A stretch of DNA of 64,000 bases from the NCBI GenBank assembly GCA_045612105.1, contig JAZKYL010000153.1:14832-78831 (forward strand). Direction: 5' to 3'. The notes under the pieces are model-generated. The model did not search any database. It worked only from the letters and a program-made list of their open reading frames with translations, and was not told where the DNA came from. The stretch is from Eubacteriales bacterium. GTDB taxonomy: Bacteria > Bacillota > Clostridia > Oscillospirales > CAG-272. Shown here in pieces: positions 1 to 64,000 of this stretch (position 1 is the first letter of the stretch; each line of letters begins with the position of its first letter). Made by a program: the position numbers and the translations under genes.

Positions 1-130
1 CCGTATTCCATCATAAGGTTACCGATCTTTTCGCTGGACTCGTAGGCTTCCTTTGCCTTTTCCATACGGATCATTCTCTCGTCTTCTTTTATAGCCTTTC
101 CAAGCTCTGCTGCAAGTGAATAAATGCTCA
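1..130 (-). CDS. YlbF/YmcA-family protein, N-terminal part (gene runs off the window)
   Basis: Not in the ORF track because it is truncated. The reverse complement from 130 reads MSIYSLAAELGKAIKEDERMIRMEKAKEAYESSEKIGNLMMEY after a GAAAGGAA purine run. The helical Lys/Glu-rich N-terminus resembles YlbF/YmcA. Its position next to miaB mirrors ymcA-ymcB(miaB) in Bacillus. Confidence 0.4.
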
Positions 131-164
131 TTTTCTTTATTTCCTTTCAAATTTTAACAAGTTT

Positions 165-1598
165 TCAGATTTTGTCGCCGTAGAGCGCAAAGGTCTCGGC
201 GCGTGTGATCTTTATGTTTATGAATTTTCCAACGTCACTTTCATCTCCGTCGAACAGTACTATTTTATTTCCCTCGGTTCGACCCGAATATACGTTTTCG
301 TTATTTTTGCTCTTTCCGTCGCAAAGCACTTTGAGAATCTGACCCTCCAAAGGCTTGTTTTTCTCCAAAGCGATCTCGTTTTGAGTTTCGAGCAGAAGGT
401 TCATTCGCTCGCCCTTGATAGAGTCGGGAATCTGACAATCCATAGCCGCGGCTGGGGTGTCCTTTCTCGGTGAATAGATGAAGGAGTAGGTCATATCAAA
501 ACGCACCTTGCGGAGCATTTCGAGGGTCGCCTCAAAATCCTCATTAGTCTCTCCGGGGAAACCGACGATAATATCAGACGAGATAGTAACGTCGGGCACT
601 CTCTCACGGAGATAATTGACGGTTGAGAGATATTTTTCTCTGTCGTAGTGACGATTCATCGCCTTTAGAATACTGTCGCTTCCCGACTGCATCGGCAGGT
701 GGAATTGGTGCGCAATATGCTTTGAAGCAGCGATCACGTCGATAAGCTTTCTTGACGCATCCTTCGGGTGGCTGGTCATAAAGCGGATGAAATAATCACC
801 CTCGATCTTGTCGATATCGGCGAGCAGGTCGGCAAAGTCGTAGACCTCGCCGTCGTCGCTTTTAGCGTCCTTACCGTAGCTGTTTACGTTCTGACCGAGG
901 AGGGTTATGTCCTTGTAACCGCTCTCCACAAGCTCTCTTACCTCGGCAATGATATCCTCTGGGCGGCGGCTTCTCTCGCGTCCTCTGACGTAGGGCACGA
1001 TACAGTAGGTGCAGAAATTGTTGCAGCCGTACATTATCGACACCCACGCGCGGTAGGTGGACTCGCGGTAAATGGGGAGACCCTCGGCAACAAGATATTC
1101 CTTTTCCTCGGGACAGTAAAGCCTTTTTCCCTTTTCCATCTTGGTGTAGATGAGCTCGGGCAATCTATGGAGTGACGAGGTTCCAAGCACGAAATCAACG
1201 TAAGGGTAGCTGTGCTTGATGGTTTCCTTGCGGTGCTCCTGAGTTACCATGCAACCGCAAACACCGATAAGCATTTCGGGCTTTGCCGCCTTTAGGTGCT
1301 TATACTGACCAACTATGGAAAGCGCCTTTTGCTCGGCGTGCTCGCGTACCGCGCAGGTGTTGACCATAATCAGATCCGCTTCCTCGGGGGTATAACAAAT
1401 TTCATAGCCCATGGAACGGCACATTCCCGCAATTTTTTCACTGTCAGCCTCATTCTGTTGGCAACCGAAGGTCTGAACGAAAGCCTTCAAAGGCTTTCCG
1501 CTCTCCTCGGCTTTGGCAAGAATTATTGCGCGCACCAGGTCTCTGTATTCATTTTGCTTTTGCATCTCATTTTCGGGCAAAATTCTGTATTCTTTCAT
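165..1598 (-). CDS. miaB: tRNA-2-methylthio-N6-dimethylallyladenosine synthase (radical SAM methylthiotransferase)
   Basis: 477 aa. N-terminal MTTase motif FVQTFGCQQNEADSE, radical SAM CNNFCTYC, C-terminal TRAM-like region. Confidence 0.93.
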   Translation of the reverse strand: MKEYRILPENEMQKQNEYRDLVRAIILAKAEESGKPLKAFVQTFGCQQNEADSEKIAGMCRSMGYEICYTPEEADLIMVNTCAVREHAEQKALSIVGQYKHLKAAKPEMLIGVCGCMVTQEHRKETIKHSYPYVDFVLGTSSLHRLPELIYTKMEKGKRLYCPEEKEYLVAEGLPIYRESTYRAWVSIMYGCNNFCTYCIVPYVRGRERSRRPEDIIAEVRELVESGYKDITLLGQNVNSYGKDAKSDDGEVYDFADLLADIDKIEGDYFIRFMTSHPKDASRKLIDVIAASKHIAHQFHLPMQSGSDSILKAMNRHYDREKYLSTVNYLRERVPDVTISSDIIVGFPGETNEDFEATLEMLRKVRFDMTYSFIYSPRKDTPAAAMDCQIPDSIKGERMNLLLETQNEIALEKNKPLEGQILKVLCDGKSKNNENVYSGRTEGNKIVLFDGDESDVGKFINIKITRAETFALYGDKI

Positions 1599-1692
1599 AT
1601 ATTCTCTCTCAAATAAGCATAATTATAGATAATATATTATTATATAATAAAAATACGAAAATGTCAAGGGGGTTGGGGTGATTTTGTCGTAG

Positions 1693-1716
1693 TAAAAAAA
1701 GCCCGCCAAGCGGGCT
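1693..1716 (-). terminator. Rho-independent terminator downstream of the 1771-2241 gene
   Basis: AGCCCGC / GCGGGCT stem (1700-1706 / 1710-1716) followed on the minus strand by a T run (A run 1693-1700 on plus). Confidence 0.7.
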
Positions 1717-1770
1717 TAAAAATATTCTTTTTACGTAACTATTTGATAATTAATAACAATAACCAAAAAG

Positions 1771-2241
1771 CTAAATAATCAACACAAATCCAATAACCAC
1801 GCATAATACTATTACCAGCAACACAACAAAAGAAATAACGATATATTCATCTCCGGACACGGTCAGCCTTTGATTTTTTAACACGGTCTTTATATATGCT
1901 CTTTGCGGTTTTTTTGTTTGATAAACAACATCAACAACCGCTGGCAAATCTCCTTTTTTCGCGGGAAGTCCGCTATCAATCAAATATTCTTTTCCGTCAA
2001 CTCGGTATACGTAAACAAACTTCAAATAATTTTTAACAATTGTTTTGCTAAAAAAATGTCTTCCAAGAACTGCATTTTTTATGTGTTCTTGTCTTCTCAA
2101 AACACCCTTACACTTTTTGCACTTGTCAGGATTTCGAAAATCCATACCCGTTTTAAACAAATAAAACCATAAAGCGAAAAATCCTAAACCCATCAATAAA
2201 ACTACGCAACCAATTATCTTTTCTGCAAGTATCTCATCCAT
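1771..2241 (-). CDS. hypothetical membrane protein
   Basis: 156 aa with hydrophobic helices at both ends (IIGCVVLLMGLGFFALWFYLF; IVISFVVLLVIVLCVVIGFVLII). No recognisable motif. Confidence 0.6.
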   Translation of the reverse strand: MDEILAEKIIGCVVLLMGLGFFALWFYLFKTGMDFRNPDKCKKCKGVLRRQEHIKNAVLGRHFFSKTIVKNYLKFVYVYRVDGKEYLIDSGLPAKKGDLPAVVDVVYQTKKPQRAYIKTVLKNQRLTVSGDEYIVISFVVLLVIVLCVVIGFVLII

Positions 2242-2277
2242 AATTTCACAAATAATTACATCTATAACGCAGATTGA

Positions 2278-3141
2278 TTATCTTTCCCCTCTGGCGATAC
2301 TTGCCGCGGTGAGGGTGTTTTTAAGAAGCATTGTGATAGTCATAGGACCTACGCCGCCTGGGACGGGGGTGATATAGGATGCCTTGGGCTCGACCTCAGC
2401 GAAGCATACGTCGCCGCAAAGCTTGCCGTCGGCCTTGCGATTGATTCCAACGTCAACCACAACGGCTCCCTCCTTGACCATATCGCCCTTAACGAATTCG
2501 GGCTTACCGATAGATGCAACGAGAATGTCGGCTTCACGGCAGATCTCGGCAAGATTCTGAGTTCTGCTGTGGCAAATAGTCACCGTACCGTTAGCGTGGA
2601 GCAAGAGCATCGCCATAGGCTTGCCCACGATATTGGAGCGACCGATAACCACGCACTTTTTGCCGCAAACGTCGATTCCGCTCTTTTCGAGCAATACCAT
2701 AACGCCTGCAGGTGTGCAAGGAAGAAGATCGTGATTTCCGATCATTATTTTTCCCACGTTATAAGGGTGGAATGCGTCAACGTCCTTTTCGGGTCTGATC
2801 TTCAGAAGCACCTCGGTTTCATTGAGATGCTTGGGGAGAGGCAGCTGAACGAGAATTCCGTGAATTTTGTCGTCGTTATTAAGTCTTTCAACCAGCGCGA
2901 TAAGCTCCTCTTGCGTTGTGCTTTCGGGCAGCTCGTAGCTCTCGGAATAAAATCCGACCTCCTCACATCCCTTTTTCTTATTTCTTACGTAAACCTGAGA
3001 TGCGGGATCATTTCCAACAATAATTACCGCAAGACCGGGCGCGGAATCATACTTTTTCTTGAACTCGACCACCTCTGCGGCAATCTCTTCTCTTACCTGC
3101 TTGGAAATAGCCTTTCCGTCAATTATCTGTGCCATTTTCAT
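2278..3141 (-). CDS. folD: bifunctional methylenetetrahydrofolate dehydrogenase / methenyl-THF cyclohydrolase
   Basis: 287 aa. Typical FolD N-terminus IIDGKAISKQVREE, VGNDPASQVYVRNK, GILVQLPLP, GRSNIVGKPMAMLL, TPVPGGVGPMT. Confidence 0.95.
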   Translation of the reverse strand: MKMAQIIDGKAISKQVREEIAAEVVEFKKKYDSAPGLAVIIVGNDPASQVYVRNKKKGCEEVGFYSESYELPESTTQEELIALVERLNNDDKIHGILVQLPLPKHLNETEVLLKIRPEKDVDAFHPYNVGKIMIGNHDLLPCTPAGVMVLLEKSGIDVCGKKCVVIGRSNIVGKPMAMLLLHANGTVTICHSRTQNLAEICREADILVASIGKPEFVKGDMVKEGAVVVDVGINRKADGKLCGDVCFAEVEPKASYITPVPGGVGPMTITMLLKNTLTAASIARGER

Positions 3142-4177
3142 CTTCCTTTCGGTTATTATCTGTATTTTCTTCTACGACGCTCTCTTCGGTGACGTTTTCG
3201 GTATTCGTTTCATTTTCTTCTGTTTTCTCTTCGGTCTTTTCTACTTTTTTAGCGAAAAATACGGGATTTTCTACAAGCGAGGGCTTGAGAAGCTTTGCAA
3301 AGCCTGCAAGCTCGGTGTCTCCCTCAAGCTTTTTCGAATAGATAAGTCCCCAAATAAGCAGACCGCCAAAAACCAAGAAGCACAAAAATCCTACCACCTG
3401 TGATATACGGAAAGGTCCCACGTAGAGACTATCGGTACGAAGTGCCTCAATGAACATTCTGCCAAATCCATACCAGGAAAGGTACATGCAAGCTATCTGA
3501 CCATTGAATTTTTTCTTTTTATAGAAGATATTAATCAAAATAAAGCCCGTTATATTCCAAAGCGACTCATAGAGGAAGGTGGGGTGAACGTAGACCATAT
3601 TGTAGGTATGAAAATCGGACACGGTATTGCTTGAAATCAGTCCCATTCGCATAAAATACAGAGGACTTCCGGGGCTTACAAGACCGCCGAAAGCTTCTCC
3701 GTTGAAGAAGTTGCCCCATCTGCCCATAGCCTGAGCGATCATTACACCGGGGCCGATCATATCAAGCAGCTTCAAAGTATTCATCTTCTTTACTCTCGTT
3801 ACAATGACGATACCGAGAATACCACCGATGATACCGCCGTATATGGCAAGTCCGCCGCCGCGCACGTTGAAAACGTTCTTTATAAACTGCAAAAAATCAA
3901 ATGGCTCGGGGATATACATATCAAGCGAGGTCAAAACGTAATAAAGTCTTGCTCCGATAACACCAAGAATTACGGTCCAAATACCGATATCCAAAATATC
4001 GTCAAGCTTTATGCTCTCGTACTTGCCGCGGAAAATTGCGTAAAGAAACGCGAAAACTATACCGCAGGTAATAATTACACCGTACCAATATACCGGGAAA
4101 TCTCCAATGGTAAAGGCAACGTTATCGAGCTGAAACTCGCCGATACCAAGCCCGGGAAAAGCAACTAAGTTTTTCAT
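3119..4177 (-). CDS. lgt: prolipoprotein diacylglyceryl transferase with acidic C-terminal tail
   Basis: Start moved to MKNLVAFPGLG (ATG 4175-4177) behind an AAGGAG RBS. Lgt motifs GRWGNFFNGEAFG and GARLYYV are present. The Glu/Thr/Asn-rich tail overlaps the folD start. Confidence 0.9.
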   Translation of the reverse strand: MKNLVAFPGLGIGEFQLDNVAFTIGDFPVYWYGVIITCGIVFAFLYAIFRGKYESIKLDDILDIGIWTVILGVIGARLYYVLTSLDMYIPEPFDFLQFIKNVFNVRGGGLAIYGGIIGGILGIVIVTRVKKMNTLKLLDMIGPGVMIAQAMGRWGNFFNGEAFGGLVSPGSPLYFMRMGLISSNTVSDFHTYNMVYVHPTFLYESLWNITGFILINIFYKKKKFNGQIACMYLSWYGFGRMFIEALRTDSLYVGPFRISQVVGFLCFLVFGGLLIWGLIYSKKLEGDTELAGFAKLLKPSLVENPVFFAKKVEKTEEKTEENETNTENVTEESVVEENTDNNRKEDENGTDN

Positions 4178-4194
4178 AATAATCCGCTCCTTAA

Positions 4195-5478
4195 TTATTC
4201 TTCGGGTTTTACTACAGAAAGGACGAAACACTCGTCAGAGAAGGTCTTTTCAAGCAATTCTTCCACGTATTCAAAGGTGATGCTGCCGATAATATCCGGA
4301 TAATCAAAAAGACCTATCTTATCGTAAGCGTAGCTTGTGAGGGCAAAAGCTATATCCTCGGTAGAGTCAAAATCGGACACGTAAGAAGAATAAAGACATT
4401 TCTTTTCCCTCTCAAAATCGGCTCTGTCGAGTCGATTTTTGCGACAATATGCGATATGTTCCTTAATTTTAGCTAACAATAGCTCCGGGTTATCGCTCTC
4501 GCCCGAGATCATAACGTATGCCGTCTTAGGACTTGCAGAATATCCGCTGTCAAATCCGGGAGAGACTATGCCTTGCTCCAACATATCAAGATAAAACTCA
4601 CCCGCCTCGGAAAGCATCATATGTAGAAGAATATTCATTCCCTCGGTCTTTTTGTATCTATCAATGGGTGACTGAGGAATATCCGTGTCCTTGACTCCTA
4701 TACAGAAAAGCGGCTTGCCTACGGGCATTTTCTTATCGACGTAAGGAATTCTTGCTTCACGCGGCTCCTCAAAGCCAACAAATTTTGATCTGAACTCTCT
4801 TTTTTCGGTTCCAATCTCACGATCGACGATCTCAATCGTCTCCTCTACGGTAATATTACCGCAAAGGCAAAGTACCATATTTTCGGGGGTGTAAAAATCA
4901 CTACAACAGAGATAAAGTACCTCGGGAGTTATTCCCCCGATCGAATCCTCGCTGCCGCATATCTCATTCTTGACGGGGTTTTCAAAATACATCGCGTCAA
5001 GCATATTCATATAGCAACGGTCGTATGGGTCGTCCATACAGCCTCTTATCTCTTCTGCGATGATGCCGATCTCTTTTTTAACGGTTTCCTTTGTGAAATA
5101 AGGATGGGTCACGAAATAAAGCAGGTGGCTGACCGCTTCTTTTACGTTTTCCGTAGCAGAGAAAAGATATGCTGTGCGCTCGTTGGAGGTATAGGCATTA
5201 TCATATGCTCCAAGGGCTGAAAAAACGTCGTCTGCGTTACTTCCGTCTTCATTTTCAAAGAGCTTATGCTCAAGAAAATGAGCGCAACCCTGAGGTAATA
5301 CTACCCTCTCGTTTCCAAAGTCATATTCGATAGCATTTCCACCGAAGTTGACGGAAAAAACACCGTACGTAGTGGTCATATTCTTTGGAAACACAAAGAC
5401 AGTCAAGCCACTGTCGTGGTCGATCTTATAATAATGCTCGCCAAGAAGAGACGACTCATATTTTTTGATCTCACTCAT
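4195..5478 (-). CDS. M16 family zinc peptidase (insulinase-like, active subunit)
   Basis: HFLEHKLFE (HxxEH zinc motif). The start MSEIKKYES overlaps the stop of the upstream M16 gene (ATGAGTGA), which indicates translational coupling. Confidence 0.85.
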   Translation of the reverse strand: MSEIKKYESSLLGEHYYKIDHDSGLTVFVFPKNMTTTYGVFSVNFGGNAIEYDFGNERVVLPQGCAHFLEHKLFENEDGSNADDVFSALGAYDNAYTSNERTAYLFSATENVKEAVSHLLYFVTHPYFTKETVKKEIGIIAEEIRGCMDDPYDRCYMNMLDAMYFENPVKNEICGSEDSIGGITPEVLYLCCSDFYTPENMVLCLCGNITVEETIEIVDREIGTEKREFRSKFVGFEEPREARIPYVDKKMPVGKPLFCIGVKDTDIPQSPIDRYKKTEGMNILLHMMLSEAGEFYLDMLEQGIVSPGFDSGYSASPKTAYVMISGESDNPELLLAKIKEHIAYCRKNRLDRADFEREKKCLYSSYVSDFDSTEDIAFALTSYAYDKIGLFDYPDIIGSITFEYVEELLEKTFSDECFVLSVVKPEE

Positions 5479-6793
5479 CGCACTCTTCCTCCTCTTCACC
5501 GTTTCCGCAAAGGAAATAGACGGTATCAAATCTGACCTTGTTTGCCACCGCAACGATCTCTTCCTTCGTCACGTTATTTATTCTTACAACGACGTCCTCG
5601 GGACTTTCGTCAACGTCTGCCAGATATCTTCTGAATTTAAATGCCGCAATAGCAGCGGGACTGTCTGACGTCTGCATAACACTGGATATAAGGGTTCTTT
5701 TCGCTGTCTCGATATCTTCAGCAGTAAAATTACCCGCCTGCATCTCACGCAGCTGAGTCTCAATTTCCGTATAAGCCACGTCACGGTTCTCGGCTTTTAT
5801 GCCACACGCGATCATAATTACACCCGTAGCCGAGCTGTACGACGAATAGCAATAATAGCAAAGGCTTTTCCTCTCTCTTACGTTCATAAAGAGCTTTGCT
5901 ACCGAAGAACCTCCGAATATCTCATTGAAAAGAACGGCGGCATAGCTTTCGGGATCGCTCATAACGATACCGCTTGTGCAACCGATATTAAGTCTCGCCT
6001 GAGAGACGTTCATTGTCTCCTCAAGAGCTTTAATTTCTGCATCAGTATCTCTTAGAAAAGCGGTCTCTTTACCGAAAAGCTCACGTTTTTCTCTACCAAG
6101 AGCGGCAAATCTGTTTCCGATAAGCTCTGCTACCTCGCTTACATCGTCACTGCCCACGTAGTAGCATTCAAGCACCGATTCCTTGAGGAAAACGTCAATA
6201 TTATCCGAAACCTCGGTAAGGGTCATTTTTTCAAGCTGCTCCACGGTTCCTCGCGTGCTTATTCCCGCAGGATCGCCTTCTAACATAAGACTTGCACACT
6301 TTTCAGCGGCATAGGATTTCTGGTTATTTATTTTTGCCTTTATAGCGTCGATTGCAAGCCCTCTCTCACTCTCAAAATTGCTTTTTGAAAGCAGACCGTC
6401 CTCTCCTCTGAGCGGAGCAAACAATATTTCAAGAATTATCTCGCAAACGCCCTTAACTATACTTTCCCTGTCGTCCGAAAATCTGAATCTGTCGCTCAGC
6501 ATCTCGCAGGAAATCCTGAATATATGACGCGATCCAACCGAAACCGCGCGCCAGGTCACGGTGGCTCCGTAAAGCTCGTCAAGACGCTTATTTATCGCTA
6601 CTACCGACGGATATTTTTCACATCCTCGCATCATAGTCGCCATCATCAGCGCCGTTTTAGGAGATCTTTCAGCATCCGCCGGCAAAATAAAATTAAACGA
6701 CAAACGCGACATTTTGAATCTATCTGTTTTTACCGTATGAAAACGGAGAGCTGCATCTGCTCTCTCTATAGTTTTTTCTATCATCTCTGACAT
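5471..6793 (-). CDS. M16 family peptidase-like protein (no HxxEH seen; probable non-catalytic partner)
   Basis: 440 aa. Paired with and coupled to the downstream M16 gene, an arrangement like ymfF/ymfH. Confidence 0.75.
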   Translation of the reverse strand: MSEMIEKTIERADAALRFHTVKTDRFKMSRLSFNFILPADAERSPKTALMMATMMRGCEKYPSVVAINKRLDELYGATVTWRAVSVGSRHIFRISCEMLSDRFRFSDDRESIVKGVCEIILEILFAPLRGEDGLLSKSNFESERGLAIDAIKAKINNQKSYAAEKCASLMLEGDPAGISTRGTVEQLEKMTLTEVSDNIDVFLKESVLECYYVGSDDVSEVAELIGNRFAALGREKRELFGKETAFLRDTDAEIKALEETMNVSQARLNIGCTSGIVMSDPESYAAVLFNEIFGGSSVAKLFMNVRERKSLCYYCYSSYSSATGVIMIACGIKAENRDVAYTEIETQLREMQAGNFTAEDIETAKRTLISSVMQTSDSPAAIAAFKFRRYLADVDESPEDVVVRINNVTKEEIVAVANKVRFDTVYFLCGNGEEEEECDE

Positions 6794-6974
6794 TTATCCC
6801 CCAAATACGGAGATAAAATCCTTTCAAATACATATTTAATATATTTTACACCATTTCCTCATTTTTTTCAAGTGGTATTTATAATTTAATCCTCATTTTA
6901 TAAAAAGTTCTTGAAAAAATGGGGCGCGGGGGAGAAAAGTCTTCTTTCAAGAAGTTTTTCTCCCCCGCAAACGC

Positions 6975-7811
6975 TTATTTATTACATTTTTTAATTATCA
7001 TATCAGCCGCCGCATCAAGATAATCGCACTGAATTCTCTCTACCGCGCCGCAATCGATGAACGCCGCAACCTCGGGATCGATCGGGAGCTTTGCAAGCAG
7101 GTCGTAGCCGAATTCGTTTGCAATATCATCGATATGACTTTCACCGAAGATCTTGATCTCCTTGCCGCAATCGGGACACTTGATATAACTCATATTCTCA
7201 ACGAGACCAAGCACAGGAATACTCATCATATCAGCCATATTCGCAGCCTTTTTAACGATCATGGAAACCAGATCCTGAGGGCTGGAAACGATTATACAGC
7301 CGTCGATGGGAAGGCTCTGGAATACGGTCAGCGGAACGTCGCCCGTTCCGGGAGGGCAGTCGATAAGGAGATAATCAAGGTCGCCCCAAGCCGCATCCGT
7401 CCAGAACTGACGAACTGTTCCCGAGATGATCGAGCCTCTCCAAACTACGGGGTGACTTTCGTCATCAAGCATAAGATTTACCGAAAGAATCTTGATACCC
7501 GTAGCAGTTTCGGGGGGAAGCATATTTCCCTCTCCGTCGCCGTCTACGTCGTCGTGCATTCCAAATGCCTTAGGAATAGAGGGACCTGTAATATCCGCAT
7601 CAAGGATACCGACGCTGTATCCCTTTCTATTCAAATGAACTGCCAGCATCGAGGTGACGAGAGATTTACCGACTCCGCCCTTTCCGCTCATTACGGCAAT
7701 TATGTGCTTTACGTTACTTTTTTTGTTGGGCTCGTCCTTGGGGATACCGCCGTTCTTGGACGGACAATTCAAGGAACACGAGGAACAATCATGAGTGCAT
7801 CCTTCTGCCAT
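6975..7811 (-). CDS. mrp: Mrp/NBP35 family ATP-binding Fe-S cluster carrier
   Basis: Deviant Walker A SGKGGVGKS, Cys-rich N-terminus CTHDCSSCSLNC, CPDCG near the C-terminus. Confidence 0.88.
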   Translation of the reverse strand: MAEGCTHDCSSCSLNCPSKNGGIPKDEPNKKSNVKHIIAVMSGKGGVGKSLVTSMLAVHLNRKGYSVGILDADITGPSIPKAFGMHDDVDGDGEGNMLPPETATGIKILSVNLMLDDESHPVVWRGSIISGTVRQFWTDAAWGDLDYLLIDCPPGTGDVPLTVFQSLPIDGCIIVSSPQDLVSMIVKKAANMADMMSIPVLGLVENMSYIKCPDCGKEIKIFGESHIDDIANEFGYDLLAKLPIDPEVAAFIDCGAVERIQCDYLDAAADMIIKKCNK

Positions 7812-7914
7812 TTTAAACCTCCGAATTTATATAAAGATAATTTTTACCAAAGGATATTATACAACATTATTCGCAAAAAAGCAATAGCATTTTCGGAAAA
7901 AGAAAAAAATAAAA

Positions 7915-7950
7915 AGGAATCTCTCACGGAGACTCCCTTTTATTTTTGCT
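7915..7950 (-). terminator. terminator after rpmF
   Basis: GGAATCTC...GAGACTCC hairpin flanked by A/T runs directly downstream of rpmF. Confidence 0.5.
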
Positions 7951-7960
7951 TTTGTGTCAA

Positions 7961-8152
7961 TTAAGCCTCTTTTACGTTGAGAACCTTCTTGCCGTTGTAG
8001 AAGCCGCAAACCTTGCATACGCAGTGGGGCTTGAGCATCTCGGAGCAAGCGGGGTTGGAGCACTTAACAAGTCCGGGCATAGTAAGCTTGGAGTTGTTGC
8101 TTCTTCTCTTATCTCTGCGTGCTTTGGACACTTTTCTCTTCGGTACTGCCAT
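7961..8152 (-). CDS. rpmF: 50S ribosomal protein L32
   Basis: MAVPKRKVSKARRDKRRS N-terminus and CxxC...CxxC zinc ribbon. Confidence 0.95.
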   Translation of the reverse strand: MAVPKRKVSKARRDKRRSNNSKLTMPGLVKCSNPACSEMLKPHCVCKVCGFYNGKKVLNVKEA

Positions 8153-8226
8153 TGTGAAACCTCCTCTCGAAAACGCTTTCCGCGTTCCCGATTATAATAA
8201 AATTATTTTTTACTGTTTATGAGCGT

Positions 8227-8745
8227 TTAAGTCTCGTCTTCCTTGTTCAGCAGTTGTGCTAAAACCGCAAGTCTGGGATCGATCTCCTTCTTTGGGCAAC
8301 CGCAGTCACCATCCTTGAGAGATTTACCGCACTTGGGGCAGAGTCCGGGGCAATCCTCTGAGCAAAGGATCTTACGGGGGAAATCAAGCAAGAGCGCTTC
8401 GGAAAGCTGCTCATCGATATCGAGACGACCGTTTTCAACGATAACGTACTCGTCAACGTTGTCCTCGATCTGTTCCTCGGTAAGGGTTCCCTCGTCGGCG
8501 ACCACTCTTTCGAAATCAAGCACAAATTCGCCCGTGACGGTATCGAGACACCTGTCGCACTCGGTCTCATACGCAAGCTGAGCCTGAGCCTTCAGTTGCA
8601 TATAACCTGCACTGTTGGTTATCTCACCCGAAACGTGCGCGTCGTCCTTGAAGCTGACTCTGTCCATAGGAATGGGTTCAAGCTTGTAATCAAAGGTTAT
8701 TCGGTTTTTCTCTCCTCTGAGGAGAGGTCCTACGTCCAATATCAT
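8227..8745 (-). CDS. YceD/DUF177 family protein
   Basis: Start moved to MILDVGPLL (ATG 8743-8745). C-terminal CSEDCPGLCPKCG motif. Conserved yceD-rpmF synteny. Confidence 0.85.
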   Translation of the reverse strand: MILDVGPLLRGEKNRITFDYKLEPIPMDRVSFKDDAHVSGEITNSAGYMQLKAQAQLAYETECDRCLDTVTGEFVLDFERVVADEGTLTEEQIEDNVDEYVIVENGRLDIDEQLSEALLLDFPRKILCSEDCPGLCPKCGKSLKDGDCGCPKKEIDPRLAVLAQLLNKEDET

Positions 8746-8940
8746 ACAAAAACCACCCTTCTTCAAGACATAAAACGCGACTTTAATTATTATACATAAT
8801 AAAATGCGATTTGTCAAGAGTTTTTTTCATTTTTTAGAGGGATTTTTTACAAAATTCAAAAAAATTCTTTTTTCTTGACAGAACGTAGCAAAAATGTTAT
8901 ACTATATATTGTTAAACAAGTATTCAAGAAAGGAGAGCTT

Positions 8941-10149
8941 ATGAAAACCGTAGGCATCGTATGCGAATACAACCCTTTTCACATGGGTCACAAGCGGCAA
9001 TTTGATCTTTTGCGCGAGAGCGGCGCGGAGACGATAATCTGCGCAATGAGCGGTAATTTTTCCGAGCGCGGTGAGTTGACAGTTGCCGACAAATACACCC
9101 GTGCCGAATCTGCCGTAAAATGCGGCGCGGATATAGTCGTTGAGCTTCCCTTTCCCTTTTCTTCCTTTTCCGCAGAAGGATTTGCTAGGTCGGGCGTTCA
9201 CATTTTGTCAAACCTAGGTTGTGACACGCTGTCCTTCGGAAGCGAGTGCGCAGACAAAGAGCTTTTGATGCGCGCGGCTGACATTGTTTTGTCGGAGAAC
9301 TTTGTTCGAGCTTACACCGAAGCCTACAAAAACCAAGGGGCGGCAAAGTCCTATTTCGACCTGCTCACATCGCATCTCGGAGAGGATACATCTCTCTTAT
9401 CCAATGACATTTTAGCGATTTCCTACATCGCCGCTATCAAGCGTGAGAATTTGAAACTTGAAGTTTTCCCCATCAGGCGTGAGGGGGCGGCGTATACCGA
9501 AAATCAACTTGGCGACGATTACCCCAGTGCAACTGCCATCCGCCAAGCGGTCAAAAATTCTTCCGAGGAATTTTTCTCATTATCGGACAAGTATCTGCCG
9601 GGTGAGGCTCTTGAAACCCTTCAAAACGCTCAAAAAGCCGGACTTGCGCCTGTATTTACCAACAATATCGGCTCAGATATATTGAGCTTCTTCAAGCTGA
9701 TGTCCCCCGATGATATTATTGCAAGGGCGATCAAAAAATCAGGCGGCGGCACGACTGTTGCCGAGGACGGTTGCGGACTTGTGGAAAGACTTTGCAACTG
9801 CGCGAAAAAATCCAAAAGCTTCGATGCTTTTATCGATAGCGCATACAATTCCAGATATACCGATGCGAGAGTCAACCGTGTAATGCTCTTTTCCCTGATT
9901 GGAGTATCGGACATTTTTGCAAAAGCTGTTCCCGAGTACGCAATTTTGCTTGGGGCAAGTGAAAAGGGTCGGAAGTACCTTTCAGAGATCAGAAAAACAC
10001 CGGGATTCCCCATAATAACAAAACCTGCTGACGCTCCCGCGGGAGTTTTGACGGATATTCTGCAACTTTCCGATTCACTTTACGCATCTGCAATGCCAAA
10101 GGGCATAAATTTCGACTTTTTTATAAAAAAACACCCTTTTATGGGATAA
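8941..10149 (+). CDS. tmcAL: tRNA(Met) cytidine acetate ligase (UPF0348 nucleotidyltransferase)
   Basis: The ATG at 8941 gives MKTVGIVCEYNPFHMGHKRQ, the HxGH nucleotidyltransferase motif typical of TmcAL/YlbM. Confidence 0.85.
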   Translation: MKTVGIVCEYNPFHMGHKRQFDLLRESGAETIICAMSGNFSERGELTVADKYTRAESAVKCGADIVVELPFPFSSFSAEGFARSGVHILSNLGCDTLSFGSECADKELLMRAADIVLSENFVRAYTEAYKNQGAAKSYFDLLTSHLGEDTSLLSNDILAISYIAAIKRENLKLEVFPIRREGAAYTENQLGDDYPSATAIRQAVKNSSEEFFSLSDKYLPGEALETLQNAQKAGLAPVFTNNIGSDILSFFKLMSPDDIIARAIKKSGGGTTVAEDGCGLVERLCNCAKKSKSFDAFIDSAYNSRYTDARVNRVMLFSLIGVSDIFAKAVPEYAILLGASEKGRKYLSEIRKTPGFPIITKPADAPAGVLTDILQLSDSLYASAMPKGINFDFFIKKHPFMG

Positions 10150-10185
10150 AATTGTAAATTAAACGAAAACAATAAGATTTTTGTG

Positions 10186-10214
10186 TTGACTTACAGACTT
10201 TTATATGATATAAT
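10186..10214 (+). promoter_or_regulatory. sigma-70-type promoter for the small gene at 10280
   Basis: TTGACT (10186-10191), 17 nt spacer, TATAAT (10209-10214) preceded by TGA (extended -10). Confidence 0.6.
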
Positions 10215-10279
10215 TTGTTATTGATATATTTTCGCAAATTCAGAGAAAGGATTTCGAGCAATCGAAAAGGTGATATATA

Positions 10280-10570
10280 ATGGCAGAGACTCGCGATATG
10301 GTCAAGGGCGACATTATTTATTATAAAAACAAGCCCCTTGTCAGGGAAAAAGATACAATTTGCTACGGCGATTTTACTGAGAAGTGCGTTCTTATTTTTG
10401 AGATAATGTCGTACGTTGAAAAGGAAGGACAGAAGGTCCCCGGAAAGATATTCATTCAGGTTATCGACTCCGAAAGTGGCAAGATACTGAAGCAGGCAGA
10501 CAAGGAAGGTATGTTTGATGCCTTCACCTACGGAATCTTCTGGTACGAAAAGTTCCTTTCCGAAAATTAA
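10280..10570 (+). CDS. hypothetical small protein (96 aa)
   Basis: Has its own promoter, an AAGGTGA RBS and a downstream terminator. I prefer it over the antisense 157-aa ORF. Confidence 0.6.
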   Translation: MAETRDMVKGDIIYYKNKPLVREKDTICYGDFTEKCVLIFEIMSYVEKEGQKVPGKIFIQVIDSESGKILKQADKEGMFDAFTYGIFWYEKFLSEN

Positions 10571-10594
10571 TATTAGAGATATACTTGTAAAATT

Positions 10595-10627
10595 CCCCGT
10601 TGCGGTTCGCAACGGGGATATTTCTAT
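10595..10627 (+). terminator. Rho-independent terminator
   Basis: CCCCGTTGCG / CGCAACGGGG stem (10595-10604 / 10608-10617) followed by a T-rich tract. Confidence 0.75.
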
Positions 10628-10657
10628 TTAAGTTCAAAGAAAAATGGGTCGACTACA

Positions 10658-11518
10658 TTAATTCTCTCCTTTAACAAGCTCCACAACAACGATCTCGCGC
10701 GGATTGTTGAACCTTATGGGAAAGCTGCTGTTGCCAACACCTCTGCTGACGATCAGCACGCTATCCTCCCTTTCATATATTCCGCCGTCATATTCGGGGA
10801 AAAATCCGTAACTAGGGGCATAAAGACCACCAATGAACGGAAGACGGAACTGTCCACCGTGAAGGTGACCGCTAAAAACAAGATCAAATCCGCAATTAGC
10901 GTACTGAGGAAAATCGGTTGGACGGTGTGCCAAAAGCAGAGAAAACTTCTCGTCCTTTCCCATAAACTCGGTCAACTCATCGTTTGAAGGAATATGACCG
11001 AAATTTTGGTCGTTGAGTCCAACCAAGTGGATAAATTCGCCACCGCGCTCGATAGTCACGCTTTCATCTTCAAGCAAAATCGCACCAACCGACGCAAGTC
11101 GCTCTTTCATTTCTGCATATTCGTCCTCCGGCAAAGCCGCCTCGTGATTTCCGCTTATATAATAGGTGGGAGCAATTTTTACCGCCTGCTCCACAAAGCT
11201 CACAGCAACGTCAATATTGGTTCTGTTTCGGTCAACCAGATCGCCTGTAAGCACGATAATATTAGGTCTGCTCTCTTCAAGCGTGGAAAGAAGCCGCGAG
11301 TTTCCTTCTCCAAGCTCGTCGTTATGTAGGTCTGAGACCTGAGCTATGCGAAATCCCGAAAAGGCATCGGGGAGCTCTTCGCTGTAAACAGTAAATTCTG
11401 TGACGGTTATCGCCGTGTTTCCCCAAATCATCCAGATGACGAAAGTAAGAAGCAACACGGCAACGACCGAAAAAATAATAAATCTTTTTTTCATTAAAGT
11501 TTTTCCGTATATCGACAT
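10658..11518 (-). CDS. membrane-anchored metallophosphoesterase (YkuE/calcineurin-like)
   Basis: N-terminal TM helix. Motifs QVSDLH, GDLVD, GNHE, GHLHGG. Confidence 0.85.
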   Translation of the reverse strand: MSIYGKTLMKKRFIIFSVVAVLLLTFVIWMIWGNTAITVTEFTVYSEELPDAFSGFRIAQVSDLHNDELGEGNSRLLSTLEESRPNIIVLTGDLVDRNRTNIDVAVSFVEQAVKIAPTYYISGNHEAALPEDEYAEMKERLASVGAILLEDESVTIERGGEFIHLVGLNDQNFGHIPSNDELTEFMGKDEKFSLLLAHRPTDFPQYANCGFDLVFSGHLHGGQFRLPFIGGLYAPSYGFFPEYDGGIYEREDSVLIVSRGVGNSSFPIRFNNPREIVVVELVKGEN

Positions 11519-12450
11519 TTAGGATAGCTCTTACATCCCCAAAATTTTTGACCTGCATTATCTCCTTTTTTTGATGTTCTCAAAATCAAATCAGAGCCGC
11601 ATCTCGGGCATCGTTTTTCATTGGAATCCAAAGATTCCTTTGAATAATTATTTGAACTATTTAAATTTTGTTCACTATAAACGTTATTTTGATAAGCGGT
11701 TTTCTGCTCCATCTTAACAGAAACATCATACACGTGCTTGATCTTTTCAAACTCACTAACCTGCGTCAATGGAAACAAACGATCATATATCTCATCCACC
11801 TGATACTCTGTCAAAATGCAACAAGACGAATCGAGATGGTTCTGCACAAAATCGTGTAATTCAAACTCGTTTAGCACAACGTGTCTGTTGCTCGTCAGCG
11901 TCACATCCTTCAACTCGCACGAATTTCCAAACACAATACATGAGTAGAATGGGATTTGTAAATTCAAAGGCTGAAGGTAATTTTTTAACCACTTTATATG
12001 GGTTTTATTTTGCATTATAGGGTTATAAAAATGAAATTTTTGTGAACCATAACGACCTTTCCTAAAGGATTGAGTCCATTTTGGCTGTTCTTCAGAACCA
12101 AATATCCAGCCGCTGTAATTTTTGGATTCAAAAACGTATATTCCCTTTTCATGAATCATTATTACATCTATTTCGGTAGTAGTCGAGTCGTTTTTTGGAA
12201 TATAGCAATTAAATATCATCTTCTTATATCCGGATACTATATCTAAATGCTTCGACAATACAAATTCCGCAGCAGATCCCTTATCATTATACAAATCAAT
12301 TATACTTTTTCCTGTTTGTCTGTAATAGTCACTTTCTTTATGTTTTTTTATTATGAAAAATAAGATTGCTAAACATACCGCAGCAAATATCAAAAGTAAA
12401 AATCCAAAAAAAGAAGCATCTCTGACAACAAAAAACAGACTATTTTTCAT
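11494..12450 (-). CDS. NERD domain protein with N-terminal TM helix and C-terminal topoisomerase-type zinc ribbon
   Basis: The central region resembles the NERD nuclease-related domain (EIDVIMIHEKGIYVFESKNYSGWI). C-terminus is CPRCGSDLILR...FWGCKSYPKC. The 3' end overlaps the phosphoesterase start by 25 nt. Confidence 0.75.
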   Translation of the reverse strand: MKNSLFFVVRDASFFGFLLLIFAAVCLAILFFIIKKHKESDYYRQTGKSIIDLYNDKGSAAEFVLSKHLDIVSGYKKMIFNCYIPKNDSTTTEIDVIMIHEKGIYVFESKNYSGWIFGSEEQPKWTQSFRKGRYGSQKFHFYNPIMQNKTHIKWLKNYLQPLNLQIPFYSCIVFGNSCELKDVTLTSNRHVVLNEFELHDFVQNHLDSSCCILTEYQVDEIYDRLFPLTQVSEFEKIKHVYDVSVKMEQKTAYQNNVYSEQNLNSSNNYSKESLDSNEKRCPRCGSDLILRTSKKGDNAGQKFWGCKSYPKCRYTEKL

Positions 12451-12466
12451 CGTTGGCTATCTCCAA

Positions 12467-13453
12467 TTATAACATATCATTCCCCACGGGGGTATAGAAA
12501 AGCTTTGAAAATTCAGCGGCAGTCTTACATTTGGGAAGTGCCCACATGACCTTGGCAACCACCGTCTCGGTGGTCATATCGTATGCCTCGGGCAACTCGT
12601 ATTTCTGCTTGATGCGAAGTCCCACCTGGTAAACTCCCATATCACTTCCTTCATGAGGCACCTGGGTGGTGATAACGATGCGAACGCCCTTGGCTATCAG
12701 CTTTTCGATCTTTTCGACGAACTCGTCGTTGTCGTAGTAAGGCAATCCGCCCACACCAAAGCTCTCGATAATAACCGCGTGGTATCTGTCGGCGATAAAA
12801 TCAAAGATGTCCGCGCTCATTCCGGGGATCAGCTTAACGACGATGACCGAGGAGTCGATCTCGTCACAGAATACGGGCTCGCCGACTATATTTTCACGAA
12901 TATAATATTTCACCGAGCCGCGTATAAATCCAATTTCAGGATAGTCTATGCTGGAAAAGGCATTGAAGCTCTTGGTTCTCGTCTTTCTCGCTCTTGTCGC
13001 GGCGATGATCTTGTCACCAAAGACAATATGTACTCCGCAAGCCGAATCGTCAGCGGCATACATAAAGGCATCGGTAAGATTTTCGCGTGCGTCAGTATCT
13101 CGCTTCTCTATCGGTATCTGCGCGCCTGTGAGGACGATAGGCTTTCGGCTGTTCTGTATCAAATAATGCAACATAGCCGCCGCGTATGCCATAGTGTCGG
13201 TGCCGTGGGTGATGACAAATCCGTCGTAATCGTTGTACACCTTACGGATATATCTCGCCACCTCAAGCCAATACTCTGGCCGCATATTTGTGCTGTCGAG
13301 ATTGTAAAGCTGAACGGTGGACACACGACAGATCTTTCTGACCTCGGGAACGTGGGATAACAGCTGCTCCGAAGCTAAAGCAGGCACTAAACCGTTTTCG
13401 CTTTCAGCGGAAGCAATAGTGCCTCCGGTGGTAATTAAAAGAATGTGTTTCAT
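12467..13453 (-). CDS. ansA: type I L-asparaginase
   Basis: TTGGTIAS and THGTDTMAY active-site motifs. Confidence 0.9.
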   Translation of the reverse strand: MKHILLITTGGTIASAESENGLVPALASEQLLSHVPEVRKICRVSTVQLYNLDSTNMRPEYWLEVARYIRKVYNDYDGFVITHGTDTMAYAAAMLHYLIQNSRKPIVLTGAQIPIEKRDTDARENLTDAFMYAADDSACGVHIVFGDKIIAATRARKTRTKSFNAFSSIDYPEIGFIRGSVKYYIRENIVGEPVFCDEIDSSVIVVKLIPGMSADIFDFIADRYHAVIIESFGVGGLPYYDNDEFVEKIEKLIAKGVRIVITTQVPHEGSDMGVYQVGLRIKQKYELPEAYDMTTETVVAKVMWALPKCKTAAEFSKLFYTPVGNDML

Positions 13454-14166
13454 ATGCCAAAACCACCATCCACTCCAATAATTTGGGCAGTTATGAACGA
13501 CGCCTTCTCACTTGCAAGGAAATAAACAAGCTCCGCAACCTCAGCGGGGTCTCCGATTCGATAAAGAGGGGTCTCCTCGCAAAGCTCTGCCATAGTGTCG
13601 TCGTCGTAGCAATCGTTCATTTCGGTATCGATAACTCCCGGCTCAACGCAATTGACGCGTATTCCCGAAGGACCAAGCTCCTTGGCAAGAGAAAGCGTCA
13701 GACCGCGAAGTCCCGCCTTGCTTGCCGAGTACGCAGACTCGCAAGATGCGCCGCAACGTCCCCACACCGAGCCGATATTGATGATCGATCCGCTCTGCTG
13801 TTTCACCATATCCTCTGTTGCCGAGCGACTCATATAAAAGGCACTGGAAAGATTGGTGTTTATCATCTTCATCCAATGATCGTTTGTCATATCGGTTATA
13901 AGCTCGCTTTCGCTGATGCCCGCATTGTTTACAAGCACGTCAACACCGCCGAGATACTCCACCGCCTGACTGTATGCCCAAGCGGCTTCGTCGGGATCGG
14001 AAAGATCTGCCTTTATGGGGAAAGCTCCGGTCTCATCGGCGCAATCCTCTGCCGCATCGTCGTTATTACGGTAAATAAACGCCACGGCATAGCCGTTTTC
14101 GGAGAAAAGCTCCACGCAGGCGCGTCCAATGCCTCGCGAGCCACCGGTAATGATAACCTTTTTCAT
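13450..14166 (-). CDS. SDR family oxidoreductase (FabG-like)
   Basis: TGGSRGIG cofactor motif, NNAG, YSASKAG catalytic motif. Confidence 0.88.
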   Translation of the reverse strand: MKKVIITGGSRGIGRACVELFSENGYAVAFIYRNNDDAAEDCADETGAFPIKADLSDPDEAAWAYSQAVEYLGGVDVLVNNAGISESELITDMTNDHWMKMINTNLSSAFYMSRSATEDMVKQQSGSIINIGSVWGRCGASCESAYSASKAGLRGLTLSLAKELGPSGIRVNCVEPGVIDTEMNDCYDDDTMAELCEETPLYRIGDPAEVAELVYFLASEKASFITAQIIGVDGGFGI

Positions 14167-14196
14167 TTGTTGAATTACCTTTCTCGAATATGTATT

Positions 14197-15942
14197 TTAG
14201 TCCTCAAGCACGGATTTTTTGGCTAGGATAGCACTTATAATCTCGGGCGGGAACTTGAACTTTCTCTCATATGTCAAAAGACCGTTCTGCTCCTGCTCAA
14301 CGTCGGTGAGCTGGGTGTAGCAATATGCGAAAATATCCTTGTTTTCAAGCAAAACGTCGGTAAGTCCCTCAAGACGCTTAAGGAACTCCTCCTTCGTCTT
14401 GACGCTGACACCGTAGCCCCAGCCGTTGCCGTCTCCCGGGGCCCAACGGATTCCGCCGTATTCGCTGACGAATATTGGCTTTGTGGGGTCGTACCACTGT
14501 CTGTTCTGCTGCCCTCTGAATATCTGGCACTTGACCACACCCTCATTGATGTGTGAGTAATACTCTCTGAATTTTTCGGGATCCTGCTCGTAGTCGTGGA
14601 CGTCGTGAACGTCGCTTCGGCAGGGGTAAGAACCGCTGTTAGTTACGATAGGACGGGTGGGATCGATAGCTCTCGTTACGTCGAAGATCATATTTATAAA
14701 ATCGTTATTCTGTCTTCTGCCCTCCTGATCCCAAGTCTCGTTGAAAGGACACCAGCCGATGACCGAGGGGTGAGACATATCTCTCTTGACCTCTTCGATC
14801 CACTCTGGTAGGAAATGGTAGATGCTCATAGGATCGGTGTGGTCGAGTCCCCAGTTTCCGGTCTCGTCAAAGACCATATAACCGAGTCTGTCTGCGTGAT
14901 ACAAAAATCTCGGCTCAAACACCTTCTGGTGAAGTCTCGCGCCGTTAAAACCAAGCTTCATCGATGCTTCGATGTCGAATATCAACGCTTCGTCCGAAGG
15001 CGCGGTGTAGATTCCGTCAGGATAGAAGCCCTGATCAAGGACAAAGCGACCGAAAACACGTCTGCCGTTGAGGTAGAGTCCATCTCTCGTAAGTCTCACG
15101 TCGCGGAGACCGAAATAGCCCTCCAGGGTGTCCTTTGTCTCTCCGTCCTTGACGATTTCGAATACTACGTCATAAAGGTTGCCCTGTCCTAAATCCCAAA
15201 GGTGCTTTTCCGAAAGCTTTACGGCAAGGGTGCTTCTTCGGTCAAGGATCTTGGTCTCGCCCGAGCCGACCTCTCTACCGTCGAAATAAACGGTTGCCTT
15301 AAGTGTCGCACCAAGTGCTTTTTCGCTCGTTTCTGCCGACAAAATGACCGTGGTATTAGCAACGTCAGCCACCGCCTCGTATCTTTCAATATATGCGGCA
15401 TCGACCGCCTCAAGCCATACCGTCTGCCAGATACCTGTCGTTCTCGTATAGTAGCAGCTGAAGGAATCAAGCCTCGGGCTCTGCTTTCCGCTGAGCTGAC
15501 GGGGTGAGCGGGTGTCGTCCTTGGCATAAACGGTGATATAGTTACTATTCTCTGCCAGCGCGGAGGTTATATCAAAGCAGAAAGGTGTATAGCCGCCCTT
15601 GTGAGTACCAACTCCCTTCCCGTTAACAAAAACCTGAGTTTCATAATCACAAGCGTCGATATGGAGCAGGACTCTCTTGCCCTGCCAAGCCTCAGGGATC
15701 TCAATATTACGTCTGTACCACACCGCATTCATAAAATCGGTGTGCCCGATACCCGAAAGTCGGCTCTCGGGACAGAAGGGTACGATTATCTTGCCGTCAA
15801 GGCTATCTCTCTTTTCAAAATGCTTTTCTGCGCCGACAAGCGCGTTATCTATCTCAAAATCCCACTCTCCGTTGAGGCTTATCCAATTTTCTCTCATCGC
15901 ATCGGGGCGGGGATGCTCAAGTCTCAAATTAATATTCTCCAT
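14197..15942 (-). CDS. glycoside hydrolase family 2 (beta-galactosidase/glucuronidase-like)
   Basis: 581 aa from MENINL. GH2 sugar-binding N-terminus (WNGEWDF-like LNGEWDF) and WCPFNETW acid/base region. Confidence 0.85.
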   Translation of the reverse strand: MENINLRLEHPRPDAMRENWISLNGEWDFEIDNALVGAEKHFEKRDSLDGKIIVPFCPESRLSGIGHTDFMNAVWYRRNIEIPEAWQGKRVLLHIDACDYETQVFVNGKGVGTHKGGYTPFCFDITSALAENSNYITVYAKDDTRSPRQLSGKQSPRLDSFSCYYTRTTGIWQTVWLEAVDAAYIERYEAVADVANTTVILSAETSEKALGATLKATVYFDGREVGSGETKILDRRSTLAVKLSEKHLWDLGQGNLYDVVFEIVKDGETKDTLEGYFGLRDVRLTRDGLYLNGRRVFGRFVLDQGFYPDGIYTAPSDEALIFDIEASMKLGFNGARLHQKVFEPRFLYHADRLGYMVFDETGNWGLDHTDPMSIYHFLPEWIEEVKRDMSHPSVIGWCPFNETWDQEGRRQNNDFINMIFDVTRAIDPTRPIVTNSGSYPCRSDVHDVHDYEQDPEKFREYYSHINEGVVKCQIFRGQQNRQWYDPTKPIFVSEYGGIRWAPGDGNGWGYGVSVKTKEEFLKRLEGLTDVLLENKDIFAYCYTQLTDVEQEQNGLLTYERKFKFPPEIISAILAKKSVLED

Positions 15943-16173
15943 AAAATCCGCCTTTCCGCGCAAAAACGCTTTGAGTTAATTAAATTATAGCATATTAATA
16001 TATAAAATTCAATATTTTTTTCATTTTCTTGCGATATTTTAATCATTATTTCAATATTTTTTTGCCAAAGCTCTTGCAAAACGGTAAAATTTGTTGTATA
16101 ATATAATTTGGTATACGATGTATGCCCTAAAACAGTAAAAAAATAAAAAGTACATAATACATAGGAGGTCATT

Positions 16174-17424
16174 ATGGCAAACGCAAGATACGAGTCCGCT
16201 AAGGAAATCTACGCAAAGTACGGTATTGATACCGAAGCGGCTATCGCAGCTCTTTCCGACGTTCGCATTTCTATGCACTGCTGGCAGGCAGACGACGTTC
16301 GTGGATTTGAAGGAACCGGCACTCTTTCCGGCGGTATTCAGACTACCGGTAACTACCCCGGCGGTGCAAGATGTCCCGACGAGCTCTTCGCAGACCTTGA
16401 CAAGGCTCTTTCTCTCATCCCCGGAACCCACAAGATCAACGTTCACGCAAACTATGCTATCGCTGAGGACGGCGAGACCATCGACCGCGACTGCATCGAG
16501 CCCCGTCACTTCAAGAGATGGGTCGAGTTCGCAAAGAAGCACAACTGCGGTCTCGATTTCAACCCCACCTTCTTCTCTCACCCCAAGGCTTCGGGTCTTA
16601 CCCTCTCCAGCCCCGACGATGAGATCAGAAACTTCTGGATCAAGCACGGTATCGCTTGTATCCGTATTTCCGAGTACTTCGCTCGTGAGACAGGTTATCC
16701 CTGTGTTATGAACATCTGGACCGGCGACGGTACAAAGGACATCCCCGGCGACAGAATGGGTCCCCGTCAGAGATACGCTGACTCCATCGACGCTATTTTG
16801 GCTTGTGGCTACGACAAGAGCCAGGTTTACGTTACCGTTGAGTCCAAGGTATTCGGTATCGGCGTTGAGGCTTACACAGTAGGCTCTGCTGAGTTCTCTC
16901 TCGCATACGCTATGACCCGTGGTATCACTCCTCTTATGGATAACGGTCACTATCATCCTACCGAGGTAGTTTCCGATAAGATCCCCGCGCTTCTCGTCTT
17001 CTCCGACAAGATCGCTCTTCACATCACCCGTCCTATCCGTTGGGACTCCGACCACGTTGTTGCATACGACGATGAGACCCGCGAGATGATGAAGGAAGTC
17101 GTTCGTTGCAACGCTCTTGACAGAGTATTCCTCGCAACCGACTACTTCGACGCTTCCATCAACCGTGTAGCGGCTCTCGTTATCGGTATGAGAAACGTTC
17201 AGAAGGCTCTTCTTAACGCTCTTCTTACTCCCAACGCTGAGATCAAGGGCTACCAGGATAAGGGCGACTACACCAAGATGCTTATGCTTCAGGAAGAGAT
17301 CAAGACCCTTCCTATGGGCGACGTCTGGATGGAATTCTGCGAAAGAGCTGGCGTTCCCGGCTGCTCTTGCTGGTTCAAGGAGATCGAAAAGTACGAGGCA
17401 GAGGTTCTCTCCAAGAGAGTTTAA
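16174..17424 (+). CDS. rhaA: L-rhamnose isomerase
   Basis: 416 aa. ISMHCWQADDVRGFE and later metal-binding regions typical of RhaA. Confidence 0.92.
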   Translation: MANARYESAKEIYAKYGIDTEAAIAALSDVRISMHCWQADDVRGFEGTGTLSGGIQTTGNYPGGARCPDELFADLDKALSLIPGTHKINVHANYAIAEDGETIDRDCIEPRHFKRWVEFAKKHNCGLDFNPTFFSHPKASGLTLSSPDDEIRNFWIKHGIACIRISEYFARETGYPCVMNIWTGDGTKDIPGDRMGPRQRYADSIDAILACGYDKSQVYVTVESKVFGIGVEAYTVGSAEFSLAYAMTRGITPLMDNGHYHPTEVVSDKIPALLVFSDKIALHITRPIRWDSDHVVAYDDETREMMKEVVRCNALDRVFLATDYFDASINRVAALVIGMRNVQKALLNALLTPNAEIKGYQDKGDYTKMLMLQEEIKTLPMGDVWMEFCERAGVPGCSCWFKEIEKYEAEVLSKRV

Positions 17425-17442
17425 TTTGTAAGTACATAGTTA

Positions 17443-17476
17443 AAGCGCCCGCCGCGGCGGTCGCTTTTCGTTTTTA
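17443..17476 (+). terminator. terminator after rhaA
   Basis: GC-rich GCGCCCGCCGCGGCGGTCGC hairpin followed by TTTTCGTTTTT. Confidence 0.7.
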
Positions 17477-17482
17477 TTAAGA

Positions 17483-19990
17483 TTAGCATATCTCTTCAAA
17501 AGTGAGTCGGTATGCGGTACCGTATCCTGTGTTCCAGTTGGTTCCCACAACGTAGACTACGTTATCTACGATATTTATACTTTCCGGCTCGACGTTGTCG
17601 GGCAGGGATACCTCGATGGTTCTGACAAGATTAGCATTCCAATCGTATATCCTTATCTCCGAGGAATATCCGTTCTGTGAGGAACGGATGAAATAGATTC
17701 CTTGAGCATCACAGAAAACTCCTTGAGAAAGCGAGCCGGGCATTTCCACCGAAACGCTCTTTTCAAGCTCCATATTTCCGCTCCAGATGTCGATTACTTC
17801 TCCGCTCCATTCACCCGAGGCGTATTTATCAAGCTCGGGGAAATAACCCATAGCAAAGAAGGGCTTTTCGAGGTCTGCGGTCTGGGTTATCTGCAAAGTA
17901 TTTGGATCTACTAATGAATAGCGATAATAATGTCCGTCGGGTGACTGACAGTGAGTAACCACCAGCTTTCCAAGCTTTGGATTATAGGTTATATTGTTGG
18001 CATGATCAAGGGCGAGGACGTCGCTCTCCTTAACTATTTTTCCCGTCTTGTCTATAACCATTATCCGCGCGTTTTCATAGTTTCCCTCAAGCTTTCTTAT
18101 TCCGGCTACGTAATAATAAGTTCCGTCGAAATATCCACCCTGAATGATGTAATAATTTATATCCGAGCACTGGAACGCAAAAAGCTCCTCACCGTGCGCA
18201 ATATAACTCTTACCCGCCTCAAGCTTATGAATATTCGTCATTTTTTCGAAATCCTCTTCGTTGCCGTTAAGTATGCCTTTATTGGAAAAGCTGCTGCCGT
18301 AATAGTAATAGCTCTCGCCATCCTCAAGCAGATATGATATCTCGTCTATAGTGTCAAGCACCGCAACGTAGGCCACGTCAATAGTATATGCTCCCGAAGT
18401 CAAAAGCATAAAATATATTTCTTGAGTCGATTCGACAGTATAGTTCTTGCCTTCGGGTATCTTTGCAAGAGCAACCTTCCATCCGCCCATAGTCGAGTCG
18501 CCGACAATTGCACCAATATCCTTGTAAAGCGGTCTTCCAGGCTGATCAGCCTCTTCTCCGTTATTTTTCGAGCTCACGTTAAAGGTGAAGCTTCCGCCTT
18601 CGGCTCGGTATTTAATCGCAACGTAATTTCCCGTAGCATATTTGTCTGCAGTCCAAGTGCCCGCGCCGGAGCCACCGGTCAGATTAAGATGACCAGCAGA
18701 CGTGCCTGTAAAACGGTTATAAAGCGTAAGACTTCCATTATCAATCTGTAATTTTGAAATTTCAGCATTAAAGCAATCCATACTACCAAGAGTTGAATAC
18801 CAATTCACACTGTCCGGCATGCTTATGCTCTTAACCGCTTTACCGCAAAGCAAACAATTTATTTCTGACTTGTTTCCGTTCGTATTTTCTGTGGCAAAGT
18901 ATGATTCGGGGTGAACTACGCAAGTGTTGTCATTTGTATATCGCTCTATACTGTTGGTTCTATCAACAGACCACTCGTATCTTTCCGCACTCACGATCTC
19001 ACCGACCTCGCTGAGCTGATCAAAGAAAGCAATATACGCTATATCCATATAGTCACTCAAATCAAATCTAGGTTCCCATTTGTCACCGTTGAGTATTCCC
19101 TGGGAGCCGACAATCGGGCGAAGCTGTAAAAATCTCCAAGTATAGCTGCCATCACTGTTCTGAACAAAATACGTATTGGAATCTCCGATGCACTTTTCAG
19201 CGTCAATAACGATATAGTGCCATTGATTATCCTCGGATACTTTAATTGATATATTCTGTCCTTCGCTTTCAAGAATACCGACAGTTCCTCCGTAAAAGGT
19301 TATATGCTGTGAGTTGTTACCGTTTTCGCCTATACGGAGCTTAATAGCCATATACCTTCCGCTGTTAATACTTTGTCCGCTGAGAAGATTTATTCCCATC
19401 CAACCGCTTGCGTTAAGCTTCATATTGTCCATGCGGACAAAACTCTCTCCTCCCTCGCTCTTCAAGGTAAGATCAATATCACCTACTACCGCCTTACTGC
19501 TTTCCGCCAACACCTCTGCAGGAAGATACCCTTCAATGCTTGCAGATACTCCATAGTTTTTCATGACGTGACCGCAAGAGCAGGCATAAGAGTATTCACC
19601 GTTAATTATAACAACGGAATAAGTATGATAGTGAACCGGAGGAGTCACGGTTTCGGTCGCGGTACTTTCTTCGCTTTCGCTATTTTCCGTGTCACCGCCA
19701 AAGTTTTTATTTACAAGGTAGTATCTTAAAAGATTGAGATCGTGCAAACGAACTGTGTCGTTGCCATCCATATCAGCATTAGAATTTATCTCGACTGATG
19801 AAATTCCTGTATCATAGTTCAGGTTGGCGAGATATTTTCGCACTAAGATAAGGTCTTTACTGTCTACTGCTCCATCACCGTTTGCATCTCCGTTGAGCGT
19901 TTCGCTATTTACTGCTAAAATACCAATCGTTAAAGCAATTAAAACAAGGAAAATTGACAACAAAGCGCATAAAATCTGTGTTTTTTTCAT
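17483..19990 (-). CDS. secreted dockerin-containing protein of unknown function
   Basis: Start set at MKKTQIL (19988-19990) because the upstream ATG lies inside a terminator hairpin. Signal peptide, then a two-segment dockerin (DANGDGAVDSKDLILVRKYL ... DMDGNDTVRLHDLNLLRYYL). The remainder is a large beta-rich region. Confidence 0.8.
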   Translation of the reverse strand: MKKTQILCALLSIFLVLIALTIGILAVNSETLNGDANGDGAVDSKDLILVRKYLANLNYDTGISSVEINSNADMDGNDTVRLHDLNLLRYYLVNKNFGGDTENSESEESTATETVTPPVHYHTYSVVIINGEYSYACSCGHVMKNYGVSASIEGYLPAEVLAESSKAVVGDIDLTLKSEGGESFVRMDNMKLNASGWMGINLLSGQSINSGRYMAIKLRIGENGNNSQHITFYGGTVGILESEGQNISIKVSEDNQWHYIVIDAEKCIGDSNTYFVQNSDGSYTWRFLQLRPIVGSQGILNGDKWEPRFDLSDYMDIAYIAFFDQLSEVGEIVSAERYEWSVDRTNSIERYTNDNTCVVHPESYFATENTNGNKSEINCLLCGKAVKSISMPDSVNWYSTLGSMDCFNAEISKLQIDNGSLTLYNRFTGTSAGHLNLTGGSGAGTWTADKYATGNYVAIKYRAEGGSFTFNVSSKNNGEEADQPGRPLYKDIGAIVGDSTMGGWKVALAKIPEGKNYTVESTQEIYFMLLTSGAYTIDVAYVAVLDTIDEISYLLEDGESYYYYGSSFSNKGILNGNEEDFEKMTNIHKLEAGKSYIAHGEELFAFQCSDINYYIIQGGYFDGTYYYVAGIRKLEGNYENARIMVIDKTGKIVKESDVLALDHANNITYNPKLGKLVVTHCQSPDGHYYRYSLVDPNTLQITQTADLEKPFFAMGYFPELDKYASGEWSGEVIDIWSGNMELEKSVSVEMPGSLSQGVFCDAQGIYFIRSSQNGYSSEIRIYDWNANLVRTIEVSLPDNVEPESINIVDNVVYVVGTNWNTGYGTAYRLTFEEIC

Positions 19991-20014
19991 TACCTTTTTA
20001 TCCCCAAAAATAGT

Positions 20015-20047
20015 CGGTCGAAGCCTTTTCATCGTGAAAAGGCTTCA
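20015..20047 (-). terminator. terminator after the hexapeptide transferase gene
   Basis: GAAGCCTTTTCA / TGAAAAGGCTTC inverted repeat, with a T run further downstream on the minus strand. Confidence 0.6.
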
Positions 20048-20062
20048 CTTGTTGCTTTTTTG

Positions 20063-20731
20063 TTATATTCTCTTAACAACTTCCCCTTGCTTTTTATATA
20101 TCGAGCCCTCGGGGACCACTCCTCTCACAGAGGAGAGTGGGTAAACAGAGGAATTTCTACCGATGACGGTTCCGGGATTAAGCACCGAGCCACAACCGAC
20201 CTCTACAAAGTCGCCAAGCATCGCTCCCACCTTTTTTCTTCCGGTCTCGATCTTCTCACCGTCATAGTTCTTTATAACTACGAGAGTTTTATCGCTCTTG
20301 ACGTTACTGGTGATCGAGCCTGCGCCCATATGAGATTTATAGCCTAAAATACTGTCACCGACGTAGTTATAGTGAGGTACCTGCACGTTATCAAAAATTA
20401 TGCAGTTTTTAAGCTCTGTGGAGTTACCAACTACGCAGTTCTCACCAACAAGCACGCTGCCGCGAATGAACGCGCCCGGTCTCACCTCGGTATTATGACC
20501 GATAATGCAAGGACCCTCGATATAATTGTTGGGATATATCTTCGCGCTCTTTGAGATCCAGACGTTTTCACCTGTCTTTTCGTAAAGAGTGGGATCAAGT
20601 GTCTCACCAAGACCAACTATCATTTCTTTAATTCCCGCAAGGGCTTCCCAAGGATAGGTGAATCCTTCGAGATAGCCTTTTGCTTGAGTGTGTGTCAGAT
20701 CGTAAAGATCGGTAATTTTGATATTAGACAT
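20063..20731 (-). CDS. left-handed beta-helix (hexapeptide repeat) acyltransferase, GlmU C-terminal-like
   Basis: 222 aa with repeated [LIV]G-x4 hexapeptide periodicity (IGHNTEVRPGAFIRGSVLVGENCVVGNSTELKN). Confidence 0.75.
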   Translation of the reverse strand: MSNIKITDLYDLTHTQAKGYLEGFTYPWEALAGIKEMIVGLGETLDPTLYEKTGENVWISKSAKIYPNNYIEGPCIIGHNTEVRPGAFIRGSVLVGENCVVGNSTELKNCIIFDNVQVPHYNYVGDSILGYKSHMGAGSITSNVKSDKTLVVIKNYDGEKIETGRKKVGAMLGDFVEVGCGSVLNPGTVIGRNSSVYPLSSVRGVVPEGSIYKKQGEVVKRI

Positions 20732-20751
20732 AGTTTTTCTCCTAATATAAT

Positions 20752-23142
20752 TTATTTTAATTCAACGATAGTAACACCGCCGTCACCCTCTCCGAACTGA
20801 CCTATTCGGAAGCTGGATATACGCTTGTCTCCTTTGAGGAACTTCCAAAGGGCGGTTTTCAGCGCACCTGTTCCCTTTCCGTGGATAAGTCTGACACATC
20901 TGATATTCGCTAAGGTCGCCTCATCGAAGTATTTATCAACCGCCAGCCAAGCCTCATCACCCGTCATACCGCGAAGATCGATCTCATCCTTGAAGGTAGT
21001 GACTCGGGAGACCGTATATGAGGAAGCTTTGATCTTTTTATCACCGCTTATGACCTTAGGCTCGTTTTCCTTCAAGCGGAGATTCTTGATATTGACTCTC
21101 GTCTGCAAAATGCCCGCCTGAACTCTCACATTGCCTGACTTATCGGGGTCCTCGAGCAAGGTTGCGTCGCTTCCAAGGGTTACGATAGTTACCTCGTCGC
21201 CCTTTTTCAGCTTTCTCGGCAGAACGTAATTCTCATCGACCTTCGGCTTCTCGACGGGGTCGAATTTTTCGGAATTCTCTCTCCAGTGATCTCTGACAGC
21301 CCGTCTTGCTCTGTCAAGCTCGTCGCCGAGTCTATCGGATTCCTTTGCCTTGCGCACTTTATCCATCTGCTCCATAATGAAGTCGCTGGATGCTTTTGCG
21401 CTTGTCACCATTGAGACAGCTTTTTGTCTTGCCTTTTCAAGCTCACGCTCACTCTCGGTAAGTCTTTCTTTTATCTTTTTTTCGGATTCCTGCTTGAATC
21501 TTTCGTAATCTGCCCTCATTTGCTCGGTCTCCTCGCGCGCTTTGTCCATTTCAAGACGGCTGCACTCAAGCTGACCGATTATATCCTCAAACTTTCTGTT
21601 ATCGGTACTGATATAGTTTTCAGCGTTATTGATGATCTCCTTGGACAATCCCAGTTTCTCAGAAATCGCGAAAGCATTGGATTTACCAGGAGTTCCGATT
21701 ATCAGCTTATATGTGGGCTTCAGGGTCTCGACGTCGAATTCGCAGGAAGCGTTGCAAACTCCCTCTGTGTCAAGCGCGTAAGCCTTCAGCTCGGCATAGT
21801 GGGTGGTCGCCGCGCACATAGCGCCCTTACTTCTAACATAATCGATAATAGAAACCGCAAGCGCCGCGCCCTCTACGGGGTCGGTTCCAACTCCCAACTC
21901 GTCGAAAAGCACCAGAGAACGGTCATTTACCGAGTCCATAAAGGAAACGATATTTACCATATGCGACGAAAAAGTAGAAGGCGACTGCTCGATACTCTGC
22001 TCGTCTCCAATATCAACGAGAACGTTATCGCATACCGTAACCACGCTACCCTCGTCCGCGGGAATGTGAAGCCCTGCCTGGGTCATAAGAATGAACAAGC
22101 CAAGGGTCTTAAGAGTTACTGTCTTACCGCCGGTATTAGGACCGGTAATTATCATAGTATCGTAGCCCTCGCCAAGTCTCACGTTGATCGGCACTACTCT
22201 GTCCTTATCGATAAGGGGGTGTCTCGCGCGCTTTAATTCAACGGTTCTTTCCTCTGTCACTGTGGGGGCAGACGCGTTCATCGCTATGGACATCTGGGCG
22301 CAGGCAAAGGCAAACGCCAGCTCGGTGATATTTCTGTAATTGAGCCAAATAGCGTCGGAGCTTTCCGCAACCTGTGCTGAGAGAGCCGAAAGGATCTTTT
22401 CGATCTCGTGCTGTTCCTTTGATTCGAGGACGCGCAGCTCGTTGTTGGCTTCCACCACCGCCACGGGCTCTACGAATATAGTTGCGCCCGAAGACGAGGT
22501 GTCGTGAATAAGTCCTTTGACCTCATTCTTGCACTCTGCTTTAACAGGGATAACGTATCTGCCGTTACGCATGGTTACGATGTTTTCCTGCAGGTATTTA
22601 GCGTGTGAGCCTCCCTGAACGTATTTTTGCAGAGTTTCTTTTATTTTATTGTTGGTAATTCTTATCTGTCTGCGAATATTTGCCAGCGTATCGGATGCCT
22701 CATCGGCGATAAGCTCTTCAGAGATTATTGATCGGCTTATCTTTTCCTCAAGGGTTCTGTGAGGCATAAGGCGGTCGAATATCTCGTCAAGCACCGTGTC
22801 AAAAAGATGGTTGCCGTGGCAGTAGTCGTAAAGCATTCTTGCGGTACGCAAAACCGAAGCGATAGCAAGCAGCTCACCCGGTGAGAGTGTAGCTCCCTTG
22901 TCAGCTCTTTCGCAGGACTCCGACACGTCCTTGACCATACCAAACGAGGGCATTCCCTTCGCATCGCACAGCCTTCTGGCATCGGTAGTTCTTCTCTGCT
23001 TCTTTAATACCGTCTCGATATCGTCTGAAGGTACAAGAAGCTTTGCTGACATTTTCGAGCCCTCTGTGGGGGCATAGGTTGCCAGCATTTCACAGATCTT
23101 ATCAAATTCAAGTGAATGTAATGTTTTTTCGTTAAAGCTCAT
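20752..23142 (-). CDS. mutS2: endonuclease MutS2 (MutS domain V ATPase plus C-terminal Smr)
   Basis: Walker A GPNTGGKT, STFSSHM, DELGVGTDP. C-terminal Smr domain (LIHGKGTGALK). Confidence 0.93.
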   Translation of the reverse strand: MSFNEKTLHSLEFDKICEMLATYAPTEGSKMSAKLLVPSDDIETVLKKQRRTTDARRLCDAKGMPSFGMVKDVSESCERADKGATLSPGELLAIASVLRTARMLYDYCHGNHLFDTVLDEIFDRLMPHRTLEEKISRSIISEELIADEASDTLANIRRQIRITNNKIKETLQKYVQGGSHAKYLQENIVTMRNGRYVIPVKAECKNEVKGLIHDTSSSGATIFVEPVAVVEANNELRVLESKEQHEIEKILSALSAQVAESSDAIWLNYRNITELAFAFACAQMSIAMNASAPTVTEERTVELKRARHPLIDKDRVVPINVRLGEGYDTMIITGPNTGGKTVTLKTLGLFILMTQAGLHIPADEGSVVTVCDNVLVDIGDEQSIEQSPSTFSSHMVNIVSFMDSVNDRSLVLFDELGVGTDPVEGAALAVSIIDYVRSKGAMCAATTHYAELKAYALDTEGVCNASCEFDVETLKPTYKLIIGTPGKSNAFAISEKLGLSKEIINNAENYISTDNRKFEDIIGQLECSRLEMDKAREETEQMRADYERFKQESEKKIKERLTESERELEKARQKAVSMVTSAKASSDFIMEQMDKVRKAKESDRLGDELDRARRAVRDHWRENSEKFDPVEKPKVDENYVLPRKLKKGDEVTIVTLGSDATLLEDPDKSGNVRVQAGILQTRVNIKNLRLKENEPKVISGDKKIKASSYTVSRVTTFKDEIDLRGMTGDEAWLAVDKYFDEATLANIRCVRLIHGKGTGALKTALWKFLKGDKRISSFRIGQFGEGDGGVTIVELK

Positions 23143-23143
23143 T

Positions 23144-25048
23144 TCAATTATAAATAATCGTATTCTCTTTTATTTTTTCTTTAATTCCATTGGCAAGGGA
23201 TATATGATCCAGACCTGCCGCCTCAAGATAATTCTCTCCCGCTTTTCTCATAATGAAGGGATCTCTTATGGCGAAAATTTCGTGTCCAATTCCGTTAACA
23301 AAGCCCTTTTTACGCAAATGCTCCCAAAGGGTCATTCCAAAACCGCCGTTTTCGATCTCTTCTTCAACAAAAAACAGATTTTGGGGCTTTATTTCAGTGA
23401 TCATACTTCCTATATCTTCGGCAAGAGCATCATAAGGAGCGATATACTCGCAAAGCAATATTCCTACGTCAACACCGCACTCACAAAGCAACTTTTTCGC
23501 TTTCAGACACTCTACTGCAATGCGTCCGTGAGTAATAATAAGATTCTTCGGCATTTGATCAATCGAAAAATCACGTCTCACTCCGATTATTTCGTTTTTT
23601 TCGCGATAAAAAGCATTTATGACCGCTTCGTTCTCGCCACCTGCGGGATAACGAATAAGTGATGGGCAATCACTCGCCAAAGATCCCTTCAACGATAAGC
23701 GAAGCCCGTCGTAGGTCACGGGGGTATAAATATTTATTCCCGGGATATGTGAAGTAAATGCTACGTCGAAGATTCCGTGGTGAGTCGCCCCGTCGGCATT
23801 ATTAAATCCCACTCTGTCAACGCAAAACACCATAGGAAGCTTTTGAAGCGCCACGTCGTGTATCATCTGGTCGTAGCTTCTCTGCAAAAACGACGAATAG
23901 ACGGCAAACACCGGCTTATATCCATTTGCCGCAAGACCAGCTCCAAAGGTGACCGCGTGTTCCTCGGCAATTCCAACGTCAAAAAATCTTTCGGGAAACT
24001 CTGAAGCAAATCCGTCAAGTCCGGTCCCCGAGCTCATAGCGGCGGTGATAGCGCATATTTTGTTGTCCTCACGGGCAAGATTACATAGCTCGTTACCCAT
24101 TTCCTTGGAAAAGCTGCTTTCGCTTATTGGGGCATCTAACGGGCGAAGTCCGTGATACTTATCGGGATTTTCCTCGGCAAGAGCATATCCTTTACCTTTT
24201 TTTGTCTTCAAATGAACAAGAACGCTCTCACCCGCTCCCTTGGCCGCTTCAAGCAGAGATTCAACGTCACGGTAATCATTTCCGTTGGCAGGTCCGAGAT
24301 AATAAAGCCCCATATCCTCGAAATAATTACTTCCGTAAAGCTTATTCTTCAAGGACTTTTTAGCATCTCTGATCTTACAGAAGGTCCAGTTACCAATAAG
24401 CGGTATTTTTTTTATAAACGAGACAGTCGCTTTCTTTGCCTTGAAATACCCTCTCTTTCGGCGAAGCTTAGCGATGCTCATTGCAAACCTGCCGATATTC
24501 TTTGAGATAGACATCTCGTTTTCATTAAGGATTATGATAAGCTTAAGATCCTTTTCGCAGTTGTTCAGAGCCTCGTGGATCATTCCTCCCGTAAAGGCAC
24601 CGTCACCAAACACTACAACAGTATATGCGTCACTGCCCGAAAGCTTATCGGACAATGCAAAACCAAGTCCGGCAGAAAGCGACGTGGAGCTATGACCCGC
24701 GCCGAAGCAATCGTATTCGCTCTCGTCTCGATTTGTAAACCCGGTAATGCCGCCTGCGCGACGTAAGGTATCGAATTTTTCATATCTTCCGGTCAAAAGC
24801 TTATGTGTATAGCTCTGATGACCTACGTCAAATATTATATGATCCTTCGGGCAATCAAATACCCTGTGTATGGCAACGGTCAACTCAACCACACCAAGAT
24901 TTGATGCCAGATGTCCGCCGTTTTTCTCGGTAGTAGAAACGATCTTTTCACGTATTTCCGCACAAAGATCGCCGATTTCGGTCTCATTAAGTTTTTTAAG
25001 ATCCTCGGGAGAATTCACTCTGCCGAGAAATTTGTATTCACTTTCCAC
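23144..25048 (-). CDS. dxs: 1-deoxy-D-xylulose-5-phosphate synthase
   Basis: GHLASNLGVVELT, DVGHQSYTHK, the TPP-binding GDGAFTGGM motif, and a transketolase-like C-terminus. Confidence 0.93.
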   Translation of the reverse strand: MESEYKFLGRVNSPEDLKKLNETEIGDLCAEIREKIVSTTEKNGGHLASNLGVVELTVAIHRVFDCPKDHIIFDVGHQSYTHKLLTGRYEKFDTLRRAGGITGFTNRDESEYDCFGAGHSSTSLSAGLGFALSDKLSGSDAYTVVVFGDGAFTGGMIHEALNNCEKDLKLIIILNENEMSISKNIGRFAMSIAKLRRKRGYFKAKKATVSFIKKIPLIGNWTFCKIRDAKKSLKNKLYGSNYFEDMGLYYLGPANGNDYRDVESLLEAAKGAGESVLVHLKTKKGKGYALAEENPDKYHGLRPLDAPISESSFSKEMGNELCNLAREDNKICAITAAMSSGTGLDGFASEFPERFFDVGIAEEHAVTFGAGLAANGYKPVFAVYSSFLQRSYDQMIHDVALQKLPMVFCVDRVGFNNADGATHHGIFDVAFTSHIPGINIYTPVTYDGLRLSLKGSLASDCPSLIRYPAGGENEAVINAFYREKNEIIGVRRDFSIDQMPKNLIITHGRIAVECLKAKKLLCECGVDVGILLCEYIAPYDALAEDIGSMITEIKPQNLFFVEEEIENGGFGMTLWEHLRKKGFVNGIGHEIFAIRDPFIMRKAGENYLEAAGLDHISLANGIKEKIKENTIIYN

Positions 25049-25182
25049 GAGCGATCCTCCTTTCGATAAAATAAATAATATTTATATTATTATATCACTT
25101 TTCATTTAAATTGTAAAGAGGTTTCTAGAATAATCAAAAAAATACTAAAAAAGGTTGGGTTGCCCCAACCTTCTTTATGTAA

Positions 25183-25590
25183 TTACTTTGCAGCCTTAAC
25201 AGCATTCTTGTGACCAAACCAGATCATATTTCCGGACTGCTTGATCTCGTAATCGCTCTCTTTTTCCTTGTCCTTGTTCTCGGTAAAGTACTTTTCTACG
25301 CCTTCCCAAGCGGTAGCAGCTGCATCCTTATCCTCGTAGTAAATAACAACTACTGCCTCAGTAGCATCTTCCTTATTTACACCGGTTACAACGGTCTCAA
25401 CACCCTTACCTGCCCAAACAAACGCAAGAAGTCCTATACCATCAAGCTTTTCAGCAGCATATCCGTTCTTTTCAAGAGCTTCTTTAGCCTTATCGGGATC
25501 GGAGTTAGGACCGCCGCAGGATACCAGTGCGAAGCACATCATAACAGCAATGAGAGAAAGAGCAATGACTCTAATGATAGATTTTTTCAT
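25183..25590 (-). CDS. small lipoprotein, unknown function
   Basis: Start at MKKSIIRVIALSLIAVMMCFALVSCGG (lipobox LVSC); ATG 25588-25590. Confidence 0.7.
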   Translation of the reverse strand: MKKSIIRVIALSLIAVMMCFALVSCGGPNSDPDKAKEALEKNGYAAEKLDGIGLLAFVWAGKGVETVVTGVNKEDATEAVVVIYYEDKDAAATAWEGVEKYFTENKDKEKESDYEIKQSGNMIWFGHKNAVKAAK

Positions 25591-25689
25591 GTCAAAAAAT
25601 CTCCTTTCTGAAATTGGTACTATAATTATATAATTTTTTGAAAGATTTGTCAAGGGATTTTTCACAAAAAAATCACAAAGCTGTCAAAT

Positions 25690-27291
25690 TTAAGATTTGT
25701 TAAGGAATTTAACCTTTACTTTAAAATACACTTGTAGCATAAGCAATCCCGCAATATATACGGCGCATAAAACCACAAAAAGATTTCCCAAAACGGAATA
25801 TAATGTAACGTTATTTCTCAAATAAACGTTGGAAACAACATAGCCTCGTTCAAGCGCGTCAAGCTCCTCCACAACATTACCCATAGGATCGATTATTGAC
25901 GAAACTCCCGTATTTGCGGAACGCACCACATATCTTCCACTCTCAATAGCACGGAGACGGGACTGACCGTTATGCATATCAAGAGCCGCGCTGTCGCTGA
26001 ACCATGAGTCATTGGTAGAGATCGCAATTATCTCGGCTCCGTTATCAAGTGCTCCCAGAATTACCGATTCATAAATTGAATCAAAGCAGACGCCGCAACC
26101 AACTTTTCCGATATCGGTGTCAAGCACCACGCATTCCTCACCTGCCATAAGATCGTCATCAAGCATTCCAACGTTAGCGAGCGGAGGAATCAAAAACATT
26201 ACGATATCACGCATAGGCACAAACTCGCCAAACGGAACAAGCCTTTGCTTGGAATAAACTGCCTCACCTATGCTTCCGTCGGGTCTTATCTCGATCATAG
26301 AGTTTGAAAGATTAGTCGTTCCATCATTTTTTGTAAAAGCGGAAACGATTATCGTCACGCCGTTTTCTTTGGCAAGAGTGGTAACGAAACTTGTAAGATC
26401 TTTGTTTTCAAGCAAAACGTAAGGCAGTGCGGTTTCGGGCCAGACAACAAGGTCTGCTCCGTCATTTGCTGCACTTTCGGTGAGATCGGTATAAATCTCA
26501 AGAGTATTTTCAAGACTGTTTGAATCCCATTTATCACTTGAAGAGATATTTCCCTGCGCCGCCGCTACGCGACAAAGTCTTCCATCGGTCTCATTATAGG
26601 TGAGAGTTACTAACGTACCAAGTGCTAAATTAAGACAGAAAAGACCGACGGCAACAGTCGAAGCGCTCTTGCGGAAATCCTTATGAAGTATTACCATAGC
26701 TAAGCAGAAGTTGACCGCCAGTATGACAAAGGTCACAAAATACGATCCGAAAAGCGCGGAGCTGCGGACAAACAGAGGGACGTCAATCTGACCGAGCGGT
26801 ATTCTTCCCCACGGAACTCCCCACCAGCCGATAGTCTGCCACCACTCGGCGACAACCCACACGGCAGCACCTAAGAACGGCAAGAAAAATCTGTGTTTTT
26901 TTACAAATTCGCATTTAGTCGCCGCGCCGAACAAAAGGAATGCCAAACCGCTCCAAAGAGCCTGAAACAGAGAAAGTCCAAAGCAAGCGACTACCACGAC
27001 CACCAAGGATGCGGCATTGTTAAGTCCCGCGAAATCCAACGGGTACATATAGAAGAACCAATGGAACGTTACGATGTAGTAGCTCCAGAAAAACAATAAT
27101 CCTCTGCCGTAGAATTTTCGCAGCTTAGCCCCCTCCTGGGCAGACCATAAAAGTGCTATCGCCGCAGGGATAAATGATATCCACTGTAAAAATCCCAAAG
27201 ACGTAAAAACCAACGGGAGCGACGACAAAAGACCGCTTAAAATCAGCATCAGCGGTATTTTTCTTTTTAAAAGAAATTCTTTCATTATCAT
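25690..27291 (-). CDS. lnt: apolipoprotein N-acyltransferase
   Basis: Polytopic N-terminus plus a CN-hydrolase domain carrying the E/K/C triad contexts VVWPETALP, YSKQRLVPFGEFVP, GCGVCFDSIY. Confidence 0.82.
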   Translation of the reverse strand: MIMKEFLLKRKIPLMLILSGLLSSLPLVFTSLGFLQWISFIPAAIALLWSAQEGAKLRKFYGRGLLFFWSYYIVTFHWFFYMYPLDFAGLNNAASLVVVVVACFGLSLFQALWSGLAFLLFGAATKCEFVKKHRFFLPFLGAAVWVVAEWWQTIGWWGVPWGRIPLGQIDVPLFVRSSALFGSYFVTFVILAVNFCLAMVILHKDFRKSASTVAVGLFCLNLALGTLVTLTYNETDGRLCRVAAAQGNISSSDKWDSNSLENTLEIYTDLTESAANDGADLVVWPETALPYVLLENKDLTSFVTTLAKENGVTIIVSAFTKNDGTTNLSNSMIEIRPDGSIGEAVYSKQRLVPFGEFVPMRDIVMFLIPPLANVGMLDDDLMAGEECVVLDTDIGKVGCGVCFDSIYESVILGALDNGAEIIAISTNDSWFSDSAALDMHNGQSRLRAIESGRYVVRSANTGVSSIIDPMGNVVEELDALERGYVVSNVYLRNNVTLYSVLGNLFVVLCAVYIAGLLMLQVYFKVKVKFLNKS

Positions 27292-27308
27292 AGGCTCCTT
27301 TTGGTGAT

Positions 27309-28310
27309 TTACTTATTGGACTCAATTATTTTCTCGATCTTCTCAAAAGCCCCTTGATATTCTTCAACAAACCAGACGTCGGTAGGATCAAGATTTACCT
27401 GCTTTCCGGATAGATAACCGAGGTAGCCCTCATCCTTGCCGAAATCGAAAATAAGGCGGTAGGAATAAAGAGCCTGATATTTATATCCGCGGGGCTTGTC
27501 TTCCTTATTCACACCATATTTTCCATCGCCAAGCAAAGGATGACCTATGTGCGCCATATGGGCTCTTATCTGGTGAGTTCTTCCTGTCACAAGCTCGACT
27601 TCAATCAGCGAGCTGTCGCGTCGAGTGGCAAGCACCTTGTACTTGGTGATAATATTCTTGTAGCCATCCTTGGGCTTATCGGAAATCGTTACAAGATTGT
27701 CAGCACTGTTCTTTTTTAGGTATCCCGTAAGGGTGTCGGACATCTTCTGCGGCTTGCCGTGAACTGCGCAGAGATAGAACTTTCTGATCTCGTCGTTTTT
27801 GATCTTTTCGTTCATTACTCTGAGAGCCTCGGCATTCTTCGCCGCGATAACGATACCGCCCGTGTTTCGGTCAATTCGGTTGCAAAGCGCGGGAGCAAAG
27901 GACTGCTCCTCGTCGGGGTCATACTCACCTTTTTGATAAAGATATGCCTTGATATGCATTATGAGGGTATTTTCCTTTGCGCTATCGTCCTCGTGGACCA
28001 GCACCCCGGGACGCTTATTGCACAAAATTATATTGTCGTCCTCATAAACAATATCAAGCTTGGGTGTAATTCTCGCAAGGGCTCCGTCGTCCTTTTCGGG
28101 CGAGCCGAAGAATTCGTCTCTTATAAAGAGCTGTATTTCGTCGCCTTCTTCAAGTATCTGCTTTTGCTCGCACCGCTTGCGGTTGACCTTTATCTTTTTC
28201 GTTCTTATGTACTTATACATAAGCGACGCAGGTAGCCCCTTGACGGCTTTCGTAAGAAATTTGTCAAGTCTCTGCCCCGCGTCGTATTTGTTAATTTTCA
28301 ATATTTGCAT
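27309..28310 (-). CDS. RluA-family 23S rRNA pseudouridine synthase with S4 domain
   Basis: RLDKFL S4-like N-terminus, catalytic NRIDRNTGG motif, GRTHQIRAH. Confidence 0.88.
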   Translation of the reverse strand: MQILKINKYDAGQRLDKFLTKAVKGLPASLMYKYIRTKKIKVNRKRCEQKQILEEGDEIQLFIRDEFFGSPEKDDGALARITPKLDIVYEDDNIILCNKRPGVLVHEDDSAKENTLIMHIKAYLYQKGEYDPDEEQSFAPALCNRIDRNTGGIVIAAKNAEALRVMNEKIKNDEIRKFYLCAVHGKPQKMSDTLTGYLKKNSADNLVTISDKPKDGYKNIITKYKVLATRRDSSLIEVELVTGRTHQIRAHMAHIGHPLLGDGKYGVNKEDKPRGYKYQALYSYRLIFDFGKDEGYLGYLSGKQVNLDPTDVWFVEEYQGAFEKIEKIIESNK

Positions 28311-28402
28311 AATTAATAATTAAAGCTATCTTTTTAAGGTTTTTGGGGGAGGTGCGGAACCCCTTTTTATCTAAAAAGAGGTTCCGCAATCTCATCAAAA
28401 TC

Positions 28403-29032
28403 TTATAAAGTACCGAAAATTCTGTCGCCTGCGTCACCGAGACCGGGAACTATGTAGGCGTGGTCATTAAGCTTTTCGTCAAGCGCAGCGGTGAAGATAT
28501 CAACGTCGGGATGATCCTCCTGAACCTTTGCAACACCCTCGGGAGCGGCAACGAGGCACATAAACTTGATGTGAGTACAGCCCGCCTCCTTCAGCTTTGT
28601 AAGAGCGTCACTTGCACTGCCACCTGTTGCAAGCATAGGGTCAACGAGAATAACGATTCTCTGGTCGATATCTGCGGGAAGCTTGCAGTAGTATGTAACG
28701 GGCTGATGGGTCTCGGGATCACGGTAAAGACCGATATGACCTACCTTGGCAACGGGAACAAGGTCGAGAAGTCCGTCTACCATACCGATACCCGCTCTGA
28801 GGATAGGAACGATAGCAAGCTTCTTACCCGAAATAGTATAAGCCTTGGTCTTCTGGATGGGGGTCTCGATGGTTATCTCCTCAAGGGGGAGATCTCTTGT
28901 CAGCTCGTAGCCCATAAGCATAGCGATCTCGTTGAGGAGCTCTCTGAAATCCTTTGAGCCGGTCTTCTTATTTCTCATAATGGAAAGCTTGTGCTGAACA
29001 AGGGGATGATCTACAACATGAAGTGTACTCAT
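28403..29032 (-). CDS. upp: uracil phosphoribosyltransferase
   Basis: 209 aa. HPLVQHKL start, [19 protein letters not shown] motif, [12 protein letters not shown]. Confidence 0.95.
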
Positions 29033-29174
29033 AGCAATATTTCCTTTCTGAATGTCAGAATTTATATTCTCATATAATTATAACTCATATTTTTATCTTT
29101 TTCAAGAGCTTTTTTTATTTTGTTGAAAAAATATCTTTTTTTATACAAAAAAATATCTTTTCTTATCACTACTA

Positions 29175-29203
29175 TTGACATTTTTCGGAATGAGATGTAT
29201 AAT
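29175..29203 (+). promoter_or_regulatory. sigma-70-type promoter for the esterase operon
   Basis: TTGACA (29175-29180), 17 nt spacer, TATAAT (29198-29203). Confidence 0.55.
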
Positions 29204-29243
29204 TTTATTATCAATTACCTTTTAAAGAAAGGATAACAACAAA

Positions 29244-30719
29244 ATGGATGATAAGCATAAGGTAGCGCTTCCCACAAGCGGCGAGACGGCAACAGATGAG
29301 AGTGCTGAAAGCACTTGGGATTGTCCCGAATTCAAGATCTCGGGCATTTTTTCGTCGCACATGGTGCTTCAGCGCGAAAAACCGATAAAAATTTGGGGAT
29401 TTTCCACTCACGTAGGAACGAAGGTGGCAGGACACTTTATGGGCGAGACCGCGACGGCAACGGTTGGCGAGGACAATCGCTTTGAGCTGCGTTTCTCTGC
29501 CCGTCCCGAGTGTACTGACCCCCAGATCATGATAATTTCCGACGAATTTGATCATATGGTAACCTTTGAGGATATTCTGATCGGTGACGTATGGATCATC
29601 GGCGGTCAGTCAAATGCGGAATTGCATTTACAGCCCTGCATGGCTCTGACTCCCAGCGTTGATTTTGACGAAAACGATAATTTCCGTCTTTTCTTCCAAC
29701 ACGGATGGAGCGGCATGGCACTTGGCAAGGAAAACAATGCCGTACAAAAGGATATTATCAATCCCGATTGGACCTGGCAGAGACCGGACAAAGAGAATTC
29801 GCTGAATTTCTCGGCGATCGGTTGGTATTTTGCGAAAGAGGTAACCAAGCACGTCGGCACGCCTATCGGTCTTGTTATGATGGCGGCGGGCGGTGTTTGT
29901 CTGCGTGAGCTTATGCCCGTAGACCTTGCAACCTCTCTCGGCTACACCAAAGGCGCAAACACAAGAATAGGCGGCGCATTCGACACACTTATTAACCCCA
30001 TAATTCCTTTGCCCTTCAAGGCGCAGATCTTCTTCCAGGGCGAGAGTGAGGGCTGCTGGTTCTCTTGCGCTAACAAATATGACACCGATCTTGAGGCATA
30101 CTTCAAGAACGAAAGAGAGCTTTTCGGTCAGCACTTCCCCGTCTACAACGTTCAGCTTTCGGAATACGGTGAGAACTGCAAAAAATATTTCCCCGCACTT
30201 GACATAGTACGCGTAAAACAGTTCGACGCTCTTTCTCTTATTGAGAATATGACTCTGACCGTTGATATGGATCTGGGTATCGTTGAGGGTTATGACTGGG
30301 CGCATTCTCCCAGAAAGATGGAGCTTGCCGAGCGACTTGCAAAGCTTGCTCTCGCCAAGGAATACGGCGTGGGGCTCGTAGTGGACGCGGTATCTCCACG
30401 TCCTATCTGCGCGTCACTTTCAACTGATAAGAGCGAGATCGTCATCGACTTCACCGACCTTGGCACGGGCCTTATCGTTACCGGACAAGATCCCAAAAAC
30501 AGTGTCGGTCTCTCGGTTGGCGGCTTCTCGGTGGGTCCCTACGAGGACAGAAAAGCAGCCGAGGCAACTATCACGTCCCGCGGGCAGGTCACCGTAAAGG
30601 TTCCCGAGGGCGCGGACACAAGTTTTGTTAACTATTGCTTTGCCATCAACGTCGATCCCGAGCTTTATAACGGCAACAATCTGCCCTGTCCCGCATTTGC
30701 AATTCCCGTTTCGGAATAA
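29244..30719 (+). CDS. SASA-family carbohydrate esterase (sialate O-acetylesterase-like)
   Basis: GDVWIIGGQSNAE catalytic-serine motif typical of the SGNH-like SASA/DUF303 esterases. Confidence 0.75.
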   Translation: MDDKHKVALPTSGETATDESAESTWDCPEFKISGIFSSHMVLQREKPIKIWGFSTHVGTKVAGHFMGETATATVGEDNRFELRFSARPECTDPQIMIISDEFDHMVTFEDILIGDVWIIGGQSNAELHLQPCMALTPSVDFDENDNFRLFFQHGWSGMALGKENNAVQKDIINPDWTWQRPDKENSLNFSAIGWYFAKEVTKHVGTPIGLVMMAAGGVCLRELMPVDLATSLGYTKGANTRIGGAFDTLINPIIPLPFKAQIFFQGESEGCWFSCANKYDTDLEAYFKNERELFGQHFPVYNVQLSEYGENCKKYFPALDIVRVKQFDALSLIENMTLTVDMDLGIVEGYDWAHSPRKMELAERLAKLALAKEYGVGLVVDAVSPRPICASLSTDKSEIVIDFTDLGTGLIVTGQDPKNSVGLSVGGFSVGPYEDRKAAEATITSRGQVTVKVPEGADTSFVNYCFAINVDPELYNGNNLPCPAFAIPVSE

Positions 30720-30734
30720 TATAGGAGGTTTATT

Positions 30735-31754
30735 ATGATTGAAATTAACGGCGATCTTTGCCACAAGAAAATAACTAAAAATCTGACACCGTCCCTTGCC
30801 TTTGACAAGAACAAAGATTTTGGTGAACAAAGAGCTGAAATTGATAAAAAGCTCCGCGAGCTGCTGGGTCTCGATCTGATCGAGGCAAACGCTTGCGAGC
30901 CGAATCTCACTATTGAGGAAGACGTTATGATGGATGGCTACCGCCGCATCCGTTTCGTATTCTTCAGCGAGCCCGATACCCCCGTTCCCTGCTATCTGCT
31001 CATACCCGATACGGGAAAGGAAAAATACCCCGTAGCCATTACGCTGCAAGGACATTCCACCGGCTTCCACAACTCTATCGGCGTGCCGAAATACGATCAG
31101 GACAAGAACTATCTGCCGAGAGGCGCGTTCGGTCTCCAGGCGGTTGAAAACGGCTTCATTGCCCTTTGTATCGAGCAGAGAGCAATGGGTGAGCGTCGCC
31201 CTCCCGATCCTGCTGACAGAGCTCACAATTGCTGTTTTCAGGCGCATAACGCCTTGATGCTGGGCAGAACTACCATTGGCGAGCGCGTTCACGACATAAG
31301 CCGCGCTATCGACCTGCTCTCAAATTTTGAGCAATGCGATCTTGACAGGATCCTTATTACGGGCAACTCGGGCGGCGGTACGGCTTCTTATTATGCCGCT
31401 TGCATTGACGAGAGAATTAAGATAAGCGTGCCCAGCTGTGCCTTCTGCCCCTACGACGACTCGATCATGGCTATGCTTCACTGCGGATGCAATTATATCC
31501 CCTCTGCGCGCCGCTATTTCGAGATGCAGGATCTGGCTTGCCTTATCGCTCCCCGCAAGCTTGCAATCGTTGCCGGAAATCTTGACCCCATCTTCCCCAT
31601 TGACGGTGTCAAGCGCGGATACGAGACGGTAAAGGAGATCTATGCCGCAGCAGGCGTACCCGAAAACGCAAGCCTCACCGTTACTCCCAAGGAGCATTGG
31701 TGGTGCGTGGATATCGTCTGGCCCCTGATCAAGGAAATTTCGGGTTGGGTATAA
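30735..31754 (+). CDS. alpha/beta hydrolase (probable carbohydrate esterase)
   Basis: Nucleophile elbow ITGNSGGG. It follows the first esterase gene by 15 nt. Confidence 0.7.
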   Translation: MIEINGDLCHKKITKNLTPSLAFDKNKDFGEQRAEIDKKLRELLGLDLIEANACEPNLTIEEDVMMDGYRRIRFVFFSEPDTPVPCYLLIPDTGKEKYPVAITLQGHSTGFHNSIGVPKYDQDKNYLPRGAFGLQAVENGFIALCIEQRAMGERRPPDPADRAHNCCFQAHNALMLGRTTIGERVHDISRAIDLLSNFEQCDLDRILITGNSGGGTASYYAACIDERIKISVPSCAFCPYDDSIMAMLHCGCNYIPSARRYFEMQDLACLIAPRKLAIVAGNLDPIFPIDGVKRGYETVKEIYAAAGVPENASLTVTPKEHWWCVDIVWPLIKEISGWV

Positions 31755-31780
31755 GACGTTTTAACAACAATACAACGCAA

Positions 31781-31814
31781 CAAGCCTCCGGATTTTTCGG
31801 GAGGCTTGTTTTAT
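31781..31814 (+). terminator. terminator after the esterase operon
   Basis: CAAGCCTCC / GGAGGCTTG stem followed by TTTT. Confidence 0.75.
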
Positions 31815-32018
31815 AAAAATCAGAATATTGTTTTTCTATCATCATTAGTCGAAGCTTATCCGCAATCGCAAGAGGGATAATATTCTTGAAATCGCAAGCA
31901 AAATATTAACAATCTGAAAAATAACGGTAAAATTCTGTATTTGTTATAGCATTTTATAAAAATGTATGCTATAATTATTACACTTTAAAGTATAAAAAAT
32001 CTATTTTTGAGGAAACCA

Positions 32019-32897
32019 ATGACTGATTTCTATAAAGAAAAAGAACTGCCGCAATTTCTTGAATACGGTATAGATTTTTTTCAGTTGCAACACAAGGAAC
32101 AGGGCGACGTCACCAGAGCTCACATCCATCCCGCAATCGAATTTATTTATATAACCAAAGGAAGATATGAGATCGGAGTCGACAACGATACATTTATTGC
32201 CGAGAAAGGCGACCTGCTCCTCTTTCGCTCCAACGTCATTCACACCATAAAGCATCTTGGTGATAACGGCGAATTTTACGTACTGAAGATCAATCCCACT
32301 CTGCTTTTTCGGATATTTACCGGCAAGGATAACAACGAATGCGTTATTCCCTTTATACATAAGAGCCCCGAGGACGTCTCCTTTTTTCCGTCAGCGGATA
32401 TTCCGAGCGAAACAAAAGCTATACTTGAAGATATGATAGGCGAATACAATCGCTCCGACAGATTCTTTTATGCCTCGGAGAGAGCGTTTTCCGCAAGGCT
32501 TCTTATTTCTCTATTTCGCACGGTTATACCTCCAAAAAGCTCTATTGATGACGGTGAAATAAGTGAGCGAAGCGTGGCTTTGATACACGAAAGCGTCGAA
32601 TACATAAATGAAAACTATGCTTCGGACATAACTCCCGACGAGTGCGCCGCGAGCATACATCTGAGCTACAGCTATTTTGCCAAACTATTTCGCGCCGTTA
32701 TGGGCAAGACCTTCAAGGAATACTTAACAGGTGTAAGACTTGCCAAGGCTCACAATATTCTCATCTCCACCTCTCTCCCCATCACCGACGTAGCGGCATC
32801 CTGCGGCTACGGAAATCTTTCCTATTTTATTTCTGAATACAGGAAGATATATGGAAAAACGCCGAGGGAAACGAGGAAAGAACTATCTGCTAAATGA
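32019..32897 (+). CDS. AraC family transcriptional regulator (cupin sensor plus HTH)
   Basis: The ATG at 32019 follows GAGGAAA. C-terminal AraC HTH (SYFAKLFRAVMGKTFKEYL ... CGYGNLSYFISEYRKIYGKTP). Confidence 0.88.
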   Translation: MTDFYKEKELPQFLEYGIDFFQLQHKEQGDVTRAHIHPAIEFIYITKGRYEIGVDNDTFIAEKGDLLLFRSNVIHTIKHLGDNGEFYVLKINPTLLFRIFTGKDNNECVIPFIHKSPEDVSFFPSADIPSETKAILEDMIGEYNRSDRFFYASERAFSARLLISLFRTVIPPKSSIDDGEISERSVALIHESVEYINENYASDITPDECAASIHLSYSYFAKLFRAVMGKTFKEYLTGVRLAKAHNILISTSLPITDVAASCGYGNLSYFISEYRKIYGKTPRETRKELSAK

Positions 32898-32908
32898 TCG
32901 AGGTAATT

Positions 32909-34228
32909 ATGGATAAAAAACTAACCGTCGGAATACTGACCCTCGGTTGCAAGGTCAATCAGTATGAAAGCGAAGCCATAGCCGAGGCTTTGACCGACAA
33001 AGGATTTGAAATTCTTCCGCACAACGAGAAGTGCGGCGCGTATATAATCAACACCTGCACCGTCACCGCAGAGTCAGATAGAAAGGCGAGGCAGATGATA
33101 AGACGTATGATAACAAAAAATCCCGAGGCTTACGTACTTGTTACGGGGTGTTATTCTCAGGTCTCCCCCGAGGAGGTCGCTGCTATCGTAGGTGTGGACT
33201 ATATCTGCGGAAGCTCCAACAAAATGACCGTGGTTGAAGAACTTTGCAGGCTTGTCGAGATCGGCAAAAAGAATGAAAAATGCAAAATTTCGGTTCCCGC
33301 GCTTGACACATCCGGCTTTGAGCCGATGTCTATACGCAGATTTGACCGCACGCGCGCTTACGTAAAAATTGAGGACGGATGTGAGTCGAAATGCGCCTAT
33401 TGCACTATCCCTGCGTCGCGCGGACCTATCCGTTCAAAACCATTTGGCGAAGTTATTGATGAAGTTAAGACTCTTACCGAAAACGGTGTGCGCGAGGTAG
33501 TTCTCACGGGCATTGAGACCGGATCTTACGGCATAGATCTGCCCGAAGATGAAAGCTTCGCTTCACTGCTTGCCGCCATCGATAAGATCGACGGCATCGG
33601 CAGAGTTCGCACGGGCTCACTTGACCCAACGGTAGTAAAACCGCAATTTGTTGACACAATAAAAGACCTGAAATCGCTTTGTCCGCATTTTCACTTGTCG
33701 CTTCAAAGCGGATGTAGCAAGATCCTCGCGCTTATGAAGAGAAAATACAATGCCGAGCAAGCTCTTGCCGCTATGGAAAGGCTGAGAGCGGCGATGCCCG
33801 AGGTAAAGTTCACCACCGACGTGATCGTAGGATTCCCGGGCGAGACCAACGAGGATTTTCTTGAAACCTGCGAATTTGTGAGACGTGCGGGATTTTTGAT
33901 GATACACGTTTTCCCTTATTCGAAAAGACGCGGCACGGTTGCGGCGGTAATGAAAGATCAAGTTCCCGAAAACGTCAAAAATGAGCGCGTCGCTATTCTC
34001 TCGCAGATCAGCCGCGAGATCAGGTCAAAAATTCTTGACGAAAAGGTGGAGAGTGGCAGAGAGATCGAGGTCTTATTCGAGACCTGTCGCGACGGATTCG
34101 CTAACGGTCACACCTCGGATTTCATCGAAGTCAAAGTTGCCACCGACAAAAAGCTTCACGGTCTTTTCCGTAAAGTGAAGCTGATAAGTCACGATGGCGA
34201 CGTTTGTCTCGGAGTTTTCGTTGAATAA
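32909..34228 (+). CDS. mtaB: tRNA N6-threonylcarbamoyladenosine methylthiotransferase
   Basis: Start MDKKLTVG after GAGGT. LGCKVNQYESE, radical SAM CESKCAYC. Shorter than MiaB with a TRAM-like end. Confidence 0.85.
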   Translation: MDKKLTVGILTLGCKVNQYESEAIAEALTDKGFEILPHNEKCGAYIINTCTVTAESDRKARQMIRRMITKNPEAYVLVTGCYSQVSPEEVAAIVGVDYICGSSNKMTVVEELCRLVEIGKKNEKCKISVPALDTSGFEPMSIRRFDRTRAYVKIEDGCESKCAYCTIPASRGPIRSKPFGEVIDEVKTLTENGVREVVLTGIETGSYGIDLPEDESFASLLAAIDKIDGIGRVRTGSLDPTVVKPQFVDTIKDLKSLCPHFHLSLQSGCSKILALMKRKYNAEQALAAMERLRAAMPEVKFTTDVIVGFPGETNEDFLETCEFVRRAGFLMIHVFPYSKRRGTVAAVMKDQVPENVKNERVAILSQISREIRSKILDEKVESGREIEVLFETCRDGFANGHTSDFIEVKVATDKKLHGLFRKVKLISHDGDVCLGVFVE

Positions 34229-34334
34229 AAACATTGAATTTGTGAGAAAAACCTATAAAAAGTCTTGATTTTATTGGCTTTTTCGTATTTATTTAAAAAA
34301 AGCAAAAAAATTTGAAATATTTTTCAAAAAACTA

Positions 34335-34363
34335 TTGCAATTTAGAAAAAAATGTGTTATAAT
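34335..34363 (+). promoter_or_regulatory. promoter of rpmB
   Basis: TTGCAA (34335-34340), 17 nt spacer, TATAAT (34358-34363) with an upstream TG. Confidence 0.55.
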
Positions 34364-34431
34364 ATCGAAGTTGCATAATGTTTAAAATTTTGTTTACTAA
34401 TAGATGCAAGTTTCGCAAGGAGGAATTTATC

Positions 34432-34617
34432 ATGGCAAAGTGCAGTGTTTGTGGAAAAGGCGTTGTTTTCGGTCAGAACGTTTCTCACTCTAACCGTAAG
34501 ACCAACAGAACCTGGAAGCCCAATATCCGTAAGGTAAAGGCAATCGTTGACGGTACTCCCAAGACCGTTGCTGTTTGCTCCCGTTGCCTTCGTTCCGGCA
34601 AGGTTAACCGCGCTTAA
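34432..34617 (+). CDS. rpmB: 50S ribosomal protein L28
   Basis: The ATG at 34432 follows AAGGAGG. Sequence is MAKCSVCGKGVVFGQNVSHSNRKTNRTWKPNI. Confidence 0.95.
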   Translation: MAKCSVCGKGVVFGQNVSHSNRKTNRTWKPNIRKVKAIVDGTPKTVAVCSRCLRSGKVNRA

Positions 34618-34648
34618 TTTCGGTTAATTAGGTTCATAATCACAGATA

Positions 34649-34678
34649 GGGTGCGCGTGCGCACCCTTTTGCGTTTTT
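34649..34678 (+). terminator. terminator after rpmB
   Basis: GGGTGCGC / GCGCACCC stem followed by TTTTGCGTTTTT. Confidence 0.8.
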
Positions 34679-34687
34679 GGAGAAAAT

Positions 34688-35395
34688 ATGTTTGTTATTA
34701 CCGATCACAAAATATGTGCCGAGTCGATCGCGGTGCTTGAAAATAATGGCTTTGAGCCTATTCTTCTCCCTCCTGCCGAGTATTTATCGGAAGCCGTGGC
34801 AAGCCACACCGATATGCTGATATTTATGGGATTTGGCAGGCTTTTTTGTCATAGAGATTACTATGAGAGCAATTCGGCGCTTACCGATCGTATCGTCTCG
34901 CTTTCAGGTCTTGAATTGACCTTATCCGACGAGCCAACAGGCGAAAAATACCCCCTTGATGTGCTTTTCAACGCGTGTATTGTGGGCAAAAGGCTTATTT
35001 GTAACGAAAAGACTGTGTCAAAGCTGATACTTGATGCGGCGCAAGGCTCGGGGTGCGAGATAATAGGAGTTTCGCAGGGATACACCAAGTGCTCTGTCAC
35101 AGTTGTGTCGGATAATGCGATAATCACAGCTGACAAAACGATAGCGGCGGCTTGCCGCGCGGTCGGGATCGATGTTCTGACGGTTTCCGAGGGGCATATT
35201 TCCCTGCCGCCATATAATTTCGGCTTTATCGGTGGAGCAAGCGGCTACCACGGTGACAAGGTCTATTTTTGCGGATCGCTGGACTCCCATCCCGACGGTA
35301 AGAGGATCAGGGAGTTTTGCAAAAAGCATAAAAAAACCGCAATTTCGCTGACAGACGGCGAATTGCAGGACGTGGGGAGCTTATTTTTTATTTAA
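34688..35395 (+). CDS. conserved hypothetical protein (235 aa)
   Basis: Long ORF with typical codon usage and no motif I can name with confidence. Confidence 0.6.
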   Translation: MFVITDHKICAESIAVLENNGFEPILLPPAEYLSEAVASHTDMLIFMGFGRLFCHRDYYESNSALTDRIVSLSGLELTLSDEPTGEKYPLDVLFNACIVGKRLICNEKTVSKLILDAAQGSGCEIIGVSQGYTKCSVTVVSDNAIITADKTIAAACRAVGIDVLTVSEGHISLPPYNFGFIGGASGYHGDKVYFCGSLDSHPDGKRIREFCKKHKKTAISLTDGELQDVGSLFFI

Positions 35396-35495
35396 AACGA
35401 CGAGAGCTACGAGCAATACCTTCGCTATCATTTCTATATCTGCGAAAAGCCCGAATTTCTCGGCATGAGCAATCATTTGCTTTTTGTGGGAAGGT

Positions 35496-35535
35496 AAAAA
35501 ATGGGAGACCTTTGAAAAGGTCTCCCTCGTTTTTA
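35496..35535. terminator. bidirectional terminator between convergent genes
   Basis: GGGAGACCTT / AAGGTCTCCC stem flanked by an A run upstream and a T run downstream. Confidence 0.75.
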
Positions 35536-36075
35536 TCAATAGTTTTCTTCGTGGATCTCGAAATAGCTCTGAGGATGCGCGCAAGTAGGACAGATCTGAG
35601 GAGCCTTCATACCAACCACGATATGACCGCAGTTACGGCACTCCCAAACCTTTACCTCGCTCTTTTCAAATACCTGAGCGGTCTCAACGTTCTTGAGAAG
35701 AGCTCTGTATCTTTCCTCGTGGTGCTTTTCGATTGCAGCAACCATACGGAACTTTGCAGCAAGCGCGGTGAAGCCCTCTTCCTCGGCGGTCTTTGCGAAA
35801 CCGTCGTACATATCGGTCCACTCGTAATTTTCGCCATCTGCTGCATTGGCAAGGTTCCAAGCGGTGTCGCCGATTCCCTCAAGCTCCTTGAGCCAGAGCT
35901 TTGCGTGCTCCTTCTCGTTATCTGCGGTCTTCAGGAAGAGAGCCGCGATCTGCTCGTAACCCTCCTTCTTTGCCTTGGATGCAAAATAGGTATACTTGTT
36001 TCTTGCCTGAGACTCACCCGCGAATGCCGCGAGAAGATTAGCCTCTGTTTTTGTGCCTGCGTACTTGTTTGCCAT
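35536..36075 (-). CDS. rbr: rubrerythrin
   Basis: Start [15 protein letters not shown] behind GGAGG. Ferritin-like di-iron EExxH motifs and a C-terminal rubredoxin CRNCGH...CPTCAHP. Confidence 0.92.
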
Positions 36076-36173
36076 TTTTATAACCTCCGAAAAATTTATA
36101 TCATAGGATATTATTCCCACAGATATATAATATCATACATTTTTCTTGTTGTCTATATTTTTTTAAATTTTCA

Positions 36174-37010
36174 TCAATTCTTTATCGAGTAGACCGTACA
36201 AGTCTCCCAAATATCACCTTTTTTTACCGAGCCGCCGTGGTTCAGGTAAAAATACATCTTGTTGTACGGCACGCCTCCGTTATCGGAAATAAGAAAGGTA
36301 TTGTTGCCGTCATTCAGATATTTTTCTACCTTCATTGAGAATGTAAATCCCGATTCTCCGCAAAGACAAAGAGTATCAAAGCTACCTGTTTCTGAAATGC
36401 TCACTTTAGTGCAGATCGGCTTTGGCTCGGGATCGGTGTCAGTATAGTAGCTGTCGGTAATTTCCTTGAAAGGAGGCAGCATTGCCATATAGGAGTTACC
36501 CAACGGGTAATCGTTAAGCCATTCTACCTTTTGCTCTACCTTGATACCGTCAGTACTGACAATTATTCTTTTGTGATGAAGCAAAGCTTCCGTAACAGAA
36601 TCGATGGGGTCATATCCTATTGAACTTATCTCAAATACCAACTCATCGAACGACGTCATATCAGACAAGGAGCTGATTTCCCTTTGTTTTCCGTCAATAT
36701 ACAGCTCAGCTTTTCTGAACACCTCATCACCGTGGGCATAGCCACCGATAAAATCAGGTCTTTCGCTGATTTTTAATGCCATTTCCCACTCGGCACCGCT
36801 TCTTGTCAGCGGCTTAACGGCAGAAAGCAAATCATCATAATGATAGACCACGCTGAGCCGCCAGGTATCGCAATTACTTCTCTGCATTACCGAGTGAACG
36901 ATATTGTAATTGATATATCCGTCTTCTACGGGCAAAAAGAGCTTCAACGCTTCTTTAGCCGAGTCGTCTGTCTGCCCGCTGACGTATTTGCATAATGCTT
37001 CCTTCTTCAT
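36174..37010 (-). CDS. hypothetical protein (278 aa)
   Basis: Long ORF with no recognisable motif. Confidence 0.55.
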   Translation of the reverse strand: MKKEALCKYVSGQTDDSAKEALKLFLPVEDGYINYNIVHSVMQRSNCDTWRLSVVYHYDDLLSAVKPLTRSGAEWEMALKISERPDFIGGYAHGDEVFRKAELYIDGKQREISSLSDMTSFDELVFEISSIGYDPIDSVTEALLHHKRIIVSTDGIKVEQKVEWLNDYPLGNSYMAMLPPFKEITDSYYTDTDPEPKPICTKVSISETGSFDTLCLCGESGFTFSMKVEKYLNDGNNTFLISDNGGVPYNKMYFYLNHGGSVKKGDIWETCTVYSIKN

Positions 37011-37074
37011 TTTTTACCTCAAAATCAAGTTATACGCCTATTATAACACAAATGATCGATTTTGTCAACAGAAA

Positions 37075-37108
37075 AACCGCCGACGTTTCCGTCGACGGTT
37101 TTATTTTT
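37075..37108 (-). terminator. terminator after rpsR
   Basis: CCGCCGACG / CGTCGACGG hairpin with flanking T/A runs. Confidence 0.7.
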
Positions 37109-37113
37109 ACTAA

Positions 37114-37362
37114 TTAGTCAGTAATGTAGGGCAGAATAGCAACCTGACGTGCACGCTTAATAGCGGTGTTCAGTTCTCTCTGGTGTACTGCGCAGGTACC
37201 GGAAATTCTTCTGGGAAGAATTTTGCCGCGCTCGCTGATGAACTTGCGGAGCTTGCCTGCATCCTTGTAATCGATGTAAGCTACCTTATCAGCGCAGAAG
37301 ATACATACCTTTTTTCTCTTTGCACGCATAGCAGGGCGTGCAGGACGAGTATTCTCAGTCAT
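37114..37362 (-). CDS. rpsR: 30S ribosomal protein S18
   Basis: [15 protein letters not shown]...[26 protein letters not shown]. Confidence 0.95.
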
Positions 37363-37403
37363 CTTATGAAATCCTCCAATTCAAAAATTTAGTTGACGGC
37401 GAT

Positions 37404-37868
37404 TCAGAAAGGAAGATCGTCGTCGGTCTTGATCTCCTCAAACTTGGGAGCAGCTCCCGCAGGTGTGGAGAACGAGGGGGCGGAACCACCGAAAACGTCG
37501 GAATCATCTCCTGAGAAGGAGTTACCCGACTCAGCGCGGCTATCAACGAACATAACCTCATCAGCAACAATGTCGGTTCTGTAACGGGTAGCGCCCTGCT
37601 GATCTGTCCACTTGTTGTTCTGGATAGTTCCTACAACGCAGATGGACGAACCCTTCTTGAAGTAACGGGAAACGAACTCAGCGGTCTGTCTCCAAGCGGT
37701 TACGTTAAAGAAGTCTGTTTCACTCTGCTGTGCGGAGTTCTTTGTATATCTGCGATTGACTGCGATGCTAAAAGATACGACAGCGATGCCACTCTGTGTA
37801 GTCTTCAGCTCGGGGTCTGCAGTAAGTCTTCCGCCGAGAATGACCTTATTAAAGTTAAAGTTTGCCAT
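37404..37868 (-). CDS. ssb: single-stranded DNA-binding protein
   Basis: OB-fold N-terminus NKVILGGRLTADPELK, Gly/Ser-rich linker, acidic tip DDDLPF. Confidence 0.95.
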   Translation of the reverse strand: MANFNFNKVILGGRLTADPELKTTQSGIAVVSFSIAVNRRYTKNSAQQSETDFFNVTAWRQTAEFVSRYFKKGSSICVVGTIQNNKWTDQQGATRYRTDIVADEVMFVDSRAESGNSFSGDDSDVFGGSAPSFSTPAGAAPKFEEIKTDDDLPF

Positions 37869-37893
37869 AATAGTCCTTCCTTTTCAGTTTGGA

Positions 37894-38295
37894 TTATTCA
37901 GCGTCGGTAGCTTCGGTAGCTTCAACAGTCTCAACTGCTGCAACAGGCTCTTCAGCAACAACTTCTTCTACAACTTCTTCCTTAACAGTTGCAACGGGCT
38001 CATGCTCGAGCTTAACTGTCATGGAGCGCATGATGGACTCGTCGATGTTGAAAAGACGGTCGAGCTCTGCGAGGAAAGATGCAGGGGACTTGTGGGTTAC
38101 AATGGTGTAGTAGCCTTCGTTCATATCGTTGATAGGATATGCAAGACGACGCTTACCCCACTCAGCGACCTCAACGATCTCACCGTTGGAACCGATCAAA
38201 CCTGTGAACTTGTTTACAGTAGCCTTTGTAGCCTCCTCACCGTTAGAAAGATCGGTGATGAACAGAGTTTCATAAGAATTGATGATGTTTTCCAT
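37894..38295 (-). CDS. rpsF: 30S ribosomal protein S6 with acidic C-terminal extension
   Basis: YETLFI...WGKRRLAYPI, and rpsF-ssb-rpsR synteny. Confidence 0.93.
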   Translation of the reverse strand: MENIINSYETLFITDLSNGEEATKATVNKFTGLIGSNGEIVEVAEWGKRRLAYPINDMNEGYYTIVTHKSPASFLAELDRLFNIDESIMRSMTVKLEHEPVATVKEEVVEEVVAEEPVAAVETVEATEATDAE

Positions 38296-38397
38296 GTTTT
38301 ATTACCTCCCTATGGACTTTATATCGACCGCGCTGTGTCTTTTTGCGCGGTAGAGAGACGGTCGTGGGCATCAGGACCGTACCGAATAAAGATTATA
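38296..38397 (-). promoter_or_regulatory. structured 5' leader of rpsF (candidate S6:S18 autoregulatory leader) with -10 box
   Basis: The minus strand shows TATAAT (complement of 38392-38397) and two hairpins, ACGGTC...GACCGT and CCGCGC...GCGCGG, before the GGGAGG RBS. Confidence 0.35.
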
Positions 38398-38762
38398 CCA
38401 TAAACATTATTGTTTGTCAAGTAAAATCCAAAATCATCTGTAAACTTTTTGTGAATTTATCGGATAGCATCCTTTCTTAATATATTTTTTACAATTTTAA
38501 GCAAGAAAACATCAAATTTACAAAGATTTTTTTGATAACTGCACAAAAAAATCAAGGAAATCACAATGAATATGATGTATAATATTAACAAGAGAAATTT
38601 TTGAGATTTTTTGTGAATATCCAATCTTTTTTCGAAAGACGTATGCTTCGGCTGTAAATTCTCAGTAAACCAAATTCTTGCTACATCATTACAAATAAAT
38701 TCTTGCAATCAAATCACAAACCGTTTAGAATAAATTCATATAAAAACAATCGGAGGTTATTT

Positions 38763-41700
38763 ATGAAGATCAGATCCTTTCTATCAATTTTTTTAATTAT
38801 CTGTATGATTGTAGGTATTCTTGCTTCTTGCGGAGGACCCGACGAGCAGACCACGTCTGAAGAAACAGGTGCGCAGCAAAGCAGCACCGAAACAAGTGCT
38901 GCCTTGGAATCAGATACAAAACTCACTACAGAATCTGATGCAACTTCTGAAGCAGACACAGTGACAGATGAACATACAACCAACAGCAATATTCAAACTT
39001 CTGATGGTTTAACAAACACAGCCAATACTGAATCGGAAAACGTAATTGAAGACTCAACCGAGTCCGAAAAATCGACAGAATCCGAAAGTATTACTAAACC
39101 CGAAAGCGCAACGAAGCCTGAAAGCACTACGGACTCTGAAAGCGTGTGCGAATCCACTATCGAAACCGAGTCGGATACTGATGATGAACCCACCGTCACC
39201 ACTCCGGAACCCGAGGAAAAGCCCGAGGTTGAGCTTGAAGGTCCTTATGCTGACTCGATTATCTATGCTAATAAGATAAAGAACGGTGTTCAGTCGTATT
39301 ATCCCGACGGTGTTGCCCGAGATAGATATTATGTCGAAAACCGGGATATGTCTGCGGAATTCGCTCTGCGCTCGGGCTCGGGTCAAAAGCTTACTTATTT
39401 AAAGAATAAGAGTGGCGGTACCTATTTGCAGGACACAATGGACGTGTTCATACGCATGAATGACGGTAAGACCTACTATGCCTCCGAATCAAGCAACAAC
39501 GCAAGAGCCAACGTTTACAGAATAGGCTATTATTACTACGACGTTCGTATTCTTGAGCAATCTTTTTATAAGGATGCCGTTGTCTCTGCCGAGTACGACA
39601 TCGACGAAGCACTTTTCAAATATACTCACGACATTTCAAAGATCCAACTCAAAAACGGAGTTATCAGATACTCGGTCGGAGGCGGCGACCCTTATATTTC
39701 CTGCAAAAGCAACGACATATCCTTCTCAAGCAACGACTTCGACGCGCTTCAATTTACAATTAAATCAGAAAACTCGTCGAACGCACAGCTTTTCGTAGTT
39801 ACCGATAACAAACCAAATTATAACGACAAACAATCTATCCTCTTCAACATAACAAACGACGGTGAATTTCACACCTACACGATTATGCTCTCTGCTCTCC
39901 CCGATTATTCGGGCAATGTAATCGGATTAAGACTTGACCTGGGACAATCCACCGGCGAGAACATAGAGATCAAGGAAATGAAAGCCGTAAAGCTTGAATC
40001 GGATTCTCCCTACGTTTTGCTCGACAGAACCTGGCACACATATTCCGACAGACTCCACCAAGAGCTTCATTTCGTAGCACCCGACGGTCAGGACAACATC
40101 GCCGCTCTCGGCTTGATCACCGAGATTGCCGCAGATACCGTTGAAAAGATTGTTGTCAAGGACAAAAACGACCTACACACGTCTCTTGACGGTGTCGATT
40201 GGGATACCGTAGAATACGTAGGCTTCGATATCAAGGATGCGGGTATCTTCGGTTACATAATGCCCGCCGATAACGGCAGCGGCAAGATCAAGGTCACACT
40301 TGAGGGTGAAAACTACGTGATAGTTCAAGAAGCTTCTCCCGAGAACGGCGAGATCCGCTCTCCCGGCGAGGTCGGCGACACCTCCAACGACTTCTTTATG
40401 GGTCAAAGGATCTACACCGATGAGAGCCATGATTTCGCGGAGTTTATTTCCGAGGCAGAATTCGAACGCGATCCCCTTGCAAACGGTCAGAATAACGATT
40501 TTCTCGAATACGACGCCCTGCGCGGCGCGTACCACTATAAGATCGGCGGAACAAACTTCAATCCTCCCTTCTTCTCCTCCTGGAACCAGCACTACTCAAC
40601 CGAGATAAAGCTGACCACCAAAAAGGGTGACAGAAGAATATATATCCGCACCATTTCCTCCACCGGAGGGCTTGAAAACGCTGTTCTCTTAGACAACGAC
40701 GGCTTGATCATCCCCATTCCCCTTGAGGTCTCCAAGAACTTTGGCGAGCTTGAGGAGCCCGTAATGAACTACGGCGACGAGACCTATGGAGAGACCCTCT
40801 TCCCCCTCTGCCTGGCAAACGGCGAAAAATATGAGATCAAGGTGCTGAATCTCTATCAGAACTGGGGCAAATTCCCCATAAAGCAGCTCTCCTCCATCGC
40901 TTATTACGCTCCCTACTATCACCTTTCCGTAGGTGTTACCGAGACCACCTGTATCTCCCCCTGGTACGTCCGCGGAAGAACCCTCTGGACTCTTCCCGAC
41001 TTCCGCTCTCAGTCGGCTCCCTACTGGTTCGAGCTTGAGGGCGACAAATTCGACAACTCGCCCCAACATACCAACGCGGGTGTATTTGAGATAATTCAGT
41101 ACACCGATGCTGATGGAAACTACTCGGCAAGTGAAAACTACCGTAACGTTATCGATTCCTCGGGTCCCATCTATGCCAACGTAAAAATGGACTATATTTC
41201 CGACGACGGCAAGATGAAGATCAGCTACGAGCATCTCGAGCTCCCTCAGACCGACGAGCTTCGTCCCTTCTACGAGATCAATATCGAGGTTCTTGACGAC
41301 GTAAGCTTCAATAGCTTCAAGAATGATTTCGCTTTCTACTCATGGGAAACCACAAGAACTCACGTAGGCTACCTTGATGCTGACGGCAACCACATGGAAG
41401 CTGCTTACAGTGCCAACGACGACGTAACCGAATACGTTCTCGGCAAGGTTGGCGGATATTTTGGAAACTTCGGTATCAACTCTAAAGACGCTACTAACCT
41501 GGGCTTCGTTATTCACAGCTCCGAGATCTACTTCGAAGGTCAGAAATTTGACGGAAACTTCGTGGTTGTTGAGGAACGCGAAAACCGTTTCCATCTTTCT
41601 CTTGACGTTGGTGAAGCGACCTTCAAAAAGGGCGACACAATCACCTTAAACATCTTTATGGTTCCTTGGGGCTCGCACCTCTCCACCGACGCCCATAATC

Positions 41701-44567
41701 TTGCGTATATCCGTCAGAACTCTGTCGTCGATCCTTACAAGGTAACCGCTCTTAAGGGCGATGTAATCGAAAGCCCTTATATGCCCAAGGTCAAGACCGA
41801 CGACGGCAAGAGCGCGGAATTTACCGTTTCAGGCGGTGTCAACAATGCCGCGATCCGCGTTTACGGCTTCAACAAGCTTACTTCTCCTAAGATATACGAA
41901 AAAATTGACGGCGAGTGGGTCGAGTATCAGGTTTCCTCCCACGGTCATCCCGACAACGTAGGTATTCATCACTATTACGACGGATACATGACCTATTACG
42001 ACGGTGACGGTACTTATTCCTACGCCTTTACCTTCAGTATGGACGGTGTTGAAAGTCGCACCTTCAAGATGGAGGCTTCCGAGGACTTCAAGCCCTGGCC
42101 CAAGGAGGTCATAGAAAACAACGATCCCATAAACGTCTATCTCGACCCCTCCGAGATCGCTCAAAAATTCCAGAATCCTATTCCCGGAGTCGGATCTGCG
42201 ACCGTTTCGGACGAAGCAGACTACGTCAGACTCACGGGCGACGGAAAGGGCGCCATTGAGATTCGTATCGACGTATTCTCCGCTCCCACCAAGATGATTA
42301 CCGGTAAATATCTGGTAGTCAAGTTCCGTGCTCCCGGTAGTAATCCCAACAACCACTTTGAATACTTTGCCGGCACAGTCAACAGCGGTCCCAAGGGCGA
42401 AGACTCTATCTGGTTAAATCCCAAGCTGTCTCCTCAGGACGGCGAATGGCACGTGCTTGTAGTTGACGCAAACTCCTTCAACTCCGACGGATTTATTGCC
42501 GATAGCGACGGAAAGTATTACGCTAATTACGTAAGCTTTGACGTCTTCAATACCCCTATGGGCACCGATAATTACGTCGACATTGCCTATATTGGTCTCT
42601 GCGAAGATCTTGAAAAGTTCCGTGAGCTTGACGTAAACAAGGACGTTGAGACCTACACCCTTGCCACCAAGGAAAAGACCGAGGTCCGCAGCATGAGTAC
42701 GGATGAGCTTATCTCCTCCGAAGAAAACGGCGGCGGAACCGTAGTAACTCCCACCGACGACGGTGTTACCGTCAGCAAGGATGCCTCTGCGTTTATCTCG
42801 AGCGAAAGCGACTATACCATTTCCACAGTTCCCTATTTCGGCAGAATAGACACCCTCAACGGCTACGGTCCCGCGTTTACCACAGGTACAGCTTATAATA
42901 GCCGTGGCAGTAACTCCGCAAATGGTGTTGCCACATTTAAGTATAACGGTAAGACTACAAGCGACCTCCGCATTGTATTCGCAGGCTGGAGCTTAGTTTA
43001 CGGCGGCGCGCAGAAATACGTATGGTCGGTTGACGGCAAGACCTGGTACGACGTCGAGCTTTACAACAAGAGTTCTATCGAAACCGCAGGCTCGGGTATG
43101 ATCAAATATGCCAACGAAGGCTGCGGAAAGACCGATTTCGAGCTTTATGCCGCAAATTCTAATTATCAAGGCAATACAAGCGGTCCCGACACCGCCTCGG
43201 GCCTTGCGGCTGACCTTTCGGACTACGTAGGTCAGACCGTCAACGTGACCTTTGCGGTCGTTCCCGTGACCGAGCCTAATGCTCTCTGTATTCTCGCTCA
43301 CATTACGGGCATTGAGGTCTCCGCTGAGCCCGTGGAAGAAGAGACGGGCGGTGCTACCGACGAGGTCGAGAACCCCTATAACGATCCCATCAATTACTAT
43401 CTCGACGCTACCGAAATGAACGCGCTTATCAAGGATACTATTCCTGCGGGCATCGGCAAGCTTGAGCTTGCTGAGAATGGCGAATTTCTTAGATTCTTCG
43501 GTAACGGAAGCGGCACGGCAGAGTCAACCTTCCATGCATACATAGCCTCAGCCAAGGTCAACACCGGCAAGTATATCGTGGTCAAATTCCGTATGCCTGC
43601 CACTAACACCGAGCAGAACCATCTTCAGATATTTACAAGCACCGTAAATTCCGGCGCTACGGCAGCTGATTCGATCTCCTTAGGCACGACGACGGTCAAG
43701 GACGACGCATGGCACGTGATCGTCGTTGACGCAGCATCCTTCCTGCCCTCCTCCTACGCATCCGAGGGCGGCAGATACTACTGCAAATATATGCGATTCG
43801 ACGTGTTCAACGTGCCTATGTCCGCTGACTCTTATATCGATATTGCTTATATAGGCTTCAGCGATAATCTCGATAATATCCGTCAGCTCGATGCCAATGC
43901 CGATATGGAAACTCTGTCACTGGTCACGGCAGGCGGGTCAAAATTCATCAGTGTTAAAACCGGTGAGATCACCGACAATGCCGATGGCACTAATAAGCCT
44001 CAGATTTCCTACGTTACTGACGCGTCGCAGTTTATCGCAGCGAATAACGCTCAGGGCTACTCCGCAAGTAACGTCCACTACTTCTCAAGAGTTGACGCGA
44101 TCAACGGCTTCGGTCCTTCGGGCTCCTCTTCCGCCGCGTATGATATGGGAAGCAACGATAAGACCGGAATCGCCCGCATCGTCTACAACGGCGCGTCCAC
44201 CGAAGACAAAAAGCTGGTGATGGCAGGCTGGTCGCTTGTTGAGGGCGGCATAGAAAAGTACGTTTGGTCTGCCGACGGAGGCAAGACCTGGAACGATGTA
44301 GTTTTTGTCGGCATCAGCTCTGCATCAGACGCAAGTAGCGGAATGTTGACCTATTGCGCAAATAAATATGGCTCTGAGGTCGATTTCTCCCCAAATACCG
44401 CTAATTCCTGCTATCAGACAAGTCTCGGTACAGTTGGCGGACTCGGAGCTGATCTCTCCGCTTTTGCCGGACAGACAGTTGACGTAACCTTTGCGGTAGT
44501 CCCCGCTACAGACACCGATTCCCTCTGCATCCTGCTTCACATCGAAGGCGTGACCGTCGCACAGTGA
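38763..44567 (+). CDS. giant cell-surface lipoprotein (1934 aa) with Ser/Thr/Glu-rich linker and duplicated C-terminal modules
   Basis: The ATG at 38763 gives MKIRSFLSIFLIICMIVGILASCGG (lipobox). A low-complexity TESE/KPES linker follows. Two homologous modules of about 400 aa start at NDPINVYLDPSE (about 42118) and NDPINYYLDATE (about 43377). Confidence 0.85.
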   Translation: MKIRSFLSIFLIICMIVGILASCGGPDEQTTSEETGAQQSSTETSAALESDTKLTTESDATSEADTVTDEHTTNSNIQTSDGLTNTANTESENVIEDSTESEKSTESESITKPESATKPESTTDSESVCESTIETESDTDDEPTVTTPEPEEKPEVELEGPYADSIIYANKIKNGVQSYYPDGVARDRYYVENRDMSAEFALRSGSGQKLTYLKNKSGGTYLQDTMDVFIRMNDGKTYYASESSNNARANVYRIGYYYYDVRILEQSFYKDAVVSAEYDIDEALFKYTHDISKIQLKNGVIRYSVGGGDPYISCKSNDISFSSNDFDALQFTIKSENSSNAQLFVVTDNKPNYNDKQSILFNITNDGEFHTYTIMLSALPDYSGNVIGLRLDLGQSTGENIEIKEMKAVKLESDSPYVLLDRTWHTYSDRLHQELHFVAPDGQDNIAALGLITEIAADTVEKIVVKDKNDLHTSLDGVDWDTVEYVGFDIKDAGIFGYIMPADNGSGKIKVTLEGENYVIVQEASPENGEIRSPGEVGDTSNDFFMGQRIYTDESHDFAEFISEAEFERDPLANGQNNDFLEYDALRGAYHYKIGGTNFNPPFFSSWNQHYSTEIKLTTKKGDRRIYIRTISSTGGLENAVLLDNDGLIIPIPLEVSKNFGELEEPVMNYGDETYGETLFPLCLANGEKYEIKVLNLYQNWGKFPIKQLSSIAYYAPYYHLSVGVTETTCISPWYVRGRTLWTLPDFRSQSAPYWFELEGDKFDNSPQHTNAGVFEIIQYTDADGNYSASENYRNVIDSSGPIYANVKMDYISDDGKMKISYEHLELPQTDELRPFYEINIEVLDDVSFNSFKNDFAFYSWETTRTHVGYLDADGNHMEAAYSANDDVTEYVLGKVGGYFGNFGINSKDATNLGFVIHSSEIYFEGQKFDGNFVVVEERENRFHLSLDVGEATFKKGDTITLNIFMVPWGSHLSTDAHNLAYIRQNSVVDPYKVTALKGDVIESPYMPKVKTDDGKSAEFTVSGGVNNAAIRVYGFNKLTSPKIYEKIDGEWVEYQVSSHGHPDNVGIHHYYDGYMTYYDGDGTYSYAFTFSMDGVESRTFKMEASEDFKPWPKEVIENNDPINVYLDPSEIAQKFQNPIPGVGSATVSDEADYVRLTGDGKGAIEIRIDVFSAPTKMITGKYLVVKFRAPGSNPNNHFEYFAGTVNSGPKGEDSIWLNPKLSPQDGEWHVLVVDANSFNSDGFIADSDGKYYANYVSFDVFNTPMGTDNYVDIAYIGLCEDLEKFRELDVNKDVETYTLATKEKTEVRSMSTDELISSEENGGGTVVTPTDDGVTVSKDASAFISSESDYTISTVPYFGRIDTLNGYGPAFTTGTAYNSRGSNSANGVATFKYNGKTTSDLRIVFAGWSLVYGGAQKYVWSVDGKTWYDVELYNKSSIETAGSGMIKYANEGCGKTDFELYAANSNYQGNTSGPDTASGLAADLSDYVGQTVNVTFAVVPVTEPNALCILAHITGIEVSAEPVEEETGGATDEVENPYNDPINYYLDATEMNALIKDTIPAGIGKLELAENGEFLRFFGNGSGTAESTFHAYIASAKVNTGKYIVVKFRMPATNTEQNHLQIFTSTVNSGATAADSISLGTTTVKDDAWHVIVVDAASFLPSSYASEGGRYYCKYMRFDVFNVPMSADSYIDIAYIGFSDNLDNIRQLDANADMETLSLVTAGGSKFISVKTGEITDNADGTNKPQISYVTDASQFIAANNAQGYSASNVHYFSRVDAINGFGPSGSSSAAYDMGSNDKTGIARIVYNGASTEDKKLVMAGWSLVEGGIEKYVWSADGGKTWNDVVFVGISSASDASSGMLTYCANKYGSEVDFSPNTANSCYQTSLGTVGGLGADLSAFAGQTVDVTFAVVPATDTDSLCILLHIEGVTVAQ

Positions 44568-44594
44568 CAGGTACAGTAATCTTATAACAAAATT

Positions 44595-44656
44595 ATCCCC
44601 CCGTGTATGCACGATTCCGAAATAAGGATCGTGTATAACGGGGGGATCTCGTTTTA
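44595..44656. terminator. long hairpin terminator between the two convergent giant genes
   Basis: ATCCCCCCGT ... ACGGGGGGAT outer stem with an inner CACGAT/ATCGTG stem, followed by TCTCGTTTT. Confidence 0.7.
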
Positions 44657-44713
44657 TGAGACTTATTAAAACTATTTCAACACATTATATATTGATACTA
44701 AATGCGACAAAAA

Positions 44714-47700
44714 TTATTCAAAAAAATCAAAATCAATCTCTCCATCGGTGCAATAAACTATACATTCACCTGTCGCTCCACCATGTTTGCTTATGGCATT
44801 CCATTGAGCCATAGTTCCACTGTAATTAACGCATTCAACACCACAGAACGCACCATAACCAATAACCATAACACTTTCTGGGATAGTAACACTTGCTACG
44901 GACCCAAAGAACGCATAATTACCAATAACCGTCACATTTTCAGGGATAGTCACATTCGCAAGATGGTAGCAATTTTCAAACGCATCACGATATATAACTT
45001 TTGTTTTTTCGTGAATCTCGCAAGATATGATTGATTTACTTTTTTCCTTTACAAGAATAAGATATGGATTGGTATCATTTCCAAGATAATATGCATTGTC
45101 ATATTCATTATATACAAGGCTTGAGCAACCTTCGAACGCACAATAACCAATGCTTGTGACACTGTCAGGAATCGTTATACTCATAAGGCTTGTGCAACAA
45201 TAGAACGCCCTATCACCAATGCTCGTAAGCTGACTATTTTCACTGAAAACAACGCTCGTAAGGCTATCACAATAAGAGAACGCACCATTACCAATACTTG
45301 TGCCGCTTGTTATAACAACTGTTTTTAAATTAGTTTTTGGTATATAAGATATCGCTATCGTCGGAATAGTTGCGATCTCAAGGCTTGAGCAACCTTCGAA
45401 CGCAGAAGGACCAATGCTTGTGACACTATCGGGAATTGTTACGCTCGTAAGGCTTGAGCAATTGTAGAACGCATAAGAACCAATGCTTGTGACACTATCG
45501 GGAATCGTTACACTTACAAGTTTTGGGCAATTTGCAAACGCATATCTTCCAATACTTATTACTCCTTCGGGAATCACTATGCTTTCCAGTCTTCTTGAAT
45601 CATAGAGTGCATATGAATAGATAACCTTGGCGTTCTCCGAAATGGTAATGCTTCTCACGTTATTGTCTATCACGTCAACAAGAACAACGCACCTGTTATT
45701 TTCATTACCTAAATATTTGCAATTATTCTCTTCATAATATTCGAGACATTCACAACCATCAAACGCATAATCTCCAACGGTTATTATACTGTCAGGAATC
45801 GAAACGCTTGTGAGACCATCGCAATCATAGAACGCATATTCACCAATATCTGTTACGTCGTTTGATATGGAAACGCTTGTGAGACTATCGCAGTTATAGA
45901 ACGCATATGCTTCTATGCTTGTAACACCCTCGGGAATAATCAATTCTGTAACAAGCTCTCCATCAAGATAGAGATATCCACTATTCAACGGATTTGCATA
46001 ACTGCCACTGAAATCAATATTACACCATGCCTCAATATCATTGATGAATACTTTTCTGTAGTAACCATAACCGAACGCATCTGACCCAATACTCTTAACT
46101 CCATTACCTATAGTCACGTTTTGAAGTCTACAATCATAGAAAGCGTAGGAGCCGATGCTCTCAACTCCGTTACCTATAGTCACATTTTGAAGGTCCTCGC
46201 AGCTATAGAACGCATGATAACCGATGCTCTTAACACCGTCACCAATAATTACGGTTTCAATTCTCTCACAATAAGCGAATGCATAATCTGCAATTATAGT
46301 ATCACCTGTAACGTTAACGTATTCCAAGGAGGCGGGAACGTATTCATAATTTTCACCGTAATCCAGTGCTCCGAAAATATATCCAAAATGAGTGTTTTCG
46401 TATTCGTATGCCGTCTCTTCTTCGGTCTCATATCCGGTCTCGTATTCTGTGCCCTCTTCGTATTCCTCTGTGTATCTTTGATAACCGACAAAAGGCAACG
46501 TTATTCTCTTCAACGACGTACATCCATAGAAAGCATATTCGCCTATAGTCAGTACGCTGTCAGGAACAACCACGCGCAGAATGTCACTTTCACCGTAAAA
46601 CGCATCGGCAGCAATCGCCGTTACGGGCGCATCGTTGTAAACCTCGGGAATAACTATATTTTTCGACGTGCATTCTCCTCTACCTACAACGGTATAAGTT
46701 CCATCCGCATTCCTCTCATATTCAAGACCTATGCTGGGGTCGTTACTCATAGGGATCATCTCATATCTAATGAATGCGAATTCTTCATCATAATAATAAG
46801 ATCCGTAAGAATCCTTTGTATAAACAAAGGTTATCACGTCACCCTTATTTATACTTCCGGAATAGCTTCTTGAGCTACTTCCATAACTGGGCGAAACATT
46901 GAACAAAACTTCTCCGTTCAAACGCACGCACAAGTTATCATTATAACTGTTTGAATAAACAAGGCAACTGATCGAAACGTCGCAATCGTCTTCTGCCACA
47001 ATCTCCATTTTCGCTACAGAATTATCGTTTTCGTTGGTAGACTTCCAACCAATTTGAGGCTCTACACCTTCCTCGTACGTTTCCCACTCATGCCCATAGC
47101 AGCTTTCAAACTCGTATGTTTCGGTATCTTCTTCGTATCCTGTTGTTTCCTCTTCTGTTGTTTCCTCTTCCGATGTTTCGAAATAACTCTCGGTTGTTTC
47201 TTCATAGTCAGCCGGACAGCCATAGAACGCATTATAACCAATATACGTTACACTATCGGGAATCTCTATATCCGTAAGATTATAGCAATATGCAAATGCA
47301 CCTCTACCGATGCTATCAAGTTGGCTGTTTTCATCAAAAATTACACTCTCAAGACTTGAACATTCATAGAACGCATATTCACCAATGCTTGTGACACTGT
47401 CGGGGATAGTCACGCTCGTAAGGCTTGAGCAATAGGAGAACGCCTCATAACCAATGCTTGTGACTCCGTCGCCGATAGTTACGCTCGTAAGGCTTGAGCA
47501 ACCGGAGAACGCAGAATTACCAATGCTCGTCACACTGTCGGGAATTGTTACGCTTGTAAGGCTTGAGCAACCGTAGAACGCAGAAGAACCAATGCTTGTG
47601 CCGCTTGTTATAACAACTGTTTTTAAATTGCTCTTTGGTATATAAGATATCGCTATCGTCGGAATAGTTGCGCTCGTAAGGCTTGAACAACCGTAGAACA

Positions 47701-49876
47701 CATCATAACCAATATACGTTACACTATCGGGAATCTCTATATCCGTAAGATTATAGCAATATGCAAATGCAAATCTACCGATGCTATCAAGTCGGCTGTT
47801 TTCACCAAAAACAACACTTTCAAGGCTTGAGCAATTATAGAACGCAGAAGAACCAATGCTTGTGACACTATCGGGAATTGTTACGCTCGTAAGGCTTGAG
47901 CAACCGTAGAACGCATATTCACCAATGCTTGTGACACCGTCGGGGATAGTCACGCTCGTAAGGCTTGTGCAACCGTCGAACGCATAAGAACCAATGCTCG
48001 TCACACTGTCGGGAATCGTTATGCTCGTAAGGCTTGAGCAACCCGAGAACGCACCATTACCAATACTTGTGACACCGACGGGGATAGTCACGCTCGTGAG
48101 TATTGAGCAACCCGAGAACGCACCATTACCAATACTTGTGACACCGTCGGGGATAGTCACGCTCGTAAGGCTTTCGCAACCGTAGAACGCACGATCACCA
48201 ATGCTTGTAACACTGTCGGGGATAACTACGCTCGTAAGGCTTGAGCAACCGTTGAACGCAGAAGAACCAATGCTTGTGACACTGTCGGGGATAGTAACGC
48301 TCGTAAGGCTTGAGCAACCCGAGAACGCCAAATCACCAATGCTTGTGACACTATCGGGAATCGTTATAGATTTCAAATTTTTTGCATATTGAAATGATTG
48401 ATCAAGTATCTGCGTAACAGCTTTTCCGCAATATTCGGAAGGAATAACTATTTCTTCAAGATATTTGGTAGTTCCCATCATTACGCCCAAGGTTCCGTCG
48501 GGCAGAGGGTAATACTCCAATCCGTCTGTGCCCTCGGTCTTTGTAATCACACCGATATTTGCTGTTGATCCATCTGTATAAGTAACTACTAACTCACCGT
48601 TAATGATCTCGATCTTTGAAATTCCAAGTCCGTCCTTGCCGTCTTCGCCTTTTTCACCTTGGATTCCCTGATCTCCCTTGTCACCCTTTTCACCTTGGAT
48701 GCCTTGTTCGCCCTGGTCTCCCTTGTCACCCTTTTCGCCTTGGATGCCTTGCTCACCTTGGTCTCCCTTGTCACCCTTTTCGCCTTGGATGCCTTGCTCA
48801 CCTTGGTCTCCCTTGTCACCCTTTTCGCCTTGGATGCCTTGTTCGCCCTGGTCTCCCTTGTCACCCTTTTCGCCTTGGATGCCTTGTTCGCCCTGGTCTC
48901 CCTTGTCACCCTTTTCGCCTTGGATACCTTGCTCGCCTTGGTCTCCCTTGTCACCCTTTTCGCCCTGGATGCCTTGCTCACCTTGGTCGCCCTTGTCACC
49001 CTTTTCACCTTGGATACCCTGCTCACCTTGGTCGCCCTTGTCACCCTTTTCGCCCTGGATGCCCTGCTCACCCTGGTCGCCCTTGTCACCCTTTTCGCCT
49101 TGGATGCCCTGTTCGCCCTGGTCTCCCTTGTCACCCTTTTCACCTTGGATGCCCTGAACACCTTGAATTCCCTGCTCACCGTCCTTGACAGTGAAAACAA
49201 CGTCTTCAAGTGTGGGATCGGTAAATTTTATTGTAATTGTAGTCACACCGTTTGTCTTGGTCGCGATAATACTTGCGATTCCGTTGCCATCTTCACCGTC
49301 AATACCGTCGGAGCCATCTTCTCCATCTTTACCATCAGCTCCGTCTTTACCCGGTGCGCCAATAAGAGATATCAACCACTCCTCTATAGTGCCTTCAAAA
49401 CCGTTTTCAACCGCAAGCTCATAAGCGGATTTTCCGTCGACACCGTCGGAACCGTCCTCTCCGTCCGAGCCATCCACGCCGTTGGAACCATCTACACCGT
49501 CTTTGCCGTCAACTCCGTCTTTGCCTGGCGCGCCGACTAGAGATTCCAGCCACTCTTCAACTGTGCCAAGATATCCATTCTCAACAGCAAGCTCATAAGC
49601 TGATTTTCCGTCCTTACCCTTCAAAGAAGCCACCCATTCCTCAAAGGAACCGGTGTAGCCGCGGCTTGTCAGCTCTTCAAATATGTCATAGGGGCTGTTA
49701 TATAACTCACTGTAATTAACACTTGTGCTCTCTTCTGTGACCTGCTCAAGCATACTTTCCTGAGTTTCCGATTTTTCCGAGTTCGGTTCGCTTCCACTTG
49801 CACTGTCACATGAGGCAAGTAAAGGCAAACACAAACAAATAACCAAAATAATCGCTAAAAGTGATGTTTTCTTCAT
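44714..49876 (-). CDS. giant surface lipoprotein (1720 aa): collagen-like Gly-X-Y repeats plus BspA-type leucine-rich repeats
   Basis: Lipobox LPLLASC. There are three Gly-X-Y tracts (GAPGKDGVDGKDG..., and GEKGDKGDQGEQGIQ many times). There are also dozens of about 23-aa repeats of the form IPDSVTSIGxxAFxGCSSLTSVT. Confidence 0.88.
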   Translation of the reverse strand: MKKTSLLAIILVICLCLPLLASCDSASGSEPNSEKSETQESMLEQVTEESTSVNYSELYNSPYDIFEELTSRGYTGSFEEWVASLKGKDGKSAYELAVENGYLGTVEEWLESLVGAPGKDGVDGKDGVDGSNGVDGSDGEDGSDGVDGKSAYELAVENGFEGTIEEWLISLIGAPGKDGADGKDGEDGSDGIDGEDGNGIASIIATKTNGVTTITIKFTDPTLEDVVFTVKDGEQGIQGVQGIQGEKGDKGDQGEQGIQGEKGDKGDQGEQGIQGEKGDKGDQGEQGIQGEKGDKGDQGEQGIQGEKGDKGDQGEQGIQGEKGDKGDQGEQGIQGEKGDKGDQGEQGIQGEKGDKGDQGEQGIQGEKGDKGDQGEQGIQGEKGDKGDQGEQGIQGEKGDKGDQGIQGEKGEDGKDGLGISKIEIINGELVVTYTDGSTANIGVITKTEGTDGLEYYPLPDGTLGVMMGTTKYLEEIVIPSEYCGKAVTQILDQSFQYAKNLKSITIPDSVTSIGDLAFSGCSSLTSVTIPDSVTSIGSSAFNGCSSLTSVVIPDSVTSIGDRAFYGCESLTSVTIPDGVTSIGNGAFSGCSILTSVTIPVGVTSIGNGAFSGCSSLTSITIPDSVTSIGSYAFDGCTSLTSVTIPDGVTSIGEYAFYGCSSLTSVTIPDSVTSIGSSAFYNCSSLESVVFGENSRLDSIGRFAFAYCYNLTDIEIPDSVTYIGYDVFYGCSSLTSATIPTIAISYIPKSNLKTVVITSGTSIGSSAFYGCSSLTSVTIPDSVTSIGNSAFSGCSSLTSVTIGDGVTSIGYEAFSYCSSLTSVTIPDSVTSIGEYAFYECSSLESVIFDENSQLDSIGRGAFAYCYNLTDIEIPDSVTYIGYNAFYGCPADYEETTESYFETSEEETTEEETTGYEEDTETYEFESCYGHEWETYEEGVEPQIGWKSTNENDNSVAKMEIVAEDDCDVSISCLVYSNSYNDNLCVRLNGEVLFNVSPSYGSSSRSYSGSINKGDVITFVYTKDSYGSYYYDEEFAFIRYEMIPMSNDPSIGLEYERNADGTYTVVGRGECTSKNIVIPEVYNDAPVTAIAADAFYGESDILRVVVPDSVLTIGEYAFYGCTSLKRITLPFVGYQRYTEEYEEGTEYETGYETEEETAYEYENTHFGYIFGALDYGENYEYVPASLEYVNVTGDTIIADYAFAYCERIETVIIGDGVKSIGYHAFYSCEDLQNVTIGNGVESIGSYAFYDCRLQNVTIGNGVKSIGSDAFGYGYYRKVFINDIEAWCNIDFSGSYANPLNSGYLYLDGELVTELIIPEGVTSIEAYAFYNCDSLTSVSISNDVTDIGEYAFYDCDGLTSVSIPDSIITVGDYAFDGCECLEYYEENNCKYLGNENNRCVVLVDVIDNNVRSITISENAKVIYSYALYDSRRLESIVIPEGVISIGRYAFANCPKLVSVTIPDSVTSIGSYAFYNCSSLTSVTIPDSVTSIGPSAFEGCSSLEIATIPTIAISYIPKTNLKTVVITSGTSIGNGAFSYCDSLTSVVFSENSQLTSIGDRAFYCCTSLMSITIPDSVTSIGYCAFEGCSSLVYNEYDNAYYLGNDTNPYLILVKEKSKSIISCEIHEKTKVIYRDAFENCYHLANVTIPENVTVIGNYAFFGSVASVTIPESVMVIGYGAFCGVECVNYSGTMAQWNAISKHGGATGECIVYCTDGEIDFDFFE
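48625..49180 (-). repeat. in-frame 45-bp tandem repeat array encoding GEKGDKGDQGEQGIQ (collagen-like triple-helix region)
   Basis: Near-identical 45-nt units (ccttgtcacccttttcgccttggatgccttgctcaccttggtctc on plus) repeated about a dozen times. Confidence 0.9.
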
Positions 49877-50129
49877 TTTTCTTCCGTCCTTTCAAACAAG
49901 AAAACTATATGATGTGCAAATTGAGTCACGTTATTATATCACATTCGCCATATTTTGTCAATACATTGTAAAAACAATCCGTCATCAATCCGTCATATTA
50001 CTTGAAAACCAATTGCGATCTTTTTGTCTCTGCTATCTGATTATTAGCTATGTAAAAATTACACAAAATCCGAGTCCGAAAAACGAATTTTTTTCACAAA
50101 ATTATTTTCAATTTTTTTCAAAATAAGTA

Positions 50130-50158
50130 TTGACAAACCGATTTTTATGTGATATAAT
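50130..50158 (+). promoter_or_regulatory. promoter of tRNA-Pro
   Basis: TTGACA (50130-50135), 17 nt spacer, TGATATAAT extended -10 (TATAAT 50153-50158). Confidence 0.65.
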
Positions 50159-50187
50159 ATTCAAGTCGTCAAGAGACGACAAGGTTT

Positions 50188-50263
50188 CTGGGTGTGGCGC
50201 AGCTGGTAGCGCGCTACCTTGGGGTGGTAGAGGCCGCAAGTTCAAGTCTTGTCACTCAGACCA
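50188..50263 (+). tRNA. tRNA-Pro (anticodon GGG)
   Basis: Hand-folded cloverleaf of 76 nt. Acceptor CTGGGTG/CACTCAG with C1:G72, D arm GCGC/GCGC, anticodon stem CTACC/GGTAG with loop TTGGGGT (GGG plus G37), T arm GCAAG-TTCAAGT-CTTGT, encoded CCA. Confidence 0.9.
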
Positions 50264-50266
50264 AAT

Positions 50267-50306
50267 AAAGCCTTGAAAACATTGAGTTTTCAAGGCTTTA
50301 TTTTTT
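50267..50306 (+). terminator. terminator after tRNA-Pro
   Basis: 14-bp stem AAAGCCTTGAAAAC / GTTTTCAAGGCTTT, loop ATTGA, T run 50301-50306. Confidence 0.85.
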
Positions 50307-50409
50307 GCTTGTTACGCAGTTTTTATGAGGGGTGTTACGCAATTTGCTACGCAGATTTGTGTAATGCCCTGCTTTTTTTGTTACGTTTCAAGATATGTTT
50401 TTTCTCATC

Positions 50410-51318
50410 TTATTTCTCTTTGCTTAATTGTTCGCTGTTAAAAGGATTTCTATTCGGAACTAATCGCCCATCACTATAATTCCATATGGGACAAGAATCA
50501 TTCGGTCCGTATTGGTTTTGCACTTGTAAATGTTCGCAGAGCATCAAATAAGCAACTGCTTTTTTTGCATCTTTTTTCGATGACGCAAAAACACCTCTGA
50601 TTATGCCCGTAATATCATTTACAATCGAACTTGAACAATGCCATATTGGATTCCCGTTTTTATCGTAGCCTAAATGTTCCGGTCCAGAAAAATCGTACTT
50701 TGGCATGCTGCATTGTTCTTTTTCAGCTAATTCTTTCAATACGGTAACCGCGTTATCAATATTGATAGTTAAAGAGTTGTAATCGCTCTGAATGATAGTT
50801 TGAAGTCTATAATCAAGGTTTAAAGATTTTCTCACCGCAGTTTCAAGCACCACGGAATCCCACTTCGAATCTATAGCAATGGCTCCTATAATTGATTCGA
50901 ATAAGTCTGCCTTAACTTTCGTTTGTTGATCTACTTGATTCTTCTCATCGCTCCTGCCAACAATTAAGTATTCTGAAACACCCCATTCATCGATTATTGA
51001 TGCAAGCACTTCATTACTTACTATATCTTGTTTTAAAGAGGTAAAGTAATTCTCTCTGATTCGAAAAGAATAGTCCCCCTCTATATTCAAGGCACAGCAG
51101 CGATCAGAAATGATTTTTACAACGTAGTAGCTTAATACTTGATCCCCAATGAATTCAAACATTTCATTGCTTTTTCCTTCTTCTTCCGCACAGAAAGAAC
51201 GCCTCCGGAATGCTTGGCTCAAGGCGCAACTGCTTCGAATACAATACCCTGTTTTTTCTTGAATAAGCAACTTTAATTTGTGCTTATCTTGTCCGTTAAA
51301 ATACTTTTGTCTTCTCAT
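50410..51318 (-). CDS. accessory RNase III-family protein with C-terminal dsRNA-binding domain
   Basis: Start MRRQKYFNG (ATG 51316-51318) behind GGAGG. RNase III signature EMFEFIGDQVL and second catalytic motif KADLFESIIGAIAIDS. dsRBD-like PKYDFSGPEH...SSKKDAKKAVAYLML. Confidence 0.8.
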   Translation of the reverse strand: MRRQKYFNGQDKHKLKLLIQEKTGYCIRSSCALSQAFRRRSFCAEEEGKSNEMFEFIGDQVLSYYVVKIISDRCCALNIEGDYSFRIRENYFTSLKQDIVSNEVLASIIDEWGVSEYLIVGRSDEKNQVDQQTKVKADLFESIIGAIAIDSKWDSVVLETAVRKSLNLDYRLQTIIQSDYNSLTINIDNAVTVLKELAEKEQCSMPKYDFSGPEHLGYDKNGNPIWHCSSSIVNDITGIIRGVFASSKKDAKKAVAYLMLCEHLQVQNQYGPNDSCPIWNYSDGRLVPNRNPFNSEQLSKEK

Positions 51319-51620
51319 ATCTTCCTCCAAAATTGTTTTAATTGAAGAAAGAAAATAAGACCCTTGCACGCAGAAAAAACTACCCCATCAGGATAGACCT
51401 TCTCTGTGCGAAAGGTCTCAATCAATACAAAATAATACTTGTAAGACTTTCAGATTTTCAGGTCTACTTGCATAGACAAGAAAAACAAATTGCATTACTC
51501 AACTACTGTGTATCAATTGGTCCTTCCTTCAACATATAAATTATATCATGATTTTTATGAGTTGTCAATCGTTTTTGTAGCACAAAAAGATTATAAATAC
51601 AATGCCCTCTTGTTCTAGTG

Positions 51621-51649
51621 TTGACATATTTGCTATTTTGTAGTATAAT
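51621..51649 (+). promoter_or_regulatory. consensus sigma-70 promoter of the TIR operon
   Basis: TTGACA (51621-51626), exactly 17 nt spacer, TATAAT (51644-51649). Confidence 0.7.
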
Positions 51650-51685
51650 AATTATAGAATTTTAAATTAAGGGATAATTAATAAA

Positions 51686-52231
51686 ATGGCTTATGTAAAT
51701 ATTGCTCAAATATCTGATATCAGTAGACTAACATTCAGGAATCAAATTAGAGAACGAAGAGAAAAATGTGTATTTATCTCTCACAAAAAAGAAGATGAGC
51801 AGGCAGCTATAGACATAGGCAAGTTTCTTATGGAAATAGTAGGGGTAAACATATATTTGGATATTTTGGACGAACCTCTCCAAACAGCAACCCAAATAGA
51901 AAACGACAGGTTAATTGTTGATTCCATCAAAAAAGGGCTAGAATGCAGCACGCATTTACTTTGTCTTATATCAGATAAAACACATCTATCTTGGTGGGTA
52001 CCATATGAAATAGGCATAGCAGACAACAACAATCTTAGCATTGCCTCTTTGAAATTAAAAACAGTCACTGATATTCCATCTTTTTTGAAAATACATCCTG
52101 CATTTTACAACATTGATGAATTCGTTCGAAATGCAATTAGCTATAAGCAATTTGGAACAATATTTTTTAATGAAGATTATAACAGAATCTCTAACAAAAC
52201 AGAGATATTAAAAAAATATATAGATTCTTAA
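51686..52231 (+). CDS. TIR domain protein (181 aa)
   Basis: Beta-A motif CVFISHKKEDEQ, NIYLD, LLCLISDKTHLSWWVPYEIGIA (S-x-W...E motif holding the putative catalytic Glu). Confidence 0.75.
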   Translation: MAYVNIAQISDISRLTFRNQIRERREKCVFISHKKEDEQAAIDIGKFLMEIVGVNIYLDILDEPLQTATQIENDRLIVDSIKKGLECSTHLLCLISDKTHLSWWVPYEIGIADNNNLSIASLKLKTVTDIPSFLKIHPAFYNIDEFVRNAISYKQFGTIFFNEDYNRISNKTEILKKYIDS

Positions 52232-52241
52232 GGAGAACAAT

Positions 52242-52754
52242 ATGATCAAACACAAAGTATTTATAAGTTATTATCATCAAGATGATCAATATTATAAAAA
52301 TTATATTGACACTTTTTTAAGCGGAAACATAATCAACAAATCAGTAATGCCAGGAGAATACAATTCCGATAATAGCGACGAGTATATTAAAAGACTTATT
52401 CGAGAAGATAAAGTGAGCGACTCTTCAGTTGTTGTCGTATTGATTGGCCCTAATACTCGGAAAAGAAAACACGTAGACTGGGAAATCTCTGCCGGATTAA
52501 ACCCTAGTGTTAATGGAAATTCAGGATTGGTCGGGATATTGTTGCCTACTTATCCGATGATTGGCTTAAAGGTAAATGATGAATATTTGCCTGGTCGCAT
52601 ACGTGATAATTGGGATTCTGGATATGTGAATTTATACACTTGGAATTATGCTATCAATCACTTTGATGCAATTATACAGCAAGCATACGATGACAGAATA
52701 TACAAAAAAGGAAAAATTAATAATTCTCGTCCACAAATGAAATGCAATTATTGA
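52242..52754 (+). CDS. TIR-like protein, DUF1863/ThsB-type (170 aa)
   Basis: AGGAG RBS. KVFISYYHQDDQYY, SSVVVVLIGPNTRKRKHVDWEISAGL, then the GILLP segment typical of MTH538/ThsB-like TIR domains. Confidence 0.75.
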   Translation: MIKHKVFISYYHQDDQYYKNYIDTFLSGNIINKSVMPGEYNSDNSDEYIKRLIREDKVSDSSVVVVLIGPNTRKRKHVDWEISAGLNPSVNGNSGLVGILLPTYPMIGLKVNDEYLPGRIRDNWDSGYVNLYTWNYAINHFDAIIQQAYDDRIYKKGKINNSRPQMKCNY

Positions 52755-52765
52755 TGAGGATAGAA

Positions 52766-53386
52766 ATGAATATATTTGAATTTGAATTTGAAAATTGGTA
52801 TACCTTTTGTCTTCGCTTTAACTGGTTAGCATTAATTATTGCAACTATAGTTATAGTGGTAGTAGGCATTGTTGTAAAAAAGCTAGCTACTAGACTTGCA
52901 TATCACTCCATTGTTGTTGATGAAGTCTCCCTGGGAATTGGGAATAGCAACATAAAATTAAAATACAACAAAAAAGACCAAGAAATCGCCTACAAATTAT
53001 GGGTAGAACTTAACACGAGAAAAATAGGTCTTCCATATGATGAGAATTATGATGTTATAGTTGAAGTCTATAACTCTTGGTATGATTTCTTTAAAATAGC
53101 TAGAGAACTCTTAAAAGATATACCTCCAAACCGTCTTCCATACTCCACAAAACTAATCACTGTAACAACTGATGTTTTAAATGTGGGATTAAGACCACAC
53201 TTAACAAAGTGGCAAGCAAAATATCGCAAGTGGTACAACGAAAATCGTAAAGATTTGAGATCTCCGCAAGAAATACAACGAGCTTTCCCTGAATACGATG
53301 AGCTATTATCAGATCTTTTGATTACAAACAAACATATGATTGAATACAAAAATTTAATGTTTCAAATTGCATTTAATGAAAAGTAA
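52766..53386 (+). CDS. single-pass membrane protein of unknown family (206 aa), third gene of the TIR operon
   Basis: Start MNIFEF behind GAGGA, though the alternative ATGs at 52742 and 52754 cannot be excluded. TM helix LALIIATIVIVVVGIVV, then a soluble region of about 150 aa, apparently helical. I recognise no SIR2, SLOG, Macro or nuclease motif. Confidence 0.65.
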   Translation: MNIFEFEFENWYTFCLRFNWLALIIATIVIVVVGIVVKKLATRLAYHSIVVDEVSLGIGNSNIKLKYNKKDQEIAYKLWVELNTRKIGLPYDENYDVIVEVYNSWYDFFKIARELLKDIPPNRLPYSTKLITVTTDVLNVGLRPHLTKWQAKYRKWYNENRKDLRSPQEIQRAFPEYDELLSDLLITNKHMIEYKNLMFQIAFNEK

Positions 53387-53392
53387 TTTTTT

Positions 53393-53418
53393 GCGGAGGC
53401 GAATGCCTCCGCTTTTTT
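53393..53418 (+). terminator. terminator of the TIR operon
   Basis: GCGGAGGC / GCCTCCGC stem, loop GAAT, then TTTTTT. Confidence 0.85.
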
Positions 53419-53609
53419 ACTGGTTCGTCAGTAATGCATTGTAAATTTGCTGCCTTATTGAATTTGATGGATTGATACGATTCTATCTTGACTTAGCTTG
53501 TGGAACTTAACAAATTGTAGCAATTCCGCAAACAATTCCCTACCCCTATTCGCGAACGCGAGATTTCACGATATAATTATCATATCTTAAGCAAACAGGA
53601 GTGATAATT

Positions 53610-53900
53610 ATGAGATCAATTTTAGAAGAACTATTCTACGGAAACATATGCGCGAGTGAAGACAGTTGGAGCTGCACCAAGGAGGTCAAAGAGCTTTCGG
53701 GCTATATTGCAGATCATCACGACGGTCTGAGAAGCACACTCACGGATGAGCAAAAAGAGATTCTTGACAAGCTTAACGACTGTCAGACGGAGCTTGAAGA
53801 TATCGCTGAACGCGCGCTTTTTTCCTATGCCTTTAAGCTTGGAATGAGAATTGCTATCGAAGTTCTCTACCCTTGCTCTGATCAACGAGGTGAGCTATGA
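53610..53900 (+). CDS. small DUF6809-like protein upstream of the integrase
   Basis: The ATG at 53610 follows AGGAG. Sequence is MRSILEELFYGNI...TDEQKEILDKL...FSYAFKLGMRIAIEV. The stop overlaps the integrase ATG (ATGA). Confidence 0.65.
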   Translation: MRSILEELFYGNICASEDSWSCTKEVKELSGYIADHHDGLRSTLTDEQKEILDKLNDCQTELEDIAERALFSYAFKLGMRIAIEVLYPCSDQRGEL

Positions 53901-55096
53901 CAGGTTGTGTAGCAAAAAGAAAAGACGTTTACTACGTCCGTCTCACATACTATGACAAGAATCATAAAAGAAAAGACAAGTGGGTTACTACAGGGTTGTC
54001 CGGCCGAGGGGCTAAACAAAAAGCCGCTACTATGATACCTGCAATGATTGAAAAGTACAGCTATCTTGAAATCAGCGAGCATCCTGCTAAGATGGCTGAA
54101 TACTTAAAGATGTGGAAGAATCAACAGATAGAAGAAGTAGCTGAAACTACCTATGATGGGTATCATACCTATATTGATAGACATCTTATTCCCTACTTTG
54201 AAGAGCTCAATTTGGATATTCAAGACATCAAAGCCGGGCATATTATGGATTATGTCAACTACCTATCTAGTGATAGAGGCAGGAAAGACAACAAGATTGG
54301 CGGTCAGTCTATTACGTCTATCAGAAAGATCATCAGCATTCTTCGTAAAGTATTCGACTATGCTGTTCTTTATGGAGATATAAAAATCAACCCCGCGCTG
54401 CAAGTACCAATGCCTAAACGTGAAAAGCACAGTGGAACAATAAGCAAAAGCAAGAGACAAGTGTTTATGACGGCTGAGGAGGCTCAAAAAATGTTGGATG
54501 CTTTTCAGAATGAAGAAATTGGCCCCATCATTTTCGTTACTTTATATTATGGACTTAGAAAGTCCGAGGCTCTAGGTCTGAGGTGGCAAGCAGTTGATTT
54601 TGAAAAGGATACTATAAGCATCAACCACACTGTTGTAGGTGGTAATCATATAGTAGCCAAAGACTCTACCAAAACCTATTGCAGTGAACGTACTTATCAG
54701 CTACTGCCTGATGTGAAAGCATTGCTTTTAAAATTGAAAGATCAACAAAAAGACTACAAGCGTAGGCTTGGTTCTAGCTACCATAACAACGATTATATAT
54801 TTAAGAACCCAAACGGTGTGCCCTACCGTCCCGACAGCCTTACGCGGAGTTTTAAGCGCGCTCTGGCTCGTCATGGGTTGCCTCAGATGCGTTACCATGA
54901 CCTGCGTCATTCGACTGCTAGTATCCTTGTTGATAAAGGTTGGGATATCAATGATATTAAGGAATGGCTCGGGCATGCGGACATTTCTACGACCGCTAAT
55001 ATCTATGCGCATATAAGTCATAGAAAGAAGGTCTCGCTTGCTCAAGATTTGCATAAGACGTTGACGTTTGAACAAAAGTCTGATACATCAGCTTAA
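53897..55096 (+). CDS. int: tyrosine site-specific recombinase (integrase) with N-terminal arm-binding domain
   Basis: 399 aa. N-terminus KRKDVYYVRLTYYDKNHKRKDKWVTTGL, LRKSEALGLRW (catalytic Arg), YHDLRHSTAS (H-x-x-R), LGHADISTTANIYAHI (catalytic Tyr). Confidence 0.92.
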   Translation: MTGCVAKRKDVYYVRLTYYDKNHKRKDKWVTTGLSGRGAKQKAATMIPAMIEKYSYLEISEHPAKMAEYLKMWKNQQIEEVAETTYDGYHTYIDRHLIPYFEELNLDIQDIKAGHIMDYVNYLSSDRGRKDNKIGGQSITSIRKIISILRKVFDYAVLYGDIKINPALQVPMPKREKHSGTISKSKRQVFMTAEEAQKMLDAFQNEEIGPIIFVTLYYGLRKSEALGLRWQAVDFEKDTISINHTVVGGNHIVAKDSTKTYCSERTYQLLPDVKALLLKLKDQQKDYKRRLGSSYHNNDYIFKNPNGVPYRPDSLTRSFKRALARHGLPQMRYHDLRHSTASILVDKGWDINDIKEWLGHADISTTANIYAHISHRKKVSLAQDLHKTLTFEQKSDTSA

Positions 55097-55186
55097 TTGC
55101 TTCTATTATCTGCTAAATTATATAGAACGACAATATTTTGTCCTCTGTAGTCGTTCTAATAAAACACAGATAATAAGGATGAATTA

Positions 55187-55576
55187 ATGATGGAAATTAA
55201 AGAAAAGACTAATGAAAAGGCTCCCGAAAAGATTGTCAACAAGACAACTGAAACACTAATTAAAGAACTCGAGACCTTGAGTGATAAATCACTATATGAT
55301 TTGTTTTGTTTCTTTTACAAGCTGAATCACACTTATGGTCAAATGATTGATAATGAAACTTTCCAAGAGTTTTTAAAAGCATTTACAAGTAATCCATTTA
55401 GACCACCCGAGAATGCAAAACTTAGAAAAGAACTCATAGATAATATGGTTAATTACTCCAGAGACCATATGAGTCTACTGACAGCAGCATTGTTGTTAAA
55501 AAGAAAGTTCACTATAGATGAACTTGTCCAAAACTATTACTCAAACGTTGATGCTTTTGGATATGATATGTTTTAA
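55187..55576 (+). CDS. hypothetical protein (129 aa)
   Basis: ORF with an AAGGA RBS and AT-rich island codon usage. No recognisable motif. Confidence 0.55.
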   Translation: MMEIKEKTNEKAPEKIVNKTTETLIKELETLSDKSLYDLFCFFYKLNHTYGQMIDNETFQEFLKAFTSNPFRPPENAKLRKELIDNMVNYSRDHMSLLTAALLLKRKFTIDELVQNYYSNVDAFGYDMF

Positions 55577-55627
55577 ATAAGGACGTTTTGATAGGACAAA
55601 ATATCAAAGTGTTTACTTATAAATAAA

Positions 55628-55668
55628 GGTCGGTGGTCTGAAAATGGTCATCGACTTTTTGCATGTTC
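55628..55668 (+). terminator. possible terminator (G:U-containing hairpin plus T run)
   Basis: GGTCGGTGGTC...GGTCATCGACT hairpin followed by TTTTT. Confidence 0.4.
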
Positions 55669-55751
55669 AACGCATAAATATGCGCTAAATTAAATGAAGA
55701 ATGTAAAAAGCTCAAGATGTAGTTGGGTTTAGAAATGAGAGGAATTAAGAA

Positions 55752-56216
55752 ATGGATAACAAAACAAAGATTCAAAAAAGACAATTAAGAAACACATTAG
55801 AGAAACTTGACAAATATCAGTTCAAGCTATTCTTAAACATTATAGTTCACTATTGGGCGAATTATAAGTTTTTCCTGAGTAAAATGAATTTCTTCAATTT
55901 ATGGTGTGAGTTGAATGAGTTTTGTCATGAAACAGATGAAAGCTTTCCTGATCAACATACCGATCATAAATTAATGAAGGATTTCTGTATTAAGCACCCC
56001 TATTATTTTGTAGATATACTCGACCTCGGGCTAGTCAAAAAGCTCTTCTGGGAGTATATGGACCAGGACCTAGATACAATTATAGATGCCACAATCAAGC
56101 TCCACAGAGAGGGTTTAAGGACTGCCTATGAGTACATAAATGAGGCTATGGGCTTGTCTGAAGACGTTGATAAATTGGTGTCTAATACTGAAAAACATAT
56201 GAAAGAGTTTTCTTAA
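55752..56216 (+). CDS. hypothetical protein (154 aa)
   Basis: ORF behind a GAGAGGAA RBS. No recognisable motif. Confidence 0.55.
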   Translation: MDNKTKIQKRQLRNTLEKLDKYQFKLFLNIIVHYWANYKFFLSKMNFFNLWCELNEFCHETDESFPDQHTDHKLMKDFCIKHPYYFVDILDLGLVKKLFWEYMDQDLDTIIDATIKLHREGLRTAYEYINEAMGLSEDVDKLVSNTEKHMKEFS

Positions 56217-56239
56217 TTTCTAAATTTCATATATAACTC

Positions 56240-56290
56240 AAAACAAAGCAACATTGAAAGCTCTATGGCTTTCAATGTTGCTTTGTTTTT
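56240..56290. terminator. bidirectional terminator with 22-bp perfect stem
   Basis: AAAACAAAGCAACATTGAAAGC / GCTTTCAATGTTGCTTTGTTTT, loop TCTATG, between convergent gene blocks. Confidence 0.85.
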
Positions 56291-56312
56291 ACCATAAACA
56301 GTGTCTATTGTT

Positions 56313-56432
56313 TTTACGTTTTACACCTATTGTATAGCTACTTTACATTCTCTTTATTCATTACTCAACATAATGCTCACTATCAATGCTTTTTAATATT
56401 TCAGCATTTACGTTTTACACCTATTGTATAGC
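56313..56432. repeat. two perfect 27-bp direct repeats spaced 93 bp apart (TTTACGTTTTACACCTATTGTATAGCT)
   Basis: Copies at 56313-56339 and 56406-56432. The flanks are also related (CATTACTCAACATAATGCTCAC versus CATTACTCACTACAATACTCAC). Confidence 0.9.
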
Positions 56433-56442
56433 TCACTCTCCA

Positions 56443-57816
56443 CTACTCATTACTCACTACAATACTCACACACTCTTTTTTCCAATACTTTCTCACAAAC
56501 TCATCAAAGTTAAACTTTACACCATTTGAAATCATCTCTTCAAACAGCTCCTTGTCTTCTCTGCCTGTCGAATAGAAACAATCATACACCTGCCACACCA
56601 TATGCCCAGAAGAAACCAAATCGTACAGCGTCATAAGATATACACAAGATTCAACATAAAATATATCGCTTCCATACAGTTCTCCGCCCTCAGCTTCAAT
56701 AATAGCTTCGCGGAAAGCTTCTACTGTGTCATTGACTTCCTGCTTAAGTATGCCGCTCTTGTCCATAAGTCTCCAAATATGATGTGTTGCAGCTGCACCG
56801 CTCGCGTCAAAATAGACTCGCATATGAAGCTTCTTGATTGCTTCACGCATCTCATATGTAAACTTTGCCGAGGGCTCCATAACACGATAGATAAGTTCAT
56901 ACAAGTCAACCGATTCATCTATCCAACGCCCAGAGTTCAAAGACAGTGTCATACGAGGTACTGAAGCATTGATATCCTTCTCAAGTATAAGCCCATAGTT
57001 ATTAAGAATGTTTACTCGGTCCGCCTTTTTCGTGTTTGTTATAGAATTGGTTGCTCGAATGCCAATACGTTTCACATAGCTTCCATCAACTGACCATTCA
57101 AATTTAGGTTGAAATCTAACTCTAAACTCTGGGTAATCCTTATAGTAAAGACTGTTGATTTCATTGGCCTTCATAATATGAAATCTCAGTCCAGGATAAT
57201 TCTCATAAAGGCACAGTGTAAGCTGCTTTTCAAACTCAACGTTACTCATATAGCTAGGCTTGACAAGCTTCAACTTTGATTTGAAATGCACCTTGGATCC
57301 ATCAATACTACGGTCTCTGTTTCGAACCTCTTCCATGGAATAAACTATATTTTCGGTCCAATAAGGTTCGATATTATTTCGCTCACAATATGCTCTAAGC
57401 TTGTCCTCATTCTCCTTATAGTAACGATAGAGTTTGCACGTATTCTCGCAATCGATATAAGCATTATACCGATAGAAATCATTCTCGGTACTAATCAAGC
57501 CAATTTCTTTCATATAAGATATTGCATTACTAACTCCCTTCTTGCTAGTCCAAATCATCTGATTTGCCCTCGATGTAACGCTGATCGGCATGATGGTACA
57601 GCCTTCCTCAGCTCGCATACTTCTTACACTGTTGACAAACGCAAGAACCTTGCTGAGTTTCTTCTTCAGCAACGTCTTTGCTCCTTTGGCTGTGCTTTCA
57701 TAAATGTTGAACTCGGGCAGCGTGTAGTCGTCCACTGTTTCGGGATTCCATGCTGTCTTTCTGTTATCTTCCGGCTTGCTCTCCAATCTGCCGGCAATCT
57801 CCTGCAAAGTAATCAT
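56443..57816 (-). CDS. hypothetical protein (457 aa); replication-initiator role is a guess from context only
   Basis: Largest gene of the array. Iteron-like repeats lie directly downstream of its stop. I could find no HUH, primase or helicase motif. Confidence 0.5.
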   Translation of the reverse strand: MITLQEIAGRLESKPEDNRKTAWNPETVDDYTLPEFNIYESTAKGAKTLLKKKLSKVLAFVNSVRSMRAEEGCTIMPISVTSRANQMIWTSKKGVSNAISYMKEIGLISTENDFYRYNAYIDCENTCKLYRYYKENEDKLRAYCERNNIEPYWTENIVYSMEEVRNRDRSIDGSKVHFKSKLKLVKPSYMSNVEFEKQLTLCLYENYPGLRFHIMKANEINSLYYKDYPEFRVRFQPKFEWSVDGSYVKRIGIRATNSITNTKKADRVNILNNYGLILEKDINASVPRMTLSLNSGRWIDESVDLYELIYRVMEPSAKFTYEMREAIKKLHMRVYFDASGAAATHHIWRLMDKSGILKQEVNDTVEAFREAIIEAEGGELYGSDIFYVESCVYLMTLYDLVSSGHMVWQVYDCFYSTGREDKELFEEMISNGVKFNFDEFVRKYWKKECVSIVVSNE

Positions 57817-57870
57817 AAATTATCCTTTCTGTATTAAAATAAATCATTCAGTAATCTTTCTAAATCTACA

Positions 57871-58281
57871 CTAGGCATCCATCAATTCTTTATATAGTTC
57901 CTCCATTTCCTTAGGGTATTCTTCCTCATACCATTTTTCAAGTTCGATATACTCTTCTATGGACAAATTTTCTCCCATAATGACTTCACCATTAAAATAG
58001 TTACCAACAAAAGAGAGTGCATAATAATATCCAAATTTTGCAAAATCATCAGCAATACGTCTAGCAGCTTCAAGATTGCGATCAATGTGCTCAAGTAGAA
58101 TGGTAATAAATGTTTCTTTGTCTGATATCTGCTGCTTAAACAAAGGCAACATATAATCCAAATTCTCGTCCTTAATAAAACAGTGTCCTTCACTAGCCAT
58201 ATCTCGGTATTGGAGGTTAGTAATTATGTTGAAATAACGTTTGAAAGTGGCGTCATTAAAACTATTGAGGTGCTTTCTCAA
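57871..58281 (-). CDS. hypothetical protein (136 aa)
   Basis: ORF in the unidirectional array with an acidic C-terminus. Confidence 0.5.
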   Translation of the reverse strand: MRKHLNSFNDATFKRYFNIITNLQYRDMASEGHCFIKDENLDYMLPLFKQQISDKETFITILLEHIDRNLEAARRIADDFAKFGYYYALSFVGNYFNGEVIMGENLSIEEYIELEKWYEEEYPKEMEELYKELMDA

Positions 58282-58293
58282 AATGGCATAGTG

Positions 58294-58734
58294 CTACTGA
58301 TCGCTGATAGGCTTGGTGATATCTTGGAAAGTTACCAAGTCATAACTTCTATTACACGGAACACAATAATAAACAAATGATCTCAAGAGCTTTGTTTCTG
58401 GATCTTCGACGAATTTAACCTCTACTACTCCAAGGTGTCCTATCCAGCTTTTGTAGTGGGACAAGTCAGTGTCTGTAATGTTGAAGGACTCAAAAAAAGA
58501 GCCGAGCCTTCTATTGCTTTTGGGACGATCTTTGGGATCAAGTGTAAGATTATACCACAGCAATCCGTGACAATTAGACACCTTAAATGTAATTTCATAA
58601 GCAATCACACCACTACTGCCATATGATTTTTTGATCACATTTGTGATTTTTACTCTATGCCAACCTCCTGGGACTGCAAGCAATCCCAACCCTGTGTACT
58701 CATTAGGATTATGATACTTATATTTTTCCTTCAT
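58294..58734 (-). CDS. DUF669-like protein, paralog 1
   Basis: Shares the pattern G-x-[HY]RV-x-I-x-N ... L-x-Y ... N-x-x-LG-x-FF-x-SF-x-I ... W-x-G-x-x-G-x-V-x-V with the 60354-60845 product. The overall layout resembles phage DUF669 proteins. Confidence 0.5.
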   Translation of the reverse strand: MKEKYKYHNPNEYTGLGLLAVPGGWHRVKITNVIKKSYGSSGVIAYEITFKVSNCHGLLWYNLTLDPKDRPKSNRRLGSFFESFNITDTDLSHYKSWIGHLGVVEVKFVEDPETKLLRSFVYYCVPCNRSYDLVTFQDITKPISDQ

Positions 58735-58752
58735 ATAACCATTCCTCTCCGT

Positions 58753-59316
58753 TTAAATTTTGTTTTTCATTCTTTCAAGCAGTTCCAATGCAAAGCTCTT
58801 GTCCTCACGCACTCTTACTATTTCTTCACAAACATCCTTTATTATGGGCGTTGGCAATTTCTCTCTCACATCAAGATGCAAGAAATAATTTATATACTCT
58901 ATTGCTGGTGGATAGTTTTGCTTACATGCTTTAAGAATCCACTTGGCTTTTTCGGCATACAAATGTTTTTCAATAGCACAGGCCTCTGAATAATAGAAAT
59001 AATATCCTATATCAAATTGTGCAGCAGGCAATCCAGCCTCCGCCATTGGCTGCAACAAATACATTGCAGCCTCTTTATCAGAATTATAGGAGTCGCTTTC
59101 GTGTGTCCAATATCCTTTTAGAAGAATGTGAGCGTACATGTAACGTATCAAAGGATATCTAAAAAGAATTTCATTATCAACGAGTTCCAGAAAATTCTTT
59201 TCCAATTCATATGGGAGAACAACACCGGCATGTCCCTTAATCAGATCATTGATACATTCATTAAGAGTTCTGGGATAGCGAGTCTCATATGTGTAGTTGC
59301 TCAAATCAAGTTCCAT
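58753..59316 (-). CDS. Sel1-like repeat protein (187 aa)
   Basis: AAMYLLQPMAEAGLPAAQFDIGYYFY ... KAKWILKACKQNYPPAIEYI fits the Sel1/SLR repeat consensus. Confidence 0.5.
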   Translation of the reverse strand: MELDLSNYTYETRYPRTLNECINDLIKGHAGVVLPYELEKNFLELVDNEILFRYPLIRYMYAHILLKGYWTHESDSYNSDKEAAMYLLQPMAEAGLPAAQFDIGYYFYYSEACAIEKHLYAEKAKWILKACKQNYPPAIEYINYFLHLDVREKLPTPIIKDVCEEIVRVREDKSFALELLERMKNKI

Positions 59317-59420
59317 AAAATCTCCTTCCTTATGTTTAATATAATAATGGGGCTATGGACTTATATCATAGCCCCACCAACATGTAACTGGTACTTAGAA
59401 AGGTACAAAGATCGCCTCAT

Positions 59421-60263
59421 TCAATCCGAAGCGGTAAAGCTCAAGCATTCATCTGAATCATCTGAATCGTCTGAATATTCCCATGTTCGTATCTCAGGTT
59501 TATAGAGGTCCTTTCGGAAAACTCTCTCATAAGTACTAATCAAAGTGATATAGAGATACAGAGAATCGAAGTCATTCGTGTAATAGAATTGGCGTGCCAC
59601 ATGACCGGCAAGAGTCTTGTTATTGACAATCACGCGCTTAATTGCATCAGCAATCTCATCATGACTCAAATAATCAGCCATATAGTAAGGATGCTCTTTT
59701 CGATACGACACATCTCGCTTAGAATCATAACGCTCCTTGGGAAGCGCAGGATCCATCTCTCGACAACACTTATGAAGTTCGTCCTCGATTTCAAACGCAA
59801 TGTCTCCACCTGAGAACACCGAGTAGCACACGCTATAGCGACATACATTATAGAAAAAATCGCAAAGCTGTTCTTTATTCATAAGATTCAAGTATTTGCC
59901 TAGGAGGTTACCATCGCACTCCTCATCGGGGTCCAGATGTTTTATCTGGTGTTCAAAGTATTCGTTATTGAAGGACTCTTGCGCAACCCAAAGCAACCGT
60001 TCTGCCATACAAATACGAATACACTCATCAAGAGGACAGCAGCCAACGATCTCTGCCTCGAACATACTAATCCCTTCCATGGTCCCATCTACGAGTGCAC
60101 TGTAGACATCCCTGAGGAAATATTCCGTATCAATTCCGGGTTTAACATAGAGATACTCATGAGCGAGAATGGTATAGGCAAGATCTGCATCAAATATACA
60201 GTTCAACTCCTCGTCATGTGCACAATAGCGGTCAATGTACTCAATAATTTCTCTGTTCTTCAT
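59421..60263 (-). CDS. unknown family 'A', paralog 1 (280 aa, acidic tail SDDSDDSDE)
   Basis: LYVKPGIDTEYFLRDV and QESFNNEYFEHQI are shared with the products of 60895-61758 and 62692-63312. Confidence 0.6.
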   Translation of the reverse strand: MKNREIIEYIDRYCAHDEELNCIFDADLAYTILAHEYLYVKPGIDTEYFLRDVYSALVDGTMEGISMFEAEIVGCCPLDECIRICMAERLLWVAQESFNNEYFEHQIKHLDPDEECDGNLLGKYLNLMNKEQLCDFFYNVCRYSVCYSVFSGGDIAFEIEDELHKCCREMDPALPKERYDSKRDVSYRKEHPYYMADYLSHDEIADAIKRVIVNNKTLAGHVARQFYYTNDFDSLYLYITLISTYERVFRKDLYKPEIRTWEYSDDSDDSDECLSFTASD

Positions 60264-60353
60264 TTTTTTAATCTCCTTTATATAATTAATTTATTTAATT
60301 TTTTTGAGGGGCTATGGGCTTATAACATAGCCCCATTATTATGTAATCAGCGC

Positions 60354-60845
60354 TTAGAATGGACAAAAGTCGCCAAACTTTCTAGGCACAAAGGTTTCCT
60401 TGGGGGGCATTTCCATATCATTTACATCCACTCTCGTAGGTTGCGTCTCTGTCCAAGCAGGAAGTGATATCTGCTGATCACGATTCAAACAGAAGGCAAC
60501 TTTAGCAATCTGACGACCCTTGTATACGTCATGCATCACATAAACAGCGCCAGTCTTACCCAGCCAATTCTCGCAGCTGGATCGCTCTCCTGCAGAGATA
60601 TCAAACGAATTGAAGAATTCTCCCAGAAGCTGATTTGTTCTAGCCGCATTCTCGCGATTGTACCAGATATAATATCTGAGCTTGTTGCTGTGCCCGTTGA
60701 CTTCAAGAGAAATTTCAAGTCCTTCCGTGCCATTCTTCGCCACAGTTTCAATGGCATTAATGATTCTTACTCGGTACTTGCCCTCATCAAGAAGGTTTGC
60801 CTTGTTTGCACTGTAGTCGTTAGCGTCGTAATTCCAATTAATCAT
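60354..60845 (-). CDS. DUF669-like protein, paralog 2
   Basis: Start moved to MINWNYD (ATG 60843-60845, AAAGGAA RBS), which removes the overlap with the upstream gene. Homologous to the 58294-58734 product. Confidence 0.5.
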   Translation of the reverse strand: MINWNYDANDYSANKANLLDEGKYRVRIINAIETVAKNGTEGLEISLEVNGHSNKLRYYIWYNRENAARTNQLLGEFFNSFDISAGERSSCENWLGKTGAVYVMHDVYKGRQIAKVAFCLNRDQQISLPAWTETQPTRVDVNDMEMPPKETFVPRKFGDFCPF

Positions 60846-60894
60846 AGTAGAATTCCTTTCAGTTATATAAATTTTTTTATTATTTTCGTTTATT

Positions 60895-61758
60895 TTATTT
60901 AGACTTAACTGCCATAAACTTGCCTGCCTTGTTTCGGTGGATAAACTGGGAATTTCCTTCAATACCATTTTCGAGACAAATCTTATCCAGATCAGTAATG
61001 GTAGGACTGAAAATCTCCAGTTCAAACATATCTGTAAACCACAGGGCCAAAGCAGTGTAGTCAGCCGCAGTTGACGTGTCGGTATGCTTGAACACCTTAA
61101 TCATATGCGCAAGCATTACCGGATCGTCAATGTACTTGCAAACAACAGCAATGATAGTTTCTCTGGTTATGTACTCAAATGGGAATTCCCAATTGTTATC
61201 AATATAAGAAACGTGCTTGTCATAATCCTTCATATACCAAGGATCGTTCTGAATCACCACCATAGAACACTCCTGAAGTTCTTCCATCATTTTGTCAAAG
61301 TTTTCGTCACTAATAAAGGCATCATAATTTCCCTTAAAAGTGAGAATACCCTCAAACACAGAACGGAGTTCTTTTTCGTCCAGCCAATACATATTGCGTT
61401 CAAGAAGGGATTCGTCGTACTTTTCGTGCATAACCATATGCGCACACTGGGATTCATAGTATGCCTGATCAAACAGCGAACGCGCAACACTGATAGCCTC
61501 AGCCGACATTTTACCATAGAGCCATACATAATACGGAACCCCATGCTTTGTTTCTGAGTGCTTTTTGTTCAGGTCTCTCCAAGCATTCTCAAGAATCTTA
61601 TTAATCTTCGTCAGAAACCTAGCTGTGTCATTGCCAGGTCTAATGTAATAGTATCCATGCACGATTGCTGTGAATGCTTCGTCCGTGCTATAGGCTACCT
61701 TCTGCTCACTTGAGCACACAAGTCTGTTGATAATGTTAATTACGTCTTTGTTAGTCAT
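60895..61758 (-). CDS. unknown family 'A', paralog 2 (287 aa)
   Basis: YYIRPGNDTARFLTKI and RSLFDQAYYESQC motifs shared with the other two paralogs. Confidence 0.6.
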   Translation of the reverse strand: MTNKDVINIINRLVCSSEQKVAYSTDEAFTAIVHGYYYIRPGNDTARFLTKINKILENAWRDLNKKHSETKHGVPYYVWLYGKMSAEAISVARSLFDQAYYESQCAHMVMHEKYDESLLERNMYWLDEKELRSVFEGILTFKGNYDAFISDENFDKMMEELQECSMVVIQNDPWYMKDYDKHVSYIDNNWEFPFEYITRETIIAVVCKYIDDPVMLAHMIKVFKHTDTSTAADYTALALWFTDMFELEIFSPTITDLDKICLENGIEGNSQFIHRNKAGKFMAVKSK

Positions 61759-61804
61759 TTTAATTTACCTCTTTCATAATTTATTGTAATTTTAGATTCT
61801 TTAA

Positions 61805-62188
61805 TTAAAGCTCTATCGGTGGAAGTTTCTTCAGCTCTTTCCACTCTTCAAGATCAATGGTTGTATAAATGTAATCGCTAGAAGGTTGGTTATATTTAGA
61901 CCAACAGTCCAACATTGATTTCAAGCAATCAGGATCGTTCTCAATCTCCAGATAAGTTTCAATCTTATTCATGTCCTTTGCAAATACTCGAATTTCAATA
62001 CCCGGAGCTACGTGCATTGTGACATCATGGTTAAGATAAATGTTTTTGGCAATATCTTTGTGAAGATCTTTGAGTTTAATATTCTCAAACTCCTTCTCAC
62101 AATAATTGCCGTTCTCATTGTAGTGTCCCACCACCGCACAGACGGTGGTGTATTTGTTATAAGTGGTCTTATTGATATTTGCTTTCAT
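61805..62188 (-). CDS. hypothetical protein (127 aa)
   Basis: ORF in the unidirectional array. Confidence 0.5.
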   Translation of the reverse strand: MKANINKTTYNKYTTVCAVVGHYNENGNYCEKEFENIKLKDLHKDIAKNIYLNHDVTMHVAPGIEIRVFAKDMNKIETYLEIENDPDCLKSMLDCWSKYNQPSSDYIYTTIDLEEWKELKKLPPIEL

Positions 62189-62224
62189 CTTGTTATTTCT
62201 CCTTATGTTTTATTGTTTTTTATT

Positions 62225-62623
62225 TCAAGCAACAGTAAGATTAATTTCTGCTACTGGAATTACGTGTTTCTTTGCTTTTGGAAAAACACCTGGTGCTCGT
62301 ACAGGGTACTTGTTGAGAATATATTCTCCAGCGCTAGTCTTGAACATCACGGTAATCTGATCGGCACACCCCGAGAAGTACGACTTGTTGCAGTCTACTA
62401 CCACACCAATAACCTGAATAAGGTTTGAAGGACCTGCATTGACACAAACACAAGTATCATTTGTTTCAATCGCACAGTTCAAAGTTTCAATATGCTTTGC
62501 GAAAGCACTGTTAGTTCCTACACGAAGATGTCCAAGTTTTGTGACATCAACAAAGAAAGAATGAACGGAACCGAGCGCATAGCTCGAGAGAGGGAGACTG
62601 GAATCATAGATAGAAATAGACAT
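62225..62623 (-). CDS. hypothetical protein (132 aa)
   Basis: ORF in the array behind a GGAGGT RBS. Confidence 0.5.
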   Translation of the reverse strand: MSISIYDSSLPLSSYALGSVHSFFVDVTKLGHLRVGTNSAFAKHIETLNCAIETNDTCVCVNAGPSNLIQVIGVVVDCNKSYFSGCADQITVMFKTSAGEYILNKYPVRAPGVFPKAKKHVIPVAEINLTVA

Positions 62624-62691
62624 AATGTACCTCCGAGTTTTATATTAGTTTATTTTCTGTACAAGGTTTAGATTAGTTCGAGGTTTTTTAC

Positions 62692-63312
62692 TCAACTAGC
62701 CATACACGAATCGATTGTAATTTCAAGATTATTAGGATTAAAAACATTCGTGCTGAGGGCGTTGTCAAGGTCAAGCAGCATGTTGGCGTAAGTGTATGCG
62801 GTGTTGGTATCTGCGTAACAGATGATCTTGGCCATCAGTCTAGCAAAACACTCATTATATGCTACACCATTGAACGCGCTGTCAATAGACTTAAAGGTAT
62901 TGAGAAGTTCGGAAAGTTCCTGATTCTGCTTAAATCCAAGTCTATCGCGGAATTTCTTGGTAGTTGTGCTAGTTACAAAGTTGATGTCGATCTCATCGAG
63001 CATCGAGTCGAAGTATTCTTCATCGAAGTTTTCCTTAATACAATTCATGAGCGCAAGCGATGTCGTGGTTCTTACACACTTGTTAAAGGGAATATGCTTG
63101 CCTCTGCGGACGTACATGATCTCCCCTGCTGCACGACTGTTTTCGAGACATTCGTGGACTTCTCTGTAGAACTTAGTTGTGTTTTCGCCAGGCTTAACGT
63201 ACAGGAACCCATTAGTAAGGGTGAGAAGCACTTCTCTGGAGTTGATGTGGTCGGGAATGGAGTTGATGTCTCCGATGTTCTGGATCATGGTAACAAATTC
63301 GTAGTTCTTCAT
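62692..63312 (-). CDS. unknown family 'A', paralog 3 (206 aa)
   Basis: LYVKPGENTTKFYREV and KENFDEEYFDSML motifs shared with the other two paralogs. Confidence 0.6.
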   Translation of the reverse strand: MKNYEFVTMIQNIGDINSIPDHINSREVLLTLTNGFLYVKPGENTTKFYREVHECLENSRAAGEIMYVRRGKHIPFNKCVRTTTSLALMNCIKENFDEEYFDSMLDEIDINFVTSTTTKKFRDRLGFKQNQELSELLNTFKSIDSAFNGVAYNECFARLMAKIICYADTNTAYTYANMLLDLDNALSTNVFNPNNLEITIDSCMAS

Positions 63313-63703
63313 AGTTGAATTCCTTTCATAAGTGAAATGTTGTTTTAGATTTCTTAAAAATTAGCACGTGGTTGTCATTGATTACAGATATAGGGGGGAC
63401 TACAGATAACTGAGAATGTGGGAATAGGAACAGCGCACGAAGATATAGAAATTAAATATGAAACATACACAGTTTTAAAAAACAGGGAGTAAAAAGTAAC
63501 TTAGGGTATAACTCAAAAAATTGAGGGGTGGTGGACTTACTAGTTCACTTTACTTTTTTAAAACTAGATATATTTATTTGTCAAGGTTCAGAGGGTACAG
63601 AAAGAACTGTACATTAGGTAACGAAAAATTTAAATGAAGGGACATCCACCGGGGTAAATAATTATAGAAAATGAAGATAATACAAATTTATCAAAAATTA
63701 ATA

Positions 63704-63857
63704 AATATCTCTCTTTCCTTCTTCATTATACAAAATGAAAATTCTATTATCTGGGCTTACTGAGACCAAAATGAAAATTATTTGAATTTTTTTAAAACAA
63801 CCAATATCTCTCTTTCCTTCTTCATTATACAAAATGAAAGTTCTATTATCTGGGCTT
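63704..63857. repeat. two 55-bp direct repeats (one mismatch) spaced 99 bp apart
   Basis: AATATCTCTCTTTCCTTCTTCATTATACAAAATGAAA[A/G]TTCTATTATCTGGGCTT at 63704-63758 and 63803-63857. Weaker similarity continues for about 20 bp past each copy. Confidence 0.9.
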
Positions 63858-64000
63858 GACAAGACCAAATAAAAAGAGTGACTTGTTTTCACAAATCACT
63901 CTAAATTTACTTATTATTTAACGAAACAATCTTACATCAGCATATTTTTTTAGGGTCTCATTAATCTCATAAGGAATAAATCGTCTATGACTATTACTTT

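What the first reader, a model, noticed from the sequence alone, without database searches (positions are those of the whole stretch)
50410..51318. Accessory RNase III paralog with dsRBD in a defence-type island, divergent from the TIR operon
Seen in sequence: a 302-aa protein keeps both RNase III catalytic motifs (EFIGDQVL; KADLFESIIGAIAIDS) and a dsRBD-like C-terminus (SSKKDAKKAVAYLML). It also has extra N- and C-terminal segments and AT-rich island codon usage. Established knowledge: the housekeeping rnc of Firmicutes normally lies in the acpP/smc/ftsY neighbourhood, not next to a tRNA and integrase, so this is probably a second, horizontally acquired copy. Inference: it shares a 367-bp divergent control region with the TIR operon. 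A dsRNA-cleaving enzyme in a defence island could act on phage dsRNA or antisense transcripts, or cooperate with the TIR genes. I know of no described bacterial defence system built on RNase III.
Basis: partly seen in the sequence, partly recalled or inferred. Interest (0 to 1): 0.6.

Follow-up and report, generated by a model that had tools for sequence, protein, structure and literature searches.

The report
Mobile self-gated extra RNase III cassette
This is a real second copy of the double-stranded-RNA-cutting enzyme RNase III; it moves between gut bacteria and their prophages as a self-contained cassette with its own promoter and a conserved RNA hairpin leader absent from Rfam, it is independent of the neighbouring TIR defence operon, and what it does for the cell has not been shown.

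Summary
Window 50410-51318 (-) encodes a 302-aa RNase III with all catalytic acidic residues, a dsRBD and family-specific additions. Its GC is 36.9% against 45.8% for the genome.

It is an extra copy. A canonical rnc (242 bits against TIGR02191, cut-off 166) lies elsewhere, next to smc; the window protein scores 84.6. It was found in 0 of 38 other species of the genus and 4 of 300 species of the family. Its tree ignores taxonomy, and a prophage clade is nested inside it.

The gene lies 19 bp inside the 173-bp attL repeat of a tRNA-Pro(GGG) island that carries TIR (Thoeris-like) and BrxL/PAPS-reductase genes.

The proposed link to the TIR operon is not supported. Homology with the closest relative (91% nt) ends at the RNase III promoter, and only 1 of 37 homologous loci has a ThsB-like gene nearby.

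New here: the gene always travels with a consensus promoter and a ~220-nt leader. The leader holds a conserved 33-35-bp hairpin with strong covariation and no Rfam match, found upstream of the gene in at least 46 loci. This probably acts as an rncO-like self-cleavage gate.

A defence role is plausible from position and neighbours but is untested. This scan had already noted a sister cassette on other DNA.

The parts
50188..50263 (+). tRNA-Pro(GGG) gene, the integration target of the island
   Evidence: ARAGORN; Rfam tRNA 60.7 bits
50219..50391 (.). attL: a 173-bp direct repeat made of the tRNA 3' half, the terminator hairpin and the GTTACGCA repeats. Its second copy (attR, 91.9% identical) is at G000:C45:23296-23467, where low-GC DNA meets core DNA.
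   Evidence: blastn; GC profile of C45
50263..50303 (.). 18-bp hairpin with T-runs on both sides, a likely bidirectional terminator for the tRNA and the RNase III gene
   Evidence: sequence
50410..51318 (-). Coding sequence of the accessory RNase III paralog (302 aa): RNase III domain, dsRBD and family-specific additions
51320..51328 (-). Shine-Dalgarno sequence GGAGGAAGA. It can pair with the upstream UCUUUCUUC anti-SD, and a GAAGGAAGG mimic at the 5' end of the leader competes for the same anti-SD.
   Evidence: sequence; folds; helix 1 counts
51344..51419 (-). Second leader hairpin followed by a U-rich tract (terminator-like; inner stem 51380-51396). Its sequence varies between relatives but the pairing is kept.
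   Evidence: helix 5 (70.6% of cells paired, 17 of 27 pairs with changes on both sides)
51416..51522 (-). Conserved 107-nt leader hairpin with 33-35 bp in three helices (model R1), the candidate RNase III substrate or operator
   Evidence: no Rfam match; a single copy in the genome
51540..51568 (-). Consensus sigma-70 promoter of the cassette: TTGACA, 17 nt, TATAAT with an upstream TG (12 of 12 matches)
   Evidence: conserved in relatives; nucleotide homology to L005 ends at 51548
51621..51649 (+). Separate consensus promoter of the neighbouring TIR operon. It is not part of the cassette.

Best explanation
The gene encodes a catalytically intact, homodimeric class-1-type RNase III (nuclease domain plus dsRBD). 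It belongs to a distinct family that is always additional to the housekeeping Rnc. The gene travels as an autonomous cassette: a consensus promoter, a ~220-nt structured leader and the gene itself. The cassette is moron-like cargo at the ends of integrative elements and prophages of gut and rumen Firmicutes. In this genome it is the first gene inside attL of a tRNA-Pro(GGG) defence island, and it is independent of the adjacent TIR operon. Shown: identity, fold, second-copy status, mobility, the cassette boundaries, and the conserved, covarying leader hairpin. Inferred: the 33-35-bp leader hairpin is cut or bound by the enzyme, which would give negative feedback like E. coli rncO. The closing helix, terminator-like stem and anti-SD pairing would then set how much enzyme is made. 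Further inferred, with lower confidence (about 0.35-0.4): the enzyme's payload function is in conflict between mobile elements and phages, probably cutting foreign or convergent-transcript dsRNA as a single-gene exclusion or defence module.
For: Identity. The acidic residues E52, E55, D59, E89, D138 and E141 are conserved, and all six are invariant in the 12-sequence family alignment. Dimer: the homodimer model scores 0.84 against 0.08 for the best of 3 controls. That mark was reached by 20 of 30 proteins solved as pairs of one chain and by 1 of 23 solved as single chains. The runs share at least 81% of contacts and the partner pLDDT is at least 85. The interface is the signature helix plus the family-specific hairpin 75-85. 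Because RNase III dimers are solved, the pass may come from memory. Second copy: a canonical rnc at 242 bits lies next to smc. All 4 other genomes of the same family that carry the paralog also have a canonical rnc above 240 bits. All 40 sampled genomes of the phylum have an rnc match (39 above the cut-off, one truncated at 108 bits) and none has the paralog. Separate clade: the canonical sequences and the paralog family split with 100% SH-aLRT; taxonomy is scrambled within the family and a viral clade is nested in it. Rarity: 0 of 38 species of the genus, 4 of 300 of the family, and 1 close member plus 4 sister-family members among 398 genomes of the class. Mobility: attL and attR repeats with a GC shift; tRNA genes within 400 bp of the gene in at least 5 loci; tyrosine or serine recombinases within 10 kb in 9 of 37 loci; and 12 IMG/VR contigs where the gene lies beside two large serine recombinases or after tail genes. 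Cassette: 91% nucleotide homology to L005 spans exactly 50187-51548. Leader: promoter; fold of -70.6 kcal/mol with z = -5.8; hairpin with 90.6% of cells paired against 45-50% in slid controls, 20 pairs with compensatory changes, and 0 of 500 shuffles as good. Model R1 finds one copy directly upstream of the gene in at least 46 loci, including members that were not in the seed and the viral contigs, and only one copy in this genome. Defence-type neighbours: TIR operon and BrxL/PAPS cluster here; BrxA/BrxB (L053), type I R-M (L039), HEC-05 (L028), an SspH-like gene (L014), a type III REase (L032) and a dGTPase (L011).
Against: No cleavage, feedback or phage-resistance data exist. There is no PADLOC match for the protein. 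No member was found in the collections of deposited phage genomes or plasmids. Many homologs sit beside ordinary genes such as spoVAD, an MFS transporter and glycoside hydrolases. The defence association was not tested against a control set. Expression evidence is weak: only RNA-library contigs. The host's own RNase III could equally be the enzyme that acts on the leader.
Confidence: 0.6

Rival explanations
1. The element's own RNA-processing or regulatory enzyme. The island or prophage carries an RNase III to process its own transcripts or to set integrase, excision or lysis-lysogeny decisions, as lambda does with host RNase III (N leader, cIII, sib retroregulation of int). On this reading it does not act on invaders.
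For: The gene sits close to integrases and att sites here and in the viral contigs. It has a structured leader of the kind that RNase III acts on. The lambda precedent is established knowledge.
Against: It has its own constitutive-looking consensus promoter and is not embedded in phage operons. The same cassette occurs in contexts with no recognisable element genes. No second R1-like hairpin or other repeated target site was found in the island or the genome.
Confidence: 0.2
2. A counter-defence gene. The mobile element uses the RNase III to destroy structured host immune RNAs or the viral RNAs that trigger sensors, such as crRNA precursors, retron ncRNA, type III antitoxin RNA or CBASS-activating phage RNA.
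For: It is carried by prophages in accessory regions. RNase III can cut such RNAs in principle (general knowledge).
Against: Here, in L053 and in L039 it lies next to defence genes inside islands or prophages, a setting typical of defence cargo rather than anti-defence cargo. No early-gene or leading-region context was seen.
Confidence: 0.1
3. One reading: the RNase III works with the neighbouring TIR (Thoeris-like) operon as an effector or helper and shares its control region.
For: Physical adjacency and divergent orientation with a 367-bp gap.
Against: Only 1 of 37 homologous loci has a ThsB-like gene, and it lies 5 kb away. No neighbour gene is conserved across the loci. Homology to the closest relative stops at the RNase III promoter. 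There are two separate promoters. The TIR operon has its own putative membrane effector, and the paper describing Thoeris types never mentions RNase III.
Confidence: 0.04
4. A sub-functionalised host paralog for a cellular task, such as tRNA/rRNA or sporulation-linked RNA processing, that only happens to lie near mobile DNA.
For: It is adjacent to tRNA genes in several loci and to spoVAD in one clade. Multiple RNase III homologs with cellular roles exist in cyanobacteria (PMC5829567, listed).
Against: Prevalence is about 1% and the distribution is patchy. The phylogeny is incongruent with taxonomy. The gene is AT-rich relative to the host, lies inside att repeats, and is present in prophage contigs.
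Confidence: 0.06

Closest known systems
Bacterial class-1 RNase III (Rnc; E. coli 7r97, T. maritima 1o0w, A. aeolicus 2nue/1yyk)
   Same: One RNase III domain plus one dsRBD, all catalytic acidic residues, the same fold, and a predicted homodimer through the signature helix.
   Different: It scores 84.6 bits against the 166-bit TIGR02191 cut-off and shares only 25-29% identity with the genome's own Rnc. It has an added N-terminal helix, a beta-hairpin insert that joins the dimer interface, a longer linker and a C-terminal beta-hairpin. It is accessory, rare and mobile, and it is not in the rnc-smc context.
rncO, the autoregulatory 5' leader hairpin of the E. coli rnc-era-recO operon
   Same: A long irregular hairpin in the 5' UTR of an RNase III gene, the natural design for self-cleavage feedback (the principle is covered by papers listed, e.g. 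PMC3867540).
   Different: There is no sequence or Rfam relationship. This leader is larger, with a closing helix, a 33-35-bp hairpin, a terminator-like hairpin and anti-SD pairing, and it belongs to a mobile paralog. Cleavage has not been shown.
Sister cassette noted earlier in this scan (a two-dsRBD RNase III of 336-397 aa with its own leader; e1-2137845, e1-2137846)
   Same: A mobile accessory RNase III of gut Clostridia with a structured leader absent from Rfam. It groups with this family on the paralog side of the 100%-supported split from canonical rnc, but the two are not resolved as separate clades there. A weak R1-like hit lies upstream of one member.
   Different: The protein is longer and matches in two stretches. 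These are AI notes, and I checked them only in part.
Prophage morons and lysogenic-conversion cargo, including prophage-borne defence genes
   Same: Own promoter and terminator, AT-rich relative to its surroundings, placed between the lysis/tail module or integrase and the att site, with variable neighbours.
   Different: No phenotype is known. No RNase III-based cargo of this type turned up in the literature searches.
Mini-III (MrnC/YazC)
   Same: A second RNase III-family enzyme in Firmicutes.
   Different: Mini-III has no dsRBD and is a conserved rRNA-maturation enzyme. This protein has a dsRBD and is accessory.

Membership tests
RNase III superfamily, class 1 architecture | Signature motif and catalytic acidic residues (E. 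coli E38, E41, D45, E65, D114, E117) | tested here: met
   E52, E55, D59, E89, D138 and E141 are present and invariant in the 12-sequence family alignment. Pfam PF00636 scores 60.8 bits.
RNase III superfamily, class 1 architecture | C-terminal dsRBD (alpha-beta-beta-beta-alpha) | tested here: met
   The TIGR02191 alignment runs to model position 214. Profile positions 186-260 match the dsRBDs of TARBP2, Loquacious and R2D2. The AlphaFold2 model shows H190-199, E207-211, E226-233, E238-245 and H248-264. Pfam dsrm itself did not hit at E<=0.01.
RNase III superfamily, class 1 architecture | Homodimer through the nuclease domain | tested here: met
   Model score 0.84 against 0.08 for the best control. 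The mark was reached by 20 of 30 proteins solved as pairs of one chain and by 1 of 23 solved as single chains. Contact agreement is at least 81% and pLDDT at least 85. The pass may come from memory of solved RNase III dimers. This is a prediction only.
RNase III superfamily, class 1 architecture | Mg-dependent cleavage of dsRNA | not testable with these tools
   This needs an enzyme assay.
Housekeeping Rnc orthologs (TIGR02191 equivalog) | Score above the curated cut-off (166.25 bits) | tested here: not met
   84.6 bits, whereas the copy at G000:C50 scores 242.4.
Housekeeping Rnc orthologs (TIGR02191 equivalog) | Conserved core context and near-universal presence | tested here: not met
   The canonical copy lies in dprA-topA-trmFO...rnc-radical SAM-smc. 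The paralog is in a tRNA island and was found in 0 of 38 other species of the genus.
Mini-III | RNase III domain without a dsRBD, about 140 aa | tested here: not met
   The protein is 302 aa and has a dsRBD.
Thoeris (as a component of the adjacent TIR operon) | Conserved co-occurrence with ThsB/TIR genes in homologous loci | tested here: not met
   1 of 37 loci has a ThsB-like gene, 5 kb away, and nucleotide homology breaks at the promoter.
Known or candidate anti-phage systems (PADLOC-DB 2.0) | Match to a defence-protein model | tested here: not met
   No PADLOC family at E<=0.01.
rncO-type autoregulatory leader | Long hairpin in the 5' UTR of the RNase III mRNA, conserved with covariation | tested here: met
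rncO-type autoregulatory leader | Membership of the Rfam rncO family or any other Rfam family | tested here: not met
   No Rfam match at E<=1 in 51319-51600.
rncO-type autoregulatory leader | Cleavage by the encoded enzyme with lowered expression | not testable with these tools
   This needs in vitro cleavage and reporter assays.

The most novel reading that the evidence does not exclude
The cassette is a single-gene, self-gated antiviral RNase III. It would be carried by prophages and defence islands, held at a low level by cutting its own leader hairpin, and it would restrict incoming phages by cutting their dsRNA (convergent transcripts or structured RNAs). That would make it a bacterial, horizontally mobile counterpart of RNase III/Dicer-type antiviral defence, and a defence class absent from current catalogues.
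Probability: 0.3. Interest if true: 0.85.

Novelty: new variant of a known kind. Interest (0 to 1): 0.6.

Why it matters
RNase III is usually treated as a single housekeeping enzyme in bacteria. This work defines a separate, mobile RNase III family with about 500 homologs in public data. It is spread across gut and rumen Firmicutes and their prophages, and every copy carries the same RNA leader, which is absent from Rfam. That yields two things that can be tested directly. The first is a new cis-regulatory RNA with strong covariation, which is probably an RNase III operator. The second is a candidate single-gene module acting on dsRNA in conflicts between phages and mobile elements, for which I found no described precedent. 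The work also corrects the annotation of this locus: the RNase III gene is not part of the neighbouring TIR system.

Tried and rejected
The neighbourhoods of the ~120 metagenomic homologs could therefore not be read. Context analysis rests on 37 GTDB loci, 12 IMG/VR loci and a few genome handles.
2. Deposited phage genomes (INPHARED) and plasmids (PLSDB) hold only canonical rnc matches at 25-33% identity, and no family member.
3. An Rfam scan of 50100-51750 at E<=1 returned only the tRNA and chance hits.
4. I looked for an empty site in other species of the genus, using the GH42 gene next to attR. The closest relatives match only from query position 161 onward and have no tRNA beside that gene, so no clean empty site was recovered.
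5. All runs that could be laid were contigs. Leader and gene sequence is present in RNA libraries of animal gut samples, but this shows neither transcription nor transcript ends.
6. A conserved partner gene was sought by all-against-all clustering of 502 neighbouring ORFs, and none was found.
7. I tried to confirm the earlier 'type VI Thoeris / ThsG (DUF6650)' label for 52742-53386 with Pfam. There was no PF20355 hit even at E<=1. I therefore call the operon 'Thoeris-like TIR operon'.
8. A zinc site formed by the conserved Cys/His residues (C228, C261, H263) was considered. Only C228 is nearly invariant in the wider family, so I dropped the idea.
9. A formal test of defence enrichment was not possible.
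Full report
**Observation**

The ORF at window 50410-51318 on the minus strand is 302 aa long. It starts at the ATG at 51318, and a strong Shine-Dalgarno sequence (GGAGGAAGA, 51320-51328) lies 1 nt upstream of that ATG.

- Pfam Ribonuclease_3 scores 60.8 bits.
- NCBIfam TIGR02191 aligns over model positions 2-214, so it reaches through the dsRBD. It scores only 84.6 bits against a cut-off of 166.
- A profile of 41 family members matches solved bacterial RNase III proteins end to end. Its positions 186-260 match the dsRBDs of TARBP2, Loquacious and R2D2.
- An AlphaFold2 model (pLDDT 92.7) finds T. maritima, E. coli and A. aeolicus RNase III as its best Foldseek hits.

The catalytic acidic residues E52, E55, D59, E89, D138 and E141 are present, and all are invariant in the 12-sequence family alignment.

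The family adds several elements to the canonical fold:

- an N-terminal helix (residues 9-23);
- a beta-hairpin insert (75-85);
- a two-helix linker;
- a C-terminal beta-hairpin (278-288).

A homodimer model scores 0.84, against 0.08 for the best of 3 controls. That mark was reached by 20 of 30 proteins solved as pairs of one chain and by 1 of 23 proteins solved as single chains. The runs share at least 81% of contacts and the partner pLDDT is at least 85. The interface is the signature helix plus the family-specific hairpin. Because RNase III dimers have been solved, this pass may reflect memory of those structures.

The gene is AT-rich: GC 36.9% and GC3 34%. The genome's own rnc has 48.1% and 51.6%, and the genome as a whole has 45.8%.

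**It is a second copy**

The genome has a canonical rnc at G000:C50:11037-11708. It scores 242 bits, has a Pfam dsrm hit, and lies in the classical dprA-topA-trmFO ... rnc-radical SAM-smc neighbourhood. The two proteins share about 25-29% identity.

- Four other genomes of the same taxonomic family carry the paralog, and each also has a canonical rnc above 240 bits.
- In 40 genomes drawn across the phylum, every one has an rnc match (39 above the cut-off, one truncated at 108 bits) and none has the paralog.
- In a tree of 92 sequences, 34 canonical proteins split from 58 paralog-type proteins with 100% SH-aLRT support. Within the paralog clade taxonomy is scrambled, with near-identical proteins in bins labelled Lachnospiraceae, Elusimicrobiaceae and Prevotellaceae. 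A clade from viral contigs is nested inside it.

**Distribution**

| Sample | Genomes with the paralog |
|---|---|
| Other species of the genus | 0 of 38 |
| Species of the family | 4 of 300 |
| Genomes of the class | 1 close member (with an in-frame stop) and 4 sister-family members, of 398 |

Public protein data hold about 500 homologs at E<=1e-3. These fall into 55 clusters (at 50% identity) with E<=1e-30. Sequencing runs holding near-identical DNA come from bovine and other animal gut samples.

**Genomic setting here**

The tRNA-Pro(GGG) gene is at 50188-50263. A 173-bp stretch at 50219-50391 comprises the tRNA 3' half, the terminator hairpin and the GTTACGCA repeats. It recurs at 91.9% identity at G000:C45:23296-23467. 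At that point about 23 kb of low-GC DNA (35-41%) meets core DNA (43-51%) and a GH42 gene. I read these two copies as attL and attR of one island, or a tandem of islands, split over two contigs.

The RNase III stop codon lies 19 bp inside attL. The island also carries:

- two ThsB-like TIR genes and a membrane protein;
- a DUF6809 gene and a tyrosine integrase;
- on C45, BrxL, a PAPS reductase, DUF7862-7864 and a cysteine desulfurase.

The label 'defence-type island' is therefore fair.

**No link to the TIR operon**

- tblastn of the island's proteins against 37 homologous loci found a ThsB-like gene in only one, 5 kb away from the RNase III gene.
- Clustering 502 neighbouring ORFs found no conserved partner gene at all.
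- The closest relative (L005, 92% protein identity) has the same tRNA-Pro/RNase III junction. It shares 91% nucleotide identity over exactly 50187-51548, and the homology stops at the RNase III promoter.
- The 367-bp gap holds two separate, back-to-back 12-of-12 consensus promoters, at 51568->51540 (minus strand) and 51621->51649 (plus strand).
- The preprint that defines the newer Thoeris types does not mention RNase III.
- An earlier agent's label of 'type VI Thoeris' for the operon could not be reproduced with Pfam: there is no DUF6650 hit even at E<=1.

**The new element: a conserved leader**

Upstream regions of homologs whose proteins are only 41-92% identical align well at the nucleotide level. 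The window's 217-nt leader folds at -70.6 kcal/mol (z = -5.8).

On a MAFFT alignment of 24 leaders, RNAalifold predicts a hairpin of 35 pairs in three helices. The pair counts are as follows:

| Measure | Observed | Slid controls |
|---|---|---|
| Cells forming standard pairs | 90.6% | 45-50% |
| Pairs with changes on both sides | 20 | 8-13 |
| Cells with changes on both sides | 103 | 15-27 |

None of 500 shuffles reached the observed values.

A covariance model, R1 (107 positions, 33 pairs), finds exactly one strong hit directly upstream of the gene, on the sense strand, in at least 46 loci. These include members not used to build the model and all the viral contigs, at 55-105 bits. On the alignment of 45 hits, which is fitted to the model and so leans towards it, 25 of 33 pairs show compensatory changes. 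The model hits only once in this genome, and Rfam has no matching family. Frequent G-U pairs fix the strand.

Downstream of this hairpin lie three further features:

- a second, more variable hairpin followed by a U-rich tract, which looks like a terminator;
- an anti-SD stretch that can pair with the ribosome-binding site;
- a competing SD-like mimic at the 5' end of the leader, which closes the whole leader in the minimum-free-energy fold.

The closing helix and the second hairpin have moderate comparative support, at 60.6% and 70.6% of cells paired, with many double changes.

**Where the cassette sits elsewhere**

- tRNA genes lie within 400 bp of the gene in L005, L012, L015, L016 and the window.
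- Tyrosine or large serine recombinases occur within 10 kb in 9 of 37 loci.
- Twelve IMG/VR contigs carry relatives of about 277 aa (35-42% identity). These lie next to two large serine recombinases or just after tail-fibre and small genes, which is the usual position of moron or lysogenic-conversion cargo.

Defence-type genes within two genes of the RNase III gene:

| Locus | Neighbour |
|---|---|
| L053 | BrxA and BrxB |
| L039 | type I HsdR, followed by two further ORFs not scanned |
| L028 | HEC-05 |
| L014 | SspH-like gene |
| L032 | type III REase |
| L011 | dGTPase |
| L037 | HipA-like gene (PDC-M03A) |
| L021, L022 | WYL regulators |
| L005 | IrrE/capP-like peptidase |

Other copies sit beside ordinary genes such as spoVAD, an MFS transporter and glycoside hydrolases. 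No matched control set could be analysed, so this is suggestive and nothing more.

**Mechanism**

Shown by computation:

- the protein is an intact, dimer-capable RNase III with a dsRBD;
- it is encoded by an autonomous, mobile promoter-leader-gene unit.

Inferred: the 33-35-bp leader hairpin is long enough to be an RNase III substrate. Its strict linkage to this gene, with no other copy in the genome, fits self-cleavage feedback of the rncO type. The alternative pairings (closing helix against anti-SD, and the terminator-like stem) would convert cleavage or binding into changed expression.

The payload function is open. I favour a role in conflict between mobile elements and phages (about 0.35-0.4) because of three things: moron-like placement in prophages and island ends, the independent promoter, and frequent defence neighbours. 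Rival readings are given separately: the element's own RNA processing, counter-defence, a cellular paralog, and cooperation with the TIR operon.

**Relation to what is known**

The protein is a member of the RNase III superfamily with class-1 architecture. It is not an ortholog of housekeeping Rnc, not Mini-III, and not in PADLOC. Literature searches found no described RNase III-based defence system or prophage-borne RNase III of this kind.

Earlier notes in this scan describe a sister cassette on other DNA: a two-dsRBD RNase III with its own leader absent from Rfam (e1-2137845 and e1-2137846). They also record similar orphan paralogs (e1-1408083, e1-4285767). I found the leader here independently, before reading those notes. 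A weak R1-like hit upstream of one sister-family gene links the two families.

**Verdict**

The finding is a new variant of a known kind. Interest is 0.6. This rests mainly on the cassette's conserved, covarying leader RNA and on the testable possibility of a single-gene, dsRNA-directed module carried by prophages and islands.

Noticed in passing
G000:C45:1-23467 (loci L047, L048) and window 50219-50391: The probable other end of the island is on a different contig. A 173-bp repeat of the tRNA-Pro 3' half plus downstream sequence marks the junction between low-GC DNA and core DNA. The low-GC part carries BrxL, a PAPS reductase, DUF7862-7864 and a cysteine desulfurase, which looks like a BREX- or phosphorothioation-type defence cluster.
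   Followed up: partly
window 52742-53386: The 214-aa membrane protein of the TIR operon gives no Pfam DUF6650 (PF20355) hit even at E<=1. The earlier label 'type VI Thoeris / ThsG' is therefore not reproduced by this test.
   Followed up: partly
L053:9971-12331: On a prophage-like IMG/VR contig with tail genes, the RNase III paralog is followed immediately by BrxA and BrxB, the start of a BREX system.
   Followed up: partly
L009:9323-9775, L010:9319-9720, L013:10951-11967, L027:11084-12214: In one clade of the family the cassette lies beside spoVAD. In L009 and L010 the spoVAD ORF is only 133-150 aa, and in L027 it is in two pieces. This could mean disruption by insertion or simply poor ORF calls.
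   Followed up: no
window 51128-51520: Contigs from RNA libraries of two runs of one bovine-gut study match this stretch with 0-1 mismatches. Both stop at 51519/51520, about 13 nt downstream of the predicted transcription start, while a DNA contig runs on to 51544. This is only a weak hint of a transcript 5' end.
   Followed up: partly
P0183 (alignment A5); G549:C50:37864-38748: Some family members look inactivated. P0183 has degenerate catalytic motifs (LGYLGK, KAILFKS), and one close genomic member has an in-frame TAA.
   Followed up: no
L046:1303-1402 (G081:C178): The longer sister family (ORFs of 336-397 aa, matched in two stretches) has a weak R1-like hairpin hit (24.8 bits) directly upstream of its gene. 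This suggests the leader is older than the split between the two families.
   Followed up: no
L056:7531-8076: In several viral contigs the gene after the RNase III paralog is a 182-aa nucleotidyltransferase that matches Pfam Aminoglyc_resit (aminoglycoside 2''-adenylyltransferase-like, E = 2e-26).
   Followed up: no
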